Shown: positions 1 to 64,000 of the stretch, one piece after another
Layout of the letters: each line of letters begins with the position of its first letter
Position numbering within the stretch: the first letter of the stretch is position 1
Source: an uncultured Flavobacterium sp.
GTDB taxonomy: Bacteria > Bacteroidota > Bacteroidia > Flavobacteriales > Flavobacteriaceae
Assembly: GCA_965650235.1 (NCBI GenBank)
Contig: CBFGNY010000003.1
Coordinates: 4,520-68,519 of the forward strand
Length of the DNA stretch: 64,000 nt
Direction: 5' to 3'
The notes under the pieces: generated by a model
What the model was told of the DNA's origin: nothing
What the model saw: only the letters and a program-made list of their open reading frames with translations
Databases searched by the model: none
Position numbers and translations under genes: made by a program

Positions 1-924
1 GACGGAAAAATAATTGATAACAAGCTGGTGATTACAGAAATATTAGGAGACAGTCTGGCTCAGGCAGATGATATTAAAATAGGAGACGTAATTACAAAAA
101 TAAATGATAAAACAATTCCTGAACATATTGCTGACAACAAGGATTTAATTGCCGCTTCAAATAGAGCTCATTATAATAACAAATTAGTAGAGACAATTTT
201 GTCGTCCTATTCAGACACAGTAAATGTCGAGTTTCTAAAAGATGGTAAATACGTAACCAAAACAATGAAGTGGTTTGATTATCATGATTCTCATAGAAAT
301 GAATTTAAAAAAGGAGCTCAGAAAAAAAGAGAAAAATATAAAATTCTGGACAATAATATTGGATATGTTGATATGGGAATTTTAAGAGTTAGTAATGTTC
401 CCGCTATGATTGAAAAATTAAAATCTACCCAAGCTATTGTCTTTGATATGAGAAATTACCCAAATGTGACTTATTACGAAATAGCTAATTTTTTAAATGC
501 TCACGAACAAAATTTTGCGATTTACACTTATCCTGATTTTAATTATCCGGGAAGATTTTATTGGGAAAAAGGATCAACCTGTGGCTCAGAAAATAAAGAT
601 AGTTATAAAGGAAAAGTTGTTGTATTGCTAAACGAAGATTCTATTAGTCAGTCAGAATGGACCGCAATGTGTTTTCAGACGGCCGGAAATACTACAATTA
701 TTGGAAGCCAGACCGCCGGAGCAGATGGCAATGTAACAGAGCTTGATTTTAGAGTATTTCATACCAGATATACCGGTATTGGCGTTTATTATCCAGACAA
801 GCGTGAAACTCAGAGAATCGGAATTGTTCCCGATATTGAAGTAAAACCAACCATAAAAGGTATTCAGGAAGGTAAAGATGAGGTTTTAGATCGGGCTTTG
901 GTGTTTATTGAGACAGGAAAATAG
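1..924 (+). CDS. S41 family (tail-specific/CtpA-like) peptidase, 5' truncated by window edge
   Basis: Frame is open from base 1 (GAC GGA AAA...). PDZ-like GDVITKIN segment, then IGYVDM, VFDMRNYP, SISQSE and IIGSQTAGADG, with C-terminal GIVPDIEVKPT typical of Bacteroidota S41 proteases. Confidence 0.88.
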   Translation, partial: DGKIIDNKLVITEILGDSLAQADDIKIGDVITKINDKTIPEHIADNKDLIAASNRAHYNNKLVETILSSYSDTVNVEFLKDGKYVTKTMKWFDYHDSHRNEFKKGAQKKREKYKILDNNIGYVDMGILRVSNVPAMIEKLKSTQAIVFDMRNYPNVTYYEIANFLNAHEQNFAIYTYPDFNYPGRFYWEKGSTCGSENKDSYKGKVVVLLNEDSISQSEWTAMCFQTAGNTTIIGSQTAGADGNVTELDFRVFHTRYTGIGVYYPDKRETQRIGIVPDIEVKPTIKGIQEGKDEVLDRALVFIETGK

Positions 925-932
925 TTTTTTTT

Positions 933-1045
933 GTTCATTTCGACGAAAGGAGACCGAGCGATAGCGAACAGGTGAAGCAAATCACAATCGTAAACCGACA
1001 AAGATTGTCAAATTTCATTTGCGGAATTTCTTGTGTGATCCTTCC
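933..1045. repeat. Flavobacterium-type REP-like intergenic repeat (degenerate)
   Basis: gttcatttcgacgaaaggagaccgagcgatagcgaacaggtgaagcaaatcaca with a partial inverted partner tgtgtgatccttcc near 1032-1045. Resembles intergenic repeats recalled from Flavobacterium genomes; not verified by search. Confidence 0.5.
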
Positions 1046-1097
1046 ACGAGTATTAACAAGATTGCTTTATACTTTGACACAGATTTTATACGCATTC

Positions 1098-1129
1098 AAA
1101 CCCGACAGGTTTTAAAACCTGTCGGGTTT
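1098..1129. repeat. Perfect 32-bp palindrome, REP-like
   Basis: aaacccgacaggtttt|aaaacctgtcgggttt is its own reverse complement. Confidence 0.8.
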
Positions 1130-1151
1130 ATTTATTAAAAAACAGAGAAAA

Positions 1152-1204
1152 AATCCGCATTAATCCGCGTTTTCACGAAAGTGAATCCGTCACATCCGCG
1201 TCCC
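1152..1204. repeat. REP-like element with atccgc repeats around a GAAA-loop hairpin
   Basis: aatccgcattaatccgcgttttcacgaaagtgaatccgtcacatccgcgtcc: repeated atccg(c) units around ttcac-GAAA-gtgaa. Confidence 0.5.
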
Positions 1205-1244
1205 AATCACACACAATTGCTATTCTTTTAATATTGTCGTAATT

Positions 1245-2048
1245 TTGACAACTTTAAAAAACAAAGAATTGAATCCAACTACAATAATCACCGATACACA
1301 TACCCATTTATATTCTGAAGAGTTTGATCAGGATCGTGACGAAATGATACAAAGAGCCATAAATGCAGGGATAAAGCGATTTTTTATTCCCGCCATTGAT
1401 GCCGCTGCCACACAATCTATGTACGATTTAGAGCAAAATTATCCGGATCATGTATTTCTGATGATGGGACTTCATCCCACTTACGTGAAAGATAATTATC
1501 TGGACGAGCTGCAACATGTTGAAACAGAGCTTTCAAAACGAAAATTTTATGCCGTTGGTGAGATTGGAATTGATTTATATTGGGATAAAACCCATTTGAA
1601 GGAACAGCAAATTGCTTTTAGAAGACAAATTCAATTAGCAAAGCAATATAAATTACCGATCGTAATTCATTGCCGTGAAGCCTTTGATGAAATTTTTGAG
1701 ATTCTGGAAGAAGAAAAATCAGATGATTTGTTTGGGATTTTTCATTGTTTTACCGGAACGTATGAGCAGGCACTTCAGGCTATATCTTATAAAATGAAGT
1801 TGGGAATTGGCGGTGTAGTGACTTTTAAAAACGGAAAAATTGACCAGTTCCTAAACCAAATCGATTTGAAACATATCGTTCTGGAAACCGATTCGCCTTA
1901 TCTGGCGCCAATTCCTTACAGAGGTAAACGCAACGAAAGCAGTTATTTAAAAAATGTAATTGCAAAACTGGCTGAAATTTACGAACTTTCAGAAACTGAA
2001 ATTGCAGAAGTGACAACACAGAACTCCAAAGACGTTTTTGGGATTTAA
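1245..2048 (+). CDS. tatD: TatD family deoxyribonuclease/hydrolase
   Basis: DTHTHL, GLHP, AVGEIGID, IHCRE, GIFHCF and LETDSPYLAP motifs. The true start may be the TTG at 1269. Confidence 0.93.
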   Translation: MTTLKNKELNPTTIITDTHTHLYSEEFDQDRDEMIQRAINAGIKRFFIPAIDAAATQSMYDLEQNYPDHVFLMMGLHPTYVKDNYLDELQHVETELSKRKFYAVGEIGIDLYWDKTHLKEQQIAFRRQIQLAKQYKLPIVIHCREAFDEIFEILEEEKSDDLFGIFHCFTGTYEQALQAISYKMKLGIGGVVTFKNGKIDQFLNQIDLKHIVLETDSPYLAPIPYRGKRNESSYLKNVIAKLAEIYELSETEIAEVTTQNSKDVFGI

Positions 2049-2111
2049 CTCTCGAATAACGGTACTTTAATTTTTTTTTTGTTCTTTTGCCCACCTAAAT
2101 TGATATTTATA

Positions 2112-3248
2112 ATGCAGAAATTTGACGCTATTCGACCATTTTATGATTCTGAAGTAAATGAAGCACTTCATGGAGTTGCCAATCATCCAATGATGAAAAC
2201 CATGATGAATTTTACTTTCCCTGAATTAAGCGATGAAGTTTGGAAAGAGCAATTGAAGAAAACACACTCAATCCGTGATTTTCAATGCAATTTTATTTAT
2301 CAGACCATTCAAAAAGTACTCGAAAAAAGTTCGGAAGGACTTACGACTTCGGGTTTTGAAAAGTTAGAAAAAAACACATCCTATTTATTTATTTCCAATC
2401 ATAGGGATATTCTTCTGGATACGACTTTATTAAATGTATGTTTGTTCGAGCATGGTTTGGTCATGACGGCATCTGCAATTGGAGATAATCTGGTTAAAAA
2501 AGCATTTCTGAGTACACTGGCAAAACTAAACCGAAATTTCTTGGTTTTAAGAGGTTTAACGCCAAGAGAAATGCTGCAGAGTTCTAAATTACTGGCCGAA
2601 TATATGGGGCAATTATTGCTTCGCGAAAATCGTTCGGTTTGGATTGCGCAAAGAGAAGGCCGTACCAAAGATGGCAATGACGAAACCAATCCTGGTGTTT
2701 TAAAAATGATCGCCATGGGTTCTGATGAAGCCAATTTGATGGATTATTTCAAAAAAATTAAAGTTGTTCCGGTTTCTATTTCATACGAATACGATCCAAC
2801 AGATGTTTTGAAAATGCCTCAGCTAATGGCAGAAGCAAATAATGAAGTTTACGTTAAAGATAAAAATGAAGATTTCATGACCATTTTAAGTGGTATCATG
2901 GGAACTAAAAAAAGAATCCACATTTCTGTTGGAGATGTTCTGGATACCGAAATTGACCAGATTGTTGCTGAGAATGACAATTCTAACAAACAGATTCAGG
3001 CTTTGGCACAAACAATTGACGATTCTATTTTGCAGAATTACCAATTATGGCCAACCAACTTTATTGCTTACGACATCTTAAATAAAACAGATAAATACGC
3101 TCATTTATATAAGGAAAACGAAAAATTGCTTTTTGAGCGTCGTTTAGAAATGCGAATTGGAACTGACGATGGTATTGCAAGACAAGGATTTTTAGCCATG
3201 TATGCCAATCCTGTTGTGAGTAAATTAAAATACCAGGATGTCATCTAA
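2112..3248 (+). CDS. 1-acyl-sn-glycerol-3-phosphate/glycerol-phosphate acyltransferase (PlsC-like)
   Basis: NHRDILLD (HxxxxD) and AQREGRTKDG motifs. ATG at 2112 preferred over the upstream in-frame start. Confidence 0.88.
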   Translation: MQKFDAIRPFYDSEVNEALHGVANHPMMKTMMNFTFPELSDEVWKEQLKKTHSIRDFQCNFIYQTIQKVLEKSSEGLTTSGFEKLEKNTSYLFISNHRDILLDTTLLNVCLFEHGLVMTASAIGDNLVKKAFLSTLAKLNRNFLVLRGLTPREMLQSSKLLAEYMGQLLLRENRSVWIAQREGRTKDGNDETNPGVLKMIAMGSDEANLMDYFKKIKVVPVSISYEYDPTDVLKMPQLMAEANNEVYVKDKNEDFMTILSGIMGTKKRIHISVGDVLDTEIDQIVAENDNSNKQIQALAQTIDDSILQNYQLWPTNFIAYDILNKTDKYAHLYKENEKLLFERRLEMRIGTDDGIARQGFLAMYANPVVSKLKYQDVI

Positions 3249-4275
3249 AGCCAAAATACTCTTGATTTATACCGGTGGAACCATCGGAATGAGTAAAGAT
3301 TTTGAAACAGGAGCACTCAAAGCTTTTGATTTTGGCAAATTGCTGAAAAACATTCCCGAAATCAAACAATTAGACTGCGAAATCGAAACGGTTTCTTTTG
3401 AAAATCCAATCGATTCCTCTAATATGAATCCTGAAATGTGGGCTAAAATTGCCACCATTATCGAGGAAAATTATATTTCTTTTGATGGATTTGTCGTTTT
3501 GCACGGCTCCGATACCATGTCCTATTCGGCATCTGCATTGAGTTTTATGCTCGAAAACTTAGCTAAACCTGTAATATTCACTGGTTCACAGCTTCCAATT
3601 GGAGATTTGCGTACCGATGCCAAAGAAAACCTGATTACAGCGATTCAGATTGCTTCACTTAGGGAAAACGGAAAGCCTGTAATTACTGAAGTCTGTCTGT
3701 ATTTTGAATATAAATTATACAGAGGAAACAGAACTTCAAAAGTAAATGCAGAACATTTCAGGGCGTTTACAGCACCTAATTACCCTGAATTGGTAGAATC
3801 AGGAGTTCATCTTAAATTAAACCGACATTTATTTCTTCCCGTAAAAACAGATGCAAAATTGATAGTTCATAAAAACCTGAACAATCATGTAGTCATCATC
3901 AAAATGTTTCCGGGAATGAGCGAAGTGGTTTTGGCTTCGATTCTTGCCATTAAAGATTTAAAAGGAATCGTTTTGGAAACCTACGGAGCCGGAAATGCAC
4001 CAACAGAAGACTGGTTTTTAAACCTCATAAAAAAAGCGATTCAGGATGGTTTGCATATTGTAAACGTTACACAATGTTCCGGAGGAAGCGTCAATATGGG
4101 ACAATACGAAACGAGCACTGTTTTGAAATCCTTAGGTGTTATTTCAGGAAAAGACATTACAACAGAAGCGGCCATCACGAAATTAATGTATCTGTTGGGA
4201 CATACAGTTACGATTCCACAAGAAGAGTTTAAAACGATTTTTGAGACGGCTTTGCGTGGCGAAATTTCGCTTTAG
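3238..4275 (+). CDS. ansA: L-asparaginase type I
   Basis: IYTGGTIGM, HGSDTM, TGSQLP and GAGN motifs. Overlaps the upstream stop by 11 nt. Confidence 0.93.
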   Translation: MSSKAKILLIYTGGTIGMSKDFETGALKAFDFGKLLKNIPEIKQLDCEIETVSFENPIDSSNMNPEMWAKIATIIEENYISFDGFVVLHGSDTMSYSASALSFMLENLAKPVIFTGSQLPIGDLRTDAKENLITAIQIASLRENGKPVITEVCLYFEYKLYRGNRTSKVNAEHFRAFTAPNYPELVESGVHLKLNRHLFLPVKTDAKLIVHKNLNNHVVIIKMFPGMSEVVLASILAIKDLKGIVLETYGAGNAPTEDWFLNLIKKAIQDGLHIVNVTQCSGGSVNMGQYETSTVLKSLGVISGKDITTEAAITKLMYLLGHTVTIPQEEFKTIFETALRGEISL

Positions 4276-4359
4276 CAATAAATAATAGCGAGTATTGAAA
4301 GGATTTTTGAAAATTACTTTTCTAACTCGTTTTTTTTCATGTTATTTGCAAACCAAAAT

Positions 4360-4446
4360 AGAGAGGTGTCCGAGTGGTTGAAGGAGCTAGCCTGGAAAGC
4401 TAGTATATGGGTAACTGTATCGAGGGTTCGAATCCCTTCCTCTCTG
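4360..4446 (+). tRNA. tRNA-Ser (GGA)
   Basis: Acceptor stem agagagg/cctctct, D-arm ccgagtggttgaagg, anticodon arm ctagc-ctGGAaa-gctag, long variable arm, T-arm gagggTTCGAAtccctt. CCA is not encoded. Confidence 0.96.
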
Positions 4447-4453
4447 CGAAATG

Positions 4454-4490
4454 ATCCCGCAATTTCATAAAATGAGATTGCGGGATTTTT
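4454..4490 (+). terminator. Intrinsic terminator after tRNA-Ser
   Basis: atcccgcaatttcat / atgagattgcgggat stem followed by a T tract. Confidence 0.8.
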
Positions 4491-4800
4491 GTTTTATGAT
4501 ATGTACTATTCTGTATTGCTGGTTGAAGTTTATTTAATATATAATATTAAAAAGATTTTTGTAAAAAGTCATATTTTACCATTAACAGGAATAGTCAATT
4601 TACAGTAATGCTATAATTTGTATTAGTTGTAAGTCCTGTAGATGTATTTTGAGCTAATTTGGGAAATGGTATATTCTTAAAGGTCAAATATCCATTCTGT
4701 TTGCCTATCGAATCAGGTAACTTTTATCTAAATTATCACTTAAGCAATAGCTTGCAGTTAATGCAATTATTGCAACTAAAAATAGTCTAATTGTTCATTA

Positions 4801-5218
4801 TTATTGATTGAAACATTTCTGATTTGAAAAAGAATTTTCTTCTTTGTAACTATTTTTCATAACGTCCCGAAAAGAGGTATTGCTCATTTCCGTTTTAAGG
4901 TCAATTTCGTTCTCATCCTCCAAATGTTCGAATCTAGGTGATAAATTAATTACTTCGCCAGTATCTCTTATTGTGTATTCGTAATGCAAGCTAGCAACTT
5001 TTTCAATTCTACCTGCCAGTTCTGTTCAATAAGTCTTGACATGTTTGTTCATTAAATGTGGAAGAGATGAAATGTGGAAGAGATGTTAGTTTTATTAGCG
5101 GTAAGATAAAACTTTCCTGTTTATTGCTCTTTACCATTGTTGTTCCGCCTTCAATTTCTAAAACAAAGAATTCTTTTCCTTCTTCTGTTTCTTTTTTTTA
5201 ACCAATAATTCTTACCAT
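4801..5218 (-). pseudogene. Decayed conserved Bacteroidota hypothetical gene (MVRII...FFVLEIEGG...YEYTIRDTGEVI type)
   Basis: Minus strand from ATG at 5218 reads MVRIIG*KKETEEGKEFFVLEIEGGTTMVKSN. After frameshifts it continues GKFYLTANKTNISSTF, NEQTCQDL and ELAGRIEKVASLHYEYTIRDTGEVINLSPRF. Lesions: in-frame TAA, short indels and a 16-bp tandem duplication. Confidence 0.7.
5054..5085. repeat. 16-bp perfect tandem duplication inside the pseudogene
   Basis: aaatgtggaagagatg twice (5054-5069, 5070-5085). Confidence 0.95.
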
Positions 5219-5458
5219 TTTTTCTTATTTTTTTGAGTTAAACATTTTTTTTGACAAAGACTTTTACTGCTTTTAGACACACAGCTATCAACTTGTGTTA
5301 TCTTATTTTGCTGGTAAAATTTGTTCTTTGTCTCTTATGTGTGGGGGGGTTGGAATTGTATCATTAATGGGGCATGGTTTACTGGGAAGTTTGAACTCTC
5401 GTTTTTTTTATTTTTATTTTCAGTTTTTTATTTTTAGTTAGTTATGTCAAAAAAAAAT

Positions 5459-5466
5459 TATCTTTG
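5459..5466 (+). promoter_or_regulatory. Bacteroidota sigma-70 -7 box for the methyltransferase operon
   Basis: TATCTTTG matches TAnnTTTG, 24 nt upstream of ATG 5491. No clean -33 TTG at the canonical spacing. Confidence 0.55.
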
Positions 5467-5490
5467 GTAAGATATTTTCCCAAATTTTTT

Positions 5491-6726
5491 ATGTCATCAT
5501 TAAACTATATAGATTTATTTGCTGGTGCTGGAGGACTCTCAGAGGGATTTGTACGAGAAGGATTTTCGCCCATTGCCCACGTTGAATATGATAAAGCAGC
5601 ATGTTTCACCTTGAAAACTCGTGTTGCCTATCACTATCTTAAGGAATCCAAAAAGGAAGAGATTTACTATTCCTATCTTAAAGGTGAAATAAACAGGTCT
5701 AAATTATATTCTTATATACCAGAGAATATTATCAATAGTGTTATTAATGCTGAAATAGGTAAAGACAATTCTGCTATTTTTAATTCAATAGATAATTCAT
5801 TACAAGGCAAAGAAGTTGATTTGATAATTGGGGGGCCTCCATGTCAAGCCTATTCTCTCGTAGGTAGGGCACCTCTTAAACATAAAAAAGATGATGAGAG
5901 GACAAAGTTATATATACAATATGGACGTTTCTTAAAAAAGTATCAGCCTAAAGTATTTGTATTTGAAAATGTACCGGGCTTGTTATCTGCTGCTGATGGC
6001 TTATATTTTAAAAATCTTAAAAAGTACTACAAAAGCCTTGGTTATAAAGTTGATGCAAAGTTGCTTAATTCTTTTAATTTTGGAGTTGTTCAGCATCGTG
6101 TCCGTGTGATAATAATTGGATGGAAGAAAGAATTGAATTTTTCATATCCTGAATTTGAGTCAACGAAAGAAAAATTTTTCCGTGATGACATATTCCTTGA
6201 TTTACCGGTAATTAAAACTGGAGAAAAAAGAATGGTTCAGAAATATGCAAAAGAGACTAATACATATCTACAGAATACAGCTATCAGAAATGGAATAGAT
6301 TTTATAACTCATCACATTACAAGACCACATAATAAAAAAGATTTAAAAATATATAGACTGGCAATTAAACAGCTTGAAAAAGGGATTCGCCTTAAAAATG
6401 ACCAAATACCTGAGGCTAACCGAACCCAAAAAAATGTAACTGATTTTCTTGATCGTTTTAAAGTTGTTGATGTGGAACCACATACTATGATTGCTCATAT
6501 TGCCAAGGACGGGCATCATTTTATACATCCAGACCTTAAGCAATTAAGATCAATTTCTGTTAGAGAAGCTGCCAGAATACAGTCCTTCCCAGATAATTTT
6601 TATTTTGAAGGAATTAAAGAAAATCAACCCCGAACAGCTGCTTTCAAACAGATTGGAAATGCAGTACCTCCATTAGTGTCTGAAAGTATTGCAAAACATA
6701 TTAAAGCAAAAATGCTAAATGAGTAG
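5491..6726 (+). CDS. dcm: DNA (cytosine-5)-methyltransferase
   Basis: All main C5-MTase motifs in order: IDLFAGAGG (I), GGPPCQAYS (IV, catalytic Cys), FENVPG (VI), QHRVRV (VIII), SVREAARIQSFP (IX), QIGNAVPP (X). ATG 5491 preferred over TTG 5464. Confidence 0.96.
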   Translation: MSSLNYIDLFAGAGGLSEGFVREGFSPIAHVEYDKAACFTLKTRVAYHYLKESKKEEIYYSYLKGEINRSKLYSYIPENIINSVINAEIGKDNSAIFNSIDNSLQGKEVDLIIGGPPCQAYSLVGRAPLKHKKDDERTKLYIQYGRFLKKYQPKVFVFENVPGLLSAADGLYFKNLKKYYKSLGYKVDAKLLNSFNFGVVQHRVRVIIIGWKKELNFSYPEFESTKEKFFRDDIFLDLPVIKTGEKRMVQKYAKETNTYLQNTAIRNGIDFITHHITRPHNKKDLKIYRLAIKQLEKGIRLKNDQIPEANRTQKNVTDFLDRFKVVDVEPHTMIAHIAKDGHHFIHPDLKQLRSISVREAARIQSFPDNFYFEGIKENQPRTAAFKQIGNAVPPLVSESIAKHIKAKMLNE

Positions 6727-8824
6727 TAAAAAAATAACCTTTGAACCGCGTGCCAGATTGCTTCTCCAATTAGGAGATCAGTTAATCCGAAATGAGAGTA
6801 TTGCATTTATGGAACTTATTAAAAACTCCTATGATGCCAATGCTTCTTTTGTTAAAGTTTACATGCGAAAAGTAAACAATAAAAAACTTGGAGAAATTGT
6901 TATTGAGGATGATGGGATAGGAATGAATATCGATATTATAACAAATATATGGATGCAACCTGGTAGTGACCATAAGTTAAAAATATTGGACTCTATTAAA
7001 AACAAATTGGATGAAAGAATGCCGATTGGAGAAAAAGGTATTGGAAGGTTTGGCGTACATAAATTAGGTTATGTAATTGAACTAACAAGTAAAATGCAAA
7101 ACGGCAAAGAAGTTTATTTTAAAATTAACTGGCGGGATTTCGAAAAGGATGATTTGCTTAAAAATATAAAGGTAAATATTGTTGAAAGAGATGAACCAGA
7201 ATACTTTGTTGATGGTATAACTGGAACACATATTGTTATAAGGGATTTAAAAGCAGAATGGAACAGAGGAACAGTTAGAGAATTATACAGGTCTGTGAAC
7301 TCCTTAGGCTCTCCTTTTGATAGCCTTAATTCTTTTAAAGTTTACTTTTCTATAGATAATCAAGAGTGGTTAACAGGATTAATGTCTTTTAAACAAATTA
7401 GAGATAATGCTCTTTATTATGCTGAGGCGACAATTGAAAATAATAAAGTTTTAAAACTAGATTATGAATTTAAGCCATGGGATACAATGTCCAAAATTGA
7501 AAGTAGGAAAGTTACGCTTGAAAATATATTAATGGTTAAAGATGTTAAAGATGAGATTACAAAAAAAACAGTTCAGGAAGAAATAAACCTTTCAACAAAT
7601 GATACTGCTATTGGAAAAATTAATTTTAAACTTTTAATTTTTGACCGTGAAAATAAAATTTTATCACTCGGAGTCTCGGATAAAAAAGGTTTTACAGGCT
7701 ATCTTGATACTAATGGAGGAATTCGCGTTTTCAGAAGTGGAATTCGGGTATATGACTATGGTGAGCAGAGCAATGATTGGTTAGGACTGGATATGATGCG
7801 TATTAATCAGCCGGGGAAAACTATTAGTAATAATATAATCATTGGAGCAATTAATTTAGACAGAAGGACTAGTAAAAGTCTTGAAGAAAAGACAAATAGG
7901 GAAGGATTCGTTGAAGATGAAGCGTATTTCAAATTTAGGGATGCCATACGTTTTACTTTAGATAAAATTTTGACTCAACGAAATATTGATAAAGAAAAGA
8001 TCCGAAAATTTTACAGCACATCCTCAGTTAGCCAGCCAGTAATTGGAAGTCTGGCAATTTTGCAGGATAAAATCATTGAAAAAGTACCAAAAAAAGACCA
8101 GGATGAACTTTTAACTTCTATCCGTACAATTGAAAATGATTACAAAATGATAAGTGATATATACATGCGAAGTTCAAGTGCTGGTTTAAGCTTGGGAATC
8201 ATTATTCACGAAGTTATACATATGATAGCAGAGCTTGTTGCAGCAGTGAAGAAGAAGCCTGTCGACAACTACATTAATGAACTAATTAAATCATTGCAAA
8301 AAACTGTCAGTGATTATGCAGGAGTTATAAAACAAAGTCCAAAAAGTAAAGAGGATTTAATAGAAGTTATAGACCAGGCACTATCCAATATACAATATAG
8401 GATTAAAGCACACGAACTTGAAATTGTAAAACAGTATAAGAAAAGAGTTAATATCAATACTTCAGTAAGATGTTCTCGTAGTTTAATAATTAGTACAATT
8501 ATAAATCTGACAGATAATTCAATATGGTGGCAAAATTATGCAAATGTTAAAACCAAAAAATTATTTGTTGATATTTTAGAAGAACCCGAAGGCTATACTT
8601 CTATTCTTATAGCTGACAATGGTCCTGGATTTACTATATCTCCCGAGGATGCAGTAAAACCATTTATTTCAGATAAACCAGGCGGAATGGGATTAGGACT
8701 TCATTTAGCTGATGAAGTTATGAGTAGTCAAAAAGGTCTTCTAATTTTCCCAGAGCCTGATGACTTTGAAATCCCTGAAGATTTTAAAAAGGGTGCTAAA
8801 ATTTTACTTTCAATAAAAAAATAA
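6719..8824 (+). CDS. MORC/HSP90-like GHKL ATPase fused to a C-terminal histidine kinase module
   Basis: N-terminal ELIKNSYDA, EDDGIGM and GEKGIGRFG. C-terminal H-box GIIIHEV (His497), N-box NLTDNS, G1 ADNGPGF, and F/G2 PFISDKPGGMGLGL. No transmembrane segment. Overlaps the dcm stop by 8 nt. Confidence 0.9.
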   Translation: MSSKKITFEPRARLLLQLGDQLIRNESIAFMELIKNSYDANASFVKVYMRKVNNKKLGEIVIEDDGIGMNIDIITNIWMQPGSDHKLKILDSIKNKLDERMPIGEKGIGRFGVHKLGYVIELTSKMQNGKEVYFKINWRDFEKDDLLKNIKVNIVERDEPEYFVDGITGTHIVIRDLKAEWNRGTVRELYRSVNSLGSPFDSLNSFKVYFSIDNQEWLTGLMSFKQIRDNALYYAEATIENNKVLKLDYEFKPWDTMSKIESRKVTLENILMVKDVKDEITKKTVQEEINLSTNDTAIGKINFKLLIFDRENKILSLGVSDKKGFTGYLDTNGGIRVFRSGIRVYDYGEQSNDWLGLDMMRINQPGKTISNNIIIGAINLDRRTSKSLEEKTNREGFVEDEAYFKFRDAIRFTLDKILTQRNIDKEKIRKFYSTSSVSQPVIGSLAILQDKIIEKVPKKDQDELLTSIRTIENDYKMISDIYMRSSSAGLSLGIIIHEVIHMIAELVAAVKKKPVDNYINELIKSLQKTVSDYAGVIKQSPKSKEDLIEVIDQALSNIQYRIKAHELEIVKQYKKRVNINTSVRCSRSLIISTIINLTDNSIWWQNYANVKTKKLFVDILEEPEGYTSILIADNGPGFTISPEDAVKPFISDKPGGMGLGLHLADEVMSSQKGLLIFPEPDDFEIPEDFKKGAKILLSIKK

Positions 8825-8829
8825 TTGAT

Positions 8830-10461
8830 ATGGCTAATTTTCAATTCCCTTCTGATGGTTCAGTTGTTATCATTGACGACGTTGTTGATGATGCATTGCC
8901 ATTAATACAACTTTTATCTCAGAGAGGAATTGCAACCACCTACTATTCTGGAAGAAGTGATAATGATTTGCCTGAAATTCCTATTCAAAAAATCAGATAC
9001 GCTTTTGTTGATATTCAATTATTTCCAGCCGGTGATGCTAATTCTTATGCTCAAAATATTAAAAGACTATTAGAGCGAATAATACCCATTAATAATGGGC
9101 CATATATATTAATGATATGGAGTACTGTTGAATGGATTCATGCAGATGCTGTAGAAGCATTGGTTTCAATGGATAACTTTGAACGGAGACCTACCGAAAT
9201 TGTCAGACTTCAGAAAGCTTCTTACTTTATAACTGAAACAGATAACAGTGTCCGTGATCAATTGATTGAAGATATTAATGAAGATATGCAGGTAAGATTT
9301 ACTGAGGAGGATGTTGAAGCGGTTAATAATTTTATAACGGATAAATTACCTCTTTATCAAAGTAAGAGACTTAAACCTAATGCTCTAAGTAATATTACTG
9401 ACAAGCTTAACGAAAAATTAAAAGGAACAAATGCCTTTCATCTCTTTATATTATGGGAAAAGTTGGTAAATAAATCATCAGGAGATATTGTAAATAACTA
9501 TTCAACTCTCCATCAAAAAAACAAATATTGGGAAGAGAATCTTAAACATAGTATTTATCGTATGGCTAAGGCTCAGTTAGGAATGACTGTTAATGAAGTA
9601 TCAGAAAATGAGTTGCTGAAGAATGCTTTAAAAACTATGAATAGTACTTTTATTGATTCTTTAGAAAACAAGCTCTCAGTATTTGATAATATTTCCTCAA
9701 CAATTAAAATTGACAAGGGCAATATTCTTTATTTGAAAGAAATTGCCGAAAATGAATATAAAATCAGGCTAAGAAACGGAAAGTACTCTTTGTTTATTAA
9801 TGGAGCAAGGATGCCTCCAGGAACAACAAATGAAGCTGCCAATATTGAAACTTTAAAGAAATGGAGTAATGGTAATCAACAAATTTTGGCTAACATTACT
9901 TCTACAATAGATGAGTTTTTATCAATTACTCCAGAGATTAACACAAAATTACTATTTGATATACTACCTCCATCCTTTATACAGCCTGGAAATGTCTTTG
10001 AAAAAGATGTGCAAAATTGGAAAAGAAGGAGGAATTTACTTGGAGATTATTTTGGACGGGAAGCCGTATCAAAAAAAAATAATCAACAACAATTTGAAAT
10101 TTCAAATGATGACTTAAGAAAAGTCATTTTTATAGAATTAGAGGTTACTCCCCTATGTGATTATGTTCAGAACAAGTGGAGAAAATCCAGATTAGTTTCT
10201 GGAGTACTCGTTCCTAAAGAATTAGAAAAAAAACTTCAAAAAAGCAATAGCCATTATTTATATGATGAGATTCCATTGGTAAAAATTAATGGACTATTAT
10301 ACAAACCTGTTATTGATTTTCGTCTTTTCAAATCAATAGATATAAAAAGAACACCTTTGGTTCAACCTCCTTTATTTAGGGTTAGAAGTGAACTTTTCGC
10401 AGATATATTATCCAGATTATCAAGTCATGCAAGTAGAGTGGGGATTGCTTATTTGGAATAA
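8830..10461 (+). CDS. Receiver (REC) domain protein with about 400 aa of unassigned C-terminal region
   Basis: VVIIDD (D16/D17), FVDIQL (D61), IWS (S98) and LQK (K129) fit the CheY-like pattern. The C-terminus has QPGNV, EVTPLCDYVQNK and SRVG but no recognisable HTH output domain. Confidence 0.75.
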   Translation: MANFQFPSDGSVVIIDDVVDDALPLIQLLSQRGIATTYYSGRSDNDLPEIPIQKIRYAFVDIQLFPAGDANSYAQNIKRLLERIIPINNGPYILMIWSTVEWIHADAVEALVSMDNFERRPTEIVRLQKASYFITETDNSVRDQLIEDINEDMQVRFTEEDVEAVNNFITDKLPLYQSKRLKPNALSNITDKLNEKLKGTNAFHLFILWEKLVNKSSGDIVNNYSTLHQKNKYWEENLKHSIYRMAKAQLGMTVNEVSENELLKNALKTMNSTFIDSLENKLSVFDNISSTIKIDKGNILYLKEIAENEYKIRLRNGKYSLFINGARMPPGTTNEAANIETLKKWSNGNQQILANITSTIDEFLSITPEINTKLLFDILPPSFIQPGNVFEKDVQNWKRRRNLLGDYFGREAVSKKNNQQQFEISNDDLRKVIFIELEVTPLCDYVQNKWRKSRLVSGVLVPKELEKKLQKSNSHYLYDEIPLVKINGLLYKPVIDFRLFKSIDIKRTPLVQPPLFRVRSELFADILSRLSSHASRVGIAYLE

Positions 10462-10464
10462 TAT

Positions 10465-11226
10465 ATGAGAAATAATTGGACACGTGAAGAGCATATAGTT
10501 GCATTCAACCTTTATTGTAAAATACCTTTTATAAAAATAAATGCTAACTATCCACCCATAAAAGAACTTGCTCAGATAATTAAAAGAACTAATGGTTCTG
10601 TTGCTATGAAACTTGCAAATTTCGCAAGACTTGATCCAGTTCAACAGGCAAGAAATGTCTCAGGATTGTCCCAAGGCGCAAAAGGTGAAGAAGAGGTTTG
10701 GAATGAGTTTGCAGAAAGTTGGGAAGAATTAGCATGGCAAAGCGAATTAATATTAGCCAAATATAAAAACAAACCTGTTGAGCAGTCAGCTGAGATTACT
10801 TTATTAAATGTACCTGAAGGAAAAGAAAGAGAAGCAACTATTAAAGCAAGAGTTAATCAAGCATTCTTCAGAAAAACAGTTCTTGCATCTTATAACCAAA
10901 GGTGCTGCATTACTGGCATTACAATGCCTGAGTTGTTGATTGCAGGACATATAATGCCCTGGTCTCATAACGTTGATAATCGTGTAAACCCTTCTAATGG
11001 ACTTTGTCTAAATGCCTTGCATGATTCAGCGTATGATAAAGGGTTAATATCCATAACCCCCGATTTTGAAATTAAACTTTCAGATAAATTGCTAAACAGT
11101 TTTAAGAAAGGTGAAACGGAATTATTTTTTTCTCCCTATGAAAATAAAAAAATAAGCTTGCCAAATAAATTTCTTCCACAAAAAGAATTTTTAGACTATC
11201 ATATCAATACTATATTTCAGAAATAA
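10465..11226 (+). CDS. HNH endonuclease (restriction-type, HNH_2-like)
   Basis: QAFFRKTVLASYNQRCCITG, LIAGHIMPW and NPSNGLCLNALHDSAYDKGLISI. The N-terminal WTREE...KLANF helical domain is typical of putative restriction HNH proteins. Confidence 0.9.
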   Translation: MRNNWTREEHIVAFNLYCKIPFIKINANYPPIKELAQIIKRTNGSVAMKLANFARLDPVQQARNVSGLSQGAKGEEEVWNEFAESWEELAWQSELILAKYKNKPVEQSAEITLLNVPEGKEREATIKARVNQAFFRKTVLASYNQRCCITGITMPELLIAGHIMPWSHNVDNRVNPSNGLCLNALHDSAYDKGLISITPDFEIKLSDKLLNSFKKGETELFFSPYENKKISLPNKFLPQKEFLDYHINTIFQK

Positions 11227-11305
11227 TACCCTCATAATTCACAACAACACTCAAAAGCATGGTTGCCATAAAAAGCACTTGTACGAAGTGCGAAAAGACC
11301 AAAAA

Positions 11306-11415
11306 TTAATCTTGCAGTGCCACTCTTAGCTTTAGGCAAAATGCGTTCTGCAAATAGCATATAAGTAGATTCAGAAGCATGTAAACCATCTGAAGCAACT
11401 AAATGAGGATTGCTG
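11306..11415 (-). pseudogene. Relic 3' end of the SGNH hydrolase gene (diverged direct repeat of 22357-22465)
   Basis: Translates SNPHLVASDGLHASESTYMLFAERILPKAK versus SNPNLVAPDGLHPSESAYMLFVERILPKAK in the intact gene. Hand alignment gives 18 mismatches plus one gap in 110 nt; the 1-nt insertion frameshifts the last codons. Confidence 0.9.
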
Positions 11416-11449
11416 GGTCGTAATTTCTCGCTTAAATGTATTAAATAAT

Positions 11450-11481
11450 AAAGCCTGCAAGTTATTAATTTGCAGGCTTTT
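11450..11481. terminator. Intrinsic terminator downstream of the PUL
   Basis: aaagcctgcaa-gttattaat-ttgcaggcttt, 11-bp stem with A/T tails. Confidence 0.75.
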
Positions 11482-11584
11482 GCTTTTAACAGTAACAAAA
11501 ACGGTTTAAAATTTAAATCGTTTTCTTTGGTACCTGCTTTTCGCAGTCAGTAGCAGGGTATTGCTAGAGAGTAGGAATCTTAAA

Positions 11585-13006
11585 TCACATAACAAGAGTA
11601 GCTACAGCTCCCGATTTTAATAGTATGGATGTGTTTTTACTTCCTGCATGCACATCGATAGTCTTAACGTCATTTGATGTATTCTGAATAATGACAACCG
11701 TATTGCCTTCAGGGGTTTTGTAAGCTACATTTGGCACTTTTTCTATAATAGAGGACTGGACCCTAACAGAACCGGAGGGCACGAATTTAGAAGCATGTGC
11801 AATAATATAGTAAGCAGGTTCACGCGTTACGGTATCCCCTGTAATAGTAACTGCACCCAGACAGCTGGTACAACCTCCCCTGTCGGTATGTGGATTCTGA
11901 TTCTCATCGGCAGCCAGGTTCCACTCCAGTACTGTTTTACACCAGTTATTTGGCGCACCAATAATAAGGTTCTCTATGTGCCAGCTGAGTTCTTTTGCAA
12001 AATCTCCGGGTGCGCCTACCCACTGCTCGGTGAAATAAAGATTCTTATCCGGGTGCGCTTCGTGTACTTTTGAGATTGCATCAACACTGCCTCCGTAAAG
12101 ATGAAATGCGGATCCGTCTATATACTGTGCAGCTTCCTTATCATTAAGTATTGTAATAGGATAATCAGGCCTGTCAGCATTATGGTCGTAAATTATAATT
12201 TTTGTTTTAATGCTGTTTTTTTTGAATTCAGGGCCTAAATGATCGCGTACAAAAACTTTCTGGTCTTCGGCAACCATTAAAAGGCTTGGATTGTTGCCCG
12301 GATGTAGCGGCTCATTCTGGATTGTTAGCGCATCGATAACAATACCATTCTTTTTCATTTCCTGTACATACTTTACAAGATACTTCGCATAGGCTGGATA
12401 GTATTCAGTCTTAAGGCTTCCACCCCGGGTATCGCCGTTGGTTTTCATCCAAACAGGAGGAGACCAGGGAGAACCTAATATTTTTATGGAAGGATTTATT
12501 TTAAGAATCTGCTGCAGGACAGGAATAAGATAAAGCTTGTCATAGTTCAGGTCAAATTTCTCCATGTTTACATCAGTTTCCCCGTAAGGAAGGTCGTTAT
12601 AAGAGAATATTTTTTCGTCAAGGTCACTTGCACCAACACTTATCCTGATATAACTTGATTGAAGGTCTTCAGGATTTGTACCGTAAATTTCCTGTAAAAA
12701 TTTTGCCCTTGCAGGTGCACTCATTTTAGAGATGTGCATAGCACTACCACCGCTCAGTGTATATCCAAAACCATCCATCTCCTGATAAACAGTACTGGTG
12801 TTGATAGTAAGTTGTAAGTGGTCCTGCGAAAGTTTTGATGATGGTATTGTTTGCTTTTGCAACAATACAGATTTATCGGGCATGGTCAGCCATAATCCTG
12901 TCTGGGCAGATTTACTGCTCTTTGATGAACGACAGCTTGTCAGTATAACTGCAAGACCCATTGTGACTGCAATTAAGGATAATAATTTTTTGTTTTTTTT
13001 AAGCAT
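11585..13006 (-). CDS. Glycoside hydrolase family 30 lipoprotein (GH30_3-like, probable endo-beta-1,6-glucanase)
   Basis: Lipobox LTSC. YQEMDGFG, SPWSPPVWMKT, IQNEP (acid/base), FTEQW (nucleophile), WNLAADE and HASKFV. Confidence 0.88.
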   Translation of the reverse strand: MLKKNKKLLSLIAVTMGLAVILTSCRSSKSSKSAQTGLWLTMPDKSVLLQKQTIPSSKLSQDHLQLTINTSTVYQEMDGFGYTLSGGSAMHISKMSAPARAKFLQEIYGTNPEDLQSSYIRISVGASDLDEKIFSYNDLPYGETDVNMEKFDLNYDKLYLIPVLQQILKINPSIKILGSPWSPPVWMKTNGDTRGGSLKTEYYPAYAKYLVKYVQEMKKNGIVIDALTIQNEPLHPGNNPSLLMVAEDQKVFVRDHLGPEFKKNSIKTKIIIYDHNADRPDYPITILNDKEAAQYIDGSAFHLYGGSVDAISKVHEAHPDKNLYFTEQWVGAPGDFAKELSWHIENLIIGAPNNWCKTVLEWNLAADENQNPHTDRGGCTSCLGAVTITGDTVTREPAYYIIAHASKFVPSGSVRVQSSIIEKVPNVAYKTPEGNTVVIIQNTSNDVKTIDVHAGSKNTSILLKSGAVATLVM

Positions 13007-13072
13007 AATAATCCTGTGGTGCAGTATGAGCTGCTTCCATGATTTTATTTGTAATTCATTTTAATTTAGGGC

Positions 13073-14536
13073 TTATTCCCACACAAAAGTTGCCACAGCA
13101 GTAGATTCAAGGCTGTAAACTATTTTCTTATCGTCTATTTTTACAGCAAATTTCCTAACCGCTTCCGACTCGTTAAGTACGACAAGTATTTTTGAACCGT
13201 CTGGATTTACAAATGCTACATTTTTTAATCCTTGAGAGCTATCAAATTCGGTAGAATTTACCCTTTTTGCCCCCGGCTTAATAAATTTTGCAAAGTGAGC
13301 CAGTGCATAGTATTCCACATTCTTAGTTACTGTTCCTGATGAATTTATGGTTACTACGCCACGGCAGTTGGTACAGCCGCCATTGGTTGGCCCATAATTA
13401 GTGTTCAGGGCAAGATTCCATAATAACACGTTTTTAGACCAGTTGCGTGTTGTACCTATAAAAATGTTGCCAATGTTCCATTTAAGGTTACTGGCAAAAT
13501 CAGTACTCCATTCACCTCCGGATACTTCCGTAAAATACAAATTCTTGTCAGGAAAAGCTGCGTGTACCTGATTCATTGCGCTGACATCTCCGCCATAGGC
13601 ATGAAAAGCAGAGCCATCTATGTATTGCGCCGCATTGGCATCCCCTAAAACAGTAAGTGGGTAGGAGGGTACGTCAAAGTTATGGTCGTAGGCAATAATT
13701 TTCGTATTTATTCCCGCTGCCTTAAATTTTGGGCCAAGGCTGTTTTTAATGAAATCAGCCTGATCAGGAGCAGTCATCTTCATTGTAGGATAACTGTTTA
13801 TTTCGTGCAATGGTTCGTTTTGTGGCGTAATGGCGTCTATACGGATTCCATGTGCCGAATACGCATTAATATATTTAACAAGATAACTTCCGTATGCATC
13901 AAACCATTCCGGTTTTAGGCTTCCTCCGTTCATGCTTCCGCTGGTTTTCATCCATGCAGGGGCACTCCACGGGCTGCCCATTATTTTAATATTGGGTGAA
14001 TATGTCAATGCCATTTTTAGTACAGGTATAACATCGGTTTCGTCCTGTGCGATAGAAAAACCATTAAGCGCAGGATCTGTACTTCCCTGAGGAAGATCGT
14101 TGTAGCTGAAATTGCTGACCGAAAAATCTGAGGCTCCAATAGTAAGTCGCAGATAACTAAGCCCTATACCTTCTGAAGCACTGAAAAGATCTTTAATTAG
14201 TGCTTCTTTTTGCACAGCTCCCATACTGTTGATAACAAGAGCAGAAGAACCTGTCAATGCGGCACCAAAACCTTCAATTTCCTGATACTTTTGTGAGAAA
14301 TCAATAGAGATTGAAGGATCAGTGGTGGCATTACTATCATATATAGAAGCACCAGAAGACTGTTTGTTCAATAGCTTTGATTTTGCACCATTAGTTATCC
14401 ATACCTGAGCATTACCTATTACGTTGCCAGTTTCTGCTACCGGTTGTGGCGGTCCCGGGTTTGTGGAATCATCCTGACTGCCTGAGCAGGAAAACAAAAA
14501 TACAGCAAGACCTATGTAAACAAATGATTTCTTCAT
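13073..14536 (-). CDS. Glycoside hydrolase family 30 lipoprotein (second paralogue)
   Basis: Lipobox LFSC. YQEIEGFG, SPWSAPAWMKT, PQNEP, FTEVS, WNLAL and HFAKFI. Confidence 0.88.
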   Translation of the reverse strand: MKKSFVYIGLAVFLFSCSGSQDDSTNPGPPQPVAETGNVIGNAQVWITNGAKSKLLNKQSSGASIYDSNATTDPSISIDFSQKYQEIEGFGAALTGSSALVINSMGAVQKEALIKDLFSASEGIGLSYLRLTIGASDFSVSNFSYNDLPQGSTDPALNGFSIAQDETDVIPVLKMALTYSPNIKIMGSPWSAPAWMKTSGSMNGGSLKPEWFDAYGSYLVKYINAYSAHGIRIDAITPQNEPLHEINSYPTMKMTAPDQADFIKNSLGPKFKAAGINTKIIAYDHNFDVPSYPLTVLGDANAAQYIDGSAFHAYGGDVSAMNQVHAAFPDKNLYFTEVSGGEWSTDFASNLKWNIGNIFIGTTRNWSKNVLLWNLALNTNYGPTNGGCTNCRGVVTINSSGTVTKNVEYYALAHFAKFIKPGAKRVNSTEFDSSQGLKNVAFVNPDGSKILVVLNESEAVRKFAVKIDDKKIVYSLESTAVATFVWE

Positions 14537-14552
14537 GGTAGTCTATTATAAT

Positions 14553-16055
14553 TTATTGTGGGTAACCTAAAGTCTGTGCAAGGTTAGGGTTTCTGTTACG
14601 CTCTCTTTGAGGTATAGGAAGGAATACTTCATGATCCTCCATCTTATAGTTTACCGGGCTGCCAGATCTAAGATCGATATCCTGAACTGCATTCATGGTT
14701 TGCACGGCAACATCATTTCTTACAAGGTCATCCCAGCGTTGTGCTTCTTGTGCAAGTTCAAGTCTCCTTTCGTTAAGAATAGCTGTTTTCATAAGATTTT
14801 GAGACGCTCTTACATTAGCGGGAAGTAGGTCAAGATTAACCCTAAGCCTTATTTTATCAACTTCGTCTGCAGCAGCACCAGACTGGCCCAATGCGTTAAG
14901 CGCTTCGGCTTTTAGAAGAATAATATCCGCTAAACGAAGAAGGTAAACATGGTCGGAACTTTGCCATCCCATAGCATTTTTCCATTTATAAGCAAATGGA
15001 ATAGAACTTCCTCCTGCATTTCCCCAATACTCATCAACCCAAGGTGCATTTTCAAAAAGAATGACAGCATTTTTACGTTCAACATCTCCTTCAGCATCAT
15101 AGGCATTGACAAGATTATGGGATGGAGTGGTAAATTTTCTCCATGAATCCCCGCTTACAGATTGTGGAAGCTGCATTTGTGGAGCCCAGGAACCTTCATT
15201 ACCTCCAAGATATTGTATCTCTAAAATAGATTCGCTATTGTTATAATGCGCTCCGTCAAAAAGATCAGAGTAGCTTCCTGCAAGTGTATAGCCAGCCGGG
15301 CTTGTTAGCACAAGATTGGCATATTTTACAACTTCATCCCAGTCAGCTGTTGGTTGCTGCGCAAAAGCCTTACTAAGCAATGCGTGAGCAGCACCTTTAG
15401 TTGCACGTGCTTTATTTACAGAAGCATCGCCACCATATGTATGAGGCAGCTTATCGGCTGCAAATTTCAGGTCAGCAACAATTTGTGCGTAAGTTTCCTC
15501 TTCAGTACTTCTGAACACATTTACTACCGCAGGGTCACCAGATTTTACACTTTCAAGCACTAATGGTACTCCGCCAAAAAGCCTAACTAAGCTAAAATAG
15601 TGGTAAGCTCTTAAAAAATAAGCTTCGCCGATTATCTGTTCCCTTCTTTGCTCAGTAAGCATTCTTTGTACATTTGGAGCCTGTTCAATAACCACGTTAG
15701 CTTTTGCTATGGCATTGTATATTGCTGACCATGCATTATATACCCTGTCGTTAGTAGTCTCTATATTTATCGCATCAATCTGGAAAATCATTGGGTTATC
15801 TCCACCAGCATAGTGATTATCAGAACGTACATCTGAAAATATTACATGATCCCATACATAATAATCATTACCCTGAAAAGACTCATAAACACCTGTTAAA
15901 GCAGCCTCAAGCTGATCTCCGGTTTCATAAGAATTTTGCGCCACGCCGTCAGAGATTGGCACTGTATCTAGATTTTCATCGCATGAAGCAAGCATTAGGA
16001 CTGCCAGCAACAAAGCTGAAATAATTTTTTTATTTTTAAGAATTTTCATAATCAT
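14553..16055 (-). CDS. susD: SusD/RagB family glycan-binding lipoprotein
   Basis: Lipobox LASC. GEAYFLRAYHYFSLVRLFGGVP, LLRLADIILLKAEA and ERRLELAQEAQRWDDLVR motifs; directly downstream of susC. Confidence 0.93.
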   Translation of the reverse strand: MIMKILKNKKIISALLLAVLMLASCDENLDTVPISDGVAQNSYETGDQLEAALTGVYESFQGNDYYVWDHVIFSDVRSDNHYAGGDNPMIFQIDAINIETTNDRVYNAWSAIYNAIAKANVVIEQAPNVQRMLTEQRREQIIGEAYFLRAYHYFSLVRLFGGVPLVLESVKSGDPAVVNVFRSTEEETYAQIVADLKFAADKLPHTYGGDASVNKARATKGAAHALLSKAFAQQPTADWDEVVKYANLVLTSPAGYTLAGSYSDLFDGAHYNNSESILEIQYLGGNEGSWAPQMQLPQSVSGDSWRKFTTPSHNLVNAYDAEGDVERKNAVILFENAPWVDEYWGNAGGSSIPFAYKWKNAMGWQSSDHVYLLRLADIILLKAEALNALGQSGAAADEVDKIRLRVNLDLLPANVRASQNLMKTAILNERRLELAQEAQRWDDLVRNDVAVQTMNAVQDIDLRSGSPVNYKMEDHEVFLPIPQRERNRNPNLAQTLGYPQ

Positions 16056-16059
16056 TTTT

Positions 16060-18981
16060 TTAAAGTGAAGCCCTTATACCAAATATAATATTTCTTGTTT
16101 GTGGATATGTACCGTAATCGATACCCATTACTGTATTACTGTTGCCTCCAAAGTTAACCTCGGGATCGAAACCTGAATAATCAGTAATTGTGAAAAGGTT
16201 CTCTCCGGTTGCATATAATTTAAGTGCGCTTAGACCAATCCTGTCCAGGATATTTTTAGATAAATCATATCCAATTGTTAGTGCTTTAAGTCTTAAATAA
16301 GAACCGTTTTCTATATAATGTGAAGATATTCTTGAGTTATCAGTACTTCCATTTGTAGTTACTTTCGGTACATTGGTAATGTCCCCGGGAGCTTGCCAGC
16401 GATCAAGCACAGCTGTCGTCTGGTTTCTTGCATCAATCATACTCTCGGTATCAAAACGTGAAGCATTTAAGATGTCATTACCCTGAGTACCCTGAAAGAA
16501 AATATTTAGGCTGATATTTTTATAGCTTATGTTGTTTGTGAAGCCATAGATAAAATCGGGATTCGCATTTCCTATTATTCTTTTATCATTCTCAGTAGGA
16601 GCAAAAGTTGAACCTCCATCAGCGTCGATATAGTATACGTTACCGGTAGCGGGATCTACGCCGCCCCACTGATATCCAAAAAATCTGCCTAATGGCTGGC
16701 CTTCCTCTATAAGAACTGCATCACCTCTTGAAGCAACACCACCTGCATTGATTTCCTGGTTAACAAGGTTGGTAACCTCATTTCGGTTGAAAGAAATATT
16801 AAAGTCTGTACTCCATTTAATATTATCACGATCAAAGTTTACAGTTGTAAGTTGGAACTCTAAACCTTTGTTTACAAGTTCACCGGCATTTCTGGTAATA
16901 TCTGGAAATCCAGAAGTTCTTGGAAGCGGGACATTTAGCAACAGGTCATTACTTGTTTTTTTGTAAGCATCTGCACTAAAACGCACTCTGTTGTTGAAAA
17001 GAGCAATATCAATACCAATGTTAAGCTGCTCTGAAGCTTCCCATTTAAGGTCACTATTCTGAATAGAGGCAGGATAATTGCCCGGTAATATACCTCCGCC
17101 AATCGGATAATTTGATCCTGGCGTGATTCTTTGGTACCATGCATAATTACCTATGTTGTCGTTACCTGCAAGTCCCCATCCGGCTCTAAGCTTAAGTTCG
17201 TTGATAGATTCTATATTGCTAAAGAATTCTTCATTAGATATTCTCCATCCTGCAGAAACTGAAGGGAAATAACCCCATTTATTATTAGGGCCAAAAGCAC
17301 TTGAACCATCAGCCCTGAAGTTGGCCGTTAATAAGTATTTATCAGCAAAAGAGTAATTGACTCTCGAAATAAAGGAAGAGTTGTATTTTTCGTCTTTTCT
17401 TGCAGTTGCAGTTGCAATTGTTGCCCCTGCATTTGGTGTAGTTACACCATCCCCTGCAAATCCTCTTGTTTCAATATCGGCATTTTCCCATAATGATTTT
17501 TGATATACGGTACCCGCAAGTGCCTCAATCGAATGTCTGCCTGTTGTAAGCTTATAGTTTAATGTATTTTCATACATCTGGTAATTGTAGCGACTTGTAT
17601 TGTAACGGCTGATACCTTTCATGGCTCTCCCGTAGCTTGTTTTGTACGGATCAAGGAAATAATCATAAGCAGTATTGTTATGGTCAACATTAAGAGCTGT
17701 TCTGAAAGTAAGTCCCTTAAGAAGTTTAAATTCAGCATAAATATTACCAAAAACGCGTTGATTTCTATATTGTCTTTGCGCCCCGTCAGTATTAGAATAC
17801 GGATTTTCCCAATTTTGGAAAGGGTTGCTTGTAAAGGTTCCATCCTCATTATAGATGCCAATATTTTGAGGTGTATTTAGAACCCCAAGTATTACACCTC
17901 CGCTTCCAACTCCTGAATTATCGGTAACATCAACGTCGGTATAGTCAACATAATTAAAGTTTGTTCCAATTTTCAGCCAATTAGTAACTTCCTGTGAAAA
18001 ATTGACTTTAAATGTCTTTCTGTCCATTTCAGAACTTCTCACAGCACCTTCCTGACTTACAGCACCACCAGATATATAATAAGATGTTTTGTTGCTTTTT
18101 CCTGAAAGTGAAACTTGGTGGCTATTAGAGAATCCTGTTCTGAATATTTCATCCTGCCAGTTTGTATTGTTATTGTAAAGATTCCAGTCAGTATTCAGGC
18201 CTCTGTCTTCCTGAAGGTCTCGGTACTGATCCCTGTCAAGTACATCGATTTTTTTCCAAACAGTCTGGAAGCCTACATAAGTTTCATAAGTAAGGAGCGG
18301 TTTGTCCGTTTTTCCTTGTTTTGTAGTTATGATAACAACTCCATTACTACCCTGAGAACCATAAATTGCAGCAGAAGAAGCATCTTTAAGAATGGACATA
18401 TTCTCGATATCTGCAGGGTTTAAAGCCCGTGTATCCGATGTTATTACTCCATCAATAACATAAATAGGATCGCTGCCTGCAGAGATTGAAGATGTACCGC
18501 GTATTCTTACGCTAAATCCTCCGTTTGGCTTTCCGCTGTTTGAGGTTACCTGTACACCCGCAGTCTGTCCCTGTAAAAGACTTGAAACCTGGCTGTTGGA
18601 GCGGTTTTGAAATTTCTTGCCATCTACAACTGCTACAGCACCTGTAATGTTTTGTTTTTTCTGGGCTCCATAACCTACTACTACAATTTCCTGGAGCATC
18701 TGTGCGTCTTCTTTAAGGCTTACTTTCATATTTGATGAAGCCATTACCTCCTGAGAGGCATAACCTAAGAAGGAAAAAACCAGGATATCACCAGGTTTTG
18801 CATTAATGGTAAAATCACCATCAAAGCCGGTAGATGCACTGGTCATAGAACCCTTTAAGAGGACATTTACTCCCGGCAGGTTCATGCCTGTGCCTGCGTC
18901 GCTGACATTTCCTTTTACCTGGGCAAAAGCAGCTGCTGTAAAGCACAGTAACATTAAATTTAAATAATTTTTAAATCGCAT
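16060..18981 (-). CDS. susC: SusC/RagA family TonB-dependent transporter
   Basis: EIVVVGYG, LQGQTAGV, PIYVIDG, LKDASSAAIYGSQGSNGVVIITTK, and C-terminal DYGTYPQTRNIIFGIRASL. Confidence 0.95.
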   Translation of the reverse strand: MRFKNYLNLMLLCFTAAAFAQVKGNVSDAGTGMNLPGVNVLLKGSMTSASTGFDGDFTINAKPGDILVFSFLGYASQEVMASSNMKVSLKEDAQMLQEIVVVGYGAQKKQNITGAVAVVDGKKFQNRSNSQVSSLLQGQTAGVQVTSNSGKPNGGFSVRIRGTSSISAGSDPIYVIDGVITSDTRALNPADIENMSILKDASSAAIYGSQGSNGVVIITTKQGKTDKPLLTYETYVGFQTVWKKIDVLDRDQYRDLQEDRGLNTDWNLYNNNTNWQDEIFRTGFSNSHQVSLSGKSNKTSYYISGGAVSQEGAVRSSEMDRKTFKVNFSQEVTNWLKIGTNFNYVDYTDVDVTDNSGVGSGGVILGVLNTPQNIGIYNEDGTFTSNPFQNWENPYSNTDGAQRQYRNQRVFGNIYAEFKLLKGLTFRTALNVDHNNTAYDYFLDPYKTSYGRAMKGISRYNTSRYNYQMYENTLNYKLTTGRHSIEALAGTVYQKSLWENADIETRGFAGDGVTTPNAGATIATATARKDEKYNSSFISRVNYSFADKYLLTANFRADGSSAFGPNNKWGYFPSVSAGWRISNEEFFSNIESINELKLRAGWGLAGNDNIGNYAWYQRITPGSNYPIGGGILPGNYPASIQNSDLKWEASEQLNIGIDIALFNNRVRFSADAYKKTSNDLLLNVPLPRTSGFPDITRNAGELVNKGLEFQLTTVNFDRDNIKWSTDFNISFNRNEVTNLVNQEINAGGVASRGDAVLIEEGQPLGRFFGYQWGGVDPATGNVYYIDADGGSTFAPTENDKRIIGNANPDFIYGFTNNISYKNISLNIFFQGTQGNDILNASRFDTESMIDARNQTTAVLDRWQAPGDITNVPKVTTNGSTDNSRISSHYIENGSYLRLKALTIGYDLSKNILDRIGLSALKLYATGENLFTITDYSGFDPEVNFGGNSNTVMGIDYGTYPQTRNIIFGIRASL

Positions 18982-19369
18982 AAGAATGTTGAATTAAGGT
19001 TAGATCGATAGTTTAAATATTGAAAACCATACTGTTTGATCAATTTTGCTTTACTGTTTAAAGATACTTTTGTATGAGAAAATTGAAAAAACGAAAATCG
19101 TTTTCGGTTCAAATTTTGATTTTGCCAAATTATTATTATGAAATTTAACAATTAAAAAACATCATACACTTTGCATACTCCTATGTAAAAAACGTACTCT
19201 CATATAATTACTTTTTTTTTATAATAAATTGTTCTATAACTAGATATGATTTAAAAAAATGAGTAGTTTTGTTCAATAGTAACCGTGTGAAAATAGTTTA
19301 TTTAACAAAATTTAATCGTTTTCACTCCCTTTTAATTAAGATCTCTTTAATAAAGATTTAACAATCAGC

Positions 19370-22288
19370 ATGAAAAAAAGCTTTATCTATATTTTCTCAC
19401 TACTTTTTTTGCATAATTACTTGTTGGCTCAAACTTTACAGCCAAATTATTTAAAGCTTTCAGGAAAACTGACCCAATATAGTCGAAATGATTTCAATGC
19501 GGATGCTCAATTTTGGGCAGTATGCATAGCCAAAGACGGCACTGTTTTTTTTGGGAATAATGATGGGATACTTATATTTGACGGGGAACACTGGCAAAAG
19601 CTGGCTTTCCTAAATAATTCATCAGTAAGAAGTCTTGAAATTGATTCTAAAGGGATAATCTATGCTGGCGGATATAACGAGATAGGTACACTTCAGAAAA
19701 ACAAGAACGGACGCTACTTCTATAAATCCCTTATCGAAGATTTAGAGCTGCAAGACAAAAATTTAGAAAATATCTGGGATATAAAAGCTATCGGTTCCAG
19801 AGTGTTTTGTCGCTCTTTTAATGAACTTATAATAATTGCAAATAAAACTTCCACACGCATTCCGGCAAATACATCGTTTATTTATTCAAATCTTATAGGC
19901 GAAGATTATTATTTTCAGGATTCTAATTATGGATTGCTTAAGATGGGGCCACAAGACAAAGAACCTCTTCTAGCTTTTGCACGGGAACAATATAATAACG
20001 AGGAAATTGTCTCTATTTTACCAGGTAATTCGCGTGGTTCGATAATGATCATTACAAAGCACGGTAGTATTTATCAAGGTAGTACCGGATCGGGTAAGCT
20101 TCAGCTGCTTAACAATATTTTCAGCAAACGCCAGCATGATTATGTTTCTTCAGTAATAAAATATCCCAATGGACATCTCTTTATTGGTACACTGAGTTCC
20201 AAAATTATCACAACCAACAGCAGAGGTGAAGTCATAGACAGCCCCGCGCTTTTTCAAAATCTTCAGCAGGCAGTTATACACAGGCTGCACCTGGCAGATG
20301 ACGGCAATATTTGGGTGCTGCAAAATAATGGTATTACTTATGTCGATTTTATGTCGCCCTATACGTATCTCTTCAACAAGGCGTCTGTTTACGATGCACT
20401 TGTTTTTAAAAATCAAATTCATATTACAACGAATCAGGGAGTTTATTATTCCTACTTTGACAACAAAAATTTGTTGTCAGGATATGATTTTAAAAGGGTG
20501 CCCAACTTGCATGGACAGGCATGGTCGATACGTCAGTTGGAGGGAGACATAATTGTCAGTCATGACAGCGGGCTCTTCAGGATCGAGAAGGGTAATGCTG
20601 TAAAAATAGGAGACGTTACCGGTTTTTGGAAAGTAACCCCCATAAAAAACCGGCCTCATTTTTATCTGGCTTCCCATTACAACGGGCTGTACCTGCTTGA
20701 GAAAAAAGGAGGACGATGGATTCTGCACGAAAAGCTGACTGGCTTTGATGAATCTGCGAGGGATATTATGCCTGCTGACGATCCCTACAGTTATTGGGTT
20801 TGCCACGGATATAAGGGAGTATTCAGGATACGTATTAACCCTTCTTACACACGTGTGAGTTCGGTTGATCATTACACTAATAAAAACGGGCTTCAATCTT
20901 CTTTCAATGTAAATGTGACTCGTTGGAATAATGAGATTGTTTTTACCACTAATACAGGTGTTTACCGTTTTGACCAAACAAAGAATAGGTTTGTTGCCCA
21001 TGCCAAGCTGAATTCAATTCTGGATCCAATGAAAAATACACGTAAACTCATCCAGTCTGGAGACAAAACGTGGTTTGTGCAGGATGATGAGGCTGGATAC
21101 TTTTATACTGGCACGAAAAAACCCGAATTGCATAAAGACCTTTTTCTGAACCTTAAGGGAAGTTTTAATCGGGGCATGGAAAGTATTACCAACCTTTCTG
21201 GCAATCATGTGCTCTTTGGTACAACCAATGGGTTATTTTTATACACCATTGCAACTCCAGGCTCAAGTGCCGGGGTAAATACAACAATAACGCAAATATT
21301 ATACTCTCAGGATCAGGTAATGAGCCTTCTTCCGCTTGACAACAAAAAAAACGACCCTGAAGTGCTGCCCAATCAGACTGATATACTTCGTTTTGAGTTC
21401 GCTGTTCCAAAAATGACACACGGCACAGAAGTACAATACAGTTATATGTTAGAAAATGTAGACAATTACTGGTCTCCATGGCAAAAGATACCTTATAAGG
21501 AATATACCCATTTAAGACCCGGAAGCTATACTTTTAAAGTACGCAGCCAAAACACGACTGGACTTAAAGGTCATGAAGCTTCCTATCATTTTATCATCCT
21601 GCCCAAATGGTATCAGACTAATGTTGCATACATATTATACGTCATCATGGCCATATTGCTTATTATGATGATGGTAAGATTTGTTAAGCGAAGAACTGAA
21701 ATTAAGCATCAGAAAGCAAAAACTGAGGCCTTAAAGGCTAAAAAACTTCTGGAACTTGAGTTGGAGCAGCTAAGATTGCTGCGGGATAAAGAACAGATAA
21801 ACAAAGACCGCACAATACTGCAGGAAGAAGTGCTTAACAACAGCAAGGAACTGGCCAACTATACAATGCTCCTCATCAAGAAAAAAGATATCTTTAATGA
21901 GTTAACTACTGACCTAAAAGAACTCAAGGATTATGTTAAAAATGACGATTCAAGGAAGAAGATTCTGCAAATCTTTCAAAAACTTAACAGTCATAAAATT
22001 GGGGAGGAATACCTTGAGGTTTTTGACGTGAATTTCGAAAAGGTGCACCACAACTTCTTTGAGGAACTCAAAAAACTTAACCCAACCCTTACCAAAAGAG
22101 AGCTTAGACTCTGTGCGTTTGTAAAGATGAATCTTGCCAACAAAGAGATATCTCCTTTGCTTAATATTTCGCTTCGAGGAGTAGAGAATGCTCGTTACCG
22201 CATCAGGAAGAAGCTCGAAGTTGCCCATGAAGATAACTTTGTCATTTTTTTGGAAAACATAGCCAAAGAAGCAGATACGTTATCATAA
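19370..22288 (+). CDS. Membrane-spanning one-component regulator (beta-propeller sensor, Y_Y_Y domain, TM helix, LuxR-type HTH)
   Basis: Signal peptide, repeated propeller blades, YSYMLEN...YTHLRPGSYTFKVRS, hydrophobic VAYILYVIMAILLIMMMV, and C-terminal LTKRELRLCAFVKMNLANKEISPLLNISLRGVENARYRIRKKL. Divergent from susC. Confidence 0.88.
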   Translation: MKKSFIYIFSLLFLHNYLLAQTLQPNYLKLSGKLTQYSRNDFNADAQFWAVCIAKDGTVFFGNNDGILIFDGEHWQKLAFLNNSSVRSLEIDSKGIIYAGGYNEIGTLQKNKNGRYFYKSLIEDLELQDKNLENIWDIKAIGSRVFCRSFNELIIIANKTSTRIPANTSFIYSNLIGEDYYFQDSNYGLLKMGPQDKEPLLAFAREQYNNEEIVSILPGNSRGSIMIITKHGSIYQGSTGSGKLQLLNNIFSKRQHDYVSSVIKYPNGHLFIGTLSSKIITTNSRGEVIDSPALFQNLQQAVIHRLHLADDGNIWVLQNNGITYVDFMSPYTYLFNKASVYDALVFKNQIHITTNQGVYYSYFDNKNLLSGYDFKRVPNLHGQAWSIRQLEGDIIVSHDSGLFRIEKGNAVKIGDVTGFWKVTPIKNRPHFYLASHYNGLYLLEKKGGRWILHEKLTGFDESARDIMPADDPYSYWVCHGYKGVFRIRINPSYTRVSSVDHYTNKNGLQSSFNVNVTRWNNEIVFTTNTGVYRFDQTKNRFVAHAKLNSILDPMKNTRKLIQSGDKTWFVQDDEAGYFYTGTKKPELHKDLFLNLKGSFNRGMESITNLSGNHVLFGTTNGLFLYTIATPGSSAGVNTTITQILYSQDQVMSLLPLDNKKNDPEVLPNQTDILRFEFAVPKMTHGTEVQYSYMLENVDNYWSPWQKIPYKEYTHLRPGSYTFKVRSQNTTGLKGHEASYHFIILPKWYQTNVAYILYVIMAILLIMMMVRFVKRRTEIKHQKAKTEALKAKKLLELELEQLRLLRDKEQINKDRTILQEEVLNNSKELANYTMLLIKKKDIFNELTTDLKELKDYVKNDDSRKKILQIFQKLNSHKIGEEYLEVFDVNFEKVHHNFFEELKKLNPTLTKRELRLCAFVKMNLANKEISPLLNISLRGVENARYRIRKKLEVAHEDNFVIFLENIAKEADTLS

Positions 22289-22356
22289 CTAAGAAATGAC
22301 TGTTTCTCGTCTTAGTTAGGACCGGAAGATGTATGTGAGGTTTCAATAGCATTTTT

Positions 22357-23133
22357 TTAATCCTGCAACGACACTTTAGCTTTAGGTAAAATACGCTCCA
22401 CAAACAACATATAAGCAGATTCAGAAGGATGTAAGCCATCAGGAGCGACTAAATTAGGATTGCTGAGTCCTTGTTTGGTAATATCAGTAATGCCAACAAA
22501 AACGATGTCATTTACTTTGCAGTAATTCTCGGCAAAGGCATTGTATTGGTTTATTTCAGTGGATATTTTTGCCCTTTGGGTTTCACTTAAGTTTTTTGCA
22601 AAAGAAGTGTATGCATAATCAGGAATAGAAACTACAATAACATTTTTTTTATCGCCTTTGGCCAGCGAAATTGCTTTTGTTGTTAACTCAGGAAACTCTT
22701 TTTCATACAGCGAAAAATCCCTGCCTTGATATTGGTTGTTGACGCCAATTAATAAAGTTACCAAATCATAATTTGATTCGGGTTTTTGGGAATTTATTGC
22801 TGAAATTAAATTTGTTGTTGTCCAGCCTGTTGTAGCAATTACTTTTAATGAAAAGTTGGTTTGCGTATAAAAATTTTTTAAACTCGTTTTAAGCTGTTCA
22901 GGAAATCTGCAGGTTTCGCATACACTTTGCCCAATAGTATAACTGTCGCCTAATGCTAAATAATTTATCGATTTAGCAATTGGTCCGGTTGGAACTTCCG
23001 GATTCGGAACTGTTGTTGGAGGAATAACTGGCTCAGGTGTAACTGCCATTTCTGAAGGTGTTTCTTCAGTACTGCAGCTCAAAAGCAATATTGAAACTAA
23101 AACGATAACTATTTGTTTGAACTGTGGTTTCAT
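22357..23133 (-). CDS. SGNH/GDSL hydrolase lipoprotein
   Basis: Lipobox LLSC, Pro-rich linker, LALGDSYTIG, IGVNNQY and DGLHPS blocks. Confidence 0.92.
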   Translation of the reverse strand: MKPQFKQIVIVLVSILLLSCSTEETPSEMAVTPEPVIPPTTVPNPEVPTGPIAKSINYLALGDSYTIGQSVCETCRFPEQLKTSLKNFYTQTNFSLKVIATTGWTTTNLISAINSQKPESNYDLVTLLIGVNNQYQGRDFSLYEKEFPELTTKAISLAKGDKKNVIVVSIPDYAYTSFAKNLSETQRAKISTEINQYNAFAENYCKVNDIVFVGITDITKQGLSNPNLVAPDGLHPSESAYMLFVERILPKAKVSLQD

Positions 23134-23200
23134 AATTTGAATAAATTAGATTTTGCATCATTTCTAAACAAATAGTTACGTTAAAAAAGTAATTATGGTT

Positions 23201-23983
23201 TTAAACCATTTCGGCTTTCATCGCAATTTCTTCTTCAATGGCATTCCAAAGACCTATACGTTTTTCTAAGGCAAGAATCGAAATTTCTTCAACATCTGAC
23301 CATTTTTGAGCATCGTCTTCGCATAAATCCGTAATCATTTGCATCGCCATTGGTCCGTGCTCATCTGCATCAAGTTCAATATGTCTTTCAAAATAATACA
23401 GCAATTTGCTTAAATCAGTTTCAGGTAGGTTTTTTTGAAAGTTTTTCAGGATTTCAGTAAACATATCCGGAATTAAATCTTCTCTTCCAAAGGTAAACGC
23501 AGCAGCAATCTCATGTGGTTTCCCTTGTTCAATAACTCGAAAGGTGAAATCCAAAAATGATTTAATATCCGAATGCAATGAACTTTGTTTTATGGCAACA
23601 AAAATATTATGCAGCGAATTTACTTCAGATAAAAATTTGTTGATTCCTGTGGTATCTGCACCACAATCTTCCATTGCCTCCAGATACATTTCGTAATGAC
23701 TTTGTCTTCTTCCGTCAATAGTCAGATCCGTTTCTTCGGCAAGAACAATTTCGTTGATTAAATATCTGGTTTCAGGATTTTTTGTTGGAAACCAAGGTGT
23801 AGTGGTACAGGTAAGCTTAGCCTGCAAAGCCTTCAATAATGACATAAAATCCCAGACAGCAAAAACATGACTTTCTAAAAAACGGTGTAAGTCATCAATG
23901 CTTTGAATTTTATTGTACAAAGAATGTTGCAAAAGCACATCCTTTTGAGGCTGAATGCGATTGTTGATGGTTTCAATATTCAT
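23201..23983 (-). CDS. DUF3050 family protein (heme-oxygenase-like fold)
   Basis: HVFAVWDFMSLLKALQ, SHYEMYLEAM and ERHIELDADEHGP motifs. Confidence 0.85.
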   Translation of the reverse strand: MNIETINNRIQPQKDVLLQHSLYNKIQSIDDLHRFLESHVFAVWDFMSLLKALQAKLTCTTTPWFPTKNPETRYLINEIVLAEETDLTIDGRRQSHYEMYLEAMEDCGADTTGINKFLSEVNSLHNIFVAIKQSSLHSDIKSFLDFTFRVIEQGKPHEIAAAFTFGREDLIPDMFTEILKNFQKNLPETDLSKLLYYFERHIELDADEHGPMAMQMITDLCEDDAQKWSDVEEISILALEKRIGLWNAIEEEIAMKAEMV

Positions 23984-24008
23984 AAAGGTGGTATTTTTGG
24001 TAAATATA

Positions 24009-24038
24009 AAAAAGCTTCCCGATTAGAAGAAGCTTTTT
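24009..24038 (-). terminator. Terminator of the acyl-CoA dehydrogenase gene
   Basis: aaaaagcttc...gaagcttttt inverted repeat just past the stop codon. Confidence 0.65.
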
Positions 24039-24072
24039 GTATTGATTTTCAATATATTTTGATAGAGCGTTA

Positions 24073-25251
24073 TTATTTGAATGCTGAAATTCCGGTGACA
24101 TCCATTCCGGTTATCAATAAGTGAATATCGTGAGTGCCTTCATAAGTGATCACACTTTCAAGGTTCATCATATGTCGCATGATAGAATATTCACCTGTAA
24201 TTCCCATTCCGCCTAACATTTGTCGGGCTTCTCGTGCGATGTGAATAGCCATGTCAACATTATTACGTTTTGCCATAGAGATTTTTGCAGTTGTTGCTTT
24301 TCCTTCGTTTCTTAAAACGCCCAAACGCCAGGTCAATAATTGTGCTTTCGTTATTTCGGTAATCATTTCGGCTAATTTCTTTTGCTGCAACTGAGTTCCT
24401 CCAATAGGTTTACCAAACTGAATTCTTTCTTTAGCATATCGTAAAGCCGTATCGTAACAATCCATTGCAGCACCAATGGCTCCCCAGGCAATTCCGTAAC
24501 GAGCCGAGTCCAAACAGCCAAGCGGTGCGCCCAATCCGGATTTATTTGGTAACAGATTTTCTTTAGGAACTTTTACATTGTCAAAAATTAATTCACCTGT
24601 TGATGATGCACGAAGCGACCATTTATTATGTGTTTCCGGAGTTGTAAAACCCTCCATACCGCGTTCTACAATTAATCCGTGAATTCTTCCTGATTCATCT
24701 TTGGCCCAAACTATAGCAATATCTGCAAATGGGGCGTTTGAAATCCACATTTTGGCACCATTCAAAAGATAATGATCTCCCATATCTTTAAAATTGGTAA
24801 TCATGCTGCCCGGATCAGAGCCGTGGTCAGGTTCAGTTAATCCAAAACAGCCCATAAATTCTCCTGTAGCCAATTTTGGCAGATATTTCATTCTTTGTTC
24901 TTCGTTCCCGTATTTCCAAATAGGATACATGACTAAAGATGATTGTACAGATGAGGTAGATCTAACACCGGAATCTCCACGCTCAATTTCCTGCATGATC
25001 AGACCGTATGAAATTTGGTCTAATCCTGCTCCGCCATATTCTACAGGAATATAAGGGCCGAAACCGCCAATTTCTCCAAGACCTTTTATGATTTGCTTTG
25101 GAAATTCGGCCTTTTGAGCATATTCTTCAATGATAGGAGAAACTTCTCTTTTTACCCACGCACGTGCCGATTCACGAACCAATTTGTGTTCTTCTGTCAA
25201 CAAATCGTCTAAATTGTAATAATCTGGAGCTTGAAATAGGTCTGGTTTCAT
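24073..25251 (-). CDS. gcdH: Acyl-CoA dehydrogenase, glutaryl-CoA dehydrogenase type
   Basis: GCFGLTEPDHGSDP, LNGAKMWISN, RIQFGKPIG, MLGGMGITGEY and ITYEGTHDIH. Confidence 0.85.
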   Translation of the reverse strand: MKPDLFQAPDYYNLDDLLTEEHKLVRESARAWVKREVSPIIEEYAQKAEFPKQIIKGLGEIGGFGPYIPVEYGGAGLDQISYGLIMQEIERGDSGVRSTSSVQSSLVMYPIWKYGNEEQRMKYLPKLATGEFMGCFGLTEPDHGSDPGSMITNFKDMGDHYLLNGAKMWISNAPFADIAIVWAKDESGRIHGLIVERGMEGFTTPETHNKWSLRASSTGELIFDNVKVPKENLLPNKSGLGAPLGCLDSARYGIAWGAIGAAMDCYDTALRYAKERIQFGKPIGGTQLQQKKLAEMITEITKAQLLTWRLGVLRNEGKATTAKISMAKRNNVDMAIHIAREARQMLGGMGITGEYSIMRHMMNLESVITYEGTHDIHLLITGMDVTGISAFK

Positions 25252-25390
25252 TTTAAGTCGTTTTACAAAACAAATTTACGCAATAAAAATATAACAAAAC
25301 AAAGTAATTTTGTTATATTTTTATAATGGTTTATTCAGAAATAAGGGGTTTAATTTTGCTTATTTATAGTTAAAATTATTGCTTTTGGTT

Positions 25391-25529
25391 AGAACCTGTT
25401 TAAAATTCAGAGATAAAATTTTATAGCTTAAATTCAATTTGTGTTTTGACTGTTTAACTAGTTTTTTTGAGAGGGTTTTAAATCCAAAAAAATTACCTGT
25501 CAAATCAAATTTAAAACTTTAAGAGTCTT
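25391..25529. mobile_element. Degenerate MITE-like element, copy 1
   Basis: Begins agaacctgtttaaaatt, shares internal tttgactgttt and ctgtcaaatcaaatttaaaa blocks with copy 2; the right end is decayed. Confidence 0.5.
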
Positions 25530-25710
25530 ATAGAAGTTAAAAAAGGCATTCAAAAATTAAAATTTGTAAGAATTAATTACCCATAGAGTATTTTCCTGGT
25601 TATTTTTTCTATTTAGTGAGTACAAACTTATGAAGTTGTCCTCTAATTAATATAGAGAGTCAAAACTTAATAATCTATGGATGTCTTTATTGAAATAAAC
25701 TTAAGATCTA

Positions 25711-25837
25711 AGAGCCTGTTTAAAATTTAGAAATAAAATTAATTTGTTTTTTTGACTGTTTTTACTAGGATTTTAAGGATTTGGAATTCAAAAAAAACAT
25801 CTGTCAAAATCAAATTTAAAAATTTTAAACAGGCTTT
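25711..25837. mobile_element. MITE-like element with 18-bp terminal inverted repeats, copy 2
   Basis: Left agagcctgtttaaaattt, right aaattttaaacaggcttt (17/18 match to the reverse complement), 127 bp, non-coding. Confidence 0.7.
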
Positions 25838-25935
25838 ATATTTACAAAATATTCTCATTATTTAATAGTAAATACTATTGTGCCAAATATTGAGATAAGA
25901 ATTATAAAAACTATTATTAATTAAATTTAAAGCCA

Positions 25936-26184
25936 ATGAAATTAGAAAGTTTAAAACTAGAGAAGTTTAAAGACAGCATCTTAAAAAGAGAACAAATGTT
26001 TATGTTAAATGGAGGAGGTATTGGATCCAGCGGCGGAACTGTTACTGGCCCTCATGGACCTTCAGGTGAGAGAATGACATACGATTATGGATATGATTCT
26101 CATAGAGATGGAATTCTTACGTATCATAATCGAAGTAATGTAAGACCTCCAATACCAACTGTATTTGTCCCTAGCAGTAGATGA
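25936..26184 (+). CDS. RiPP precursor peptide with double-glycine-type leader
   Basis: Leader MKLESLKLEKFKDSILKREQMFMLNGG, then a 55-aa core rich in G/S/T/D/Y/P. First gene of the ATP-grasp/SPASM cluster. Confidence 0.8.
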   Translation: MKLESLKLEKFKDSILKREQMFMLNGGGIGSSGGTVTGPHGPSGERMTYDYGYDSHRDGILTYHNRSNVRPPIPTVFVPSSR

Positions 26185-26296
26185 TGATTTCTTAACCTAA
26201 ATAATCACTAAATAGGTCATTTTTCAAGTTTGGATTTGTTAAACACAATTCAAACTTGTTTAAATGGTTTAACTATTTTTTAATTTAACAATTATT

Positions 26297-28045
26297 TTGA
26301 AAAGAGTTACAATTGCCCTAATTTTTTTAACAAACCTCCTTTTTGTCAACGTAGTATTAGGACAAAATAAGGTAAAATATACAATCTTCCATCAAAACGA
26401 TTTTGAAAAAAATAAAGTGTTTGATAAAATATACAATTTATGGAAGCAGAAGGACAATTGGTTTTCAAATTCAAAAGATAGCCTATCTTATTTTGTTGAT
26501 GACAGGAACTACAAGGGAATTGTTAATTATGGAGTAGCATTTCGAAGTAAGGGTTATAAAAATTTCCATTTTATTGAAAACTTATCTATGTGCTTTTTAA
26601 AAGTCGAAATAACGAAGTGTGATTATAACACTAAAAGCAATGTGGTAAATATAGAAGGTTTTGTCAGTGGAAATGACGATTGGGGTTGGAATGTATTCAT
26701 TAAAAAGAAAAAAGAAAAAAAATATATCGATATATTTCTTGGTGAAAAAACAGATACTTTAAAAGTATGTTACTTGGGTAAAATTGTAAACAGAGATAGT
26801 GTTGAAGTAAAACTCAATAATAAAGACACGGATGAATTTGCTATTATGGATAGATTTCCTGCTTTTTATTTTAAAAAATATTCTCACCACAAAACAATTT
26901 TAGGGAAGAGACTGCCATTTAGAATAAGCGGAGAGGTTACCAAAAATACACTTCTAGCTTTTGGTTCAGGTACAAGTTATTCTGAGATCTTCGATTTGGG
27001 ATCAATGATTTGGGATCCGGATAAAAATCAACGAAAAAAAGTAAGACGAAAAGAAGAACTTGCCTGCATGCCTTTAATCAGTAATAATAAGCTGATAGCA
27101 GATACTGAAAAGGAAAAAGCACAAAAACAGGAAATCACTTATTATACTTATACACAAAATGCTGAGAATTATATTCTGGCAAGGCAGTATGCGAAAGCAA
27201 AAGAGCAGTACAATTTGCTTGTTCAAAATTATCCACTTGTATTTGCGCGAGATATCCATAATGCTGTCCGTTCCGCCATTTTATCAAGAGATTATACAAA
27301 TGCCTTTTGGTGGGGCGAAAAATTGGCCTTAAAAGGTATTGAACTGCCATATTTCAATTCTAAAATTTTTGCCGGTCTGCGAAAAAATCCGGAATGGAAA
27401 AACTTTAGCATTAAATATGACTCAATATCTAAAGCAGTAAAAGTAAACTGGAATATTCAATTGAAGAAAGAATTAGATGATCTACTTCATGAAGACCAGA
27501 CTGTTTATGGTGTGGAAAACCGAAAAAGCCCAAAAGTGTTATATGAAACTACGGAAAGAGTAACAGATAAATTGATTGACTTGTTAAAAAGGGAAGGCTT
27601 TCCTTCTGAAGAAAAAATAGGCAGTCTTGTTATTAAAGATACTGTATTAATTTCTTTTCCGGATTTTAATGTTTTAATCCTACATGCAATACAAAAAGCA
27701 CCTAAAAATCTAAAAGTTTTAAACGATCTTCTTGATAAAAGCAGTAATAATTTAGAGTATGATCAAAAAAGGAACTTTAATAATATTTTAGGATTTAACT
27801 CATGTTTTCGTATTTATAAAGGTAATTTATACAATTCTAAAGCATGTTCACAAAATAACAGCCTAGAGGTTAGAAAAATAAGTTTCAAATTTAATAATCC
27901 TAATAGTTTTATTATGGATTATGGTAATTATGTGATCGAGGCAGATGATTCTAAAGATCCAAAAGCGGTAGACAACTATTATAGAGAAAATTATAATTTA
28001 ATTATGAAACTAACGGATGACTGGGAGTTTTATGAAAAATATTAG
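26297..28045 (+). CDS. Exported hypothetical protein with TPR-like segment
   Basis: Signal peptide, helical repeat AENYILARQYAKAKEQYNLL, and a C-terminal EDQ...LIDLLKREGFPSEEKIG segment reminiscent of DUF6624-like proteins. Confidence 0.65.
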   Translation: MKRVTIALIFLTNLLFVNVVLGQNKVKYTIFHQNDFEKNKVFDKIYNLWKQKDNWFSNSKDSLSYFVDDRNYKGIVNYGVAFRSKGYKNFHFIENLSMCFLKVEITKCDYNTKSNVVNIEGFVSGNDDWGWNVFIKKKKEKKYIDIFLGEKTDTLKVCYLGKIVNRDSVEVKLNNKDTDEFAIMDRFPAFYFKKYSHHKTILGKRLPFRISGEVTKNTLLAFGSGTSYSEIFDLGSMIWDPDKNQRKKVRRKEELACMPLISNNKLIADTEKEKAQKQEITYYTYTQNAENYILARQYAKAKEQYNLLVQNYPLVFARDIHNAVRSAILSRDYTNAFWWGEKLALKGIELPYFNSKIFAGLRKNPEWKNFSIKYDSISKAVKVNWNIQLKKELDDLLHEDQTVYGVENRKSPKVLYETTERVTDKLIDLLKREGFPSEEKIGSLVIKDTVLISFPDFNVLILHAIQKAPKNLKVLNDLLDKSSNNLEYDQKRNFNNILGFNSCFRIYKGNLYNSKACSQNNSLEVRKISFKFNNPNSFIMDYGNYVIEADDSKDPKAVDNYYRENYNLIMKLTDDWEFYEKY

Positions 28046-28049
28046 TTTT

Positions 28050-28976
28050 ATGATTTTGATTTATAGTAAAGATGTAGATGATTTTGTAAATGATGTAATT
28101 GATTGTTTAGATCAGGATTTTATAAGAATAGGAGAATCAGATAAAGTTACGATTGATGGCATGAATTTTAGTAATGAAAGTAGTTCTTACATTTTAAAAA
28201 CACCATATTTAGAAAATATAGAATTAGAAGAAATTAAAAGTGTTTGGTTTAATGGTGGATGCATTAATTCGGGGGAGAGTGATTATGAAGATAAATGTTA
28301 TGAAGTTCTAAATGATGCTTTTGTTTTACAAAAGCCAGTAAAAAAAATAGGAAGAAGAATTGCAGATTTTGAAACTAATCGCCTTGATATCATGCTGGAA
28401 GCAAAAGTGCAAGGACTAAAAATTCCCCATACCCTGATTACCGGAAGCAAAGAAAAACTAAAAAACTTCTATAATGTTTATACTCATAAAAACGGTATAA
28501 TTTCCAAAAGAATACTAGATACGCTCTATTATCAGGATGAAGAATTTTTATATAATTTTAATGTAACTTTTCAAATAACTTCTGAAATTCTGGACAAAAC
28601 GCCTAATGAATTTACAATTTCATTTTTTCAGGAAAGAATCATAGCCGATTTTGAAATTAGAGTAATTTACATTGATGGTTGTTTTTATTCCATAGCAATT
28701 CACAATTTTGATAATTCTATAGATATCAGAACTAAATTTATAGAAATGGATAATTTAAGAATGATTCCTTTTAAATTGCCGGCGGACATTGAAGAAAAAC
28801 TTGAAAAAGTTTTTAAAATTTTTAATCTTAATTATGGTTCGGTTGATCTTATGTACTGTAACGATGAATACTATTTTCTTGAAATAAATCCAACAGGACA
28901 AATAAGCTTTGTCAATAATGCCTGCAATTATTACATAGAAAATAAATTCGCTGATATTTTAAAAAATGGAAAATAA
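28050..28976 (+). CDS. ATP-grasp peptide maturase, grasp-with-SPASM type
   Basis: KIPHTLITGSK, FFQERI..FEIRVIYI, YGSVDLM and YYFLEINPTGQ. ATG 28050 (MILIYS) lies 4 nt after the upstream stop. Confidence 0.88.
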   Translation: MILIYSKDVDDFVNDVIDCLDQDFIRIGESDKVTIDGMNFSNESSSYILKTPYLENIELEEIKSVWFNGGCINSGESDYEDKCYEVLNDAFVLQKPVKKIGRRIADFETNRLDIMLEAKVQGLKIPHTLITGSKEKLKNFYNVYTHKNGIISKRILDTLYYQDEEFLYNFNVTFQITSEILDKTPNEFTISFFQERIIADFEIRVIYIDGCFYSIAIHNFDNSIDIRTKFIEMDNLRMIPFKLPADIEEKLEKVFKIFNLNYGSVDLMYCNDEYYFLEINPTGQISFVNNACNYYIENKFADILKNGK

Positions 28977-29133
28977 AAAACCCATCAATATTTTTAATGG
29001 TTTGAAATCAAAAGTTGATAGAGAAAGTCAAGTTCAAATTAAGCATAAAAGTACTCTGATTAAGATTCAATCGTATCAAAATTCTAAGAATATCTCTAAA
29101 CCTTTTGTCAAACCTATTTCTAAAATAATCTAA
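28966..29133 (+). CDS. Small 55-aa Lys/Ser-rich ORF missing from the ORF track
   Basis: MENKKPINIFNGLKSKVDRESQVQIKHKSTLIKIQSYQNSKNISKPFVKPISKII. The ATG overlaps the ATP-grasp 3' end by 11 nt and the TAA ends 1 nt before the SPASM gene TTG. Confidence 0.6.
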   Translation: MENKKPINIFNGLKSKVDRESQVQIKHKSTLIKIQSYQNSKNISKPFVKPISKII

Positions 29134-29134
29134 T

Positions 29135-30226
29135 TTGAAACAATCAGCCTTTATTCTTTTTGCAGACTGTATTCCTACAAAAGGATTTAACAGGAGTATT
29201 ATTTGTGATACAAAAAACAACAATTATGTCTTCATACCCAATGGATTATATGATATTTTAGAAATGTATAATGGTAAAACCATTGAAGAGATAAAGAATG
29301 ATTTTGAACATCAATATGATGAGATAATTGATGAATATTTTGATTTTTTAATCCAAAATAAATTTATTTTTTTTAATTCAAATCCACATTTATTTCCTAA
29401 AATAGCTACTGAGTGGAATTCCCCTTCCTTAATAACAAATATTATTATAGATTATGACGAAATAATGCATGATTTTAAGGCTTTAATACCACAATTTGAA
29501 GTATTAAAATGTTCCTACATTCAATTGCGATTTTATAAAAACATTAGTATTGCTTATATAAAGAGCATTGCAGAAACCTTAAAGAAAGAAAAATCCAGAA
29601 TTGTTTCAATCGATTTTATAATTCCTTATTATGAAAGTTTCAATTTAGAAGAAGTAAACGATATACTATCTGAAAACAACAGGATACATTCGATTATTCT
29701 TTTTAATTCGCCTCATGATAAAAGCTATGAACCCTTAAGGCAGAAAATGGGATATGTCATGTTGGTAAAAAGAAATATAGTTAATGAAAAACATTGCGGA
29801 ATAATCAATGAAGAATATTTCTATTCAAACATTAAACTTTTTAGCGAATCTCAACATCACAACACTTGTTTGAACAAAAAAATTTCGATAGACAAAGTTG
29901 GTGACATAAAAAATTGTCCCTCAATGCCTGTGAGTTTTGGTAATATAAAAGACATAACATTAGAAAAAGCATTAAATCAAGGAGATTTTAAAAAATACTG
30001 GAATATTACAAAAGATGAAATAATTGTTTGTAAAGATTGTGAGTTTCGACATATTTGTACAGATTGCCGTGCTTACATAGAAGATAATGATAATATTAAT
30101 TCTAAACCATTAAAATGTGGCTACGATCCGTATACTAATGAATGGTCGGAATGGAGTAAAAATCCCTTAAAGCAAAAAGGAATTGATTATTATAGTATGA
30201 GAGAACTAATAAAATATAATACTTAA
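29135..30226 (+). CDS. SPASM-domain peptide maturase, grasp-with-SPASM type (no radical SAM core motif)
   Basis: N-terminal FADCIPTKGFNRSIICD. SPASM cysteines in HNTCLNKKISID, NCPSM, CKDCEFRHICTDCRAY and CGYDPY. No CxxxCxxC. Confidence 0.9.
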   Translation: MKQSAFILFADCIPTKGFNRSIICDTKNNNYVFIPNGLYDILEMYNGKTIEEIKNDFEHQYDEIIDEYFDFLIQNKFIFFNSNPHLFPKIATEWNSPSLITNIIIDYDEIMHDFKALIPQFEVLKCSYIQLRFYKNISIAYIKSIAETLKKEKSRIVSIDFIIPYYESFNLEEVNDILSENNRIHSIILFNSPHDKSYEPLRQKMGYVMLVKRNIVNEKHCGIINEEYFYSNIKLFSESQHHNTCLNKKISIDKVGDIKNCPSMPVSFGNIKDITLEKALNQGDFKKYWNITKDEIIVCKDCEFRHICTDCRAYIEDNDNINSKPLKCGYDPYTNEWSEWSKNPLKQKGIDYYSMRELIKYNT

Positions 30227-30619
30227 AATTTTTCCCCAATTACAAACAGGCAGATTATAAAGTGTGGTCCTACCTGTTTAAAAATAATTGCTAAGCAATA
30301 CGATAAACTATCCATATTCAGGAGTTAAGAGATAGTAGCGAAACACCTCGTGAAGGTAGTAATTTGTTTTTTTTTTAAGCGATGCCGCAGAAAAAATTGG
30401 TTTTAGATCATTAGGAGTAAAGCTAGATGTAAAAAGATTAAAAGAAGCGCCTTTGCCATGTATTTTGCATTGGAATAAAAATCATTACGTAGTACTTTAT
30501 AAAATCAAAAAGAATTTATTACATTTCAGATCCGGACTTTGGTTTAATAGAAATATAATGAAAAAGATTTTCTTAAGTTTTGTATAGGAAATAATGCAGA
30601 TGATTCGACTCAGGACGGA
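30223..30619 (+). pseudogene. Peptidase C39 domain fragment of a peptidase-containing ABC transporter
   Basis: Across several frameshifts reads FPNYKQADYK.CGPTCLKIIAKQY...REGSNL...SDAAEKIGFRSLGVKL...APLPCILHWNKNHYVVLYKIK...ISDPDFGLIEYNEKDFLKF..GNNADDSTQDG, then stops resembling the transporter. Confidence 0.88.
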
Positions 30620-31062
30620 AACACATCAGGGAGTTGAATTATACTTTAAAATCGTCCGTTAGAGGAGTTATTACTTTTTTACAGGCTTGGACAGAAATCA
30701 AACTAATAACAGAGGAGATAATGTGTTTTCAATAATACCCGATTCGAAAAATGGTTTTGTTGACAAGGTAAAAACACCGGCACTAAATTCTGGAAAAATA
30801 AAAGTAGTTCAAAAGTGAATATTGGCCTCGCAAATTTCCTGTTATAAAATTTGGAGGTTTATCTGGTAGAATTCAAAATATTTCTTTAGTTCCTGACAAA
30901 GATGGAAATTTATTACTGGATGTTGCTCTTCCAAACGGATTGAAAACATCTTATAAAAAACAAATTATTTCAGCAGGAAATGAAAGGAAGTGCCGAAAAT
31001 TGTAACTGACGATTTACATTTACTGGAGAGAATTCTATATCAGTTTAAAAGTATTTTTTTTA
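30620..31062 (+). pseudogene. C-terminal fragment of a HlyD-family membrane fusion protein
   Basis: Frameshifted fragments RGVITFLQAWTE, GDNVFSIIPDSKNGFV.KVKTPALNSGKIKV, IQNISLVPDKDGNLLLDVALPNGLKTSYKKQI, QQEMKGSAE and IVTDDLHLLERILYQFKSIF. Confidence 0.82.
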
Positions 31063-31107
31063 ACAAGTTTAAAGCAAACTATTTAACCAACCAAAAATTA
31101 TTTTACA

Positions 31108-32748
31108 ATGAAAAAAACCTTACTAATTATTCTTGTTTTATTATTTCAAAATTCATTTTCGAAACCAATAACCGAAACCCAAAAACTCGCTGCAACATGC
31201 AAAATTTGGGGATTTTTAAAATATTATCATCCTAATGTTGCCGATGGAAGTAAAAACTGGGATGAACAATTATTTCAGGTTTTACCAAAAGTAGAACAGG
31301 CAAAATCAGCAGAAGAATTTTCTTTAGTAATAGAAAACTGGATGGTTTCACTAGGTGAAGTAAAAGCTTATAAAGCTGCTGAGACAGTTAAAAAAGAAAA
31401 TATTTTTGATAAAAATTTTAATCTCTCGTGGGTATTAAAAAATGAATTATTCACTAAATCACTTTCTAAAAAGCTGAAATTTATTGAAGAAAACAGAATT
31501 CAGGGCAAGCAATTTTACTACACCTCAGACCCTTATATAAAAGTTCAAAACGAAATTAAATATCCTGATTTTAAATGGACTGATAAGAATTTGCGTCTTT
31601 TGGCTCTTTTTCGTTATTGGAATCAAATAGAATATTTTTTTCCATATAAATATAAAATGGATGAAAACTGGGATGCTGTTTTAATACAAATGATGCCAAA
31701 ATTTATAACTGCTGAATCTGAGATGGATTTTGTTTTAGCAATGCGTGAAATTTCAATAAAATTAAATGACACCCATTCTTCTACTTCATCATTTAAGTTA
31801 TATGATTATTTTGGTGATAAATTTGTCTCTTTTGATGTTGCATTTATTGATAATAAAGCTGTTGTTGTCAAGTTTAAGAATGATTCGCTGTCTAAAAATG
31901 ACGATATTAGAATAGGAGATGTGATTACTAAAGTGGATGGGAAAACGGTTGAAGATTTAATGAATGAAAAGCAGAAATATGTAGAAGGATCAAACAAACC
32001 TGCAATTTTAAAAAATATTTATTGGGCCGTTTTTAATGGAAAAACAGAATCAATCGAGATTGAATTTAGTCGCAACAATAATAGTTCACTTAAAACAATT
32101 AAACGCTATAAATATCAAAATTTAAATATCCAATTTAAGAACGAAGAGAAGTGGAGACTTTTAGAGGATAATATTGGATATATTGATGTTGAATCAATAA
32201 AAGTAGATGAACTTCCGGATGTTATGGCGCAATTTAAAAACACAAAAGCTATAGTTTTTGATGCGAGAAAATATCCGCAGGAAGATAATATTGAAGAAAG
32301 TATAGCTTCTTATATATACCCTGAAGAAAAAGCGTACGCAAAATTTATTGATGCAGATTTAACATATCCAGGCCGATATATTTGGAGAGAAGATCAAAAA
32401 ACGGGAAGAACAAATCCGGAATACTATAAAGGAAAAGTGATTATTCTAGAAAATGAGTTTACTCAAAGTCACGGAGAACATTTGGTAATGTGTTTACAAG
32501 CGGCACCAAATGCTACAATTATTGGTAGCCAGACAGCGGGTGCTGATGGTGGAATTTGCTCATATGAAATTATAAAGGGTTTCAATACGATTTTTACTGG
32601 ATTTGGTATTTTTTATCCAAATAAAAAAGAAACACAACGTATTGGCATTGTTCCGGACATTGAAGTAAAACCAACTATTTTAGGTATTCAGCAAGGTAAA
32701 GATGAGGTGCTTGAAAGAGCGATTCTTTTTGCTAAAAAAGGGAAATAA
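31108..32748 (+). CDS. S41 family peptidase, exported
   Basis: Signal peptide, KIWGFLKYYHP, FRYWNQIEYFFPYK, PDZ-like GDVITKVDG, TQSHGE, IIGSQTAGADG and GIVPDIEVKPT. Confidence 0.92.
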   Translation: MKKTLLIILVLLFQNSFSKPITETQKLAATCKIWGFLKYYHPNVADGSKNWDEQLFQVLPKVEQAKSAEEFSLVIENWMVSLGEVKAYKAAETVKKENIFDKNFNLSWVLKNELFTKSLSKKLKFIEENRIQGKQFYYTSDPYIKVQNEIKYPDFKWTDKNLRLLALFRYWNQIEYFFPYKYKMDENWDAVLIQMMPKFITAESEMDFVLAMREISIKLNDTHSSTSSFKLYDYFGDKFVSFDVAFIDNKAVVVKFKNDSLSKNDDIRIGDVITKVDGKTVEDLMNEKQKYVEGSNKPAILKNIYWAVFNGKTESIEIEFSRNNNSSLKTIKRYKYQNLNIQFKNEEKWRLLEDNIGYIDVESIKVDELPDVMAQFKNTKAIVFDARKYPQEDNIEESIASYIYPEEKAYAKFIDADLTYPGRYIWREDQKTGRTNPEYYKGKVIILENEFTQSHGEHLVMCLQAAPNATIIGSQTAGADGGICSYEIIKGFNTIFTGFGIFYPNKKETQRIGIVPDIEVKPTILGIQQGKDEVLERAILFAKKGK

Positions 32749-32750
32749 TA

Positions 32751-32796
32751 AAAAAACATCTTTGTCAGGTTGAGAAATCTGACAAAGATGTTTTTT
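32751..32796. terminator. Bidirectional terminator between convergent genes
   Basis: aaaaaacatctttgtcag / ctgacaaagatgtttttt, perfect 18-bp stem. Confidence 0.85.
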
Positions 32797-33502
32797 ACAT
32801 CTTCAAATAAAACTCTTTCGTCAATTCAATATATTCAGGAGTATATGTATGCCTGTCAATTTCGATAGTCAATTCATCGATTTTGATTTCATGATCTTGA
32901 TTTCGGCTAAAAGCCAGTAAACTACGCTTAACAGGAGAGGTCAGGTTTCCTTTTATGCGAGTAATTTTTAGAGGATATAATTCAAATTCTTTTGCTAAAG
33001 CAATAAAATTATCCTCTTCTTTGAATGGAAGTATAACAGCAAATATTCCGTTTTCAGAAAGCATTAAATCAGCAGCTTCGATCAATTCTTCAAAAGGCAT
33101 GGCATCCTGAAAGCGTGCCAAATCCCGTTGTTCGCTTTCTGTTTTATAATCTTCAGAATAAAAAGGAGGATTCGAAACAATCAAATCATATTCATCCTCC
33201 GGTTCATCAATAAATTCATCTAAACCGGCATGGAAACAAAATAAGCGATCTTCCCAAGGTGAATTTTCAAAATTTTCAACAGCTTGTTCGTAAGCGTCTT
33301 CATCGATTTCAAGAGCATCAATTTGTTCAGCATTTGTGCGCTGAGCTAACATTAAGGCAATGATCCCGGTTCCTGAACCAATATCCAATATGCTGAACGG
33401 ATTGTGGTTTACAGGAGCCCATGCACCCAATAAAACACCATCTGTTCCGACTTTCATCGCACAACGATCTTGATAAACAGCAAATTGTTTGAACTGAAAC
33501 AT
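32795..33502 (-). CDS. trmN6: tRNA1(Val) adenine(37)-N6 methyltransferase
   Basis: FQFKQF, MKVGTDGVLLGAW, ILDIGSGTG and IVSNPPFY. Confidence 0.9.
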   Translation of the reverse strand: MFQFKQFAVYQDRCAMKVGTDGVLLGAWAPVNHNPFSILDIGSGTGIIALMLAQRTNAEQIDALEIDEDAYEQAVENFENSPWEDRLFCFHAGLDEFIDEPEDEYDLIVSNPPFYSEDYKTESEQRDLARFQDAMPFEELIEAADLMLSENGIFAVILPFKEEDNFIALAKEFELYPLKITRIKGNLTSPVKRSLLAFSRNQDHEIKIDELTIEIDRHTYTPEYIELTKEFYLKM

Positions 33503-33537
33503 TTGTAGAAAATTAATTTTTTAATATCAGATGAAAA

Positions 33538-33565
33538 ACTGAATACTAAAAACTGCAAACTGAAT
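33538..33565. repeat. Short heptamer array between rimM and trmN6
   Basis: ACTGAAT ACTAAAA ACTGCAA ACTGAAT in 7-nt register. Confidence 0.5.
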
Positions 33566-33571
33566 ACTTTT

Positions 33572-34096
33572 TTAAAGGTACATCTCCACCAATCCTTCCG
33601 GCAGATTCATAATGACTTTTTTATTCTCACGGTCAATTTTTACAAGAAAATGATCTATCATCGGAATTAACATTTCGACTTCGCCATTTAAAACTTCAAA
33701 AAGTGGTTGAGCGGTAGTGTCGTTAACTGCCACAATTTTTCCGAAAACACCTAAACGCTGATCTTCAATTTCGAAACCAATAACTTCGTGAAAATAAAAT
33801 TTGTTGCCTGAAAGTTTTGGCAGCATGGTTAAAGGAAGGTAAATAGCATTGCCAAGTAAAGCATCTGCATCTTCTTCGGTATTTACATCTTCAAAACGAA
33901 TTCTAAGAAAATCGTTTTTGTGTATAGAACTTGTTTCAATAAAAAAAGGAACCAAGTGTTTGTTGCATTCAACAAACACTGATTCCAGATTTTCGTATAA
34001 CTCAGGTTCGTCTGTGTCTAAATAAGCCAGGACTTCACCTTTGAAACTAAATTTTTTAGCGATTTTACCTAAATAAAAACATTCTTCTTTACGCAT
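33572..34096 (-). CDS. rimM: Ribosome maturation factor RimM
   Basis: LGKIAKKFSFKGEV, LVPFFIE, FYFHEVIGF and LPEGLVEMYL; adjacent to rpsP. Confidence 0.95.
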   Translation of the reverse strand: MRKEECFYLGKIAKKFSFKGEVLAYLDTDEPELYENLESVFVECNKHLVPFFIETSSIHKNDFLRIRFEDVNTEEDADALLGNAIYLPLTMLPKLSGNKFYFHEVIGFEIEDQRLGVFGKIVAVNDTTAQPLFEVLNGEVEMLIPMIDHFLVKIDRENKKVIMNLPEGLVEMYL

Positions 34097-34111
34097 TATC
34101 GCTAACTAAAA

Positions 34112-34684
34112 TTATGCCTCAGTTGTTTCGTTATTCTCTTCAGCAGCAGGAGCTTCTTCAGTAGCAGCTTCCGCTTCAACTTCAGCAACTTCTTCCTCAA
34201 CTGCAGGAGTTGCAGCAGCGATAGCATCAGCTTCAGCCTGAGCAGCAGCAGCTAAACGTTTAGCATTCACTTCTTGTTCTGCTTTAAAAGCTTTAGCTTT
34301 AGCATCAGCTTGCGCTTTTGTTAAACCGTCTTTTTTAGCATCAACTTTTCCAGCTTTAGCTTCTAACCAAGCAGCTAATTTTGCATCAGCTTGTTCCTGA
34401 GTTAAAGCACCTTTACGAATACCTCCATCAAGGTGGTGTTTCAATAAAGCTCCTTTGTATGAAAGGATTGCTCTTGCAGTATCTGTTGGCTGAGCACCAT
34501 TGTGCAACCATTTTACAGCGCTATCGATGTTTAATTCGATAGTTGCAGGGTTTGTGTTTGGATTGTAAGTACCGATTTTCTCTAAGTATTTACCATCTCT
34601 TTTTGAGCGTGCATCTGCAGCTACAACCCAGTAAAAAGGTTTTTGTTTTTTACCGTGTCTTTGTAATCTAATTTTTACTGACAT
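34112..34684 (-). CDS. rpsP: 30S ribosomal protein S16 with Ala/Glu-rich extension
   Basis: MSVKIRLQRHGKK..PFYWVVAADARSKRDG..LEKIGTYNP and GAQPTDTA. Confidence 0.97.
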   Translation of the reverse strand: MSVKIRLQRHGKKQKPFYWVVAADARSKRDGKYLEKIGTYNPNTNPATIELNIDSAVKWLHNGAQPTDTARAILSYKGALLKHHLDGGIRKGALTQEQADAKLAAWLEAKAGKVDAKKDGLTKAQADAKAKAFKAEQEVNAKRLAAAAQAEADAIAAATPAVEEEVAEVEAEAATEEAPAAEENNETTEA

Positions 34685-34733
34685 AATCGTATGATTAAAT
34701 TTTGAGGTACTCGACCTCTGTTAATTAAGGGCG

Positions 34734-34741
34734 CAAAGATA
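34734..34741 (-). promoter_or_regulatory. -7 promoter box for rpsP
   Basis: Minus-strand TATCTTTG (TAnnTTTG), about 50 nt upstream of the start. Confidence 0.6.
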
Positions 34742-35060
34742 TAATTTTTTTCTGAATTGGACATTCAAAAATATTTTAAATATAAAGAGGATAAAATTTT
34801 GCTGACTTTAGTGTTTTAATTCAATTTATATCTACGCAACATTTTTATTTTTTTAAAGTATTATCAAATTCAAGAAGCCTATTTTAATTTAACGGTTTTT
34901 GTAAGCTTTAAAGAGGGTTTAAATGTTTTTTTTCTTTTCGTAGTTGTTTGATTTTTGCGAATTCTGCGTTTAAATCAAAATAAAATCATAAATAAGCTAA
35001 TTTATAGTAGATTACAGAAAAATAAGACTACATTTGTTGTATTATTATAAATAAGTACAT

Positions 35061-35411
35061 ATGAACATTTTTGTTGGAAGCCTTCCATTCAGTATTGAGG
35101 AAGCAGATTTAAGAGAGTCTTTCGAGGCTTACGGAGCAGTTGATTCAGTTAAGATCATTACTGATAAATTTACTGGAAGAAGTAAAGGATTTGGTTTTGT
35201 TGAAATGACAAACGATGATGAGGCTCAAAAAGCAATTGATGAATTGAACGGAGCTACTGTTCAAGGTCGTGCAATTGTTGTTAATAAATCTGAACCAAAA
35301 CCTGAGGGTGAAAGAAGAAGCTTCAATAACAACCGTGGAGGTGATTCTCGCGGAGGTTACGGAAACAACCGTGGTGGTGGAAATGACCGTGGTGGTAGAG
35401 GAGGATATTAA
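35061..35411 (+). CDS. RRM RNA-binding protein with Gly-rich tail
   Basis: RNP2 IFVGSL, RNP1 KGFGFVEM, RGG-rich C-terminus. TACATTTG box at 35029-35036. Confidence 0.95.
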   Translation: MNIFVGSLPFSIEEADLRESFEAYGAVDSVKIITDKFTGRSKGFGFVEMTNDDEAQKAIDELNGATVQGRAIVVNKSEPKPEGERRSFNNNRGGDSRGGYGNNRGGGNDRGGRGGY

Positions 35412-35430
35412 TATTTTTTTCTAAATATAC

Positions 35431-35464
35431 AAAAGGAATCAACTTGCGTTGATTCCTTTTTTGT
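35431..35464 (+). terminator. Terminator of the RRM gene
   Basis: aaaaggaatcaac-ttgc-gttgattcctttt plus T tract. Confidence 0.85.
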
Positions 35465-35473
35465 TTAAAAAAA

Positions 35474-35526
35474 GTTTCAAGTTTCAGGTTTCACGTTGCA
35501 ATAACCTGAAACTTGAAACCTGAAAC
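35474..35526. repeat. Inverted heptamer array at the 3' end of the leu operon
   Basis: GTTTCAA GTTTCAG GTTTCAC opposite cctgaaac ttgaaac ctgaaac, forming a 15-bp stem (35474-35488 with 35505-35519). Confidence 0.75.
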
Positions 35527-35534
35527 AAAATTAA

Positions 35535-36590
35535 TTAGATGTTAGCAGCTAACCAGTCACCTACTTCTTTGGTACCGTATGCTTTGCCGCCATCAGCCAG
35601 GTCTTCAGTAACTATTCCAGCTTCTAAAGCTTTGTTTACAGCATCTCTCATGGCTTTCCCTTCTTCCATCAATCCGAAGTTTTCGAACATCATTGCAGCA
35701 GATAAAACAGTAGCCATTGGGTTAGCAATGTTCAATCCCGTAGCTTGTGGGTAAGAACCGTGAATAGGTTCAAACAAAGATACTTCAGCTCCCATAGATG
35801 CAGAAGGCATTAGTCCCATTGAGCCAGAAATTACAGAAGCTTCATCTGTTAAGATATCTCCAAATAAGTTTTCAGTAATCAATACATCATAAGAGTTTGG
35901 CCATTGAACCAAACGCATTGCAACCGCATCAACAAATTCGTAGCTAACAGTAACTTCTGGATAATCTTTTTCCATTGCCTGAACTGTTTCTCTCCATAAA
36001 CGAGATGTTTCCATTACGTTAGCTTTATCCACACAACATAATTTTTTAGAACGTGTCATCGCTAATTCAAAACCTTTTTTAGCTAAACGCTGTACTTCGG
36101 CTCTTGTGTAAACACAGTTGTCAAAAGCAGTATCTCCGTTATCTTTTCTTCCTTTTTCACCAAAGTAAATTCCGCCTGTTAATTCTCTTAAGAAAACCAG
36201 ATCAGTTCCTTCGATTCTTTCTCTTTTTAATGGAGATTTGTCCAATAAAGACGGGAATGTAAAAGTTGGTCTTACGTTTGCAAACAAACCTAGTGCTTTG
36301 CGCATTTTTAACAAACCTTGTTCTGGTCTTACCGGCGCAGAAGGATCATTGTCGTATTTAGGGTGGCCAATCGCTCCAAAAAGAACTGCATCAGCATTTT
36401 TACAAATTTCATGTGTAGAATCTGGGTAAGGTTCACCTACTGCATCAATTGCAGCAGCACCTGTTAAAGCTGGTTTCCAGGTAATTTCATGTCCAAATTT
36501 TTGTGCAACAGCATCTGATACTTTTACTGCCTGATCAATTACTTCTGGTCCGATTCCGTCTCCGGCTAAAAGAGCTATGTTAAATTTCAT
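35535..36590 (-). CDS. leuB: 3-isopropylmalate dehydrogenase
   Basis: [46 protein letters not shown] and FEPIHGS. Confidence 0.97.
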
Positions 36591-36639
36591 TTTATTGATA
36601 TTATGGGTTTATTTACTATTTCTATTATTTATTTCAGTT

Positions 36640-38163
36640 TTACTGAGTAATTACATTCAGCATTTTCTGAGTTGCAATAATTGCAGCAACAGTCTGATCC
36701 GAATCTAATCCGCGGGTTTTGAATTCTTTTCCGTTATTTACCCAGGTAATAATAGTTTCACATAAAGCATCCGAACTACTTCCAGGCGGAATTCTCACTG
36801 CGTAATCAATTAACTTTGGGAGTGTTAATTTTTTGCTTTTATAAATTTTGGTTAATGCATTCATGAAGGCATCAAACTGACCATCGCCTTGAGCATTTTC
36901 TTCAATTACTTCTCCATTAAGGTTTAAGGATAAAGTAGTTGATGGTCGCATTCCTTTAGAATGAACCAGCATATAAGATTCGATTTTAATTTTTTCTTCG
37001 TAAGTGTGGCTGTCCAAAACATCAGAAATAATGTATGGAAGATCTTCTTTTGTTACGGTTTCCTTTTTGTCGCCCAGTTCTATAATTCTCTGGGTAACCA
37101 ATTTCAAATCTTCCTGATTTAATTGTAGGCCTAATTCCTGAAGATTTTTTTCGATATTGGCTTTTCCGGAAGTTTTTCCAAGAGCGTATTTTCTTTTTCT
37201 TCCAAAGCGTTCCGGAAGAAGATCATTAAAATACAGATTGTTTTTGTTATCTCCATCAGCGTGAATTCCTGCAGTTTGAGTAAAAACATTATCCCCTACA
37301 ATTGGTTTGTTGGCAGGAATTCTATATCCGGTAAACGTTTCGACCAGTTTGCTTACTGAGTATAAAGAAGTTTCTTTAATATTAATGCTAACCTCCGGCA
37401 GATAATCATTTATAACAGCAACAGTACTTTCAAGCGGAGCATTTCCTGCACGTTCTCCCATTCCGTTTACTGTAACGTGTAGTCCGTGAATTCCCGCTTT
37501 TATAGCTTCCATTACATTGGCGACACTTAAATCGTAATCGTTATGTGCGTGAAAATCAAAATGTGTATTAGGGTATTTGGTTGTAATTTTCGAAATAAAT
37601 TCAAATGCCTGCGACGGAATCAATACACCAAGTGTATCGGGAAGTAAAATTCTTTTCACAGGCTGTTGCGTTAAAAAATCTAAATATTGAAAAACATATT
37701 CGGGAGAGTTTCGCATTCCATTGCTCCAGTCTTCCATATATACATTGGTTTCAATGTTGTTTTCTTTAGCTAAAGCAATAGTCTGGCTAATTTCGGAAAA
37801 ATGTTGTTCCGGTGTTTTTTTTAATTGATGTGTCAGATGATTCAGAGAACCTTTGGTTAATAAATTCTGAACTTTAGCTCCGGATTTTTTCATCCATTCA
37901 ATCGAAAGACCACCGTCAACAAAAGTCAAAACTTCAATTCTGTTTGTATAGCCTTTTTCTTCAGCCCAGGACATAATGCCTTTCACACCTTGAAATTCGC
38001 CCTCACTTACACGTGCAGAGGCAATTTCGATTCTATCAATATTTAATTCTTCCAACAACAATTGTGCAATGGTCAGTTTTTCTGCAGCAGAAAAAGATAC
38101 TCCCGAGGTTTGTTCACCATCACGAAGCGTTGTATCCATTATTTCAATTTTTCTTTTTTCCAT
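36640..38163 (-). CDS. cimA: Citramalate synthase (LeuA superfamily, Leptospira CimA type)
   Basis: DTTLRDGEQ, EIASARVS, NLLTKGSL.HL, EDWSNG, LPDTLG, FHAHNDYDL and FTQTAGIHADGD match the CimA subtype rather than canonical LeuA. ATG 38163 preferred. Confidence 0.82.
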   Translation of the reverse strand: MEKRKIEIMDTTLRDGEQTSGVSFSAAEKLTIAQLLLEELNIDRIEIASARVSEGEFQGVKGIMSWAEEKGYTNRIEVLTFVDGGLSIEWMKKSGAKVQNLLTKGSLNHLTHQLKKTPEQHFSEISQTIALAKENNIETNVYMEDWSNGMRNSPEYVFQYLDFLTQQPVKRILLPDTLGVLIPSQAFEFISKITTKYPNTHFDFHAHNDYDLSVANVMEAIKAGIHGLHVTVNGMGERAGNAPLESTVAVINDYLPEVSINIKETSLYSVSKLVETFTGYRIPANKPIVGDNVFTQTAGIHADGDNKNNLYFNDLLPERFGRKRKYALGKTSGKANIEKNLQELGLQLNQEDLKLVTQRIIELGDKKETVTKEDLPYIISDVLDSHTYEEKIKIESYMLVHSKGMRPSTTLSLNLNGEVIEENAQGDGQFDAFMNALTKIYKSKKLTLPKLIDYAVRIPPGSSSDALCETIITWVNNGKEFKTRGLDSDQTVAAIIATQKMLNVITQ

Positions 38164-38291
38164 TCTAAATATGATATGACTTTTGGGCGATTTGATAATT
38201 ATCGAATCGAATTTTATAAAATTGTAAAAAGCAGTTACAAAGCCCAACTATAAAATTGAAACTTACATAACTGCATTTGAGTTGGTTGTGT

Positions 38292-38888
38292 TTAGTAAGG
38301 CAGTTTGTCAGCAAAAGCTACAATATCTTCCTTAATATTTTGTAAATAATCAATGTCGTCAAATCCATTAATCATGTTGTTCTTTTTGTAGCCATTGATC
38401 GCAAAAGATTCTGATTGACCAGTGGCCAATAAAGTAATCGTTTGATTAGGTAAGTTGATTTCTAATTGCGTATTAGGATCAGCTTCGATTGCTTTGAAAA
38501 TAGTATCCGCAAATTCTGGGCTAACCTGAACGGGCAAAACACCAATATTTAAACAGTTTCCTTTGAAGATATCAGCAAAGAAACTCGAAACTACAGCTCT
38601 GAAACCGTAATCATAAACTGCCCATGCAGCGTGCTCTCTTGAAGATCCTGAACCAAAGTTTTTCCCTCCAACAAGTATTTTTCCGCTGTAAGTTGGGTTG
38701 TTTAAAACGAAATCAGCTTTTGGAGTATCATCTCCGTTATATCTCCAGTCTCTGAAAAGATTATCTCCAAAACCTTCACGTTTTGTAGCTTTTAAGAAAC
38801 GTGCAGGGATGATTTGATCTGTATCTACGTTCTCAATAGGCAGTGGCACTGCACTGCTGGTAAGTATATTAAATTTATCGTATGACAT
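38292..38888 (-). CDS. leuD: 3-isopropylmalate dehydratase small subunit
   Basis: [25 protein letters not shown] and [11 protein letters not shown] 38888. Confidence 0.96.
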
Positions 38889-38909
38889 TTTTATTTGTTT
38901 TTTTGGCAA

Positions 38910-38932
38910 TCGGCTTTGGGCTTTGGGCTTTG
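38910..38932. repeat. Heptamer array, leuD-side flank of the four-helix-bundle gene
   Basis: tc + (GGCTTTG)x3. Confidence 0.85.
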
Positions 38933-38942
38933 GCAAACTGCG

Positions 38943-39302
38943 CTAATTTTGTTGATTTAATTTTAGTCTTAATTGGTAAACCTGTTTTCTAATTTGAATT
39001 ACTTTGTTTTCTAAAGTCTGATGAATTTCAGAACTTAAATATTTCAAGTCAGAAGTTAGTAATAATAAATATTCAACCTCTGAACAGGAAGCAATTGCAA
39101 TATTCAAATATCTTGCAAATTCTTTTTCGGAATTAGAGCCACAACCTTCAGCAAAATTTGTTGGAATAGAAGAAACTGCTCTTCTCAATTGACTTGTTAA
39201 TCCAAATAATTCTTCTTTTGGAAATTCTTTCGTTACCTGATAAACTTCAAGTGTAAACAAATGACTTTCTTGCCAAACATTATATTTTCTAAAATCTCTC
39301 AT
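38943..39302 (-). CDS. Four helix bundle protein (23S rRNA IVS-protein / Avd-like family)
   Basis: MRDFRKYNVWQ, FPKEELFGLTSQLRRAVSSIPTNFAEG and FARYLNIAIASCSEV. ATG 39302. Confidence 0.92.
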   Translation of the reverse strand: MRDFRKYNVWQESHLFTLEVYQVTKEFPKEELFGLTSQLRRAVSSIPTNFAEGCGSNSEKEFARYLNIAIASCSEVEYLLLLTSDLKYLSSEIHQTLENKVIQIRKQVYQLRLKLNQQN

Positions 39303-39310
39303 ATGGGCTG

Positions 39311-39368
39311 TCGGCTTTGGGCTTCGGGCTTTGAGCCGATAGCTCACAGCTCAAGGCTCATAGCTTTT
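39311..39368. repeat. Heptamer array, leuC-side flank of the four-helix-bundle gene
   Basis: tc + GGCTTTG GGCTTCG GGCTTTG AGCCGAT AGCTCAC AGCTCAA GGCTCAT AGCTTTT. The first 23 nt match the other flank at 22/23. Confidence 0.85.
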
Positions 39369-40762
39369 TAAAACAACTCTCTTGGATCTGTTAGTTTTCC
39401 TGTAACAGCAGCAGCGGCAGCCATAATTGGACTCGCTAATAATGTTCTTGAACCAGGACCCTGACGACCTTCAAAGTTTCTGTTTGAAGTACTCACTGCA
39501 TATTTTCCGGCTGGCACTTTATCATCGTTCATTGCCAAACATGCTGAACATCCAGGCTGACGTAATACAAAACCAGCTTCTGTCAAAATATCTAAAATAC
39601 CTTCTTCTTTAATTTGAGCTTCAACAACGTGAGAACCCGGAACTAACCAAGCGGTAACATTATCTGCTTTTTTTCTTCCTTTTACAATTTCGGCGAAAGC
39701 CCTAAAATCTTCAATACGTCCGTTTGTACAACTTCCTAAGAAAACATAATCAATTGGTTTTCCAATCATTACATCGTCTTCGCTGAAACCCATGTATGCT
39801 AGAGATTTTTTGTAAGTTTCCTCGCCGCCTTCAACCTGGTCAGCACTTGGAATATGTTTTGTGATACCAATTCCCATTCCAGGATTTGTACCATAAGTAA
39901 TCATCGGTTCTATATCTGAAGCTTTGATGTTTAATTCCGCATCGAAAACAGCATCAGCATCTGTTTTTAAAGTTTTCCAGTATTCCACTGCTTTAGTCCA
40001 GGCTTCTCCTTTTGGAGCGTATAAACGTCCTTCAAGGAAATCAAAAGTAGTCTGGTCAGGAGCAATCATTCCACCACGGGCACCCATTTCAATACTTAGG
40101 TTGCAAACCGTCATACGACCTTCCATAGTCATATTTTCGAAAACATCTCCGGCGTATTCAACAAAATAACCTGTACCTCCAGAAGTAGTTAATTGTGCAA
40201 TAATGTAAAGTGCAACGTCTTTTGGACCAACACCTTTGCTCAATTGACCATTTACGTTGATACGCATTTTCTTTGGTTTTGGCTGCATAATACATTGAGT
40301 AGAAAGCACCATCTCCACCTCAGAAGTTCCGATACCAAAAGCAATAGCTCCAAAAGCACCGTGCGTAGACGTGTGAGAATCTCCACAAACAATAGTAGCA
40401 CCTGGCAAAGTAATTCCGTTTTCAGGACCAACTACGTGTACAATTCCGTTTTTAATGTGACCTAATCCCCAGTGCGAAATTCCGTATTCGTTGGCATTAT
40501 CTTCAAGTGCTTTAAGCTGGTTTGCAGATAAAGCATCTTCAACTGGTAAATGTTGGTTTATGGTTGGTGTATTGTGATCTGCAGTGGCAAAAGTACGCTC
40601 TGGGTATAAAACCGAAACGCCTCTGGCTTTTAATCCTAAAAAAGCAACAGGACTCGTAACTTCGTGAATGAAATGGCGGTCAATAAAAAACACATCTGGT
40701 CCATCTTCAATTTTACGCACTACATGTGAATCCCATACTTTGTCAAATAATGTCTTACTCAT
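39368..40762 (-). CDS. leuC: 3-isopropylmalate dehydratase large subunit
   Basis: [50 protein letters not shown] and [12 protein letters not shown]. Confidence 0.97.
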
Positions 40763-41424
40763 TTTTTATTTTTTTTAATTGTAATTCTATAACCACAGCA
40801 ATTCCTGCTCATTATAATAGCAAAACAAAAGTAAAAAAAGATACAAAGGCGTCAATTTCAATATTCCATTATATACGATACCCAAACTAAATTACAAATT
40901 GTGAATAGGGTTTTAGCAATTCAATTTTGGCAGAAAAATGATTTAGAAATTGATTTTGATTTTCTTTTTTAGCTTTAATTTTATGTGATTCTTTTTTCTT
41001 TTAATAGTTTGCAAATTTATCTTATAAATGCTATAAAATAGAAGAATTAATTCGAAAAAATGTAACAAATCGTATAAAAATAGTAATAATTACTAGTTTT
41101 GATTTCTTTTTGAAACAGGAACTTTATTAGTTTTTGAATGCTTTTACAGTTGGTTTTTGTCTGTTATTTAGATTCAATAAAGGGTCTGAATACTACGACA
41201 TCCAAGAAGCATATTTTTATCAAAATTTATGAATTTTAAGAGAAAAATTGATTTGTTCATAAGAATAACTTTTTAGTAATTTATCCATTTCCTTCTCCAA
41301 AAAATAGACTAAATTTGAACTTCCTCCATTTTTCATTTGTAAATTTTTATAGACCCTATAATCAATGGTTTACAAATGAATAATTGGAATTTGGAATTTA
41401 AAAATTGTCTTTTACAGAAAACCT

Positions 41425-44400
41425 ATGTACTTAATATTCGATACCGAAACAACCGGATTGCCAAAACGCTGGGATGCTCCCATTACAGATTCTGATAACT
41501 GGCCGCGCTGTATTCAGATTGCCTGGCAGCTTCACGACGAAATGGGACAGCTTATTGAACATCAGGATTATTTGGTAAAGCCAGATGGGTTCAATATTCC
41601 GTATGATGCTGAACGTATTCACGGAATTTCGACTGAATTGGCTGAAGCCGATGGAATCACGCTGGCCGAAGTTTTGGAGAAATTCAATATTGCTTTAAGC
41701 AAAACAAAATTTATTGTCGGGCAGAATTTAGGTTTTGACGTCAATATTATGGGTGCGGAATTCCATAGAATGGGTGTCGATTCGCCAATGAGTACCATGC
41801 CGGTTTTAGATACTTGTACCGAAGTTACGGCTTCTTTATTACAGCTTCCGGGAGGTCGTGGAGGGAAATTTAAATTACCAACCTTAACCGAATTACACAG
41901 TTATCTTTTCAATAAACCTTTTTCGGAAGCGCACAACGCAACTGCTGACGTTGAGGCGACTACGCGTTGTTTTTTAGAGTTAATCAGAAGAGAGATTTTT
42001 ACTAAAGAAGAACTGGATGTTCCGAAGGATTATTTCAGAGAATTTCAGGAAAGAAATCCACAGGAATTTCCTTTAATCGGATTAAAACACATCAATTTAA
42101 AAGCAGCTTCTGACAAAATCAGGGAGCAAATTAAAGCTTTACAAGTTGATGATGTACAAACTACGGTTTCAGAATCAGACAGAGCAGATTTTAAAGCCGC
42201 AAAATACGCACATTTACATAATCATACGCAGTTTTCGGTTCTTCAATCTACAATCGGAATTGGAAATCTTGTTGCGGCTACAGCCAAAAACGGAATGCCG
42301 GCCGTTGCCATGACAGATACAGGAAACATGATGGGCGCTTTCCATTTTGTGAGTGCCGTTATGAACCATAACAAAGCAGCATCGGGTAAAAATAAAGCGT
42401 TAGTTGAAGCTGGGGAAGAACCGACAGAAACTGAAATAAAACCAATTGTTGGATGCGAATTTAATATCTGCGACAATCATTTGGATAAAAGTAAAAAAGA
42501 CAATGGGTATCAGGTTGTTTTGCTTGCTAAAAATAAAGCAGGTTATCACAATTTGGCAAAAATGGCTTCGATTGCTTACACAGAAGGATTTTATTACGTG
42601 CCGAGAATTGATCGAAATATAGTCGAGAAGTACAAAGAAGATATCATGGTATTGTCTGGAAATTTATACGGAGAAATTCCGAGTAAAATTCTGAACATAG
42701 GTGAAAACCAGGCCGAGGAAGCTTTGATTTGGTGGAAGGAACAATTTGGTGATGATTTCTATTTGGAAGTGATGCGTCACAATCAGGAAGATGAAAATCG
42801 TGTGAATAAAACCCTGATTGAGTTTTCTCAAAAACACAATGTCAAATTAATTGCTACCAATAATACTTACTATTTAAATAAAGAAGATGCCAATGCGCAC
42901 GATATTTTATTGTGTGTAAAAGACGGAGAAAAACAGGCAACGCCAATTGGTCGTGGCCGTGGTTACCGTTACGGATTACCCAATCAGGAATACTATTATA
43001 AGTCGCAGGAAGAGATGAAAAAACTCTTTGCCGATTTGCCGGAAGCCATTATCAATATTCAGGAAATCGTGGATAAGGTCGAAGGGTATTCGCTTTATCG
43101 TGACGTATTGCTTCCGAAATTTGATATTCCCGAAGAATTTTTTGTTGCCGAAGATGAAGCGGATGGAGGCGTTCGCGGTGAAAATAAATACCTTCGTCAC
43201 TTAACGATGGTGGGCGCAGCAAAACGATATGGAGAAATCACAGAATCGATTCAGGAACGTCTGGATTTTGAGTTATTGACGATTTCTAATTCCGGTTATC
43301 CAGGGTACTTTTTGATCGTACAGGATTTTATCGCTGAAGCCCGAAAAATGGATGTTTCGGTAGGACCGGGACGTGGATCTGCAGCGGGATCTGCGGTTGC
43401 TTATTGTTTAGGAATTACCAACATTGACCCAATTAAGTACGATTTGCTTTTTGAGCGTTTCCTGAATCCGGATCGTGTGTCCATGCCCGATATTGATATC
43501 GATTTTGATGATGAAGGCCGTGGACGTGTTATGGAATATGTAATCAATAAGTACGGTAAAAATCAGGTGGCCCAAATTATCACCTATGGTAAAATGGCGA
43601 CTAAATCGGCCATTCGTGATACAGCGCGTGTATTGGATTTACCATTATTTGAAGCCGACAGAATTGCAAAACTGATTCCGGGAATGATGCCGTCTAAATG
43701 GAATTTGGCGCGCTTTATTTCGGAAAGCGAAGAGGAAGTTAAAAAAGCGCTTCGATCAGATGAATTTGATGCTGTAAAAGAATTGATTGCCATTGCCAAT
43801 GAAGATGATTTGGCAGGGGAAACCATACAGCAGGCAAAAATTTTGGAAGGTTCGATGCGAAATACCGGAATTCACGCTTGTGGGGTAATCATTACGCCAT
43901 CGGATATTACGAATTTCGTTCCCGTAACCACAGCAAAAGACTCCGATTTATATGTTACGCAGTTTGATAACTCGGTTGCAGAAAGTGCCGGATTGCTGAA
44001 AATGGACTTCCTGGGTCTGAAGACCCTTACACTTATAAAAGATACCGTAAAACTGGTAAAATACAGAACGAACATTGATCTGGATCCGGATACTTTTCCG
44101 ATTGATGATCCTGAAACCTATGCACTTTTCCAAAGAGGAGAAACGGTTGGAATCTTCCAATACGAGTCACCTGGGATGCAGAAATACATGAAAGATCTGA
44201 AACCAACGGTTTTTGGGGATTTAATTGCGATGAATGCCTTGTACCGTCCTGGGCCTTTGGAATATATTCCGTCTTTCGTTCGAAGAAAAAATGGAGAGGA
44301 AGAAATCAAATACGATTTAGATGCGTGCGAAGAATATTTAGGAGAGACTTACGGTATTACCGTTTATCAGGAGCAGGTAATGCTTTTGTCCCAATCCCTG

Positions 44401-45963
44401 GCTGGTTTTACAAAGGGTGAAGCCGACGTTTTGCGTAAAGCGATGGGTAAAAAACAAAAGGATGTTCTGGATAAAATGAAACCGAAATTTGTGGAACAGG
44501 CTGCTGCAAAAGGTCATGATGCCAAAATTTTAGAGAAAATCTGGAAAGACTGGGAAGCTTTTGCAAGTTATGCCTTCAACAAATCGCACTCGACTTGTTA
44601 TGCGTGGATTGCGTATCAAACGGCTTATTTAAAAGCGCATTATCCGGCAGAATATATGGCGGCTGTACTTTCGAATAACATGAATGATATCAAACAGGTA
44701 TCCTTTTTCATGGAAGAATGTAAACGTATGGGATTGCAGGTTTTAGGTCCTTGCGTAAATGAATCCTACTATAAATTTACGGTAAATGATGATTATGCCG
44801 TTCGTTTCGGAATGGGGGCGATTAAGGGTGTAGGTTCTGGAGCTGTAGCAACTATCGTTGAAAGCAGAAAAGACGGAAGATACAAATCGATTTTTGACCT
44901 GGCAAAACGTATTGATTTGCGTGCAGCCAATAAAAAAGCAATCGAAAATCTAGCTCTTGCGGGAGGTTTTGATTCGTTTGAAGGAACAACAAGAGCGCAA
45001 TATTTTCATGATGACGGTGACGGAATTACTTTTTATGAAAAAGCGATTCGTTATGGCTCTAAGTTTCAGGAAAATGAAAATTCTTCGCAAGTTAGTTTGT
45101 TTGGAGAAACCAGCGAAGTACAGATCGCAGAGCCTGTTGTACCTCCTTGTGAAGACTGGAGTACGATGGAAAAGCTCGCAAAAGAAAAAGAGGTTGTCGG
45201 AATTTATATTTCCGGTCATCCTTTGGACGACTTTAGATTTGAAATGAAATACTTCTGTAATGCGAGATTGGAAGCCTTGAAAAGCATGGAACAATATGTA
45301 GGTAAAAATTTAACTTTTGCCGGAATTATCAATAATGTGCAACATCGAATTTCTAAAAACGGAAAAGGCTGGGCGATGTTTACTCTGGAAGGTTATGATG
45401 AGAGTTATGAGTTCCGGATTTTTAATGAGGAGTATCTAAAATTTCGCCATTTCCTGATTCAGAATAATTTTGCTCATATAAAAGTATTGATTAAAGATGG
45501 CTGGGTAAATCATGACACGGGCAAAAAATCAGAACCCAGATTGCAGTTTGTTGAAGTGAAACAACTACAGGATGTTTTAGAAACTTTTGCTAAAAAATTG
45601 GTACTGTTATTAAATATCAAGGATCTGCAAACTGAATTTATTCATAAGCTTAGTCATTTATTTAATGAAAATAAGGGTGATAATACTGTTTCTTTTGAAA
45701 TCATGGAATTAGAGAAGATAAAACGTCTCGTTGAGGTAGAAACTACAAATGAGTTTGAAGAAACAGAAGATGCTGTTTTTACAGATGAAAATGAAGATAC
45801 AGATGTAGCTCTTGATAATACCAAAATAAAAGAAGTAACAGAAGTTGAAGAAATAAAAGTAGTGACCAAATTAACCATGCCAAGCCGAAGACTTAAAATT
45901 AAAATTTCGACAGAATTATTACAGGAATTAGAAAAAATGCAGGTTAATTTTAAGCTCAACTAA
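41425..45963 (+). CDS. dnaE: DNA polymerase III alpha subunit with N-terminal DEDDh 3'-5' exonuclease domain
   Basis: FDTETTG and HNATADV exonuclease motifs, PHP HLHNHTQFS, GRGSAAGS, PDIDIDFD, KMDFLGL and YAFNKSHS. Confidence 0.97.
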   Translation: MYLIFDTETTGLPKRWDAPITDSDNWPRCIQIAWQLHDEMGQLIEHQDYLVKPDGFNIPYDAERIHGISTELAEADGITLAEVLEKFNIALSKTKFIVGQNLGFDVNIMGAEFHRMGVDSPMSTMPVLDTCTEVTASLLQLPGGRGGKFKLPTLTELHSYLFNKPFSEAHNATADVEATTRCFLELIRREIFTKEELDVPKDYFREFQERNPQEFPLIGLKHINLKAASDKIREQIKALQVDDVQTTVSESDRADFKAAKYAHLHNHTQFSVLQSTIGIGNLVAATAKNGMPAVAMTDTGNMMGAFHFVSAVMNHNKAASGKNKALVEAGEEPTETEIKPIVGCEFNICDNHLDKSKKDNGYQVVLLAKNKAGYHNLAKMASIAYTEGFYYVPRIDRNIVEKYKEDIMVLSGNLYGEIPSKILNIGENQAEEALIWWKEQFGDDFYLEVMRHNQEDENRVNKTLIEFSQKHNVKLIATNNTYYLNKEDANAHDILLCVKDGEKQATPIGRGRGYRYGLPNQEYYYKSQEEMKKLFADLPEAIINIQEIVDKVEGYSLYRDVLLPKFDIPEEFFVAEDEADGGVRGENKYLRHLTMVGAAKRYGEITESIQERLDFELLTISNSGYPGYFLIVQDFIAEARKMDVSVGPGRGSAAGSAVAYCLGITNIDPIKYDLLFERFLNPDRVSMPDIDIDFDDEGRGRVMEYVINKYGKNQVAQIITYGKMATKSAIRDTARVLDLPLFEADRIAKLIPGMMPSKWNLARFISESEEEVKKALRSDEFDAVKELIAIANEDDLAGETIQQAKILEGSMRNTGIHACGVIITPSDITNFVPVTTAKDSDLYVTQFDNSVAESAGLLKMDFLGLKTLTLIKDTVKLVKYRTNIDLDPDTFPIDDPETYALFQRGETVGIFQYESPGMQKYMKDLKPTVFGDLIAMNALYRPGPLEYIPSFVRRKNGEEEIKYDLDACEEYLGETYGITVYQEQVMLLSQSLAGFTKGEADVLRKAMGKKQKDVLDKMKPKFVEQAAAKGHDAKILEKIWKDWEAFASYAFNKSHSTCYAWIAYQTAYLKAHYPAEYMAAVLSNNMNDIKQVSFFMEECKRMGLQVLGPCVNESYYKFTVNDDYAVRFGMGAIKGVGSGAVATIVESRKDGRYKSIFDLAKRIDLRAANKKAIENLALAGGFDSFEGTTRAQYFHDDGDGITFYEKAIRYGSKFQENENSSQVSLFGETSEVQIAEPVVPPCEDWSTMEKLAKEKEVVGIYISGHPLDDFRFEMKYFCNARLEALKSMEQYVGKNLTFAGIINNVQHRISKNGKGWAMFTLEGYDESYEFRIFNEEYLKFRHFLIQNNFAHIKVLIKDGWVNHDTGKKSEPRLQFVEVKQLQDVLETFAKKLVLLLNIKDLQTEFIHKLSHLFNENKGDNTVSFEIMELEKIKRLVEVETTNEFEETEDAVFTDENEDTDVALDNTKIKEVTEVEEIKVVTKLTMPSRRLKIKISTELLQELEKMQVNFKLN

Positions 45964-46141
45964 AATTTAACAGTTAAAATTTAAGCAATAATGAAGCTTT
46001 TAGGTTAAAAATATGCATGCATAGTAATTTCTTGTGTTGTTGTTTTTTAAATCAATAATAATCATGGAAAGGGTGGAAATGTTGTAATAAAAGAAGCTTT
46101 AATTATTATAAGTTTGTACTGAAAATTAACAACGAAAAATT

Positions 46142-47062
46142 ATGAAAAAGCATTTATTTTTATTCGGATTCATGGTTTGCTCTATGGTCACAATGGCGCA
46201 AACAGAAAGTGCAGATAAACCGGAAAGCTGGTATTTTAAATTAGGAGGTTCATATTTTATTCAGACAGCAGCAACGGAATTTCCGACTGTTGGAGGTAAT
46301 CTGCCATTAAACAGAACATATGTTGGTGGGAAATTAGTTTCTGAGGAGAGTGTAACAGGATCTTTCGGGGAAGGTTTCAGAACTGGAATTACTGCCGGAT
46401 ATAGATTTAATACCCGTTTAGGAGTTGAATTGGGTGTTAATTATTACTCAAGTAATGATAAAACAATGGCACAAACAACTACAGATGCTATTTTCGTTTC
46501 TGGAGGAAGACCTGTTTATAATTTTAAGTCAGTAGGAAAAATTACAGCATTTGATTTGGCTCCTGCTTTGGTTTTATTTTTGGGGGAGCATAAAGGTTTT
46601 GAACCTTACACTAAAGTTGGTATTTTGGTTCCTGTTCATGGAGATTTAAAAATTACTACTGATGCAATTGCCCCAACAGGGGTTGCTAATCCAGCAACAG
46701 CTGAAGTTCATAGTGTAGATAAAATTAAACCAAATCCAACAATTGGATTTACAGCAGCTTTAGGTACATCTTATAAATTAGGAAAACATCTTTCTGTTTT
46801 TGGTGAATTAGAATATCGTAATTTTACAGTTCATGGAAAATCTAAAGAAACAATTGAGTTTAAAAGAAATGGTCAAGATGCTCTATCAACCAGAACTACA
46901 GCTCAAATCCATACTAATTATCAAGATCGTTTAGATGTTAATTCTAATAACGCTACAACGAATCCAAATGGTGTTGATAGTACAAAACCTACTGATGAAT
47001 TAAGCTCTTACGTTGGAATTTCTGGTTTAGGTTTGACTTTAGGTCTTAAATACAGTCTATAA
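46142..47062 (+). CDS. Outer-membrane beta-barrel protein
   Basis: Signal peptide, alternating beta strands, C-terminal LGLTLGLKYSL. Confidence 0.78.
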   Translation: MKKHLFLFGFMVCSMVTMAQTESADKPESWYFKLGGSYFIQTAATEFPTVGGNLPLNRTYVGGKLVSEESVTGSFGEGFRTGITAGYRFNTRLGVELGVNYYSSNDKTMAQTTTDAIFVSGGRPVYNFKSVGKITAFDLAPALVLFLGEHKGFEPYTKVGILVPVHGDLKITTDAIAPTGVANPATAEVHSVDKIKPNPTIGFTAALGTSYKLGKHLSVFGELEYRNFTVHGKSKETIEFKRNGQDALSTRTTAQIHTNYQDRLDVNSNNATTNPNGVDSTKPTDELSSYVGISGLGLTLGLKYSL

Positions 47063-47087
47063 TTCTAAAGAAATTTAGTTTTAAAAC

Positions 47088-47122
47088 GAAAGAGGATATT
47101 CATAACGGATATCCTCTTTTTT
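47088..47122 (+). terminator. Intrinsic terminator
   Basis: aaagaggatat / atatcctcttt stem plus T tract. Confidence 0.8.
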
Positions 47123-47137
47123 GTTCTTATGAAAACT

Positions 47138-47219
47138 GAAGCCATAGCCCTGATGGGAGAGGCATCCTTTTATGCCGGGGTTCGGCATAAAAGATACAAC
47201 GGACAGCAGGAATAGCTTC
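47138..47219. repeat. 82-bp REP/MITE-like element
   Basis: Ends gaagccat / atagcttc are near-inverted; internal 11-bp hairpin cttttatgccg-gggtt-cggcataaaag. GC-richer than its flanks. Confidence 0.65.
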
Positions 47220-47232
47220 CTGATGATTATAC

Positions 47233-48225
47233 TTATTTTGAATTTCTGAATTCTTTTAACACTTCATCGATTACCCATGTTGTTCTGGCACCGGAAACTC
47301 CGTTTGATGGCGAAACCCCTTCGGTTCCCAAAAGTTCTGCAACAACGGTTTCAATAAATGGCTGCTGAATGTGGATTGGATTTTCGATTGTGATACTTTC
47401 TTTTTCTCCATTTGCATATTGAATATGAATTGGATCATTTCCAAAGGTTGAAAAGGAGATTTTGCCATTATCACCCACAATTTCAGTATTGTCATAACGC
47501 TCGAAACTGGCGAAATTCCAAATTCCTGTTCCGTGGATTCCGTTTTCGAATAAAAAGGACATGGAGACAGCATCTTCGGCAGGATATGCCTTAAGTTGCG
47601 AATTTGCATGACCGCGAACAGATTTAATTGGTCCTAAAACAAAATCCAGAAAATCTAAAGTATGACAAGCAAGGTCGACAAATATACCGCCGCCTGAAAT
47701 GTGTGGTAAAACCGTCCACGGAAGATTGATTTCGTCGTCGTAACGTTCTTCAAACGGATGGTATAAAACGCAGTTTACATGTCTTACAGCTCCAATTTTA
47801 TTTTGATCGATTAGTTCTTTTATTTTTAAAAAGCGAGGCAGACTTCTTCTGTAATAGGCGACAAACAAGGGAACATTGTGTTCTTTGCAAACGCTAATCA
47901 TTTCGTTGCATTCTTCAAATGTCAGTGCCATTGGTTTTTCGACATAAATCGGTTTTCCGGCTTTGGCGCATAAAATTGTATATTCTTTGTGTGAAGATGG
48001 AGGTGTGGCAATATAAACGGCATCAACTTCAGGATCGTTGATTAAATCGACGGCGTTAGAGTACCATTTAGGCACATTATGACGTTTGGCGTAATCTTCG
48101 GCAAGTTCAGCATCTCTGCGCATTACGGCTACTAATGCTGAGTTAGGTGCTTTTTGAAAGGCAGGTCCGCTTTTTACTTCAGTTACATTTCCGCAGCCTA
48201 TGATTCCCCATTTTATAATTTTCAT
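47233..48225 (-). CDS. Gfo/Idh/MocA family oxidoreductase
   Basis: WGIIGCG, DAVYIATP, YVEKP and GGIFVDLACHTLD. Confidence 0.93.
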   Translation of the reverse strand: MKIIKWGIIGCGNVTEVKSGPAFQKAPNSALVAVMRRDAELAEDYAKRHNVPKWYSNAVDLINDPEVDAVYIATPPSSHKEYTILCAKAGKPIYVEKPMALTFEECNEMISVCKEHNVPLFVAYYRRSLPRFLKIKELIDQNKIGAVRHVNCVLYHPFEERYDDEINLPWTVLPHISGGGIFVDLACHTLDFLDFVLGPIKSVRGHANSQLKAYPAEDAVSMSFLFENGIHGTGIWNFASFERYDNTEIVGDNGKISFSTFGNDPIHIQYANGEKESITIENPIHIQQPFIETVVAELLGTEGVSPSNGVSGARTTWVIDEVLKEFRNSK

Positions 48226-48272
48226 TGTTACGTTTTTAAGTTATTTCAAATTTAAGATTTATTTGAAAAAAG

Positions 48273-48335
48273 TTTAGCCACAGATTGAAAAGATTCTCAG
48301 ATTTTATACTGTTTATCCTTTAATCTGTGGCTAAA
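48273..48335. repeat. REP-like inverted repeat, also plausible terminator
   Basis: tttagccacagatt (48273-48286) / aatctgtggctaaa (48322-48335), perfect 14 bp. Confidence 0.7.
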
Positions 48336-48353
48336 AAAATTAAGTATTAAGTT

Positions 48354-50462
48354 TTACTTTTTAGGCAAAGCTTTAAAACCCATATTGTAAAGCGTGAATG
48401 CCTGAATATCTACACTTTCCTGAATGGTTGCCGCAACTGATTTTCCGGCTCCGTGACCTGCTTTTACATCGATACGAATCAATACGGGATTGTCTCCAGT
48501 TTGCTTTTCTTGTAATTCGGCAGCAAATTTAAAACTGTGTGCAGGAACTACACGGTCATCATGATCTCCAGTTGTTACCATTGTGGCAGGATACTGAACA
48601 CCTTTTTTAACGTTTTGTACCGGAGAATATCCTTTAAGGTATTCGAACATTTCTTTATTATCCTGAGCTGTTCCGTAATCGTAAGCCCATCCAGCTCCAG
48701 CGGTGAAAGTATGGTAACGCAGCATGTCCATAACCCCAACGGCCGGTAAAGCTACTTTGAATAAATCAGGACGTTGTGTCATAGCTGCTCCAACTAATAG
48801 ACCTCCGTTAGAACCTCCGCGAATTGCCAAGAAATCTGATGAGGTATATTTTTGAGCTATTAAATATTCGGCCGCAGCGATAAAATCGTCAAATACATTT
48901 TGTTTTTGCAATTTAGTTCCTGCATCATGCCATTTTTTTCCGTACTCGCCACCACCTCTTAAATTAGCAACAGCATAAACACCTCCGTTTTCCATCCAGA
49001 CTGCATTTGCAATACTGAAAGCAGGTGTTAAGCTAATATTGAATCCACCATAACCATAAAGAATAGTTGGGTTTTTACCGTCAAGTTTTGTTCCTTTTTT
49101 ATAGGTGATAATCATCGGGATTTTTGTTCCGTCTTTTGAAGTGTAAAAAACTTGTTTTGATTCGAAGTCGTCACTTTTGAAATCCACTTTTGGTTTTTGA
49201 TACACTTCAGATTTACCCGATTTTGGTTCAAATGAAAAAATGGATCCCGGAGTTGTATAATTGGTAAAAGAATAATATAATATTTTTTCTTTCTTTTTTC
49301 CTCCAAATCCTCCAGCGGTTCCAACAGCAGGTAGTTTAATTTCACGGACTAATTTTCCGTTATAATCGTATTGCTGTACTAATGAAACAGCATCTTTTGT
49401 ATAATTGGCAAAAAAGTAACCGCCACCAGTTGATGGAGACAAAATATTTTGTGTCTCCGGAATAAAATCTTTCCAGTTCTCCGGTTTTGGATTGCTGAAA
49501 TCTACAGAAACCACTTTTTTGTTTGGAGCATTCAAATCGGTATCGATAAACAATTTGGTTCCTTCATTTTCAATAATCGAATTGTCGCTGTTAAAGTTGT
49601 CAACAATTGTAATTATTGGGCTGTCTGCAACTGTTAAATCTTTAATGTATAATTCATTTCCGTAAGTAGAGTTGGCAGCGGTAATGACTAGATAGCGGTT
49701 GTCTTCGGTAACATAACCGCCCACATATCTTCTTTTTTGATCAGCACCAAAAATAACTTTATCCTCTTTTTGAGAGGTACCTAACTTATGATAATACAAT
49801 TTATGCTGATCTGTTTTAGCAGATAATTCGCTTCCTTTTGGCTTGTCATAACTAGAGTAATAAAATCCTTCATTTTTATACCAGGATACGCCGCTGAATT
49901 TTACATCAACCAAAGTATCTTCTATAATTTTTTTAGATAAGGCATCAATTAAAATTACTTTTCTCCAGTCGCTTCCGCCTTCAGAAATTGCATAGGCGGC
50001 TTTTGATCCGTCATCAGAAAAATCCAAACCTCCAAGAGATGTTGTTCCGTCTTTAGAAAATGTATTCGGATCTAAAAAAACTTCTTCTTTGCCTTTTTCA
50101 TCTTTTCGGTAAATAACCGACTGATTCTGAAGCCCGTTGTTTTTTGAATAATAAGTAAATTTTCCTTCGATAAAAGGAGCACTTATTTTTTCGTAATTCC
50201 AAAGTTTTTCCATGCGGGTTTTCAGCTCATTTCGAAACGGGATTTTATCTAAATACCCATACGTAACTTCATTTTGTGCTTTTACCCAGGCTCCGGTTTC
50301 GGCAGATTTATCGTCTTCAAGCCAACGATATGGATCGTTTACTTTGGTGTCAAAATATACATCTACGGTTTCTCCTTTCTTGGTTTCAGGATACTGAATT
50401 TTATTTTGCCCGAATGAAATTCCTGCTGTAGTTATAGCCATTATAAGAATTGTTTTTTTCAT
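48354..50462 (-). CDS. Prolyl oligopeptidase (S9A), exported
   Basis: DPYRWLED, YGYGGF, GGSNGGLL (Ser), DHDDRV (Asp) and AGHGAG (His). ATG 50462 starts the signal peptide. Confidence 0.95.
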   Translation of the reverse strand: MKKTILIMAITTAGISFGQNKIQYPETKKGETVDVYFDTKVNDPYRWLEDDKSAETGAWVKAQNEVTYGYLDKIPFRNELKTRMEKLWNYEKISAPFIEGKFTYYSKNNGLQNQSVIYRKDEKGKEEVFLDPNTFSKDGTTSLGGLDFSDDGSKAAYAISEGGSDWRKVILIDALSKKIIEDTLVDVKFSGVSWYKNEGFYYSSYDKPKGSELSAKTDQHKLYYHKLGTSQKEDKVIFGADQKRRYVGGYVTEDNRYLVITAANSTYGNELYIKDLTVADSPIITIVDNFNSDNSIIENEGTKLFIDTDLNAPNKKVVSVDFSNPKPENWKDFIPETQNILSPSTGGGYFFANYTKDAVSLVQQYDYNGKLVREIKLPAVGTAGGFGGKKKEKILYYSFTNYTTPGSIFSFEPKSGKSEVYQKPKVDFKSDDFESKQVFYTSKDGTKIPMIITYKKGTKLDGKNPTILYGYGGFNISLTPAFSIANAVWMENGGVYAVANLRGGGEYGKKWHDAGTKLQKQNVFDDFIAAAEYLIAQKYTSSDFLAIRGGSNGGLLVGAAMTQRPDLFKVALPAVGVMDMLRYHTFTAGAGWAYDYGTAQDNKEMFEYLKGYSPVQNVKKGVQYPATMVTTGDHDDRVVPAHSFKFAAELQEKQTGDNPVLIRIDVKAGHGAGKSVAATIQESVDIQAFTLYNMGFKALPKK

Positions 50463-50637
50463 AGTTAAATTTTGTGTTTGTAACAAAAATAGTAAATTTT
50501 GTTGAAAAAAAAATTGCAACCATATAAGTCGTATAAGTTCCCTTGTCATTGTTATCCTAGGGAGTCGAAGCTCTTTTTTTCTGCTAAAAGAACTTCTGGT
50601 CCGTTCACTGCAGTTCTTACTAAATGGTTGTAAAATG

Positions 50638-52845
50638 TTACAGATTAAAGTTCACTCCTAAAACAATATTTCTACCAATATTTGGAATTCCGTCGGTTTT
50701 TAATCGGGAAAGGTGGGCAATGTATTCTTTATCGAATAAGTTGTTTCCGTTCAGGCTTACATCAAAAGCAGTTTTGCCCAATTTTACAGTTCCTCCAAAA
50801 CCTAAATTTACGAGAGTATAGCCTTTTGATGCTGTTTCAAAACCACTCACATTATCCTGATCAAAGGTTGAAGAAATATTTAGAGAAGCATAGCCTTCCC
50901 TGAACCAGTTTTTGATGTTGAATTCTGTTCTAATCGTATTATTCCAGTTGTTGGCAGGAATTAATGGCAAATAATCATCATTGTCTTTTTTACCTGTTAC
51001 GGTTTCAAAACTGGTTTCAAAATGCAGCCAGTCCAAAGGGTGTGGATGAAAATGCAGTCCAGCTTCACCTCCAAATAATTTTGCATTATCCTGAACGTAG
51101 GCAAAAACATCATTGTCATCTAAAACTTCTCCTGTTGGGGACGTAAAAATGTAATTGTTGATATGATTGTAAAATCCGTTTATGAAAAATTCAAAATGGG
51201 AGTTTTTATACTCTAAATTCAAATCGGTCTGAACATTTTGCTCGGTTTTTAAATTGCTGTTTCCAATTTCATATCGGTTTGTGCCTTCATGGACACCATT
51301 TGAAGTTAATTCGGCTAAGTTCGGCGCTCTAAATCCGGTAGCAACATTCAATCGAAGTGTAAGCGCTTCTGCTAATTTTGTTTTGTATCCTAACGAAGCA
51401 TTAAAGCTGTCAAAAGATTTATCTAAAGCTTCAAAATAACCTTCTTCGCCTTCGATTCCGTGAGCTTCAGAGGTAATATTTCGGTTATCAAAACGTAATC
51501 CGGCTTGTAAAACGCTGTTGTTCCATTCATAATTGGCAGTTCCAAAAACTCCAAAATCATTTGTAGTTGCATTCGGAATCAAATATTCTTCACCCGAATT
51601 TTTGTTCGTTTGGTGCATTCCCTGAACGCCTAAAATGGTTTCGATTTTACCCATTTTCGGAAAATGATATTTTGCATTGTAATTAAAAGTATTCAGTTTC
51701 ATGCGTAGCGCTGCATCATTGCTGTCCTCAAATTCGCTTCGGTCATTTGAAATATATCCCAAATCTACATCCAGTTTAGAGTCTTCAAAAAAGATCACAT
51801 TATTCACACTAAATAAATGATTGAAAATTCCCTGTCTTGGAAATTGTGTGTCTTTGCTTGATGATTGTTCTGCAATTCCGCCTTCCGGAATTCCGATATC
51901 CAGTTTATTGTAATTGTATCGTAAAACACTTGAAAAAGTGGAGTTGCTGTAGCCGATGCCGGTTTTAAAATCGGTTTCGTTGTAACGTGAATTTGTTACG
52001 CGATCGCCATCGGCAATTTTATAGTCAGAATGGGTGTTGAAACTTCCACGAGCCAGAAATTTCCAGTTATCGGTAGACGTTTTTAAACCAATGGAAGAGT
52101 TGCTTCCTTGGGTATTGGTAAAATATTTTTGACTGAAATTAGCTTTAAACGTATTAGCATCGGCAAATTTTTCAGGATTGAAATACAAAACACCTCCCAA
52201 AGCATCAGAACCATATAATAAAGAAGCAGGTCCTTTAATCACTTCGACACTTTCGATTCCGGCATCGTTTAAGCCTAAGCCATGCTCGTCTCCAAACTGT
52301 TGGTTCTCGATACGAACACCTTGCGAATAAACCAAAACACGATTACCGCTAAGTCCGCGAATTACCGGTTTCCCGATAGAAGTTCCGGTTGAAATCTGAG
52401 AAACTCCTGGAATCGTTGCCAGACCTTCAATTAAAGTTGAAGTGCCTTTTTGCTGTAAAGTTTTAATACTTTCATGCTCGACTTTCATTACGTTTTGAGA
52501 TTGCAATTTGTTGAAAGCAGTTGAAACCACTACTTCATCCATTTCAAAAACAGATTCTGAAAGTGTAATATCCAAAGTATTTTCCTTTAATAATTTGGGA
52601 ATGGTTTTATTTTGAGTGGTGAATCCGACGAAAGTAAATCCTAGTCGTAAACTTCCGTTTGGAAGATTGGTAAATTCATACTTACCGTTTTCGTCCGTTG
52701 TTGTTCCCTTATGCAATTCGGGTGCATAAACAGACACGCCGGGCATGGGTTGGTTTTCTAAATTTGTTACAGTTCCTGAAACAGAATTTTGAGCAGAAAG
52801 AATGCCCGAAAACCCTAAAATAAGGGCTATTATGATTTTTTTCAT
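50638..52845 (-). CDS. TonB-dependent receptor (non-SusC, probable metal uptake)
   Basis: Signal peptide, N-terminal carboxypeptidase-regulatory-like domain, EVIKGPASLLYGSDALGGV, GFRAPNLAEL and GRNIVLGVNFNL. ATG 52845. Confidence 0.92.
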   Translation of the reverse strand: MKKIIIALILGFSGILSAQNSVSGTVTNLENQPMPGVSVYAPELHKGTTTDENGKYEFTNLPNGSLRLGFTFVGFTTQNKTIPKLLKENTLDITLSESVFEMDEVVVSTAFNKLQSQNVMKVEHESIKTLQQKGTSTLIEGLATIPGVSQISTGTSIGKPVIRGLSGNRVLVYSQGVRIENQQFGDEHGLGLNDAGIESVEVIKGPASLLYGSDALGGVLYFNPEKFADANTFKANFSQKYFTNTQGSNSSIGLKTSTDNWKFLARGSFNTHSDYKIADGDRVTNSRYNETDFKTGIGYSNSTFSSVLRYNYNKLDIGIPEGGIAEQSSSKDTQFPRQGIFNHLFSVNNVIFFEDSKLDVDLGYISNDRSEFEDSNDAALRMKLNTFNYNAKYHFPKMGKIETILGVQGMHQTNKNSGEEYLIPNATTNDFGVFGTANYEWNNSVLQAGLRFDNRNITSEAHGIEGEEGYFEALDKSFDSFNASLGYKTKLAEALTLRLNVATGFRAPNLAELTSNGVHEGTNRYEIGNSNLKTEQNVQTDLNLEYKNSHFEFFINGFYNHINNYIFTSPTGEVLDDNDVFAYVQDNAKLFGGEAGLHFHPHPLDWLHFETSFETVTGKKDNDDYLPLIPANNWNNTIRTEFNIKNWFREGYASLNISSTFDQDNVSGFETASKGYTLVNLGFGGTVKLGKTAFDVSLNGNNLFDKEYIAHLSRLKTDGIPNIGRNIVLGVNFNL

Positions 52846-52999
52846 TTGAAAAAGATTGCTATAGTTAATTGATTTTTCTTTTAATGATATCAAAAGAAAA
52901 GTGAAGTTTCCGAATCTCTATAAAATGAAGGTCAGGAAATCTATTTGAGTTTTGAGTCAATTAAAAGTGTTTTGTTTCGGATAATCGAAACTTAAGAAA

Positions 53000-53344
53000 C
53001 TATAGTAAAGGCGGTCCCCGAAGAGAGTATAAACTTCCTGAAAATGAAACAACACTTTCAGAAAAGCTAAAGAAATATGGAATCTCTTTATGATTTTTAA
53101 AAAACTGAAATGAAAATTTTTCAGGTGTGATATAACTTTCAAAAGAAAAATGACACACAAAACACGAATCATCGTTATGATGCTCATGTGTGATTTCGCC
53201 ATTTACATCATTATAATTATGATGGCATTTTTTTTCTGAAAACTGTTTTGTAATATGCTCATAACTGTGCAGGGACTGAAACAGTATAGAGAACAATACT
53301 ATTAAAGCCAAAGAAAAACTGGTTATTAGCTGCTTTCTTTTCAT
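53000..53344 (-). CDS. His/Cys-rich small protein ending LRGPP (DUF2946-like)
   Basis: N-terminal hydrophobic helix, LHSYEH, CHH, HEHHNDDSCFVCHF and SLRGPPLL; 154 nt upstream of the TonB receptor on the same strand. Confidence 0.75.
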   Translation of the reverse strand: MKRKQLITSFSLALIVLFSILFQSLHSYEHITKQFSEKKCHHNYNDVNGEITHEHHNDDSCFVCHFSFESYITPEKFSFQFFKNHKEIPYFFSFSESVVSFSGSLYSLRGPPLL

Positions 53345-53553
53345 AATCTTACAAAGGTATAAAAGGTAAATATAAAAATCTCTGATTTTTGGGCTTTTTA
53401 TTGAAAATAGTGCAACAAAATATTTTTATAAGGAATGAAAACAGAATAATCGCATTAAAATCATCTCATCAAATAGCATTATATTATATTTGTGAGTCAA
53501 ATAAATAAACCCAAAAAACGTTTATCTCAAATCCTCTTTAACTCAAACACACT

Positions 53554-54255
53554 ATGCGATCATTTTTTAGTTGTTTATTTCTGGTATCGTTTTTCAATGT
53601 TTTCTCACAGGAAGAAAAACCTGAAATTAAACCAATGGTTAAAATTGACTCCTTATACAGAGAAGATCAGTTTTATTTTTCGGTCACCTACAATCTTTTG
53701 ACAAAGGTTCCAAGTGATCTAAAACAGGAAAAATTTTCTGCTGGGATTTCTCTAGGTTTTTTACGGGATATGCCTGTCAATAAAAAACGGACTGTTGCCA
53801 TTGCCGCCGGTCTTGGTTTAAGTTATAAAAATTTTTATCAAAACCTGACGATCCAGGATGTACAGGGTAATCGTATTTATGGAGTTGGTCCTTTTAATGA
53901 ATTTGAATCGAATAAATTAAGGCAATATCTGATAGATCTACCAATAGAATTCAGATGGCGAAATTCGACCTACGACAGTCATAAGTTCTGGAGAATTTAT
54001 ACTGGACTGAAATTTAGTTATGTCTTGTCAGACAAGTCAGTTTTTAAAGATGGCGAAGAAGGGATGTCTGTTATAAAAAACAATACAGATTTAAATAAGT
54101 TCCAATATGGGGTTTATCTTTCTGCGGGTTATAATACATGGAATGTGCATGCTTATTACGGTTTAAATCCAATGTTTAAATCCTTGAATACGCTGCAAGG
54201 CGAAAAGTTACAGATGAAAGCGGCAAGCATTGGCCTAATGTTTTATATTTTATAA
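53554..54255 (+). CDS. Outer-membrane beta-barrel (PorT-like/porin family)
   Basis: Signal peptide, YREDQFY, LPIEFRWR, GYNTWN..AYYGLNPMF and terminal GLMFYIL. Confidence 0.75.
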   Translation: MRSFFSCLFLVSFFNVFSQEEKPEIKPMVKIDSLYREDQFYFSVTYNLLTKVPSDLKQEKFSAGISLGFLRDMPVNKKRTVAIAAGLGLSYKNFYQNLTIQDVQGNRIYGVGPFNEFESNKLRQYLIDLPIEFRWRNSTYDSHKFWRIYTGLKFSYVLSDKSVFKDGEEGMSVIKNNTDLNKFQYGVYLSAGYNTWNVHAYYGLNPMFKSLNTLQGEKLQMKAASIGLMFYIL

Positions 54256-54918
54256 CCATAAGTATAAAAACAAAAGCTGAGGGATTATTCCAATTACAAA
54301 ACCGAGAAGCAATTCTTTGTGGGTATGTGCATTCATTTCCAAACGTGATGATGCTACAATTCCGGTAAGTAAAATCAAGAATGCAGACCAATATGGATTA
54401 TGCATTTGTAAATGCACATTCATCCCGATTACAAATACAGCAAAACCGCTTATTGCCATCATGTGCAAACTCGCTTTTACCTTAAAAAGCGAATAAATTA
54501 AAGCTATAATAGTACTAAACAAACCGCCCAGAAAAAAGAAATGCAGTTCAGGGTAACGAGCAATAACAATGCTTCGCTTTACTAATAAAATAAGTAAAAA
54601 ACATTGTAAAGTTAGCGGAATTATGCGTTGAGATGTTTCGTGAATCATTACAGATTTTACATTTCCGGTAGATCTTAGCAACAAGAAAAACAATATGGGA
54701 ACTATAACGGTAATAATCAGAATCTGAAATAAAACAAAGTATTTTTCCTGAATAGTGAAGGCGTCATCTTTATAAAAAAGATAAAATAAAGCGGCATACA
54801 TCGATATAAAAATCGGATGTAATATATAGGAGAATATGGGAAGAATTCTTTTCAAAATACTGTAATTTGAGGTCTTTAACAAATATAATTGAAATATAAA
54901 TACGTTGTTGTAAACCAA
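54250..54918 (-). CDS. Multi-pass membrane protein
   Basis: About six hydrophobic helices, HPIF, KASLHM and RLEMNAHT..EL motifs (PAP2-like character). Confidence 0.7.
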   Translation of the reverse strand: MVYNNVFIFQLYLLKTSNYSILKRILPIFSYILHPIFISMYAALFYLFYKDDAFTIQEKYFVLFQILIITVIVPILFFLLLRSTGNVKSVMIHETSQRIIPLTLQCFLLILLVKRSIVIARYPELHFFFLGGLFSTIIALIYSLFKVKASLHMMAISGFAVFVIGMNVHLQMHNPYWSAFLILLTGIVASSRLEMNAHTHKELLLGFVIGIIPQLLFLYLWL

Positions 54919-54988
54919 TTATTTTTTAAGAAAATCACAACTCTTTTCTACCTTTAATGTTTTAAATTTGAAAAAAGAAACTTTTTAA

Positions 54989-57457
54989 ATGAGTGTAAAC
55001 TTAAAAAGCCTTGTTTCGGTTCTTCATGCCGAATGGATTGGCTCAGACGAAGCAATTTTTATTGATCACATTTCGATAGATAGCCGTTCCCTGCAAAATG
55101 GTTCAAAAACCTTGTTTTTTGCATTGTCCGGTGTTAATAACGACGCACATTTTTATATTTCAGAATTGATAGAAAAAGGAGTGCAGAATTTTGCTGTCGA
55201 ATATATTCCTGAAAATTGCCATGGAAAAGCTAACTTTTTAGTTGTAAAATCAACTTTAGAAGCACTACAGCAATTTGCAGGTTATTACCGAAATCTTTTT
55301 GACTTTCCGATTATCGGATTGACGGGGAGTAATGGTAAAACAATCGTAAAAGAGTGGCTTAACTTTTTGCTGAGTCCTGATTATAATATTATCCGAAGCC
55401 CTAAAAGTTATAATTCTCAGGTTGGAGTACCGCTCTCGGTTATTGCAATTAATGAAAAACATAATTTAGGCATTTTTGAAGCCGGAATTTCGACGGTTAA
55501 TGAAATGGAAAAGCTCGAAAAAATCATAAGACCAACAATTGGAGTGCTCACGAATATTGGCTCTGCACACGATGAAGGCTTTTTGAATTTAGTACAGAAG
55601 ATTGATGAGAAACTGCTTTTGTTTAAAGAGTCTCCGGTAATTATTTATCAGAAAAATGAAACTGTTGATTCCTGCCTTTCCCAATTTGCTGCCGAATATT
55701 TGCTGCATCCGCGTAAACTTTTTTCATGGAGTTATACAGATGAATCAGCGGATGTTTTAATTCTGCAAAAAGAAAATATAAATGAAACAACCACGATTCA
55801 ATATCGATATGAAAAAGAAAATTACAATTTAAAAATACCATTTAGCGATTCTGCATCTGTAGAAAATGCTATTTCGTGTTTGTTGGTTTTGCTTTATTTT
55901 CAATATAATTCGGAAACAATTCAAAATCGTATGCAGGGATTGTATCCGGTAGAAATGCGATTGGAAGTCAAAAACGGAATTCAAAATTGCAGTATTATTG
56001 ATGACAGTTACAGTTCTGATTTTCAATCCCTCAAAATAGCTTTGGATTTTCTGGAAAGCCAGAAAAAGAATGCATCAAAGACCGTTATTTTGTCGGATAT
56101 TTTTCAAAGTGGATTTTCAAATGAAGAGTTATATTCTAAGGTTTCCCAGCTAATTGCCGATAATAAGATTAATCGTGTTATTGGAATTGGTACTACGATT
56201 TCAGCATTTAAAAATAAATTTTCGAATTGCATCACATATCAGAATACTGCCGAATTTATCAATGATTTTGACAACCTGAATTTTGCCAATGAAACGATTT
56301 TAATTAAGGGAGCAAGGTCATTTCAGTTTGAAGAAATTGTGACTTTATTAGAAGAGAAAACACATGAAACGATTCTCGAAATCAACCTGAATTCGATTAG
56401 CCATAATTTAAATTTCTTTAAATCTAAATTGGCTCATGATGTCAAAATCATGGTCATGGTAAAAGCTTTTGGTTATGGAAACGGCGGATTGGAAATTGCT
56501 AAATTGCTCGAACACCATAAAGTAGATTATTTAGGTGTGGCTTTCGCCGATGAAGGAATTTCGCTAAAAAATGGCGGCATTAAATTACCCATCATGGTTT
56601 TGAATCCGGAATCGACCAGTTTCTCATCAATTATTCAGTATCAGTTAGAGCCAGAAATCTATAGTTTAAAAGGACTAAATGCCTTTTTAAAAATTGCCCG
56701 TGAAAAGAATTTAAAAGATTTTCCGATCCACATCAAGCTCGATACAGGTATGCACCGTTTGGGCTTTGAAGAAAATACAATAGATGAATTGGTTGCTGCT
56801 TTAAAAGGAAATTCAACCGTTCGGATTCAAAGTATTTTATCGCACATGGCAACTAGTGATGACATGAATCATTATGAATTTGCGCTTTCGCAGATTCGGT
56901 TATTCGAAAAAATGTCTTCAAAATTAATGAATGAATTAGGCGTAAACCCAATTCGTCATATTCTGAATACTTCCGGAATCAGTAATTTTCCGGATGCACA
57001 ATTTAATATGGTGCGTTTGGGAATTGGTTTGTATGGTGTTTCCAATGATCTTTCGGAACAAAAGTATTTAGAAAATGTGGGGACACTGAAATCCATTATT
57101 TCTCAGGTCCGTACCATTCCGGCAGGCGACAGTGTTGGTTACGGACGCAGGTTTATGGCAGAAAAAGAAACTAAAATTGCTACCATTCCAATTGGGTATG
57201 CGGATGGTATTTCACGATTATGGGGCAATGAAGTAGGTTATGTTTTGATTAAAAATCAAAAAGCATCCATCGTAGGAAGTGTTTGCATGGATATGTTAAT
57301 GGTAAATGTAACCGAAATTGACTGTAAAGAAGGAGATTCGGTTATTATTTTTGGTGAAAGCCCAACAGTTACTGAAATGGCTGATGCTTTAAAAACGATT
57401 CCTTATGAAATTCTCACCAGTATTTCGCAAAGGGTAAAAAGGGTATTTTTTAGGTAG
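54989..57457 (+). CDS. alr: Bifunctional MurF-like ligase / alanine racemase
   Basis: ITGSNGKT-like LTGSNGKT, IDDSYSSD, MVKAFGYG (PLP Lys), HIKLDTGMHRLG and IGYADG. Confidence 0.95.
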   Translation: MSVNLKSLVSVLHAEWIGSDEAIFIDHISIDSRSLQNGSKTLFFALSGVNNDAHFYISELIEKGVQNFAVEYIPENCHGKANFLVVKSTLEALQQFAGYYRNLFDFPIIGLTGSNGKTIVKEWLNFLLSPDYNIIRSPKSYNSQVGVPLSVIAINEKHNLGIFEAGISTVNEMEKLEKIIRPTIGVLTNIGSAHDEGFLNLVQKIDEKLLLFKESPVIIYQKNETVDSCLSQFAAEYLLHPRKLFSWSYTDESADVLILQKENINETTTIQYRYEKENYNLKIPFSDSASVENAISCLLVLLYFQYNSETIQNRMQGLYPVEMRLEVKNGIQNCSIIDDSYSSDFQSLKIALDFLESQKKNASKTVILSDIFQSGFSNEELYSKVSQLIADNKINRVIGIGTTISAFKNKFSNCITYQNTAEFINDFDNLNFANETILIKGARSFQFEEIVTLLEEKTHETILEINLNSISHNLNFFKSKLAHDVKIMVMVKAFGYGNGGLEIAKLLEHHKVDYLGVAFADEGISLKNGGIKLPIMVLNPESTSFSSIIQYQLEPEIYSLKGLNAFLKIAREKNLKDFPIHIKLDTGMHRLGFEENTIDELVAALKGNSTVRIQSILSHMATSDDMNHYEFALSQIRLFEKMSSKLMNELGVNPIRHILNTSGISNFPDAQFNMVRLGIGLYGVSNDLSEQKYLENVGTLKSIISQVRTIPAGDSVGYGRRFMAEKETKIATIPIGYADGISRLWGNEVGYVLIKNQKASIVGSVCMDMLMVNVTEIDCKEGDSVIIFGESPTVTEMADALKTIPYEILTSISQRVKRVFFR

Positions 57458-57525
57458 AATTAAGAATTTTAAAGAAAATTACGTATTTTCGATATTCATT
57501 TATTTAAAAACTAAACAAATCAGAT

Positions 57526-57909
57526 ATGGGATTTTTTTCAGAATTTAAGGCATTTGCAATGAAAGGCAATGTAGTTGACCTTGCTGTTGCTGTAATTATT
57601 GGAGCTGCTTTTGGTAAGATTGTAAGTTCATTTATAGAAGACGTGATTACACCTTTAGTATTAAAACCAGCTCTAGAAGCGGCACATTTAGAAAAAATTC
57701 AGGATCTTACGGCCTTTGGTGGGGTAAAATACGGAATGTTTCTTTCGGCAGTAATTAATTTTATGATTGTAGCTTTTGTTTTGTTCTTGATTATTAAAGG
57801 ATTAAACAATCTTAAAAAGAAAGAAGAGCCAGCACCTAATCAGCCAGCAGCGCCAACACAGGAAGAACTTCTTACCCAAATTAGAGATCTTTTAAAAAAT
57901 AAACAATAA
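57526..57909 (+). CDS. mscL: Large-conductance mechanosensitive channel
   Basis: EFKAFAMKGNVVDLAVAVIIGAAFGKIV and LLTQIRDLL. Confidence 0.97.
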   Translation: MGFFSEFKAFAMKGNVVDLAVAVIIGAAFGKIVSSFIEDVITPLVLKPALEAAHLEKIQDLTAFGGVKYGMFLSAVINFMIVAFVLFLIIKGLNNLKKKEEPAPNQPAAPTQEELLTQIRDLLKNKQ

Positions 57910-57941
57910 AATACAATATACCGCTACACTAAGTCTAACTT

Positions 57942-57967
57942 AACCGCTCTTAATTGGGCGGTTTTTT
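57942..57967 (+). terminator. Terminator of mscL
   Basis: aaccgctc-ttaatt-gggcggtt plus T tract. Confidence 0.75.
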
Positions 57968-58012
57968 TATTTTGTTTAATTTGTAACAATTTGTTATTTT
58001 TTGTGAATCGAA

Positions 58013-58042
58013 TTGTAATCGTCTTTATTATACTTACTTTTG
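58013..58042 (+). promoter_or_regulatory. Canonical Bacteroidota promoter of asd (TTG-N19-TAnnTTTG)
   Basis: TTG at 58013-58015, 19-nt spacer, TACTTTTG at 58035-58042. Confidence 0.8.
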
Positions 58043-58081
58043 CAGTCTAAAGTAGAAATATTCATAATTAAAAATATAAAA

Positions 58082-59071
58082 ATGAGAATAGCGGTTGTAG
58101 GCGCCACCGGTATGGTTGGCGAGATAATGTTAAAAGTTTTAGCAGAGAGAAATTTTCCAGTTACAGAATTAATTCCGGTTGCTTCAGAGAAATCTGTAGG
58201 TAAAGAAATAGAATATAAAGGTCAAAAATATAAAGTTGTTGGTTTGCAGACTGCTGTTGATATGAAAGCAGATATTGCAGTTTTTTCTGCGGGAGGAGAT
58301 ACTTCTTTAGAATGGGCACCAAAATTTGCTGAAGCCGGCACAACTGTTATTGATAATTCTTCTGCATGGAGAATGGATCCAACAAAAAAATTAGTAGTTC
58401 CTGAAATCAATGCAGATACTTTAACTAAAGAAGATAAAATTATTGCAAACCCTAACTGTTCTACTATTCAGATGGTATTGGCATTAGCACCTTTACATAG
58501 AAAATACAACATCAAAAGAATCATTGTTTCAACTTACCAATCTATTACCGGAACGGGTGTAAAAGCGGTTAGACAGTTAGAAAATGAATATGCAGGGGTG
58601 CAAGGTGATATGGCATACAAATACCCAATTCACAGAAATGCAATTCCTCATTGCGACAGTTTTGAAGAAAACGGATACACTAAGGAAGAAATGAAATTAG
58701 TTCGTGAAACTCAAAAAATCCTGAATGACAATACGATCAGAGTTACGGCTACTGCAGTTCGTGTACCTGTTGTTGGCGGACACAGTGAAGCTGTAAATGT
58801 TGAGTTTACAAATGATTTTGAAGTGAATGAAGTTCGCGAAATATTACATAATACTGATGGAGTAGTGGTTCAGGATAATTTAGATACGTTCACATACCCA
58901 ATGCCACTTTATGCTGAAGGTAAAAATGATGTATTTGTTGGGAGAATCCGTCGTGATGAAAGCCAACCAAATACATTAAACATGTGGATTGTTGCTGATA
59001 ACTTAAGAAAAGGTGCAGCTACAAACACAATCCAAATTGCTGAATATTTAATTTCAGCCGGTTTGGTATAA
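58082..59071 (+). CDS. asd: Aspartate-semialdehyde dehydrogenase
   Basis: AVVGATGMVG, IANPNCSTIQ, STYQSITGTG, RVPVVGGHSE and ADNLRKGAA. ATG 58082. Confidence 0.97.
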   Translation: MRIAVVGATGMVGEIMLKVLAERNFPVTELIPVASEKSVGKEIEYKGQKYKVVGLQTAVDMKADIAVFSAGGDTSLEWAPKFAEAGTTVIDNSSAWRMDPTKKLVVPEINADTLTKEDKIIANPNCSTIQMVLALAPLHRKYNIKRIIVSTYQSITGTGVKAVRQLENEYAGVQGDMAYKYPIHRNAIPHCDSFEENGYTKEEMKLVRETQKILNDNTIRVTATAVRVPVVGGHSEAVNVEFTNDFEVNEVREILHNTDGVVVQDNLDTFTYPMPLYAEGKNDVFVGRIRRDESQPNTLNMWIVADNLRKGAATNTIQIAEYLISAGLV

Positions 59072-59101
59072 TAAACTGAGGTTACAAAAATTGTTATAAT
59101 G

Positions 59102-59138
59102 AAAAACCGTAATTACGAAAAGTGATTACGGTTTTTTT
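59102..59138 (+). terminator. Terminator of asd
   Basis: aaaaaccgtaatt / tgattacggttttt hairpin with T tract. Confidence 0.8.
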
Positions 59139-59196
59139 AGTTGAAAAGTATATATAACTTTTTTTCAATTTATAAAATATAAAATCAAATTGATTT

Positions 59197-59739
59197 ATGA
59201 AACAGATTAAAAATTTATACGAGTATATTGATTTAATGAAGACAAGAATAATGATGACTGTTGGAGAAAGATCACTTTCAGCATTATACTTTCATGTAAA
59301 AGGTTATGAAGTTGGTAATAAAGAAGATGAAAAATTAGAACCCCCATTTCATTTATTTCATGATTTTGTTGCAAATTATTATTTACGTTTTGAATCTACA
59401 GCTGGCTGGAGAAATATAATATTAGCAGAAAATTATGGTAATGAAGAACGAGCTTTAGAAACTTTTTTTGTTCTATTTGATGATTTTCGAAAAAATGTTC
59501 AACAAACAAATTCTAAAAAAAAATTGCTTGATTTTCTTGAAAAAGTAATTTTGAATGAAAATAATTTTTTAGAAAATTTGATAAAAGAAATGAGTGTTGA
59601 AGATTATAATAAATTGAAGCTATTATTAAATAAAATTGCATCGGTGGAGTTTTCGTCTGACTATGATGAGATTCTTGATGAAATTAAAATTTTAACTATT
59701 AACTCTAAAATGATCCAGGATTGTTTGTTTTTGAAGTAA
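59197..59739 (+). CDS. Hypothetical cytoplasmic protein
   Basis: 180-aa ATG ORF filling the gap between two terminators; motifs FHDFVANYY, ESTAGWRNIIL and ALETFFVLFDDF. Confidence 0.65.
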   Translation: MKQIKNLYEYIDLMKTRIMMTVGERSLSALYFHVKGYEVGNKEDEKLEPPFHLFHDFVANYYLRFESTAGWRNIILAENYGNEERALETFFVLFDDFRKNVQQTNSKKKLLDFLEKVILNENNFLENLIKEMSVEDYNKLKLLLNKIASVEFSSDYDEILDEIKILTINSKMIQDCLFLK

Positions 59740-59761
59740 TGTAAAATGGTGGAATTAAAAT

Positions 59762-59800
59762 AAACAAGCGAGAATCTTTATAAGAGAATCTCGCTTGTTT
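59762..59800. terminator. Bidirectional terminator
   Basis: aaacaagcgaga / tctcgcttgttt, 12-bp stem between convergent genes. Confidence 0.8.
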
Positions 59801-59806
59801 TTATAT

Positions 59807-60124
59807 TTAATATTCCGGAGCCAGTTCAAGCTCTAAACCTTCTAATTCTGTAGTAATTGGAATCTGGCAACCTAAACGGCTGTTAGACTTAACATAAAAC
59901 GCTTCCGAAAGCATGGCTTCTTCTTCATCTCCCATTTCTGGTAATGCAACATCATTTAGAACATAACACTGACAGGAAGCACACATGGCCATTCCGCCAC
60001 AAGTTCCTTCAACAGGAAGTTCGTATGCTTTGCATAACTCCATTATATTCATTGCCATATCAGTTGGAGCCTGTAATTCGTGTATAACTCCTTCTCGATC
60101 TTTAATCTTTATTAATACATCCAT
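59807..60124 (-). CDS. fdx: 2Fe-2S ferredoxin (adrenodoxin type)
   Basis: CGGMAMCASCQC and SRLGCQI. Confidence 0.95.
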   Translation of the reverse strand: MDVLIKIKDREGVIHELQAPTDMAMNIMELCKAYELPVEGTCGGMAMCASCQCYVLNDVALPEMGDEEEAMLSEAFYVKSNSRLGCQIPITTELEGLELELAPEY

Positions 60125-60189
60125 TTTAAATTATTGGAATTTTACTTACTTAGTATTTTAATAAACGTTAATAAATACTAAATATTTTA

Positions 60190-60675
60190 TTAACTATTTG
60201 GTTTTAAGCTAAATGCGTATTCTCTTCTATTACTGTCCTTAAGATGCATTTTTGCACCTAATATACTACCGCCTTTTTCTAATAATGTAACTATAGCAAT
60301 TACGGAATAATAATCCTTATCCAATTGAAAAATCAACGTCCCTTCATAAGTTGAATTTACAATTCCTTGTTTATCTGTCGAAGCTGATATTTTTCTTGGA
60401 TGCGAAAACTCTGCTGTATTGTAAGCAGCTTTATTTGAAAAGTTTGCTTTGCCTTGGCAAAAGTCATACAAAAAATCATAATTTCCTATTCTAAGGCTCC
60501 CTTCTTCATTGTTACCGCTTATTACAAATACAATTTTCCCGGAATAATTATAATCTGACCATTCTTCTGAATCATTAAGCCAGGCTTTGGCAACAATTAA
60601 TGTTTCTGTACTTCTTTGAGCATAATTTATACTTACTGACAACAATAATAAAAACAGTATGTAATATTTTTTCAT
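60190..60675 (-). CDS. Hypothetical exported protein
   Basis: Signal peptide MKKYYILFLLLLSVSINYA followed by a beta-rich mature region. Confidence 0.65.
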   Translation of the reverse strand: MKKYYILFLLLLSVSINYAQRSTETLIVAKAWLNDSEEWSDYNYSGKIVFVISGNNEEGSLRIGNYDFLYDFCQGKANFSNKAAYNTAEFSHPRKISASTDKQGIVNSTYEGTLIFQLDKDYYSVIAIVTLLEKGGSILGAKMHLKDSNRREYAFSLKPNS

Positions 60676-60885
60676 GATTCTTGATTTAAGGATGTTACAA
60701 ATTTAAGTTAATATGTAACAGTTTTCTTAATAGAATGTCTTAAATCTTTATGTTGTTTTTTATTGAAATCGTAAAAAAATAAATGTTTTCGTTGCTTTCT
60801 TTTAAAAATTACAGCAAATTAGTTCAAAAGTCTATTATTCTTGTTAATTTTATTAACCTTAAAAAGAGAATAATAGTACTTTTTG

Positions 60886-61125
60886 TTACATAATATTTAC
60901 CACAGTTTCTATTTGCGGTGCATATTTTTTAATGGTTGTTTCAACACCTGCTTTTAAGGTCATCTGATTTACGCTGCAGCTAATGCATGCACCTTCAAGA
61001 CGAACTTTTACATGTTTGTCGTCTTCTATTGAAATCAGCGTAATGTCTCCTCCATCAGAATTCAAAAAAGGCCTGATTTCATCAAGAGCCAGTAATACGT
61101 TGCTTGTTAATTCTTCTGTTGTCAT
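60886..61125 (-). CDS. NifU/NfuA-family Fe-S carrier domain protein
   Basis: IRPFLNSDGGDI, RLEGACISC and TLKAGVE. Confidence 0.93.
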   Translation of the reverse strand: MTTEELTSNVLLALDEIRPFLNSDGGDITLISIEDDKHVKVRLEGACISCSVNQMTLKAGVETTIKKYAPQIETVVNIM

Positions 61126-61151
61126 AATTTTTATCAGTTAGAAAATGTGTC

Positions 61152-61215
61152 AATTAGATAATTAGAAAATTTACTTTGAGTGAAATTATCTAATTATCTA
61201 ATTTTCAAATTATCT
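61152..61215. repeat. Inverted octamer array between mrp and the NifU-type gene
   Basis: AATTAGAT AATTAGAA opposite AATTATCT AATTATCT AATTTTCA AATTATCT. Confidence 0.6.
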
Positions 61216-61236
61216 CATTAGTCTTATCTCAGTTAT

Positions 61237-62367
61237 CTAATTTTTCTTTACTGCTGAACAACCAGCCATTGTTGTAATTTTTACGGCTTCTGTTGCAGGC
61301 AAACTCTCGTTTCTGTTTACTACTTCCTGAACTACGTTTCGGGTAATTTCTTCAAATACAGTTTCAATTGGCGAAGCTGTTTGTAAAGCTGCAGGACGAC
61401 CATAATCTCCTGCCTCACGAATAGATTGTACAATTGGAACTTCTCCTAAAAATGGAACATCCAGGTCTGCAGCCAGGTTTTTTGCTCCTTCCTGTCCAAA
61501 AATATAATATTTATTATCAGGTAATTCTTCTGGTGTAAAGTACGCCATGTTTTCGATAATTCCCAAAACAGGTACATTAATATTGTCCTGCATAAACATG
61601 GAAACTCCTTTTTTAGCATCTGCAAGTGCTACAGCCTGAGGTGTACTTACTACAACTGCTCCGGTTATTGGCAATGACTGCATGATCGAAAGATGGATGT
61701 CTCCAGTTCCCGGAGGCAGGTCAATAAGCATGAAATCTAATTCTCCCCAATCTGCATCAAAAATCATTTGGTTCAAAGCTTTAGCAGCCATTGGACCTCT
61801 CCATATTACAGCCTGACTTGGTGCTGTGAAAAAGCCAATGGAAAGCATTTTAATCTCGTAGCTTTCAACGGGTTTCATTTTAGACTTTCCGTCAACGGTA
61901 ATCGAAATTGGTTTTTCATTTTCAACATCAAACATAATTGGCATTGATGGGCCATAAATATCGGCATCAAGAACACCAACTGCGAATCCCATTTTTGCCA
62001 GTGTTACTGCTAAATTTGCTGTAACTGTAGATTTTCCAACACCGCCTTTTCCTGAAGCTACGGCAATAATATTTTTTATTCCCGGAATAGCACGACCTTT
62101 AATTTCGTTTTTCTCCGGAGTTTCTACTTTAATATTTACTTTAATTTTTGCTTCCGGCGATACCAATTCATGAATTGTTTTTTTGATATCATCTTCAGCT
62201 CTTTTTTTTATATGCATGGCTGGCGTATGAAGCACCAGGTCAACAACCACTTCATCACCAAAAGTAATTACATTGGCAACAGCACCGCTTTCTACCATAT
62301 TTTTTCCTTCTCCGGCTATAGTTATCGTTTCTAAAGCTTTAAGAATTTCTTTTCTATCTAATTTCAT
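61237..62367 (-). CDS. mrp: Mrp/NBP35 (ApbC) Fe-S cluster carrier ATPase
   Basis: ASGKGGVGKST, LDADIYGPS, IWRGPM, DLPPGTGD, STPQ and GIIENM. TATCTTTG box on the minus strand at 62439-62446. Confidence 0.95.
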   Translation of the reverse strand: MKLDRKEILKALETITIAGEGKNMVESGAVANVITFGDEVVVDLVLHTPAMHIKKRAEDDIKKTIHELVSPEAKIKVNIKVETPEKNEIKGRAIPGIKNIIAVASGKGGVGKSTVTANLAVTLAKMGFAVGVLDADIYGPSMPIMFDVENEKPISITVDGKSKMKPVESYEIKMLSIGFFTAPSQAVIWRGPMAAKALNQMIFDADWGELDFMLIDLPPGTGDIHLSIMQSLPITGAVVVSTPQAVALADAKKGVSMFMQDNINVPVLGIIENMAYFTPEELPDNKYYIFGQEGAKNLAADLDVPFLGEVPIVQSIREAGDYGRPAALQTASPIETVFEEITRNVVQEVVNRNESLPATEAVKITTMAGCSAVKKN

Positions 62368-62522
62368 TTTGATATTGTATTTTTCTAATGATTGAAATTT
62401 ATTTAAAAAAGATATTTATTTAAACCAATTTCAGATTGCAAAGATAACAGATTATGTTCGGATTATTATTGTTTTGAATTGTATTTGTTGATGGTTGGAT
62501 TGAGTAAATAAATTTAAAAAGG

Positions 62523-62551
62523 AAACCCGGCAAAACAAATCTGCCGGGTTT
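62523..62551 (-). terminator. Terminator of the ABC permease gene
   Basis: aaacccggca / tgccgggttt stem. Confidence 0.75.
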
Positions 62552-62570
62552 TAAAAGTGATTGGACTTAT

Positions 62571-64000
62571 TTATTCGTATTTTAAATACTTTAGAATATC
62601 AATTTTGGTTACCTGATACGCTTTTGCTAAAACAATTATCAATGTTAACAGCAATAGGGATACAAGAGATATACTAAAAGGTATAATTGAAATATCAATT
62701 CTGAAAGCAAAATCTTCAAGCCATTTTTGCAATAAAATATAAGCCGGAACAATTCCAATTAAGAATCCCATTAAGCAAAAAATGATATATTGTTTCGATA
62801 ATTCTTTAAGTAAAATATTCGTTTCGGCGCCTAATGTTTTTCTGATAGCGATTTCTTTTAATCGTCTTTCCATTGAGAACGAAGCCAAAGCAAATAATCC
62901 GAAAATGGCAATTACAATAACCACAAGATTTAAAATGAAAAATAAGTTTTTTTGTTTCACTTGTTCCTGATAAGTTTTGGCAAAACCTTTATTTACAAAT
63001 TCATAGTCAAATGGATAATCGGGGTTTACATTTTTCTCCCAGTAAGTTTTTAATTTAGCCAAAGTTTCGCTTAAATTATTTGGAGAAACTTTTACAAATA
63101 CATTTTGAAAGTTATTCCATTTTAATGTTTTAAGATTGACAAAAACCATTGGAGGAACTTCGTCCTGAAGCCCGGTAATGTGAAAATCTTTTACAACTCC
63201 TACGACTTTAAATTTTAAATTTTCTCCACCTTCTTCTCCAAAACCAGATGTAATAATTGTATTTATGGGGTTTTTAAGATTTAAAGTTTTAATCAGAGTT
63301 TCATTCATTAGCATATTACTAACAGTATCCGAAGCAAATTTAGGAGACAAGTCGCGTCCCTGGACAATTTTGATTTTCATCATTTCAAGAAAACCAAAAT
63401 CCATTTCAACATTTCTTGGCTGTACCACAATACCATTATGTGTAAATCCGGAACTCGAGTTGGTACTGTTTCCAAAACTTCCTGCAAAAGTAGAAACTTC
63501 CTGAACCCCTGTAATTTTCCTGATTTCCTGTTTCATAGTCAGGTATTGATCGGTTCTTTTTTTGTGTTCTGAAGTATTAAAAGGCACTCTTATTACCTGA
63601 TCGCCATTAAATCCAAGTTCTTTGTTCATCATGTAATCTACCTGAGAATTTACAATTAGCGCACCGATGATAAAAAATGCTGCAATTCCGAACTGAAAAA
63701 TAAGCATCGAATTCCGAATCCAGATTCCACTTTTACTTCGTGAAAAATTGCCTTTTAAAACTTTTAAAGTCTCAAAATTTGAGATATAAATGGCAGGGAA
63801 AATACCGGCAAGAATGATTACTAATCCAAATATAAAAATGAGCTGCAGGTAAAATTCACTACCATTCATGGTGAGTGTTTTCTTCAAAAAGGTGTTGTAA
63901 TAAGGCAAAGAAAGTTCAACAATTGCCAAAGCAAAAATGATAGCCAGAATAACTATTATGGCAGTTTCAAAGATAAATTGAGCTATAATCTGCCCTTTTG
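62571..64000 (-). CDS. MacB/FtsX-family ABC transporter permease, 5' part outside window
   Basis: Frame is open to the window edge. LIFQF, KELGFN, GVVKDFH and RLKEIAIRKTLGA motifs with several TM helices. Confidence 0.92.
   Translation of the reverse strand, partial: KGQIIAQFIFETAIIVILAIIFALAIVELSLPYYNTFLKKTLTMNGSEFYLQLIFIFGLVIILAGIFPAIYISNFETLKVLKGNFSRSKSGIWIRNSMLIFQFGIAAFFIIGALIVNSQVDYMMNKELGFNGDQVIRVPFNTSEHKKRTDQYLTMKQEIRKITGVQEVSTFAGSFGNSTNSSSGFTHNGIVVQPRNVEMDFGFLEMMKIKIVQGRDLSPKFASDTVSNMLMNETLIKTLNLKNPINTIITSGFGEEGGENLKFKVVGVVKDFHITGLQDEVPPMVFVNLKTLKWNNFQNVFVKVSPNNLSETLAKLKTYWEKNVNPDYPFDYEFVNKGFAKTYQEQVKQKNLFFILNLVVIVIAIFGLFALASFSMERRLKEIAIRKTLGAETNILLKELSKQYIIFCLMGFLIGIVPAYILLQKWLEDFAFRIDISIIPFSISLVSLLLLTLIIVLAKAYQVTKIDILKYLKYE

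What the first reader, a model, noticed from the sequence alone, without database searches (positions are those of the whole stretch)
5491..11226. Candidate phosphorelay-controlled restriction/anti-phage system: C5 methyltransferase + MORC-ATPase/histidine kinase + receiver protein + HNH nuclease
Seen: four co-directional genes with an 8-nt overlap and gaps of 5 and 3 nt, one upstream TAnnTTTG box, all ORFs intact, beside a tRNA hotspot. Established: C5 MTases with HNH nucleases form restriction-modification modules, and prokaryotic MORC-like GHKL ATPases are known from R-M gene neighbourhoods. A soluble His-kinase/receiver pair wired inside such a module is not part of classical type I-IV R-M biochemistry. 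Inference: the MTase marks self, the MORC ATPase senses or engages DNA, and His-to-Asp phosphotransfer licenses the nuclease or a second effector. I know of no experimental characterisation of this four-gene layout but cannot exclude that it is already catalogued.
Basis: partly seen in the sequence, partly recalled or inferred. Interest (0 to 1): 0.88.

Follow-up and report, generated by a model that had tools for sequence, protein, structure and literature searches.

The report
Kinase-gated methylase–nuclease phage-defence cassette variant
This is a real, horizontally acquired four-gene operon joining a DNA cytosine methylase, a MORC-like ATPase fused to a histidine kinase, a receiver protein with an unknown output domain and an HNH nuclease; it is an untested variant of a class predicted in 2021 and shown to block phages in 2025 (Ambrosia).

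Summary
Four intact co-directional genes lie at 5491-11226 with an 8-nt overlap and gaps of 5 and 3 nt.

The layout is not uncatalogued.
- Bellieny-Rabelo et al. (2021) described C5-methylase / paraMORC-histidine-kinase / receiver / HNH_2 / Vsr neighbourhoods computationally.
- A 2025 preprint showed that a related system, Ambrosia, blocks phages and needs the kinase ATPase Asn and the receiver Asp.

The window's kinase is homologous to Ambrosia AbrB (29% identity, E 7e-38). The other parts differ:
- the methylase is C5, not N6;
- the 543-aa receiver protein matches no Pfam model, including Response_reg_2, and its output domain has no solved-structure match;
- the nuclease is related to the modification-dependent enzyme VcaM4I, not to AbrD.

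Kinase and receiver genes are adjacent in 24 of 24 related loci and co-diverge (rho 0.90). The nuclease slot is variable, and vsr is truncated here.

Verdict: a new variant of a known kind, with no experimental data for this variant. Its most original feature is the unassigned receiver output domain.

The parts
4360..4447 (+). tRNA-Ser(GGA). The variable region that holds the cassette begins downstream of it.
   Evidence: ARAGORN. Relatives have different content after this tRNA.
5450..11295 (+). Cassette block shared with a second Flavobacterium genome (L019) at 84% nucleotide identity. The flanks are unrelated and G+C is low (0.31-0.33 against 0.37-0.42).
   Evidence: blastn; composition profile.
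5459..5466 (+). TATCTTTG, a match to the Bacteroidota -7 promoter consensus TAnnTTTG, 25 nt upstream of the ATG.
   Evidence: Present, but the motif occurs at chance frequency in the window (103 against 99.7 expected).
5491..6726 (+). C5 cytosine DNA methyltransferase (411 aa). Motif I FAGAGG is at residue 10, PPCQ with Cys118 at 116, and ENV at 159.
   Evidence: PF00145 E 1e-66; TIGR00675 E 6e-56; PADLOC DrmMII-type model E 1e-158; motifs.
6719..8824 (+). Soluble paraMORC-type GHKL ATPase fused to a histidine-kinase core (701 aa). The N-terminal GHKL spans residues 28-152 (E32, N36, D64xGxG, G104-G109). A conserved middle domain carries EKTNREGF at residue 390. The DHp H-box is H497-E498. The CA domain has N596/N600, D633xG635xG637 and G656xG658xG660.
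   Evidence: Pfam and NCBIfam; invariant columns; PDB profile hits to HK853 and ThkA over residues 492-680, E 2e-8 to 1e-5; 29% identity to Ambrosia AbrB, E 7e-38.
8830..9243 (+). Receiver (REC-like) domain of the 543-aa protein. D16 and D17 form the acidic pair, D61 is the phospho-acceptor, S98 and K129 complete the site. Helix alpha-2 is replaced by a loop.
   Evidence: AF2 pLDDT 85. Foldseek top PDB hits are receiver domains: E 2e-3 to 5e-2, target TM 0.5-0.6, rmsd 3.6-5 A. Conservation. No hit to PF00072 or PF19192.
9244..10461 (+). Output part of the receiver protein. It has a four-helix region (about residues 185-285), a beta-rich insert (about 299-360, absent in shorter relatives) and a C-terminal alpha/beta domain (364-538). 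Invariant or near-invariant residues are N371, G387, P441, C443, D444, Q447, K449, R454, H533, R536 and G538. Function unassigned.
   Evidence: Second AF2 model, pLDDT 84. No significant PDB fold match, best E 0.12. No PDB sequence match.
10465..11226 (+). HNH_2 nuclease (253 aa). An N-terminal domain of about 105 aa has unknown function. The HNH domain covers residues 111-253 with catalytic H162 and N178.
   Evidence: PF13391 E 5e-12; PADLOC HNH model PDLC04132 E 1.6e-87; profile hit to VcaM4I (6yex) E 1.2e-30; conservation.
11253..11294 (+). Remnant of the 5' end of a vsr gene. It is intact directly after the HNH gene in L019 and truncated here.
   Evidence: blastn and tblastn. An intact vsr lies elsewhere in the genome.

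Best explanation
The cassette is a horizontally acquired anti-phage module of the 'two-component-gated, restriction-modification-like' class. That class comprises the HEF_HK/Response_reg_2-type elements of 2021 and Ambrosia of 2025. This is a distinct C5-methylase variant.

Proposed working:
1. The Dcm-type enzyme methylates a cytosine motif in host DNA. This is inferred from its intact motifs and from the regular linkage of vsr or HhH-GPD mismatch-repair genes in sister cassettes.
2. The 701-aa protein uses its MORC/MutL-like N-terminal ATPase and middle domain as the sensor. What it senses is inferred: DNA or its modification state, or an infection cue. It then autophosphorylates H497 through its C-terminal kinase core.
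3. The phosphoryl group passes to D61 of the adjacent 543-aa receiver protein. This is inferred from complete catalytic residue sets on both proteins, strict adjacency and co-divergence, and by analogy with the Ambrosia mutants.
4. The phosphorylated receiver switches on the output. The output is its own conserved C-terminal domain of unknown fold, and/or the fourth-slot nuclease. Here that nuclease is an HNH enzyme whose catalytic domain is of the type found in modification-dependent restriction enzymes.

Whether the switch acts on protein activity or on transcription is open.
For: Operon structure and intact genes.

Both ATP-binding modules, the H-box and the receiver acidic pocket, Asp, Ser and Lys are invariant or nearly so across diverse homologues.

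The kinase core matches solved sensor kinases. The receiver fold is supported by structure prediction and fold search.

Context in 24 loci from at least six phyla:
- the kinase gene lies directly upstream of the receiver gene in 24 of 24;
- a C5 MTase is adjacent in 22 of 24;
- vsr is in the cassette in about 15 of 24, and an HhH-GPD glycosylase in others.

The fourth slot holds exchangeable nucleases: HNH_2 in 10 of 24, also AspBHI_N-Mrr_cat, NOV_C and HNH/HNH_5. Such swapping is typical of defence systems.

Kinase and receiver pairwise distances correlate with rho 0.90 (Mantel p 0.001). The MTase-kinase correlation is 0.52.

Distribution is patchy (1 of 300 other genomes of the order). G+C is low. 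Flanks differ from the closest copy. Integrases sit beside sister cassettes.

The kinase is homologous to Ambrosia AbrB (E 7e-38, N36 aligned to N40). Ambrosia protects Pseudomonas aeruginosa PAO1 from phages and loses protection with AbrB N40A, AbrC D60A and AbrD H60A.
Against: - There are no experimental data for this variant.
- The receiver protein has no significant sequence similarity to AbrC (E 0.37) or to Response_reg_2 proteins (E 0.09 for the receiver part, 0.018 for the C-terminal domain).
- The HNH protein is unrelated to AbrD at BLAST level, and the MTase has a different chemistry.
- No XRE regulator lies in the window.
- The output domain has no recognisable catalytic fold, so it may only be an adaptor.
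- The fourth gene is absent in some loci.
- vsr is truncated here, so this copy may be decaying, although all four genes are intact.
- PADLOC has no model for genes 2 and 3.
Confidence: 0.6

Rival explanations
1. It is an ordinary Type II-like R-M pair: the C5 MTase protects and the HNH enzyme cuts unmethylated sites. The kinase/receiver pair acts only as a transcriptional timing device, doing the job of a C-protein and switching R-M gene expression on after establishment or on infection.
For: The MTase and HNH proteins hit PADLOC Type II MTase and HNH restriction models. From memory, PADLOC would call such a pair RM_type_HNH. The authors of both papers favour transcriptional control, and Ambrosia genes are induced on infection. 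MTase class co-varies with nuclease class: 410-aa Dcm with HNH_2, about 540-aa Dcm with AspBHI_N-Mrr_cat or DUF2971.
Against: No helix-turn-helix or other DNA-binding domain was found in the receiver protein or in 43 diverse relatives. Its 400-aa output part has invariant polar residues (C443, D444, K449, R454, H533, R536), which look more like an active or ligand site. The nuclease gene is missing or replaced in 14 of 24 loci, whereas the kinase-receiver pair never is. The HNH domain is of the modification-dependent type.
Confidence: 0.2
2. It is a system that targets its own modification, or an abortive-infection system. The fourth-slot nuclease cuts 5mC-containing DNA made by the cassette's own methylase and is kept off until the kinase/receiver relay fires. 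The host or freshly methylated phage DNA is then cut.
For: The HNH domain is homologous to the 5mC/5hmC-dependent enzyme VcaM4I (E 1.2e-30) and weakly to TagI and the ScoMcrA-type model. Sister cassettes carry AspBHI_N-Mrr_cat in the same slot. The Ambrosia working model is of this kind, and AbrA methylation did not protect phage.
Against: The N-terminal domain of the window's HNH protein is not a recognisable PUA/EVE/SRA reader. vsr linkage implies that the host genome is constitutively methylated, which would make a 5mC-dependent nuclease dangerous. No toxicity was seen in Ambrosia.
Confidence: 0.12
3. It is not a defence system but a methylation-linked DNA-repair or epigenetic module. On this reading a MutL-like ATPase works with Dcm and Vsr in very-short-patch repair or gene regulation.
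For: The GHKL head is MutL/MORC-like (weak TIGR00585 hit). vsr or HhH-GPD genes are regular neighbours. From established knowledge, MutL stimulates Vsr in E. coli.
Against: Distribution is patchy and mobile. Nucleases in the fourth slot are exchangeable. vsr is often absent, and it is truncated in this otherwise intact copy. A homologous kinase has been validated in a defence system.
Confidence: 0.05

Closest known systems
HEF_HK (PF19191) / Response_reg_2 (PF19192) 'two-component-system-like' elements linked to R-M systems and paraMORC ATPases (Bellieny-Rabelo, Pretorius & Moleleki 2021, PMC8011034)
   Same: The gene order and logic are identical: C5 MTase, then HATPase_c_3 + DHp + HATPase_c soluble kinase, then a receiver protein of about 540 aa with no other known domain, then HNH_2, often with vsr. 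True members in the same genus (L015-L018) show this layout. Their HNH protein is 44% identical to the window's, and their kinase aligns with the window's in three collinear segments at 22-32% identity.
   Different: Neither Pfam profile matches the window's proteins, nor any of 43 diverse relatives of the receiver protein. The kinase is 701 aa rather than about 967 aa. Profile-profile comparison of the receiver proteins is not significant (E 0.09). The C-terminal domains align collinearly with shared [ST]-[PA]-x-C-D and H-x5-R-x-G motifs, but only at E 0.018. The class has only been described computationally.
Ambrosia defence system of Pseudomonas aeruginosa, AbrR-AbrA-AbrB-AbrC-AbrD (bioRxiv 10.1101/2025.09.30.679545)
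   Same: It combines a methyltransferase, a HATPase_c_3/HATPase_c sensor kinase, a receiver protein and an HNH nuclease in one cluster. The window's kinase is homologous to AbrB: 29% identity over 417 columns, E 7e-38, with N36 aligned to the mutated N40. It is experimentally validated against phages, and the kinase Asn, receiver Asp and HNH His are all required.
   Different: AbrA is an N6-adenine MTase, whereas the window has a C5 enzyme. AbrC is 209 aa and lacks the window's 400-aa output part, with no significant similarity. AbrD is a PtuB-like HNH, not HNH_2. No AbrR-like XRE gene is present in the window. Ambrosia is reported only from Gammaproteobacteria.
paraMORC GHKL ATPases of R-M operons (Iyer, Abhiman & Aravind 2008, PMC2292703)
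   Same: [quoted passage not shown]
   Different: That paper does not describe the C-terminal extension as a histidine-kinase core and mentions no receiver partner ('receiver' occurs 0 times). The S5 domain was not tested here.
VcaM4I-type modification-dependent HNH restriction endonucleases (PMC7897488; PDB 6yex)
   Same: The HNH catalytic domain and its C-terminal extension are homologous (profile E 1.2e-30 over residues 111-256).
   Different: VcaM4I's EVE modification-sensor domain is replaced here by an unrelated N-terminal domain of about 105 aa with unknown function. Dependence on modification is untested.
BbrUII/HgiDII family restriction enzymes (NCBIfam NF050001)
   Same: The GHKL head is similar (residues 16-194, E 9e-20). 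This family shows that paraMORC-type ATPases occur in proteins named as restriction enzymes of m5C systems.
   Different: The score of 70.7 bits is far below the family cut-off of 550. Only the ATPase head matches, and the kinase core is not part of that family.

Membership tests
HEF_HK / Response_reg_2 TCS-like R-M-linked elements (PMC8011034) | Kinase-like protein carries the HEF_HK DHp domain (PF19191) | tested here: not met
   No PF19191 hit on the window protein or its Kordiimonas and Pontibacter relatives, even at E<=10. The same model hits the 967-aa proteins of L015 and L017 at E 1e-20.
HEF_HK / Response_reg_2 TCS-like R-M-linked elements (PMC8011034) | Receiver protein carries Response_reg_2 (PF19192) | tested here: not met
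   No hit in the protein, the whole genome, or 43 diverse family members. hhalign against true members gives E 0.09.
HEF_HK / Response_reg_2 TCS-like R-M-linked elements (PMC8011034) | Architecture HATPase_c_3 + DHp with His-Glu + HATPase_c, soluble, adjacent to a receiver gene, with C5 MTase, HNH_2 and Vsr neighbours | tested here: met
   Kinase-receiver adjacency in 24 of 24 loci, Dcm in 22 of 24, HNH_2 in 10 of 24, vsr in about 15 of 24.
Ambrosia (AbrR-AbrA-AbrB-AbrC-AbrD) | AbrB-type sensor kinase/HATPase | tested here: met
   BLASTP 29% identity, E 7e-38 over residues 8-399. Only the first 399 residues of AbrB were available.
Ambrosia (AbrR-AbrA-AbrB-AbrC-AbrD) | AbrC-type receiver protein (209 aa) | tested here: not met
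   hhalign E 0.37. Only the segment around D61/D60 aligns. The window protein is 543 aa with a large extra output part.
Ambrosia (AbrR-AbrA-AbrB-AbrC-AbrD) | N6-adenine MTase (AbrA), PtuB-like HNH (AbrD) and XRE regulator (AbrR) | tested here: not met
   The MTase is C5. The HNH protein is HNH_2 with no BLAST similarity to AbrD. No XRE ORF lies upstream.
Ambrosia (AbrR-AbrA-AbrB-AbrC-AbrD) | Anti-phage activity dependent on kinase and receiver residues | not testable with these tools
   Needs phage challenge of the cloned operon and point mutants.
Canonical two-component system | H-box His plus N, G1 and G2 boxes in the kinase; acidic pair, phospho-Asp, Ser/Thr and Lys in the receiver | tested here: met
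   H497-E498, N596/N600, D633xGxG and G656xGxG are invariant. D16, D17, D61 and K129 are invariant or near-invariant, and S98 is conserved. PDB kinase hits; receiver fold.
Canonical two-component system | Actual His-to-Asp phosphotransfer | not testable with these tools
   Needs an in vitro phosphotransfer assay.
paraMORC ATPases (PMC2292703) | GHKL domain with intact Bergerat motifs in an R-M gene neighbourhood | tested here: met
   E32, N36, D39, D64xG66xG68 and G104-G109 are invariant. Context.
paraMORC ATPases (PMC2292703) | S5-fold domain after the GHKL domain | not tested
The middle region (200-480) is strongly conserved, but its fold was not examined.
Modification-dependent (Type IV) HNH endonucleases, VcaM4I type | HNH catalytic domain of the family | tested here: met
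   Profile hit to 6yex, E 1.2e-30. 6yex is VcaM4I.
Modification-dependent (Type IV) HNH endonucleases, VcaM4I type | PUA-superfamily (EVE/SRA) or other modified-base reader domain | tested here: not met
   The N-terminal 105 residues have no Pfam or PDB sequence match.
Type II R-M (MTase + HNH REase) | MTase and nuclease hit restriction-modification models | tested here: met
   PADLOC MTase_II and DrmMII models, and HNH models PDLC04132 (E 1.6e-87) and PDLC03546 (E 1.6e-45).
Type II R-M (MTase + HNH REase) | Nuclease cuts the unmethylated form of the MTase's motif | not testable with these tools
   Needs a methylome and cleavage assays.

The most novel reading that the evidence does not exclude
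The 400-aa output part of the receiver protein belongs to a Pfam-less family of about 1,900 clusters at 50% identity and has no solved-structure match. It carries an invariant Cys-Asp plus Lys, Arg and His. The boldest reading is that it is a new phospho-activated effector enzyme (a nuclease or other hydrolase) or a licensing factor. On this reading the paraMORC head of the kinase reads the 5mC state of DNA. The triad MTase + kinase + receiver protein would then be a self-sufficient 'restriction by phosphorelay' machine, and the HNH gene an exchangeable accessory.
Probability: 0.25. Interest if true: 0.75.

Novelty: new variant of a known kind. Interest (0 to 1): 0.5.

Why it matters
Histidine-kinase/receiver signalling inside an R-M-like immune system is a recent idea: it was predicted in 2021, and one system was validated in a 2025 preprint. 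How the relay senses infection and what it switches on are both unknown.

This cassette represents a large, cross-phylum branch that current Pfam and PADLOC models miss for both central proteins. It couples the relay to cytosine methylation and Vsr repair. Its receiver protein carries a big conserved output domain of unknown fold instead of a short tail.

The kinase is homologous to the validated AbrB while every other part is swapped. Comparing the two systems could therefore show which part senses, which part kills, and whether the prokaryotic MORC-like head reads DNA methylation. That last question also bears on eukaryotic MORC proteins.

Tried and rejected
1. Pfam, NCBIfam, PADLOC and PHROGs scans of the receiver protein gave nothing usable. 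There were only sub-threshold chance hits (Fes1, CoV_NSP4_C, HEC-02B).
2. Membership of PF19191 and PF19192 was tested directly and not met.
3. hhalign of the receiver family against true Response_reg_2 proteins gave E 0.05-0.09 for the receiver segment. The C-terminal domains gave E 0.018, which is suggestive but not accepted as proof of homology.
4. Fold searches of the full model (PDB and BFVD) returned only receiver domains.
5. A separate model of residues 176-543 gave no significant PDB match. The CptN toxin (probability 0.72, E 0.27) and retroviral integrase cores (probability 0.1-0.2) were judged too weak to name a fold.
6. PD-(D/E)xK, HEPN and zinc-site readings of the C-terminal motifs were considered and dropped for lack of the canonical motifs.
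7. No att-like direct repeat of the tRNA 3' end was found.
8. No homologue of the receiver protein was found in the plasmid or phage collections.
9. The search for related loci with the diverse alignment A4 failed because no stretch was conserved enough. A1 was used instead.
11. The supplements of PMC8011034 are not held, so I could not check whether this branch was in the authors' ortholog groups.
12. Only the first 399 residues of AbrB were available.

Full report
OBSERVATION

- C5 methyltransferase, 5491-6726 (411 aa).
- A 701-aa protein, 6719-8824.
- A 543-aa protein, 8830-10461.
- A 253-aa protein, 10465-11226.

The junctions are an 8-nt overlap and gaps of 5 and 3 nt.

Pfam gives these results:
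- DNA_methylase, E 1e-66.
- HATPase_c_3 (residues 28-152) plus HATPase_c (592-673).
- Nothing above threshold for the third protein.
- HNH_2, E 5e-12.

NCBIfam aligns residues 497-675 of gene 2 with several sensor kinases. It aligns residues 16-194 with the BbrUII/HgiDII restriction-enzyme model, far below that model's cut-off.

PADLOC recognises only the methylase (DrmMII-type model, E 1e-158) and the HNH protein (PDLC04132, E 1.6e-87). It has no model for genes 2 and 3.

- A single tRNA-Ser(GGA) lies at 4360-4447, not a cluster of tRNAs.
- The TAnnTTTG box at 5459-5466 is real, but the motif occurs at chance frequency (103 matches, 99.7 expected).

THE TWO CENTRAL PROTEINS

I aligned 37 homologues of the 701-aa protein at 41-85% identity. 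They come from Bacteroidota, Proteobacteria, Margulisiibacteriota, Patescibacteria and even a Thorarchaeota bin. The following are invariant:
- the N-terminal Bergerat motifs: E32, N36, D39, D64xG66xG68, G104-K106-G107-G109;
- the H-box, H497-E498;
- the kinase N, G1 and G2 boxes: N596, D599-N600, D633-N634-G635-x-G637, G656-x-G658-x-G660.

A profile of this alignment finds solved sensor kinases over positions 492-680 at E 2e-8 to 1e-5. These include HK853, ThkA, ZraS and AdeS. It finds Hsp90/HtpG heads over the N-terminus. Both ATP-using modules therefore look functional.

The 543-aa protein has no Pfam domain. An AlphaFold2 model built on 41 homologues has pLDDT 85. Almost all of its top PDB matches are response-regulator receiver domains, including PorX, FixJ, AdeR, CpxR and PmrA. 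The E-values are 2e-3 to 5e-2, target-normalised TM is 0.5-0.6 and rmsd is 3.6-5 A over about 115-130 columns.

The receiver active-site set is conserved:
- D16 and D17, near-invariant;
- D61, invariant;
- S98;
- K129, invariant.

The remaining 400 residues comprise a four-helix region, a beta-rich insert and a C-terminal alpha/beta domain. In that part N371, G387, C443, D444 and R536 are invariant. P441, Q447, K449, R454, H533 and G538 are near-invariant.

I modelled residues 176-543 separately (pLDDT 84). That model has no significant match in the PDB by fold (best E 0.12) or by sequence profile. I leave this domain unassigned.

HOW BIG THE FAMILY IS AND HOW CONSTANT THE CONTEXT

The word-based search found only 41 relatives of the receiver protein. 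The exhaustive profile search found 1,889 clusters at 50% identity with E<=1e-3, and 649 with E<=1e-30. Many of these are 420-470 aa and lack the beta insert. None of 43 diverse members hits any Pfam family.

The kinase family is larger still, with more than 4,262 hits.

I examined 24 usable loci fetched by protein identity or by pattern.
- The kinase gene lies directly upstream of the receiver gene in 24 of 24.
- A C5 methylase lies directly upstream of the kinase in 22. In one further locus it lies downstream.
- vsr belongs to the cassette in about 15.
- The gene after the receiver gene varies:
  - HNH_2 in 10 loci;
  - AspBHI_N + Mrr_cat in 2;
  - NOV_C (PD-(D/E)xK), DUF2971, HNH/HNH_5 or an HhH-GPD glycosylase in others;
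  - nothing nuclease-like in some, for example Acinetobacter variabilis.
- The 410-aa methylase class goes with HNH_2. A methylase class of about 540 aa goes with AspBHI_N-Mrr_cat or DUF2971.

Pairwise distances of kinase and receiver proteins across 22 cassettes correlate with Spearman rho 0.90 (Mantel p 0.001). The methylase-kinase correlation is 0.52. The pair therefore diversifies as a unit while the methylase and the nuclease are exchanged.

MOBILITY

- G+C is 0.29-0.33 across 4.5-11 kb, against 0.37-0.42 in the flanks.
- The closest copy, in another Flavobacterium genome (L019), shares 84% nucleotide identity over window 5450-11295 only.
- In that copy a vsr gene follows the HNH gene. 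In the window only its first codons survive, at 11253-11294. An intact vsr lies on another contig.
- In the nearest relatives the DNA downstream of the same tRNA-Ser has different content.
- The receiver profile finds 1 of 300 other genomes of the order.
- No plasmid or phage record carries a relative.
- Integrases flank sister cassettes in Kordiimonas and Acinetobacter.

WHAT IS KNOWN

Three earlier pieces of work bear on this layout.

1. Iyer et al. (2008) defined paraMORC ATPases in R-M operons. They noted that paraMORC1 has a distinct C-terminal extension and co-occurs with HNH genes.

2. Bellieny-Rabelo et al. (2021) described soluble HATPase_c_3 + DHp + HATPase_c proteins (HEF_HK, PF19191). 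These are 91.6% linked to receiver-like proteins with no other domain (Response_reg_2, PF19192). Their neighbourhoods are rich in C5 methylases, Vsr and HNH_2, including in Flavobacterium and Chryseobacterium.
   - I fetched true members from the same genus. Their layout is Dcm (356 aa), kinase (967 aa, HEF_HK E 7e-20), Response_reg_2 protein (544 aa, E 5e-32) and HNH_2 (257 aa, 44% identical to the window's).
   - The window's cassette has the same layout, but its two central proteins are not matched by either Pfam model.
   - Profile-profile comparison of the receiver proteins is not significant.

3. Notes from earlier agents of this scan pointed to Ambrosia, and I read the preprint to check them.
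   - Ambrosia comprises AbrR (XRE), AbrA (N6-adenine methylase), AbrB (747-aa HATPase_c_3/HATPase_c kinase), AbrC (209-aa receiver protein) and AbrD (PtuB-like HNH).
   - It protects P. aeruginosa PAO1 from two phage groups.
   - Point mutations in each protein abolish defence, including AbrB N40A, AbrC D60A and AbrD H60A.
   - The genes are induced on infection.
   - AbrA methylation does not protect phage.

My own comparisons with Ambrosia gave these results.
- The window's kinase is clearly homologous to AbrB: 29% identity over 417 columns, E 7e-38. N36 aligns with N40, and the YG(E/D)..DWLGL and TNREG motifs are shared.
- The receiver protein is not significantly similar to AbrC (E 0.37), although D61 aligns with D60.
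- The HNH protein is unrelated to AbrD at BLAST level.

A 2026 machine-learning study lists HATPase + REC systems among predicted defence systems that have not been validated. A 2026 preprint still describes prokaryotic paraMORC defence as only proposed.

THE NUCLEASE

A profile of 12 HNH homologues matches PDB 6yex at E 1.2e-30 over residues 111-256. 6yex is VcaM4I, an EVE-HNH modification-dependent restriction enzyme. TagI and the ScoMcrA-type NCBIfam model give weaker hits.

The N-terminal 105 residues are a different, unassigned domain.

The same slot holds AspBHI_N-Mrr_cat in sister cassettes. Taken together, this makes the simple reading 'HNH cuts unmethylated DNA' uncertain.

MECHANISM

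Shown:
- an intact operon;
- complete catalytic residue sets for a methylase, a GHKL ATPase, a histidine-kinase core, a receiver domain and an HNH nuclease;
- obligatory kinase-receiver pairing and co-divergence;
- a mobile, patchy distribution;
- homology of the kinase to a validated defence component.

Inferred:
- The methylase marks host DNA. Linkage to vsr or an HhH-GPD glycosylase argues that the host really carries 5mC.
- The paraMORC head senses DNA or infection.
- H497 passes phosphate to D61.
- The receiver protein switches on its own output domain and/or the fourth-slot nuclease.

Open: whether control acts on protein activity or on transcription, and whether the nuclease prefers unmodified or modified DNA.

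VERDICT

The cassette is a new variant of a known kind, not an uncatalogued system. The most original element is the large, Pfam-less receiver output domain.

Noticed in passing
window 11226-11295: A remnant of the start of a vsr gene lies directly after the HNH stop codon (14 of 14 aligned codons, 79% identical to the vsr of L019). The rest of the gene is deleted. An intact vsr lies elsewhere in the genome (G000:C95:13490-13708).
   Followed up: yes
window 11232-11498 (- strand) and 11452-11480: An 88-aa ORF contains a '...SDGLHASE..Y..FAERILP' stretch. From memory this resembles the C-terminal block of SGNH/GDSL hydrolases, so it may be a truncated gene at the right border of the cassette. 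A hairpin (aaagcctgcaa...ttgcaggcttt) sits at its 5' side. Not searched.
   Followed up: no
window 4450-5450: About 1 kb of very AT-rich DNA (G+C 0.29) between the tRNA-Ser and the cassette has no ORF longer than 62 aa. It contains a tandem 16-nt repeat, AT(T/G)AAATGTGGAAGAG x2, at 5051-5082. It lies outside the block shared with L019.
   Followed up: partly
L015-L018 (same genus as the window): Four other genomes of the genus carry the 'long' published version of the system: Dcm 356 aa, HEF_HK kinase about 967 aa, Response_reg_2 protein 544-575 aa. L015 adds an HNH_2 gene. L018 has a divergently oriented DUF6602 gene and a 330-aa HNH_2 gene next to it.
   Followed up: partly
[not shown]
   Followed up: no
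L022, L025, L041: An HhH-GPD glycosylase gene of about 212-233 aa sits in the cassette where vsr sits in others. It is probably a Mig-like T:G mismatch glycosylase that counters 5mC deamination. In L025 this is inferred from size and position only.
   Followed up: partly
G304:C2:76566-76918 (a relative; not fetched): Six exact copies of a 23-nt piece of the tRNA-Ser 3' part (query positions 1188-1210) recur at 66-nt spacing, right after that genome's tRNA-Ser. They are either repeated attachment-site-like sequence or a short array. Seen only in the table.
   Followed up: no
L034 and L037 (Neobacillus, Clostridium tagluense): These Firmicutes versions lack the upstream Dcm. L034 has a UvrD-like helicase gene before the kinase. 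L037 has a TnsE_C-domain gene upstream and the Dcm downstream, which hints at carriage on a Tn7-like element.
   Followed up: no

Follow-up and report, generated by a model that had tools for sequence, protein, structure and literature searches.

How could a soluble protein with two ATP-binding modules signal, and what would it sense? The question is raised by a gene encoding a protein (P0001) in a 64,000-nt stretch of DNA from an uncultured Flavobacterium sp. (the window). The original prediction had placed two complete GHKL modules on one polypeptide here, and this was borne out: the reading frame was open throughout and both Pfam domains scored above their cut-offs (Table 1). All the motifs that it named were located, namely ELIKNSYDA (residues 32–40), DDGIG (64–68) and GEKGIGRFG (104–112) near the N-terminus, RVFRSGIRVYDYG (336–348) and KTNREGF (391–397) in the middle region, and an H-box, IIHEV (495–499, with H497), followed by NLTDNS (596–601), DNGPG (633–637) and GMGLGL (656–661).

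Table 1. Positions of the kinase gene, its predicted domains and the neighbouring features in the window
Feature	Position	Strand	Basis
tRNA-Ser(GGA), left border of low-GC island	4360–4447	+	ARAGORN
C5 cytosine DNA methyltransferase, 411 aa from ATG 5491	5491–6726	+	Pfam, NCBIfam, PADLOC
P0001, GHL-clamp ATPase and histidine kinase fusion, 701 aa, soluble	6719–8824	+	Open ORF, Pfam, AF2, conservation
P0001 N-terminal GHKL ATP-binding domain, residues 28–152	6800–7174	+	Pfam HATPase_c_3, E 9.8e-17
P0001 transducer (S5-like middle) domain, residues ~153–400	7175–7918	+	AF2 model, Foldseek, conservation
P0001 helical linker (residues 401–487) and DHp-like hairpin	7919–8338	+	DSSP of AF2 model
P0001 CA domain, residues ~541–701	8339–8824	+	Pfam HATPase_c, E 2.3e-10; NCBIfam; conservation
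REC-X receiver protein P0003, 543 aa	8830–10461	+	AF2, fold matches, conserved columns
HNH_2 nuclease P0004, 253 aa	10465–11226	+	Pfam HNH_2, E 5.4e-12; PADLOC
Terminator-like hairpin, 14-bp stem	11450–11480	+	First on + strand past the four genes

The N-terminal domain scored 61.7 bits on Pfam HATPase_c_3 (PF13589), for which the cut-off is 25, and its motifs were E32/N36/D39, D64xGxG68 and G104xKGxGR110. At the other end, HATPase_c (PF02518) covered residues 592–673, above its curated cut-off, with the CA-domain motifs N596xxDN600, D633xGxG637 and G656xGxGL661. Residues ~497–675 were matched in NCBIfam local alignments with the DHp and CA regions of TtrS, AtoS and PrsK; the Pfam HisKA model gave no score on P0001. 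DSSP analysis of the AF2 model placed the helices of the DHp-like hairpin at residues 492–512 and 517–539, bearing H497-E498 (H497 codon, 8207–8209), in a linker/DHp region modelled with low confidence (pLDDT <50 at 479–497). The predicted lack of a sensor or membrane domain was upheld, since a Pfam scan found no domain in P0001 beyond HATPase_c_3 and HATPase_c and the sole hydrophobic 19-mer (residues 492–510, Kyte-Doolittle 1.91) was the H-box helix itself. No PADLOC model matched P0001.

More than 4,600 homologues of P0001 were detected, the best 120 of which all had both Pfam domains. The family formed 768 clusters at 50% identity (E ≤1e-30) and occurred in at least 573 species genomes of Bacteria and Archaea. 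Conservation was scored on 101 diverse full-length representatives (29–46% identity). E32, N36, D39, D64, K106, R110 and N600 were present in all 101, N596 and D633 in 100 and H497 in 99, while position 498 was E in 88 and D in 7. Taken by motif, the N-terminal GHKL set was kept in 99–101 representatives, and N596, N600, D633 and the G-boxes in 96–101; in the transducer, R343, D353-W354 and K391-T-N-R394-E-G-F were near-invariant. Both ATP sites and the H-box are intact and essentially invariant among these relatives, and the architecture is far beyond chance. P0001 has the marks of a classical histidine kinase: its H, N, G1 and G2 boxes are conserved, the model contains a DHp hairpin, and there is a cognate receiver with its Asp.

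The N-terminal half had been described as a MORC-type GHKL domain plus transducer, and a Foldseek search with the AF2 model agreed: the best PDB matches were TRAP1/Hsp90 N+M, MORC2 (ATPase plus DNA) and SMCHD1. These alignments spanned residues 1 to ~480 (E 5e-12 to 6e-10), with an rmsd of 6.8 over 478 columns for MORC2 9cdj. As modelled, residues 1 to ~400 resemble the ATPase-plus-transducer unit of Hsp90/TRAP1, MORC2 and SMCHD1, and this clamp takes the position that is usual for the sensor in kinases. The original prediction that the clamp itself is the kinase input is plausible, and gains support because the relatives P0075, P0078 and P0202 bear an EcoRII-N domain, named as a site-specific DNA-binding domain, fused ahead of the clamp. 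The cue sensed by P0001 could also be something other than DNA.

The kinase gene lay second in what appears to be a tightly coupled four-gene operon of methylase, kinase, REC-X and HNH. The 3′ end of the methylase gene overlapped the start of the kinase gene by 8 nt, REC-X started 5 nt 3′ of the kinase gene, and the HNH_2 gene began 3 nt past REC-X. The listed reading frame of the methylase started at TTG 5464, and ATG 5491 was followed in the sequence by an FAGAGG motif; its product matched Pfam DNA_methylase (E 1.3e-66), NCBIfam dcm (6.9e-56) and PADLOC DrmMII (1e-158). A strong terminator-like hairpin was located at 4453–4487, and there was no + strand terminator-like site between 4487 and 11450. 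The hairpin at the foot of Table 1, the first such + strand site past the four genes, is the probable operon end. In a sigma-70 promoter scan, sites were no more frequent than in shuffles; the sigma-70 consensus is ill-suited to Bacteroidota.

P0004 matched PADLOC PDLC04132 ‘HNH’ over its full length (1.6e-87). Its HNH core matched PDB 6yex (‘HNH endonuclease’, 9.2e-11), which we take to be VcaM4I, a 5mC-dependent EVE-HNH enzyme, and the comparison of this core with TagI was not significant (E 0.64). By these matches, P0004 is a candidate nuclease of the modification-dependent HNH type and therefore fits poorly with the classical scheme in which unmethylated DNA is cut.

The receiver domain of REC-X (residues ~1–130) contained D16/D17, D61, S98 and K129; D61 and K129 were invariant in the family, and the acidic pair and S98 were also kept. 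With the whole AF2 model (pLDDT 85), all of the 50 top PDB fold matches in Foldseek were response-regulator receiver domains, and nothing convincing was found in BFVD. REC-X had no match in Pfam or NCBIfam, PDB sequence searches, whether started from the protein or from its family profile, brought up no credible match, and a Pfam scan of 31 relatives revealed no family common to more than two of them. A PADLOC candidate for P0003, HEC-02B, was rejected as a chance-level match. A homologue on a Campylobacter plasmid matched Pfam Response_reg (E 2.4e-5). The output region, ~400 residues without a known relative, contained invariant P441-x-C443-D444, R454, G458 and a C-terminal H533-x-x-R536-x-G538; no DNA-binding, HTH, nuclease or toxin fold was detected in it by Pfam, NCBIfam, PDB sequence or whole-model fold searches.

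Gene neighbourhoods were compared at 81 loci with P0001 relatives. The order methylase-kinase-receiver recurred in a set of ~80 loci, across many phyla and conjugative plasmids. A receiver gene adjoined the kinase gene in 79 of the 81, mostly at a gap of −4 to +8 nt, and Dcm was present in 72; in 61 it was the gene directly upstream, with the same orientation. The fourth gene varied, being HNH in 16 loci and elsewhere HhH-GPD, Vsr, NOV_C or AspBHI-like Mrr. Vsr neighbours were counted 22 times upstream and 4 times downstream, and an HhH-GPD glycosylase 8 times. REC-X length had no predictive value for the downstream nuclease, HNH genes lying beside long and short forms alike. Genes that typify defence islands (AIPR, DUF4420, Mrr-like and HNH) adjoined the module, and an HTH_3 C-protein-like gene lay upstream in some loci. 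Conjugative plasmids from Campylobacter, Agrobacterium and Burkholderia carried the family; the Campylobacter trio had no dedicated restriction nuclease and that of Burkholderia only Vsr, and such trios therefore point to REC-X as the core effector.

In the window, GC content dropped from ~0.36–0.38 to ~0.29–0.33 between 4500 and 11000 and then rose to ~0.40. A direct-repeat search found no att-like repeats flanking this island, and there was no integrase reading frame between the tRNA-Ser gene and the methylase gene. Among 150 further genomes from this genus, one had a close orthologue. The distribution is patchy, as seen in this count, in the tRNA-side low-GC island and in the plasmid copies; the operon is mobile and probably has a role in phage defence.

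The original prediction had treated the architecture as unknown, which did not hold: P0001 is not new as a kind, an in silico description dating from 2021. In that purely computational study, which included Flavobacterium and showed an example from Kordiimonas lacus, HEF_HK proteins and Response_reg_2 proteins were described as ‘two-component-system-like’ elements belonging to R-M loci (Bellieny-Rabelo, Pretorius & Moleleki 2021, Genome Biol Evol, PMC8011034). HEF_HK ‘group 1’ has the same soluble HATPase_c_3, H-box and HATPase_c architecture as P0001, and in both kinds of locus a C5 methylase gene precedes, a receiver-like gene follows and R-M genes are linked; HNH_2 and Vsr are among the neighbours of HEF_HK (PMC8011034). 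Aligned by hhalign with bona fide HEF_HK proteins, P0001 matched end to end (probability 100%, E 7e-41, 654 columns), and H497-E498 fell on the HE of the ‘HEF’ motif. P0001 and its relatives are ~700 aa long, whereas HEF_HK proteins of Bacteroidota are ~950–1,000 aa, with ~270 extra residues between transducer and DHp. Pfam PF19191 (HEF_HK) gave no match on P0001 or seven relatives, nor in the whole genome at E ≤10; PF19192 (Response_reg_2) gave none in the source genome or on REC-X relatives, and neither model matched any of 10 relatives tested, among them a Kordiimonas protein for which the K. lacus example had led us to expect a match. These alignments suggest that the P0001 family is a shorter homologous sister clade of HEF_HK, beyond the reach of the Pfam models. 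REC-X and Response_reg_2 proteins aligned weakly over their whole length in hhalign (C-terminal sub-alignment, probability 31%); they had in common a C-D motif and, at the C-terminus, H-x-x-R-x-G-[IV]-x-F. REC-X appears to have the same role as the Response_reg_2 receivers, in a different or very divergent family.

Similar clamps occur in prokaryotic MORC/paraMORC proteins, GHKL+S5 ATPases of R-M systems (Iyer, Abhiman & Aravind 2008, PMC2292703) that include VcSduA/paraMORC3-Shedu (PMC12137116), and in Tiamat, a separate GHL defence ATPase (bioRxiv 10.64898/2026.09.30.754977). Like P0001, all have an N-terminal GHKL plus transducer clamp, gene linkage to cytosine methylases, Vsr and HNH, and a sporadic, laterally mobile distribution; the GHKL domain plus S5-fold transducer by which MORC/paraMORC proteins are recognized is seen in the P0001 model. 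Their clamps are followed by a nuclease or other effector domain, or work with helicase partners, whereas that of P0001 is followed by a DHp+CA histidine-kinase module and a separate receiver protein. The paraMORC1 group, which is HNH-linked and has a C-terminal extension described as distinct and conserved (PMC2292703), may overlap the P0001 family. The N-terminal GHKL region of the BbrUII/HgiDII restriction enzymes (NCBIfam NF050001) matched residues 16–194 of P0001 (E 9e-20), over the first 184 of 659 profile positions only and with 70.7 bits where the cut-off is 550; the rest of these enzymes is unrelated.

From the domain anatomy, residue conservation, fold, gene linkage and mobility found here, we infer the ligand, coupling direction, phosphotransfer, effector activity and defence phenotype of the operon. 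P0001 is, on balance, probably the sensor kinase of a phosphorelay within a mobile, restriction-modification-like defence operon, with the clamp as sensor. GHKL and transducer would form a paraMORC/Hsp90-type ATP-driven clamp in place of a sensor domain, and a DHp four-helix bundle would replace the C-terminal domain through which such clamps dimerise constitutively. ATP-dependent N-terminal closure on a ligand, most likely DNA without the operon's own cytosine methylation or otherwise invader-associated, would be relayed to the DHp by way of the helical linker. The CA domain would then phosphorylate H497, and the phosphoryl group would move to D61 of the neighbouring REC-X, which would switch on its own C-terminal effector domain and/or the HNH nuclease; the methylase would mark self DNA. 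Several points weigh against this reading: the HNH is of a modification-dependent type, the REC-X output matched no DNA-binding, nuclease or toxin fold, P0001 had no PADLOC model, the linker/DHp region is modelled with low confidence, and in the Ambrosia system described below methylation did not shield phage and transcriptional control is favoured. A relay of this kind has a precedent in the defensive two-component system Detocs, in which kinase His and receiver Asp are required and a His-Asp relay drives a non-DNA-binding immune effector (Rousset et al., bioRxiv 10.1101/2023.01.24.525353). Detocs resembles the proposed model in that its receiver is fused to an enzymatic effector, but it has a TPR-based sensor, a PNP ATP nucleosidase effector and a buffer receiver, with no methylase and no GHL clamp; the likeness is functional, and homology is not claimed.

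More tentatively, the trio might be a complete ‘signalling restriction’ system, a possibility to which we give less than even weight. The clamp would read the DNA methylation state at the methylase's site and emit a His-to-Asp signal instead of a cut, the REC-X output would act as a nuclease or toxin of a new kind, activated by phosphorylation, and the HNH, NOV_C, Mrr-like and glycosylase genes would be add-ons that can be swapped. If P0001 works as in the main model, an ATP-driven DNA clamp would be wired straight to a histidine kinase and turn DNA-state sensing into a diffusible phosphoryl signal, unlike classical restriction, where one complex holds both recognition and cleavage. The practical value lies in a gap in annotation and in a system that lends itself to biochemical tests, not in a new principle; the principle goes back to a 2021 proposal and gained partial validation in 2025.

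The 2025 system is Ambrosia of Pseudomonas aeruginosa (AbrR-AbrA-AbrB-AbrC-AbrD), a validated anti-phage system whose defence requires the HATPase kinase, the REC Asp (D60A tested) and the HNH (van den Berg et al., bioRxiv 10.1101/2025.09.30.679545). Compared by parts list and not by sequence, it shares four functions with the operon here (methyltransferase, sensor histidine kinase/Hsp90-like HATPase, REC and type-IV-like HNH), which in Ambrosia lie in a single cluster and are all required for defence. It differs in its N6-adenine methylase, its XRE regulator and a REC protein for which a wHTH is reported; in the window the methylase is a C5 enzyme, there is no XRE, and no HTH was detected in REC-X. 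Ambrosia reporters were induced upon infection, AbrA methylation gave phage no protection, and the authors favour transcriptional gating over a readout of DNA methylation (bioRxiv 10.1101/2025.09.30.679545). The same could be supposed here: the kinase would sense infection by a cue other than DNA methylation state, the phospho-receiver would raise operon expression, and a modification-dependent HNH would act on DNA bearing the operon's own m5C mark, the methylase therefore not being self-protective. The 6yex match of the P0004 core and the HTH_3 gene upstream in some relatives are consistent with this. Against it, no XRE gene was found between 4450 and 5491 or elsewhere in the window's island, REC-X lacks an HTH or DNA-binding domain in the searches above, the four translationally coupled genes form one operon with the methylase first and no obvious separately regulated unit, and HNH occurs in just 16 of 81 loci. 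We regard such gating as unlikely for this operon.

A role in cytosine-methylation upkeep, not immunity, is much less likely again. A MutL-like clamp with its relay would aid T:G repair after 5mC deamination together with Vsr or HhH-GPD, or would control methylase activity. E. coli MutL stimulates Vsr, Vsr and HhH-GPD genes are frequent neighbours, and there are the plasmid loci without a dedicated restriction nuclease. However, Vsr and glycosylases go with Dcm genes in general, and the methylase alone therefore accounts for them; the module is sporadic, island- or plasmid-borne and set beside AIPR, DUF4420, Mrr-like and HNH genes, and the present window has HNH, not Vsr.

Least probable of all, the kinase-like half would serve a restriction ATPase only as a scaffold for dimerising and for binding ATP, with a pseudo-receiver adaptor and no phosphotransfer, as might be argued from the C-terminal dimerisation domain that GHL clamps require, from the Pfam HisKA, HEF_HK and Response_reg models that do not score on window proteins and from the missing H+4 Thr/Asn phosphatase motif (K, R or H at position 501), but the conservation of H497, of E/D at 498 (95/101), of the N- and G-boxes and of the receiver D61, K129, acidic pair and S98 would be expected only if catalysis and phospho-acceptance were under selection, and D60A kills Ambrosia.

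The gene for P0001, a fusion of clamp ATPase and histidine kinase, was an uninterrupted open reading frame of 701 aa, and every motif previously quoted from the sequence was found in the protein at the claimed position. Pfam searches detected HATPase_c_3 at residues 28–152 (E 9.8e-17) and HATPase_c at residues 592–673 (E 2.3e-10), each exceeding its curated cut-off, and no domain beyond these; the original prediction of two GHKL modules in one polypeptide was thus confirmed. In NCBIfam, residues ~497–675 aligned locally to the helical hairpin with the H-box (DHp) and the kinase ATP-binding domain (CA) of TtrS, AtoS and PrsK, and residues 16–194 resembled the N-terminus of BbrUII/HgiDII restriction enzymes (E 9e-20). 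Strongly hydrophobic 19-mers occurred only in the H-box helix, indicating a soluble protein with no classical sensor domain, in agreement with the predicted absence of sensor and membrane domains.

Features of the operon, its surroundings and the P0001 protein (window positions for DNA, residues for motifs)
Feature	Position	Strand	Content
tRNA-Ser	4360-4447		
AT-rich region	4448-5490		~1 kb, GC ~0.29
Tandem 16-nt repeat	5051-5082		
C5 methyltransferase (P0002)	5491-6726	+	Pfam 1.3e-66; top PADLOC model DrmMII
Kinase (P0001)	6719-8824	+	HATPase_c_3 + HATPase_c
REC-X (P0003), 543 aa	8830-10461	+	
HNH_2 nuclease (P0004)	10465-11226	+	Pfam 5.4e-12; PADLOC 'HNH' PDLC04132 1.6e-87
88-aa ORF	11232-11498	-	
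Terminator-like hairpin	11450-11480		
P0001 N-terminal motifs			E32-LIKN36-SYD39-A; D64-D-G-I-G68; G104-E-K-G-I-G-R-F-G112
P0001 middle-region motifs			R336...G348; K391-TNREGF397
P0001 H-box			I-I-H497-E-V
P0001 C-terminal ATP-site motifs			N596-LTDN600-S; D633-N-G-P-G637; G656-M-G-L-G-L661

A word-indexed search recovered >4,600 relatives of P0001, the best 120 of which were ~700 aa long, came from many phyla and all contained both Pfam domains; among 50%-identity representatives, which were searched exhaustively, 768 P0001-like proteins scored E<=1e-30. P0001 was aligned with 100 full-length representatives (29–46% identical). E32, N36, D39, D64, K106 and R110 of the clamp ATP site were each present in 101/101 sequences, as were R343 and R394 of the transducer in 100/101 and K391 in 92/101. 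H497 of the H-box was found in 99/101, followed by Glu in 88 and Asp in 7 sequences. In the kinase ATP site, N600 was present in 101/101, N596 and D633 in 100/101 and the G1/G2 glycines in 96–99/101. This near-invariance places both nucleotide sites and the putative phospho-acceptor His under purifying selection.

An AF2 model of P0001, built from a 36-sequence alignment (mean pLDDT 75), placed an alpha/beta GHKL domain first; next came a middle domain of mixed beta type reaching about residue 400, then long helices at 401–487, a helical hairpin (492–512 and 517–539) with H497 at the start of its first helix, and an alpha/beta CA domain. Confidence was low at 479–497 and in the ATP lid (639–659). 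In Foldseek searches of the PDB, ~480 N-terminal residues aligned with the N and M domains of TRAP1/Hsp90 (E 5.5e-12), and the N-terminal part also matched the DNA-bound MORC2 ATPase 9cdj (E 2.9e-11, rmsd 6.8 Å over 478 columns) and the SMCHD1 ATPase module. The proposed MORC/MutL-type GHKL plus S5 module was therefore supported at fold level; on this model, it is more exactly named a GHL-type ATPase plus transducer.

P0001 was the second of four genes on the + strand, which were separated by an 8-nt overlap and then by gaps of 5 and 3 nt, and no terminator-like hairpin was found on this strand between 4487 and 11450. The block lay in low-GC DNA (~0.31) immediately after a tRNA-Ser gene, with housekeeping genes on one side and a GH30/SusD polysaccharide locus on the other; neither an integrase nor an att-like repeat was found at the island borders. 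The AT-rich region between the tRNA-Ser and methylase genes contained one 62-aa ORF, a tandem repeat and poly-T/poly-A runs, and an 88-aa ORF downstream of the operon overlapped a terminator-like hairpin. Neither ORF had a Pfam match.

The third gene product, REC-X (P0003), had 60 relatives, all annotated as hypothetical and lacking a Pfam domain, on contigs shared with the kinase family. Their alignment revealed the signature of a receiver: D16/D17 as the acidic pair, D61, which was invariant and closed beta3, S98 following beta4, and an invariant K129. The AF2 model was confident (pLDDT 85, pTM 0.76), and its best 50 PDB fold matches were all response-regulator receiver domains, including those of PorX, FixJ, PhoB, PmrA and CheY; the receiver-only matches covered 117–135 columns at rmsd 4.4–5.8 Å. 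By fold and signature residues, P0003 is thus a receiver protein. The remaining ~400 residues had no match in PDB, BFVD, Pfam or NCBIfam. Family members as short as 340 aa still kept a conserved core of W209-E210, N371, P386-G387, E-x-x-P441-x-C443-D444-Y-x-Q-x-K449, G458 and a C-terminal R536-x-G538.

Scanning one genome per species of Bacteria and Archaea revealed at least 573 kinase-family loci, and the neighbourhoods of the best 80 were analysed together with that of the window. A receiver gene followed the kinase gene in 79/81 loci, mostly at a gap of -4 to +8 nt; the two others were a contig end and a Cenarchaeum locus. Dcm genes were present in 72/81 loci, and in 61/81 such a gene immediately preceded the kinase gene in the same orientation; a P0004-like HNH gene was present in 16/81, among them every complete locus of the closest clade. 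Other Pfam-detected genes downstream of the receiver gene encoded HhH-GPD glycosylase (8), Vsr (4), NOV_C, an AspBHI-like SRA/Mrr enzyme, a second HATPase_c_3 protein and DUF2971; those upstream of the methylase gene encoded Vsr (22), HTH_3 and AIPR plus DUF4420. Members of the family were likewise present on 84 plasmid records (58 conjugative, 41 from Campylobacter). A plasmid of Campylobacter coli had the kinase, receiver protein and Dcm alone, and one of Burkholderia glumae had Vsr in addition to these. A close orthologue was present in 1 of 150 other Flavobacterium genomes searched. The neighbour counts and plasmid loci indicated that the conserved unit is the trio of methylase, kinase and receiver protein, that it is mobile and that it is found alongside defence genes.

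The HATPase_c_3, HEF_HK and HATPase_c architecture is already published, with 91.6% of HEF_HK proteins linked to a receiver-like Response_reg_2 gene, C5 methylases upstream, HNH_2 or Vsr close by, and Flavobacterium included; from in silico work only, the authors proposed a paraMORC-derived cytoplasmic two-component system tied to restriction-modification (Bellieny-Rabelo et al. 2021, PMC8011034). Their Pfam models (HEF_HK, PF19191; Response_reg_2, PF19192) matched neither the window genes nor ten relatives. Profile-profile comparison of the P0001 and HEF_HK families revealed end-to-end homology (probability 100%, E 7e-41, 654 columns), with H497-E498 aligned to the HE of 'HEF'; by BLAST this appeared as three collinear blocks. 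Bona fide HEF_HK genes in Bacteroidota were open frames of ~950–1,000 aa (in a Flavobacterium example, Dcm was followed by a 967-aa kinase and a 575-aa Response_reg_2 protein), and the HEF_HK family had ~270 additional residues between transducer and DHp. The homology and shorter length place the window kinase in a shorter sister clade, which is new and Pfam-invisible within a known, biochemically unexplored kind. The receiver partners were barely alignable (C-termini, hhalign probability 31%, E 5e-4), and both had a C-D motif and an H-x-x-R-x-G-[IV]-x-F ending; judging from these motifs, they may share an unclassified effector domain. The C-D motif followed a beta strand and was invariant in both groups, including the protein at L090:4535-6262(-).

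Three lines pointed to DNA as the input sensed by P0001: a clamp fold like that of DNA-acting GHL ATPases, the near-obligate methylase linkage, and fusion of EcoRII-N, the site-specific DNA-binding effector domain of EcoRII, ahead of the clamp in three relatives (P0075, P0078 and P0202). Other relatives had N-terminal extensions of 130–240 aa with no class assigned, one being TPR-like, so the input may differ between branches of the family. The interpretation of P0001 as a clamp-gated kinase was partly supported. With moderate confidence in the whole, we favour a reading in which the clamp is the sensor and would close on invader-type DNA, driven by ATP; closure would reach the DHp by way of the helical linker, H497 would be phosphorylated, and the phosphate would be transferred to D61 of REC-X, whose output domain and/or the HNH nuclease would then be switched on, while the methylase would mark self.

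The HNH core of P0004 resembled PDB 6yex ('HNH endonuclease', 9.2e-11), which we take to be VcaM4I, a 5mC-dependent EVE-HNH enzyme; TagI, which is modification-dependent, scored E 0.64, not significant alone. Transcriptional gating of the kind proposed for Ambrosia, with a modification-dependent HNH, is a rather unlikely alternative; the operon is likened to Ambrosia by its described parts. Ambrosia, itself an experimental precedent, combines five components: XRE regulator, N6 methylase, sensor histidine kinase/Hsp90-like HATPase, REC protein and type IV HNH. P. aeruginosa needs every one of them for anti-phage defence; REC D60A abolishes defence, infection induces its reporters, and AbrA methylation does not protect phage (bioRxiv 10.1101/2025.09.30.679545). 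An involvement in the maintenance or repair of 5mC, with Vsr and HhH-GPD genes among the neighbours, appeared improbable. A kinase half acting as a non-catalytic scaffold, to be weighed against the near-invariant H497 and N600, was the least probable. There are further precedents: a His-Asp relay acting through a non-transcriptional immune effector is possible, as Detocs shows (bioRxiv 10.1101/2023.01.24.525353), VcSduA/paraMORC3 (PMC12137116) and Tiamat (bioRxiv 10.64898/2026.09.30.754977) are GHKL-clamp ATPases acting in defence, and paraMORCs were proposed to work alongside cytosine methylases, Vsr and HNH in restriction-modification systems (Iyer et al. 2008, PMC2292703). A DefensePredictor figure legend names a HATPase/REC system among predicted, unvalidated systems. 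A literature search found no experiment on the particular family of P0001.

Several loci had further arrangements. In certain loci of Paenibacillus, Lutibacter and Daejeonella (L040, L046, L049 and L017), DUF4420 (PD-(D/E)XK) and AIPR genes upstream tied the trio to a known Dcm/AIPR/DUF4420 defence-island cassette. In L013 and L015, a gene for an AspBHI-like enzyme (RE_AspBHI_N + Mrr_cat) lay 3–11 nt past the receiver gene in an operon beginning with a C5 methylase gene; AspBHI is 5mC-dependent, and such a combination would be toxic to its own host unless it is gated or the specificities differ. On Campylobacter conjugative plasmids of ~50–60 kb (C. coli pCCDM224L, L093, and 40 other records), the kinase, 340-aa receiver and dcm genes were flanked by type IV secretion genes and toxin-antitoxin pairs, without a dedicated nuclease.

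Two homologues of P0001, P0242 and P0331, had Trp at nine Gly columns invariant in the other homologues, and contained 6% W and 1–2% G (1% W and 6% G in P0001). They are likely genes of UGA=Gly (code 25) organisms translated with UGA as Trp.
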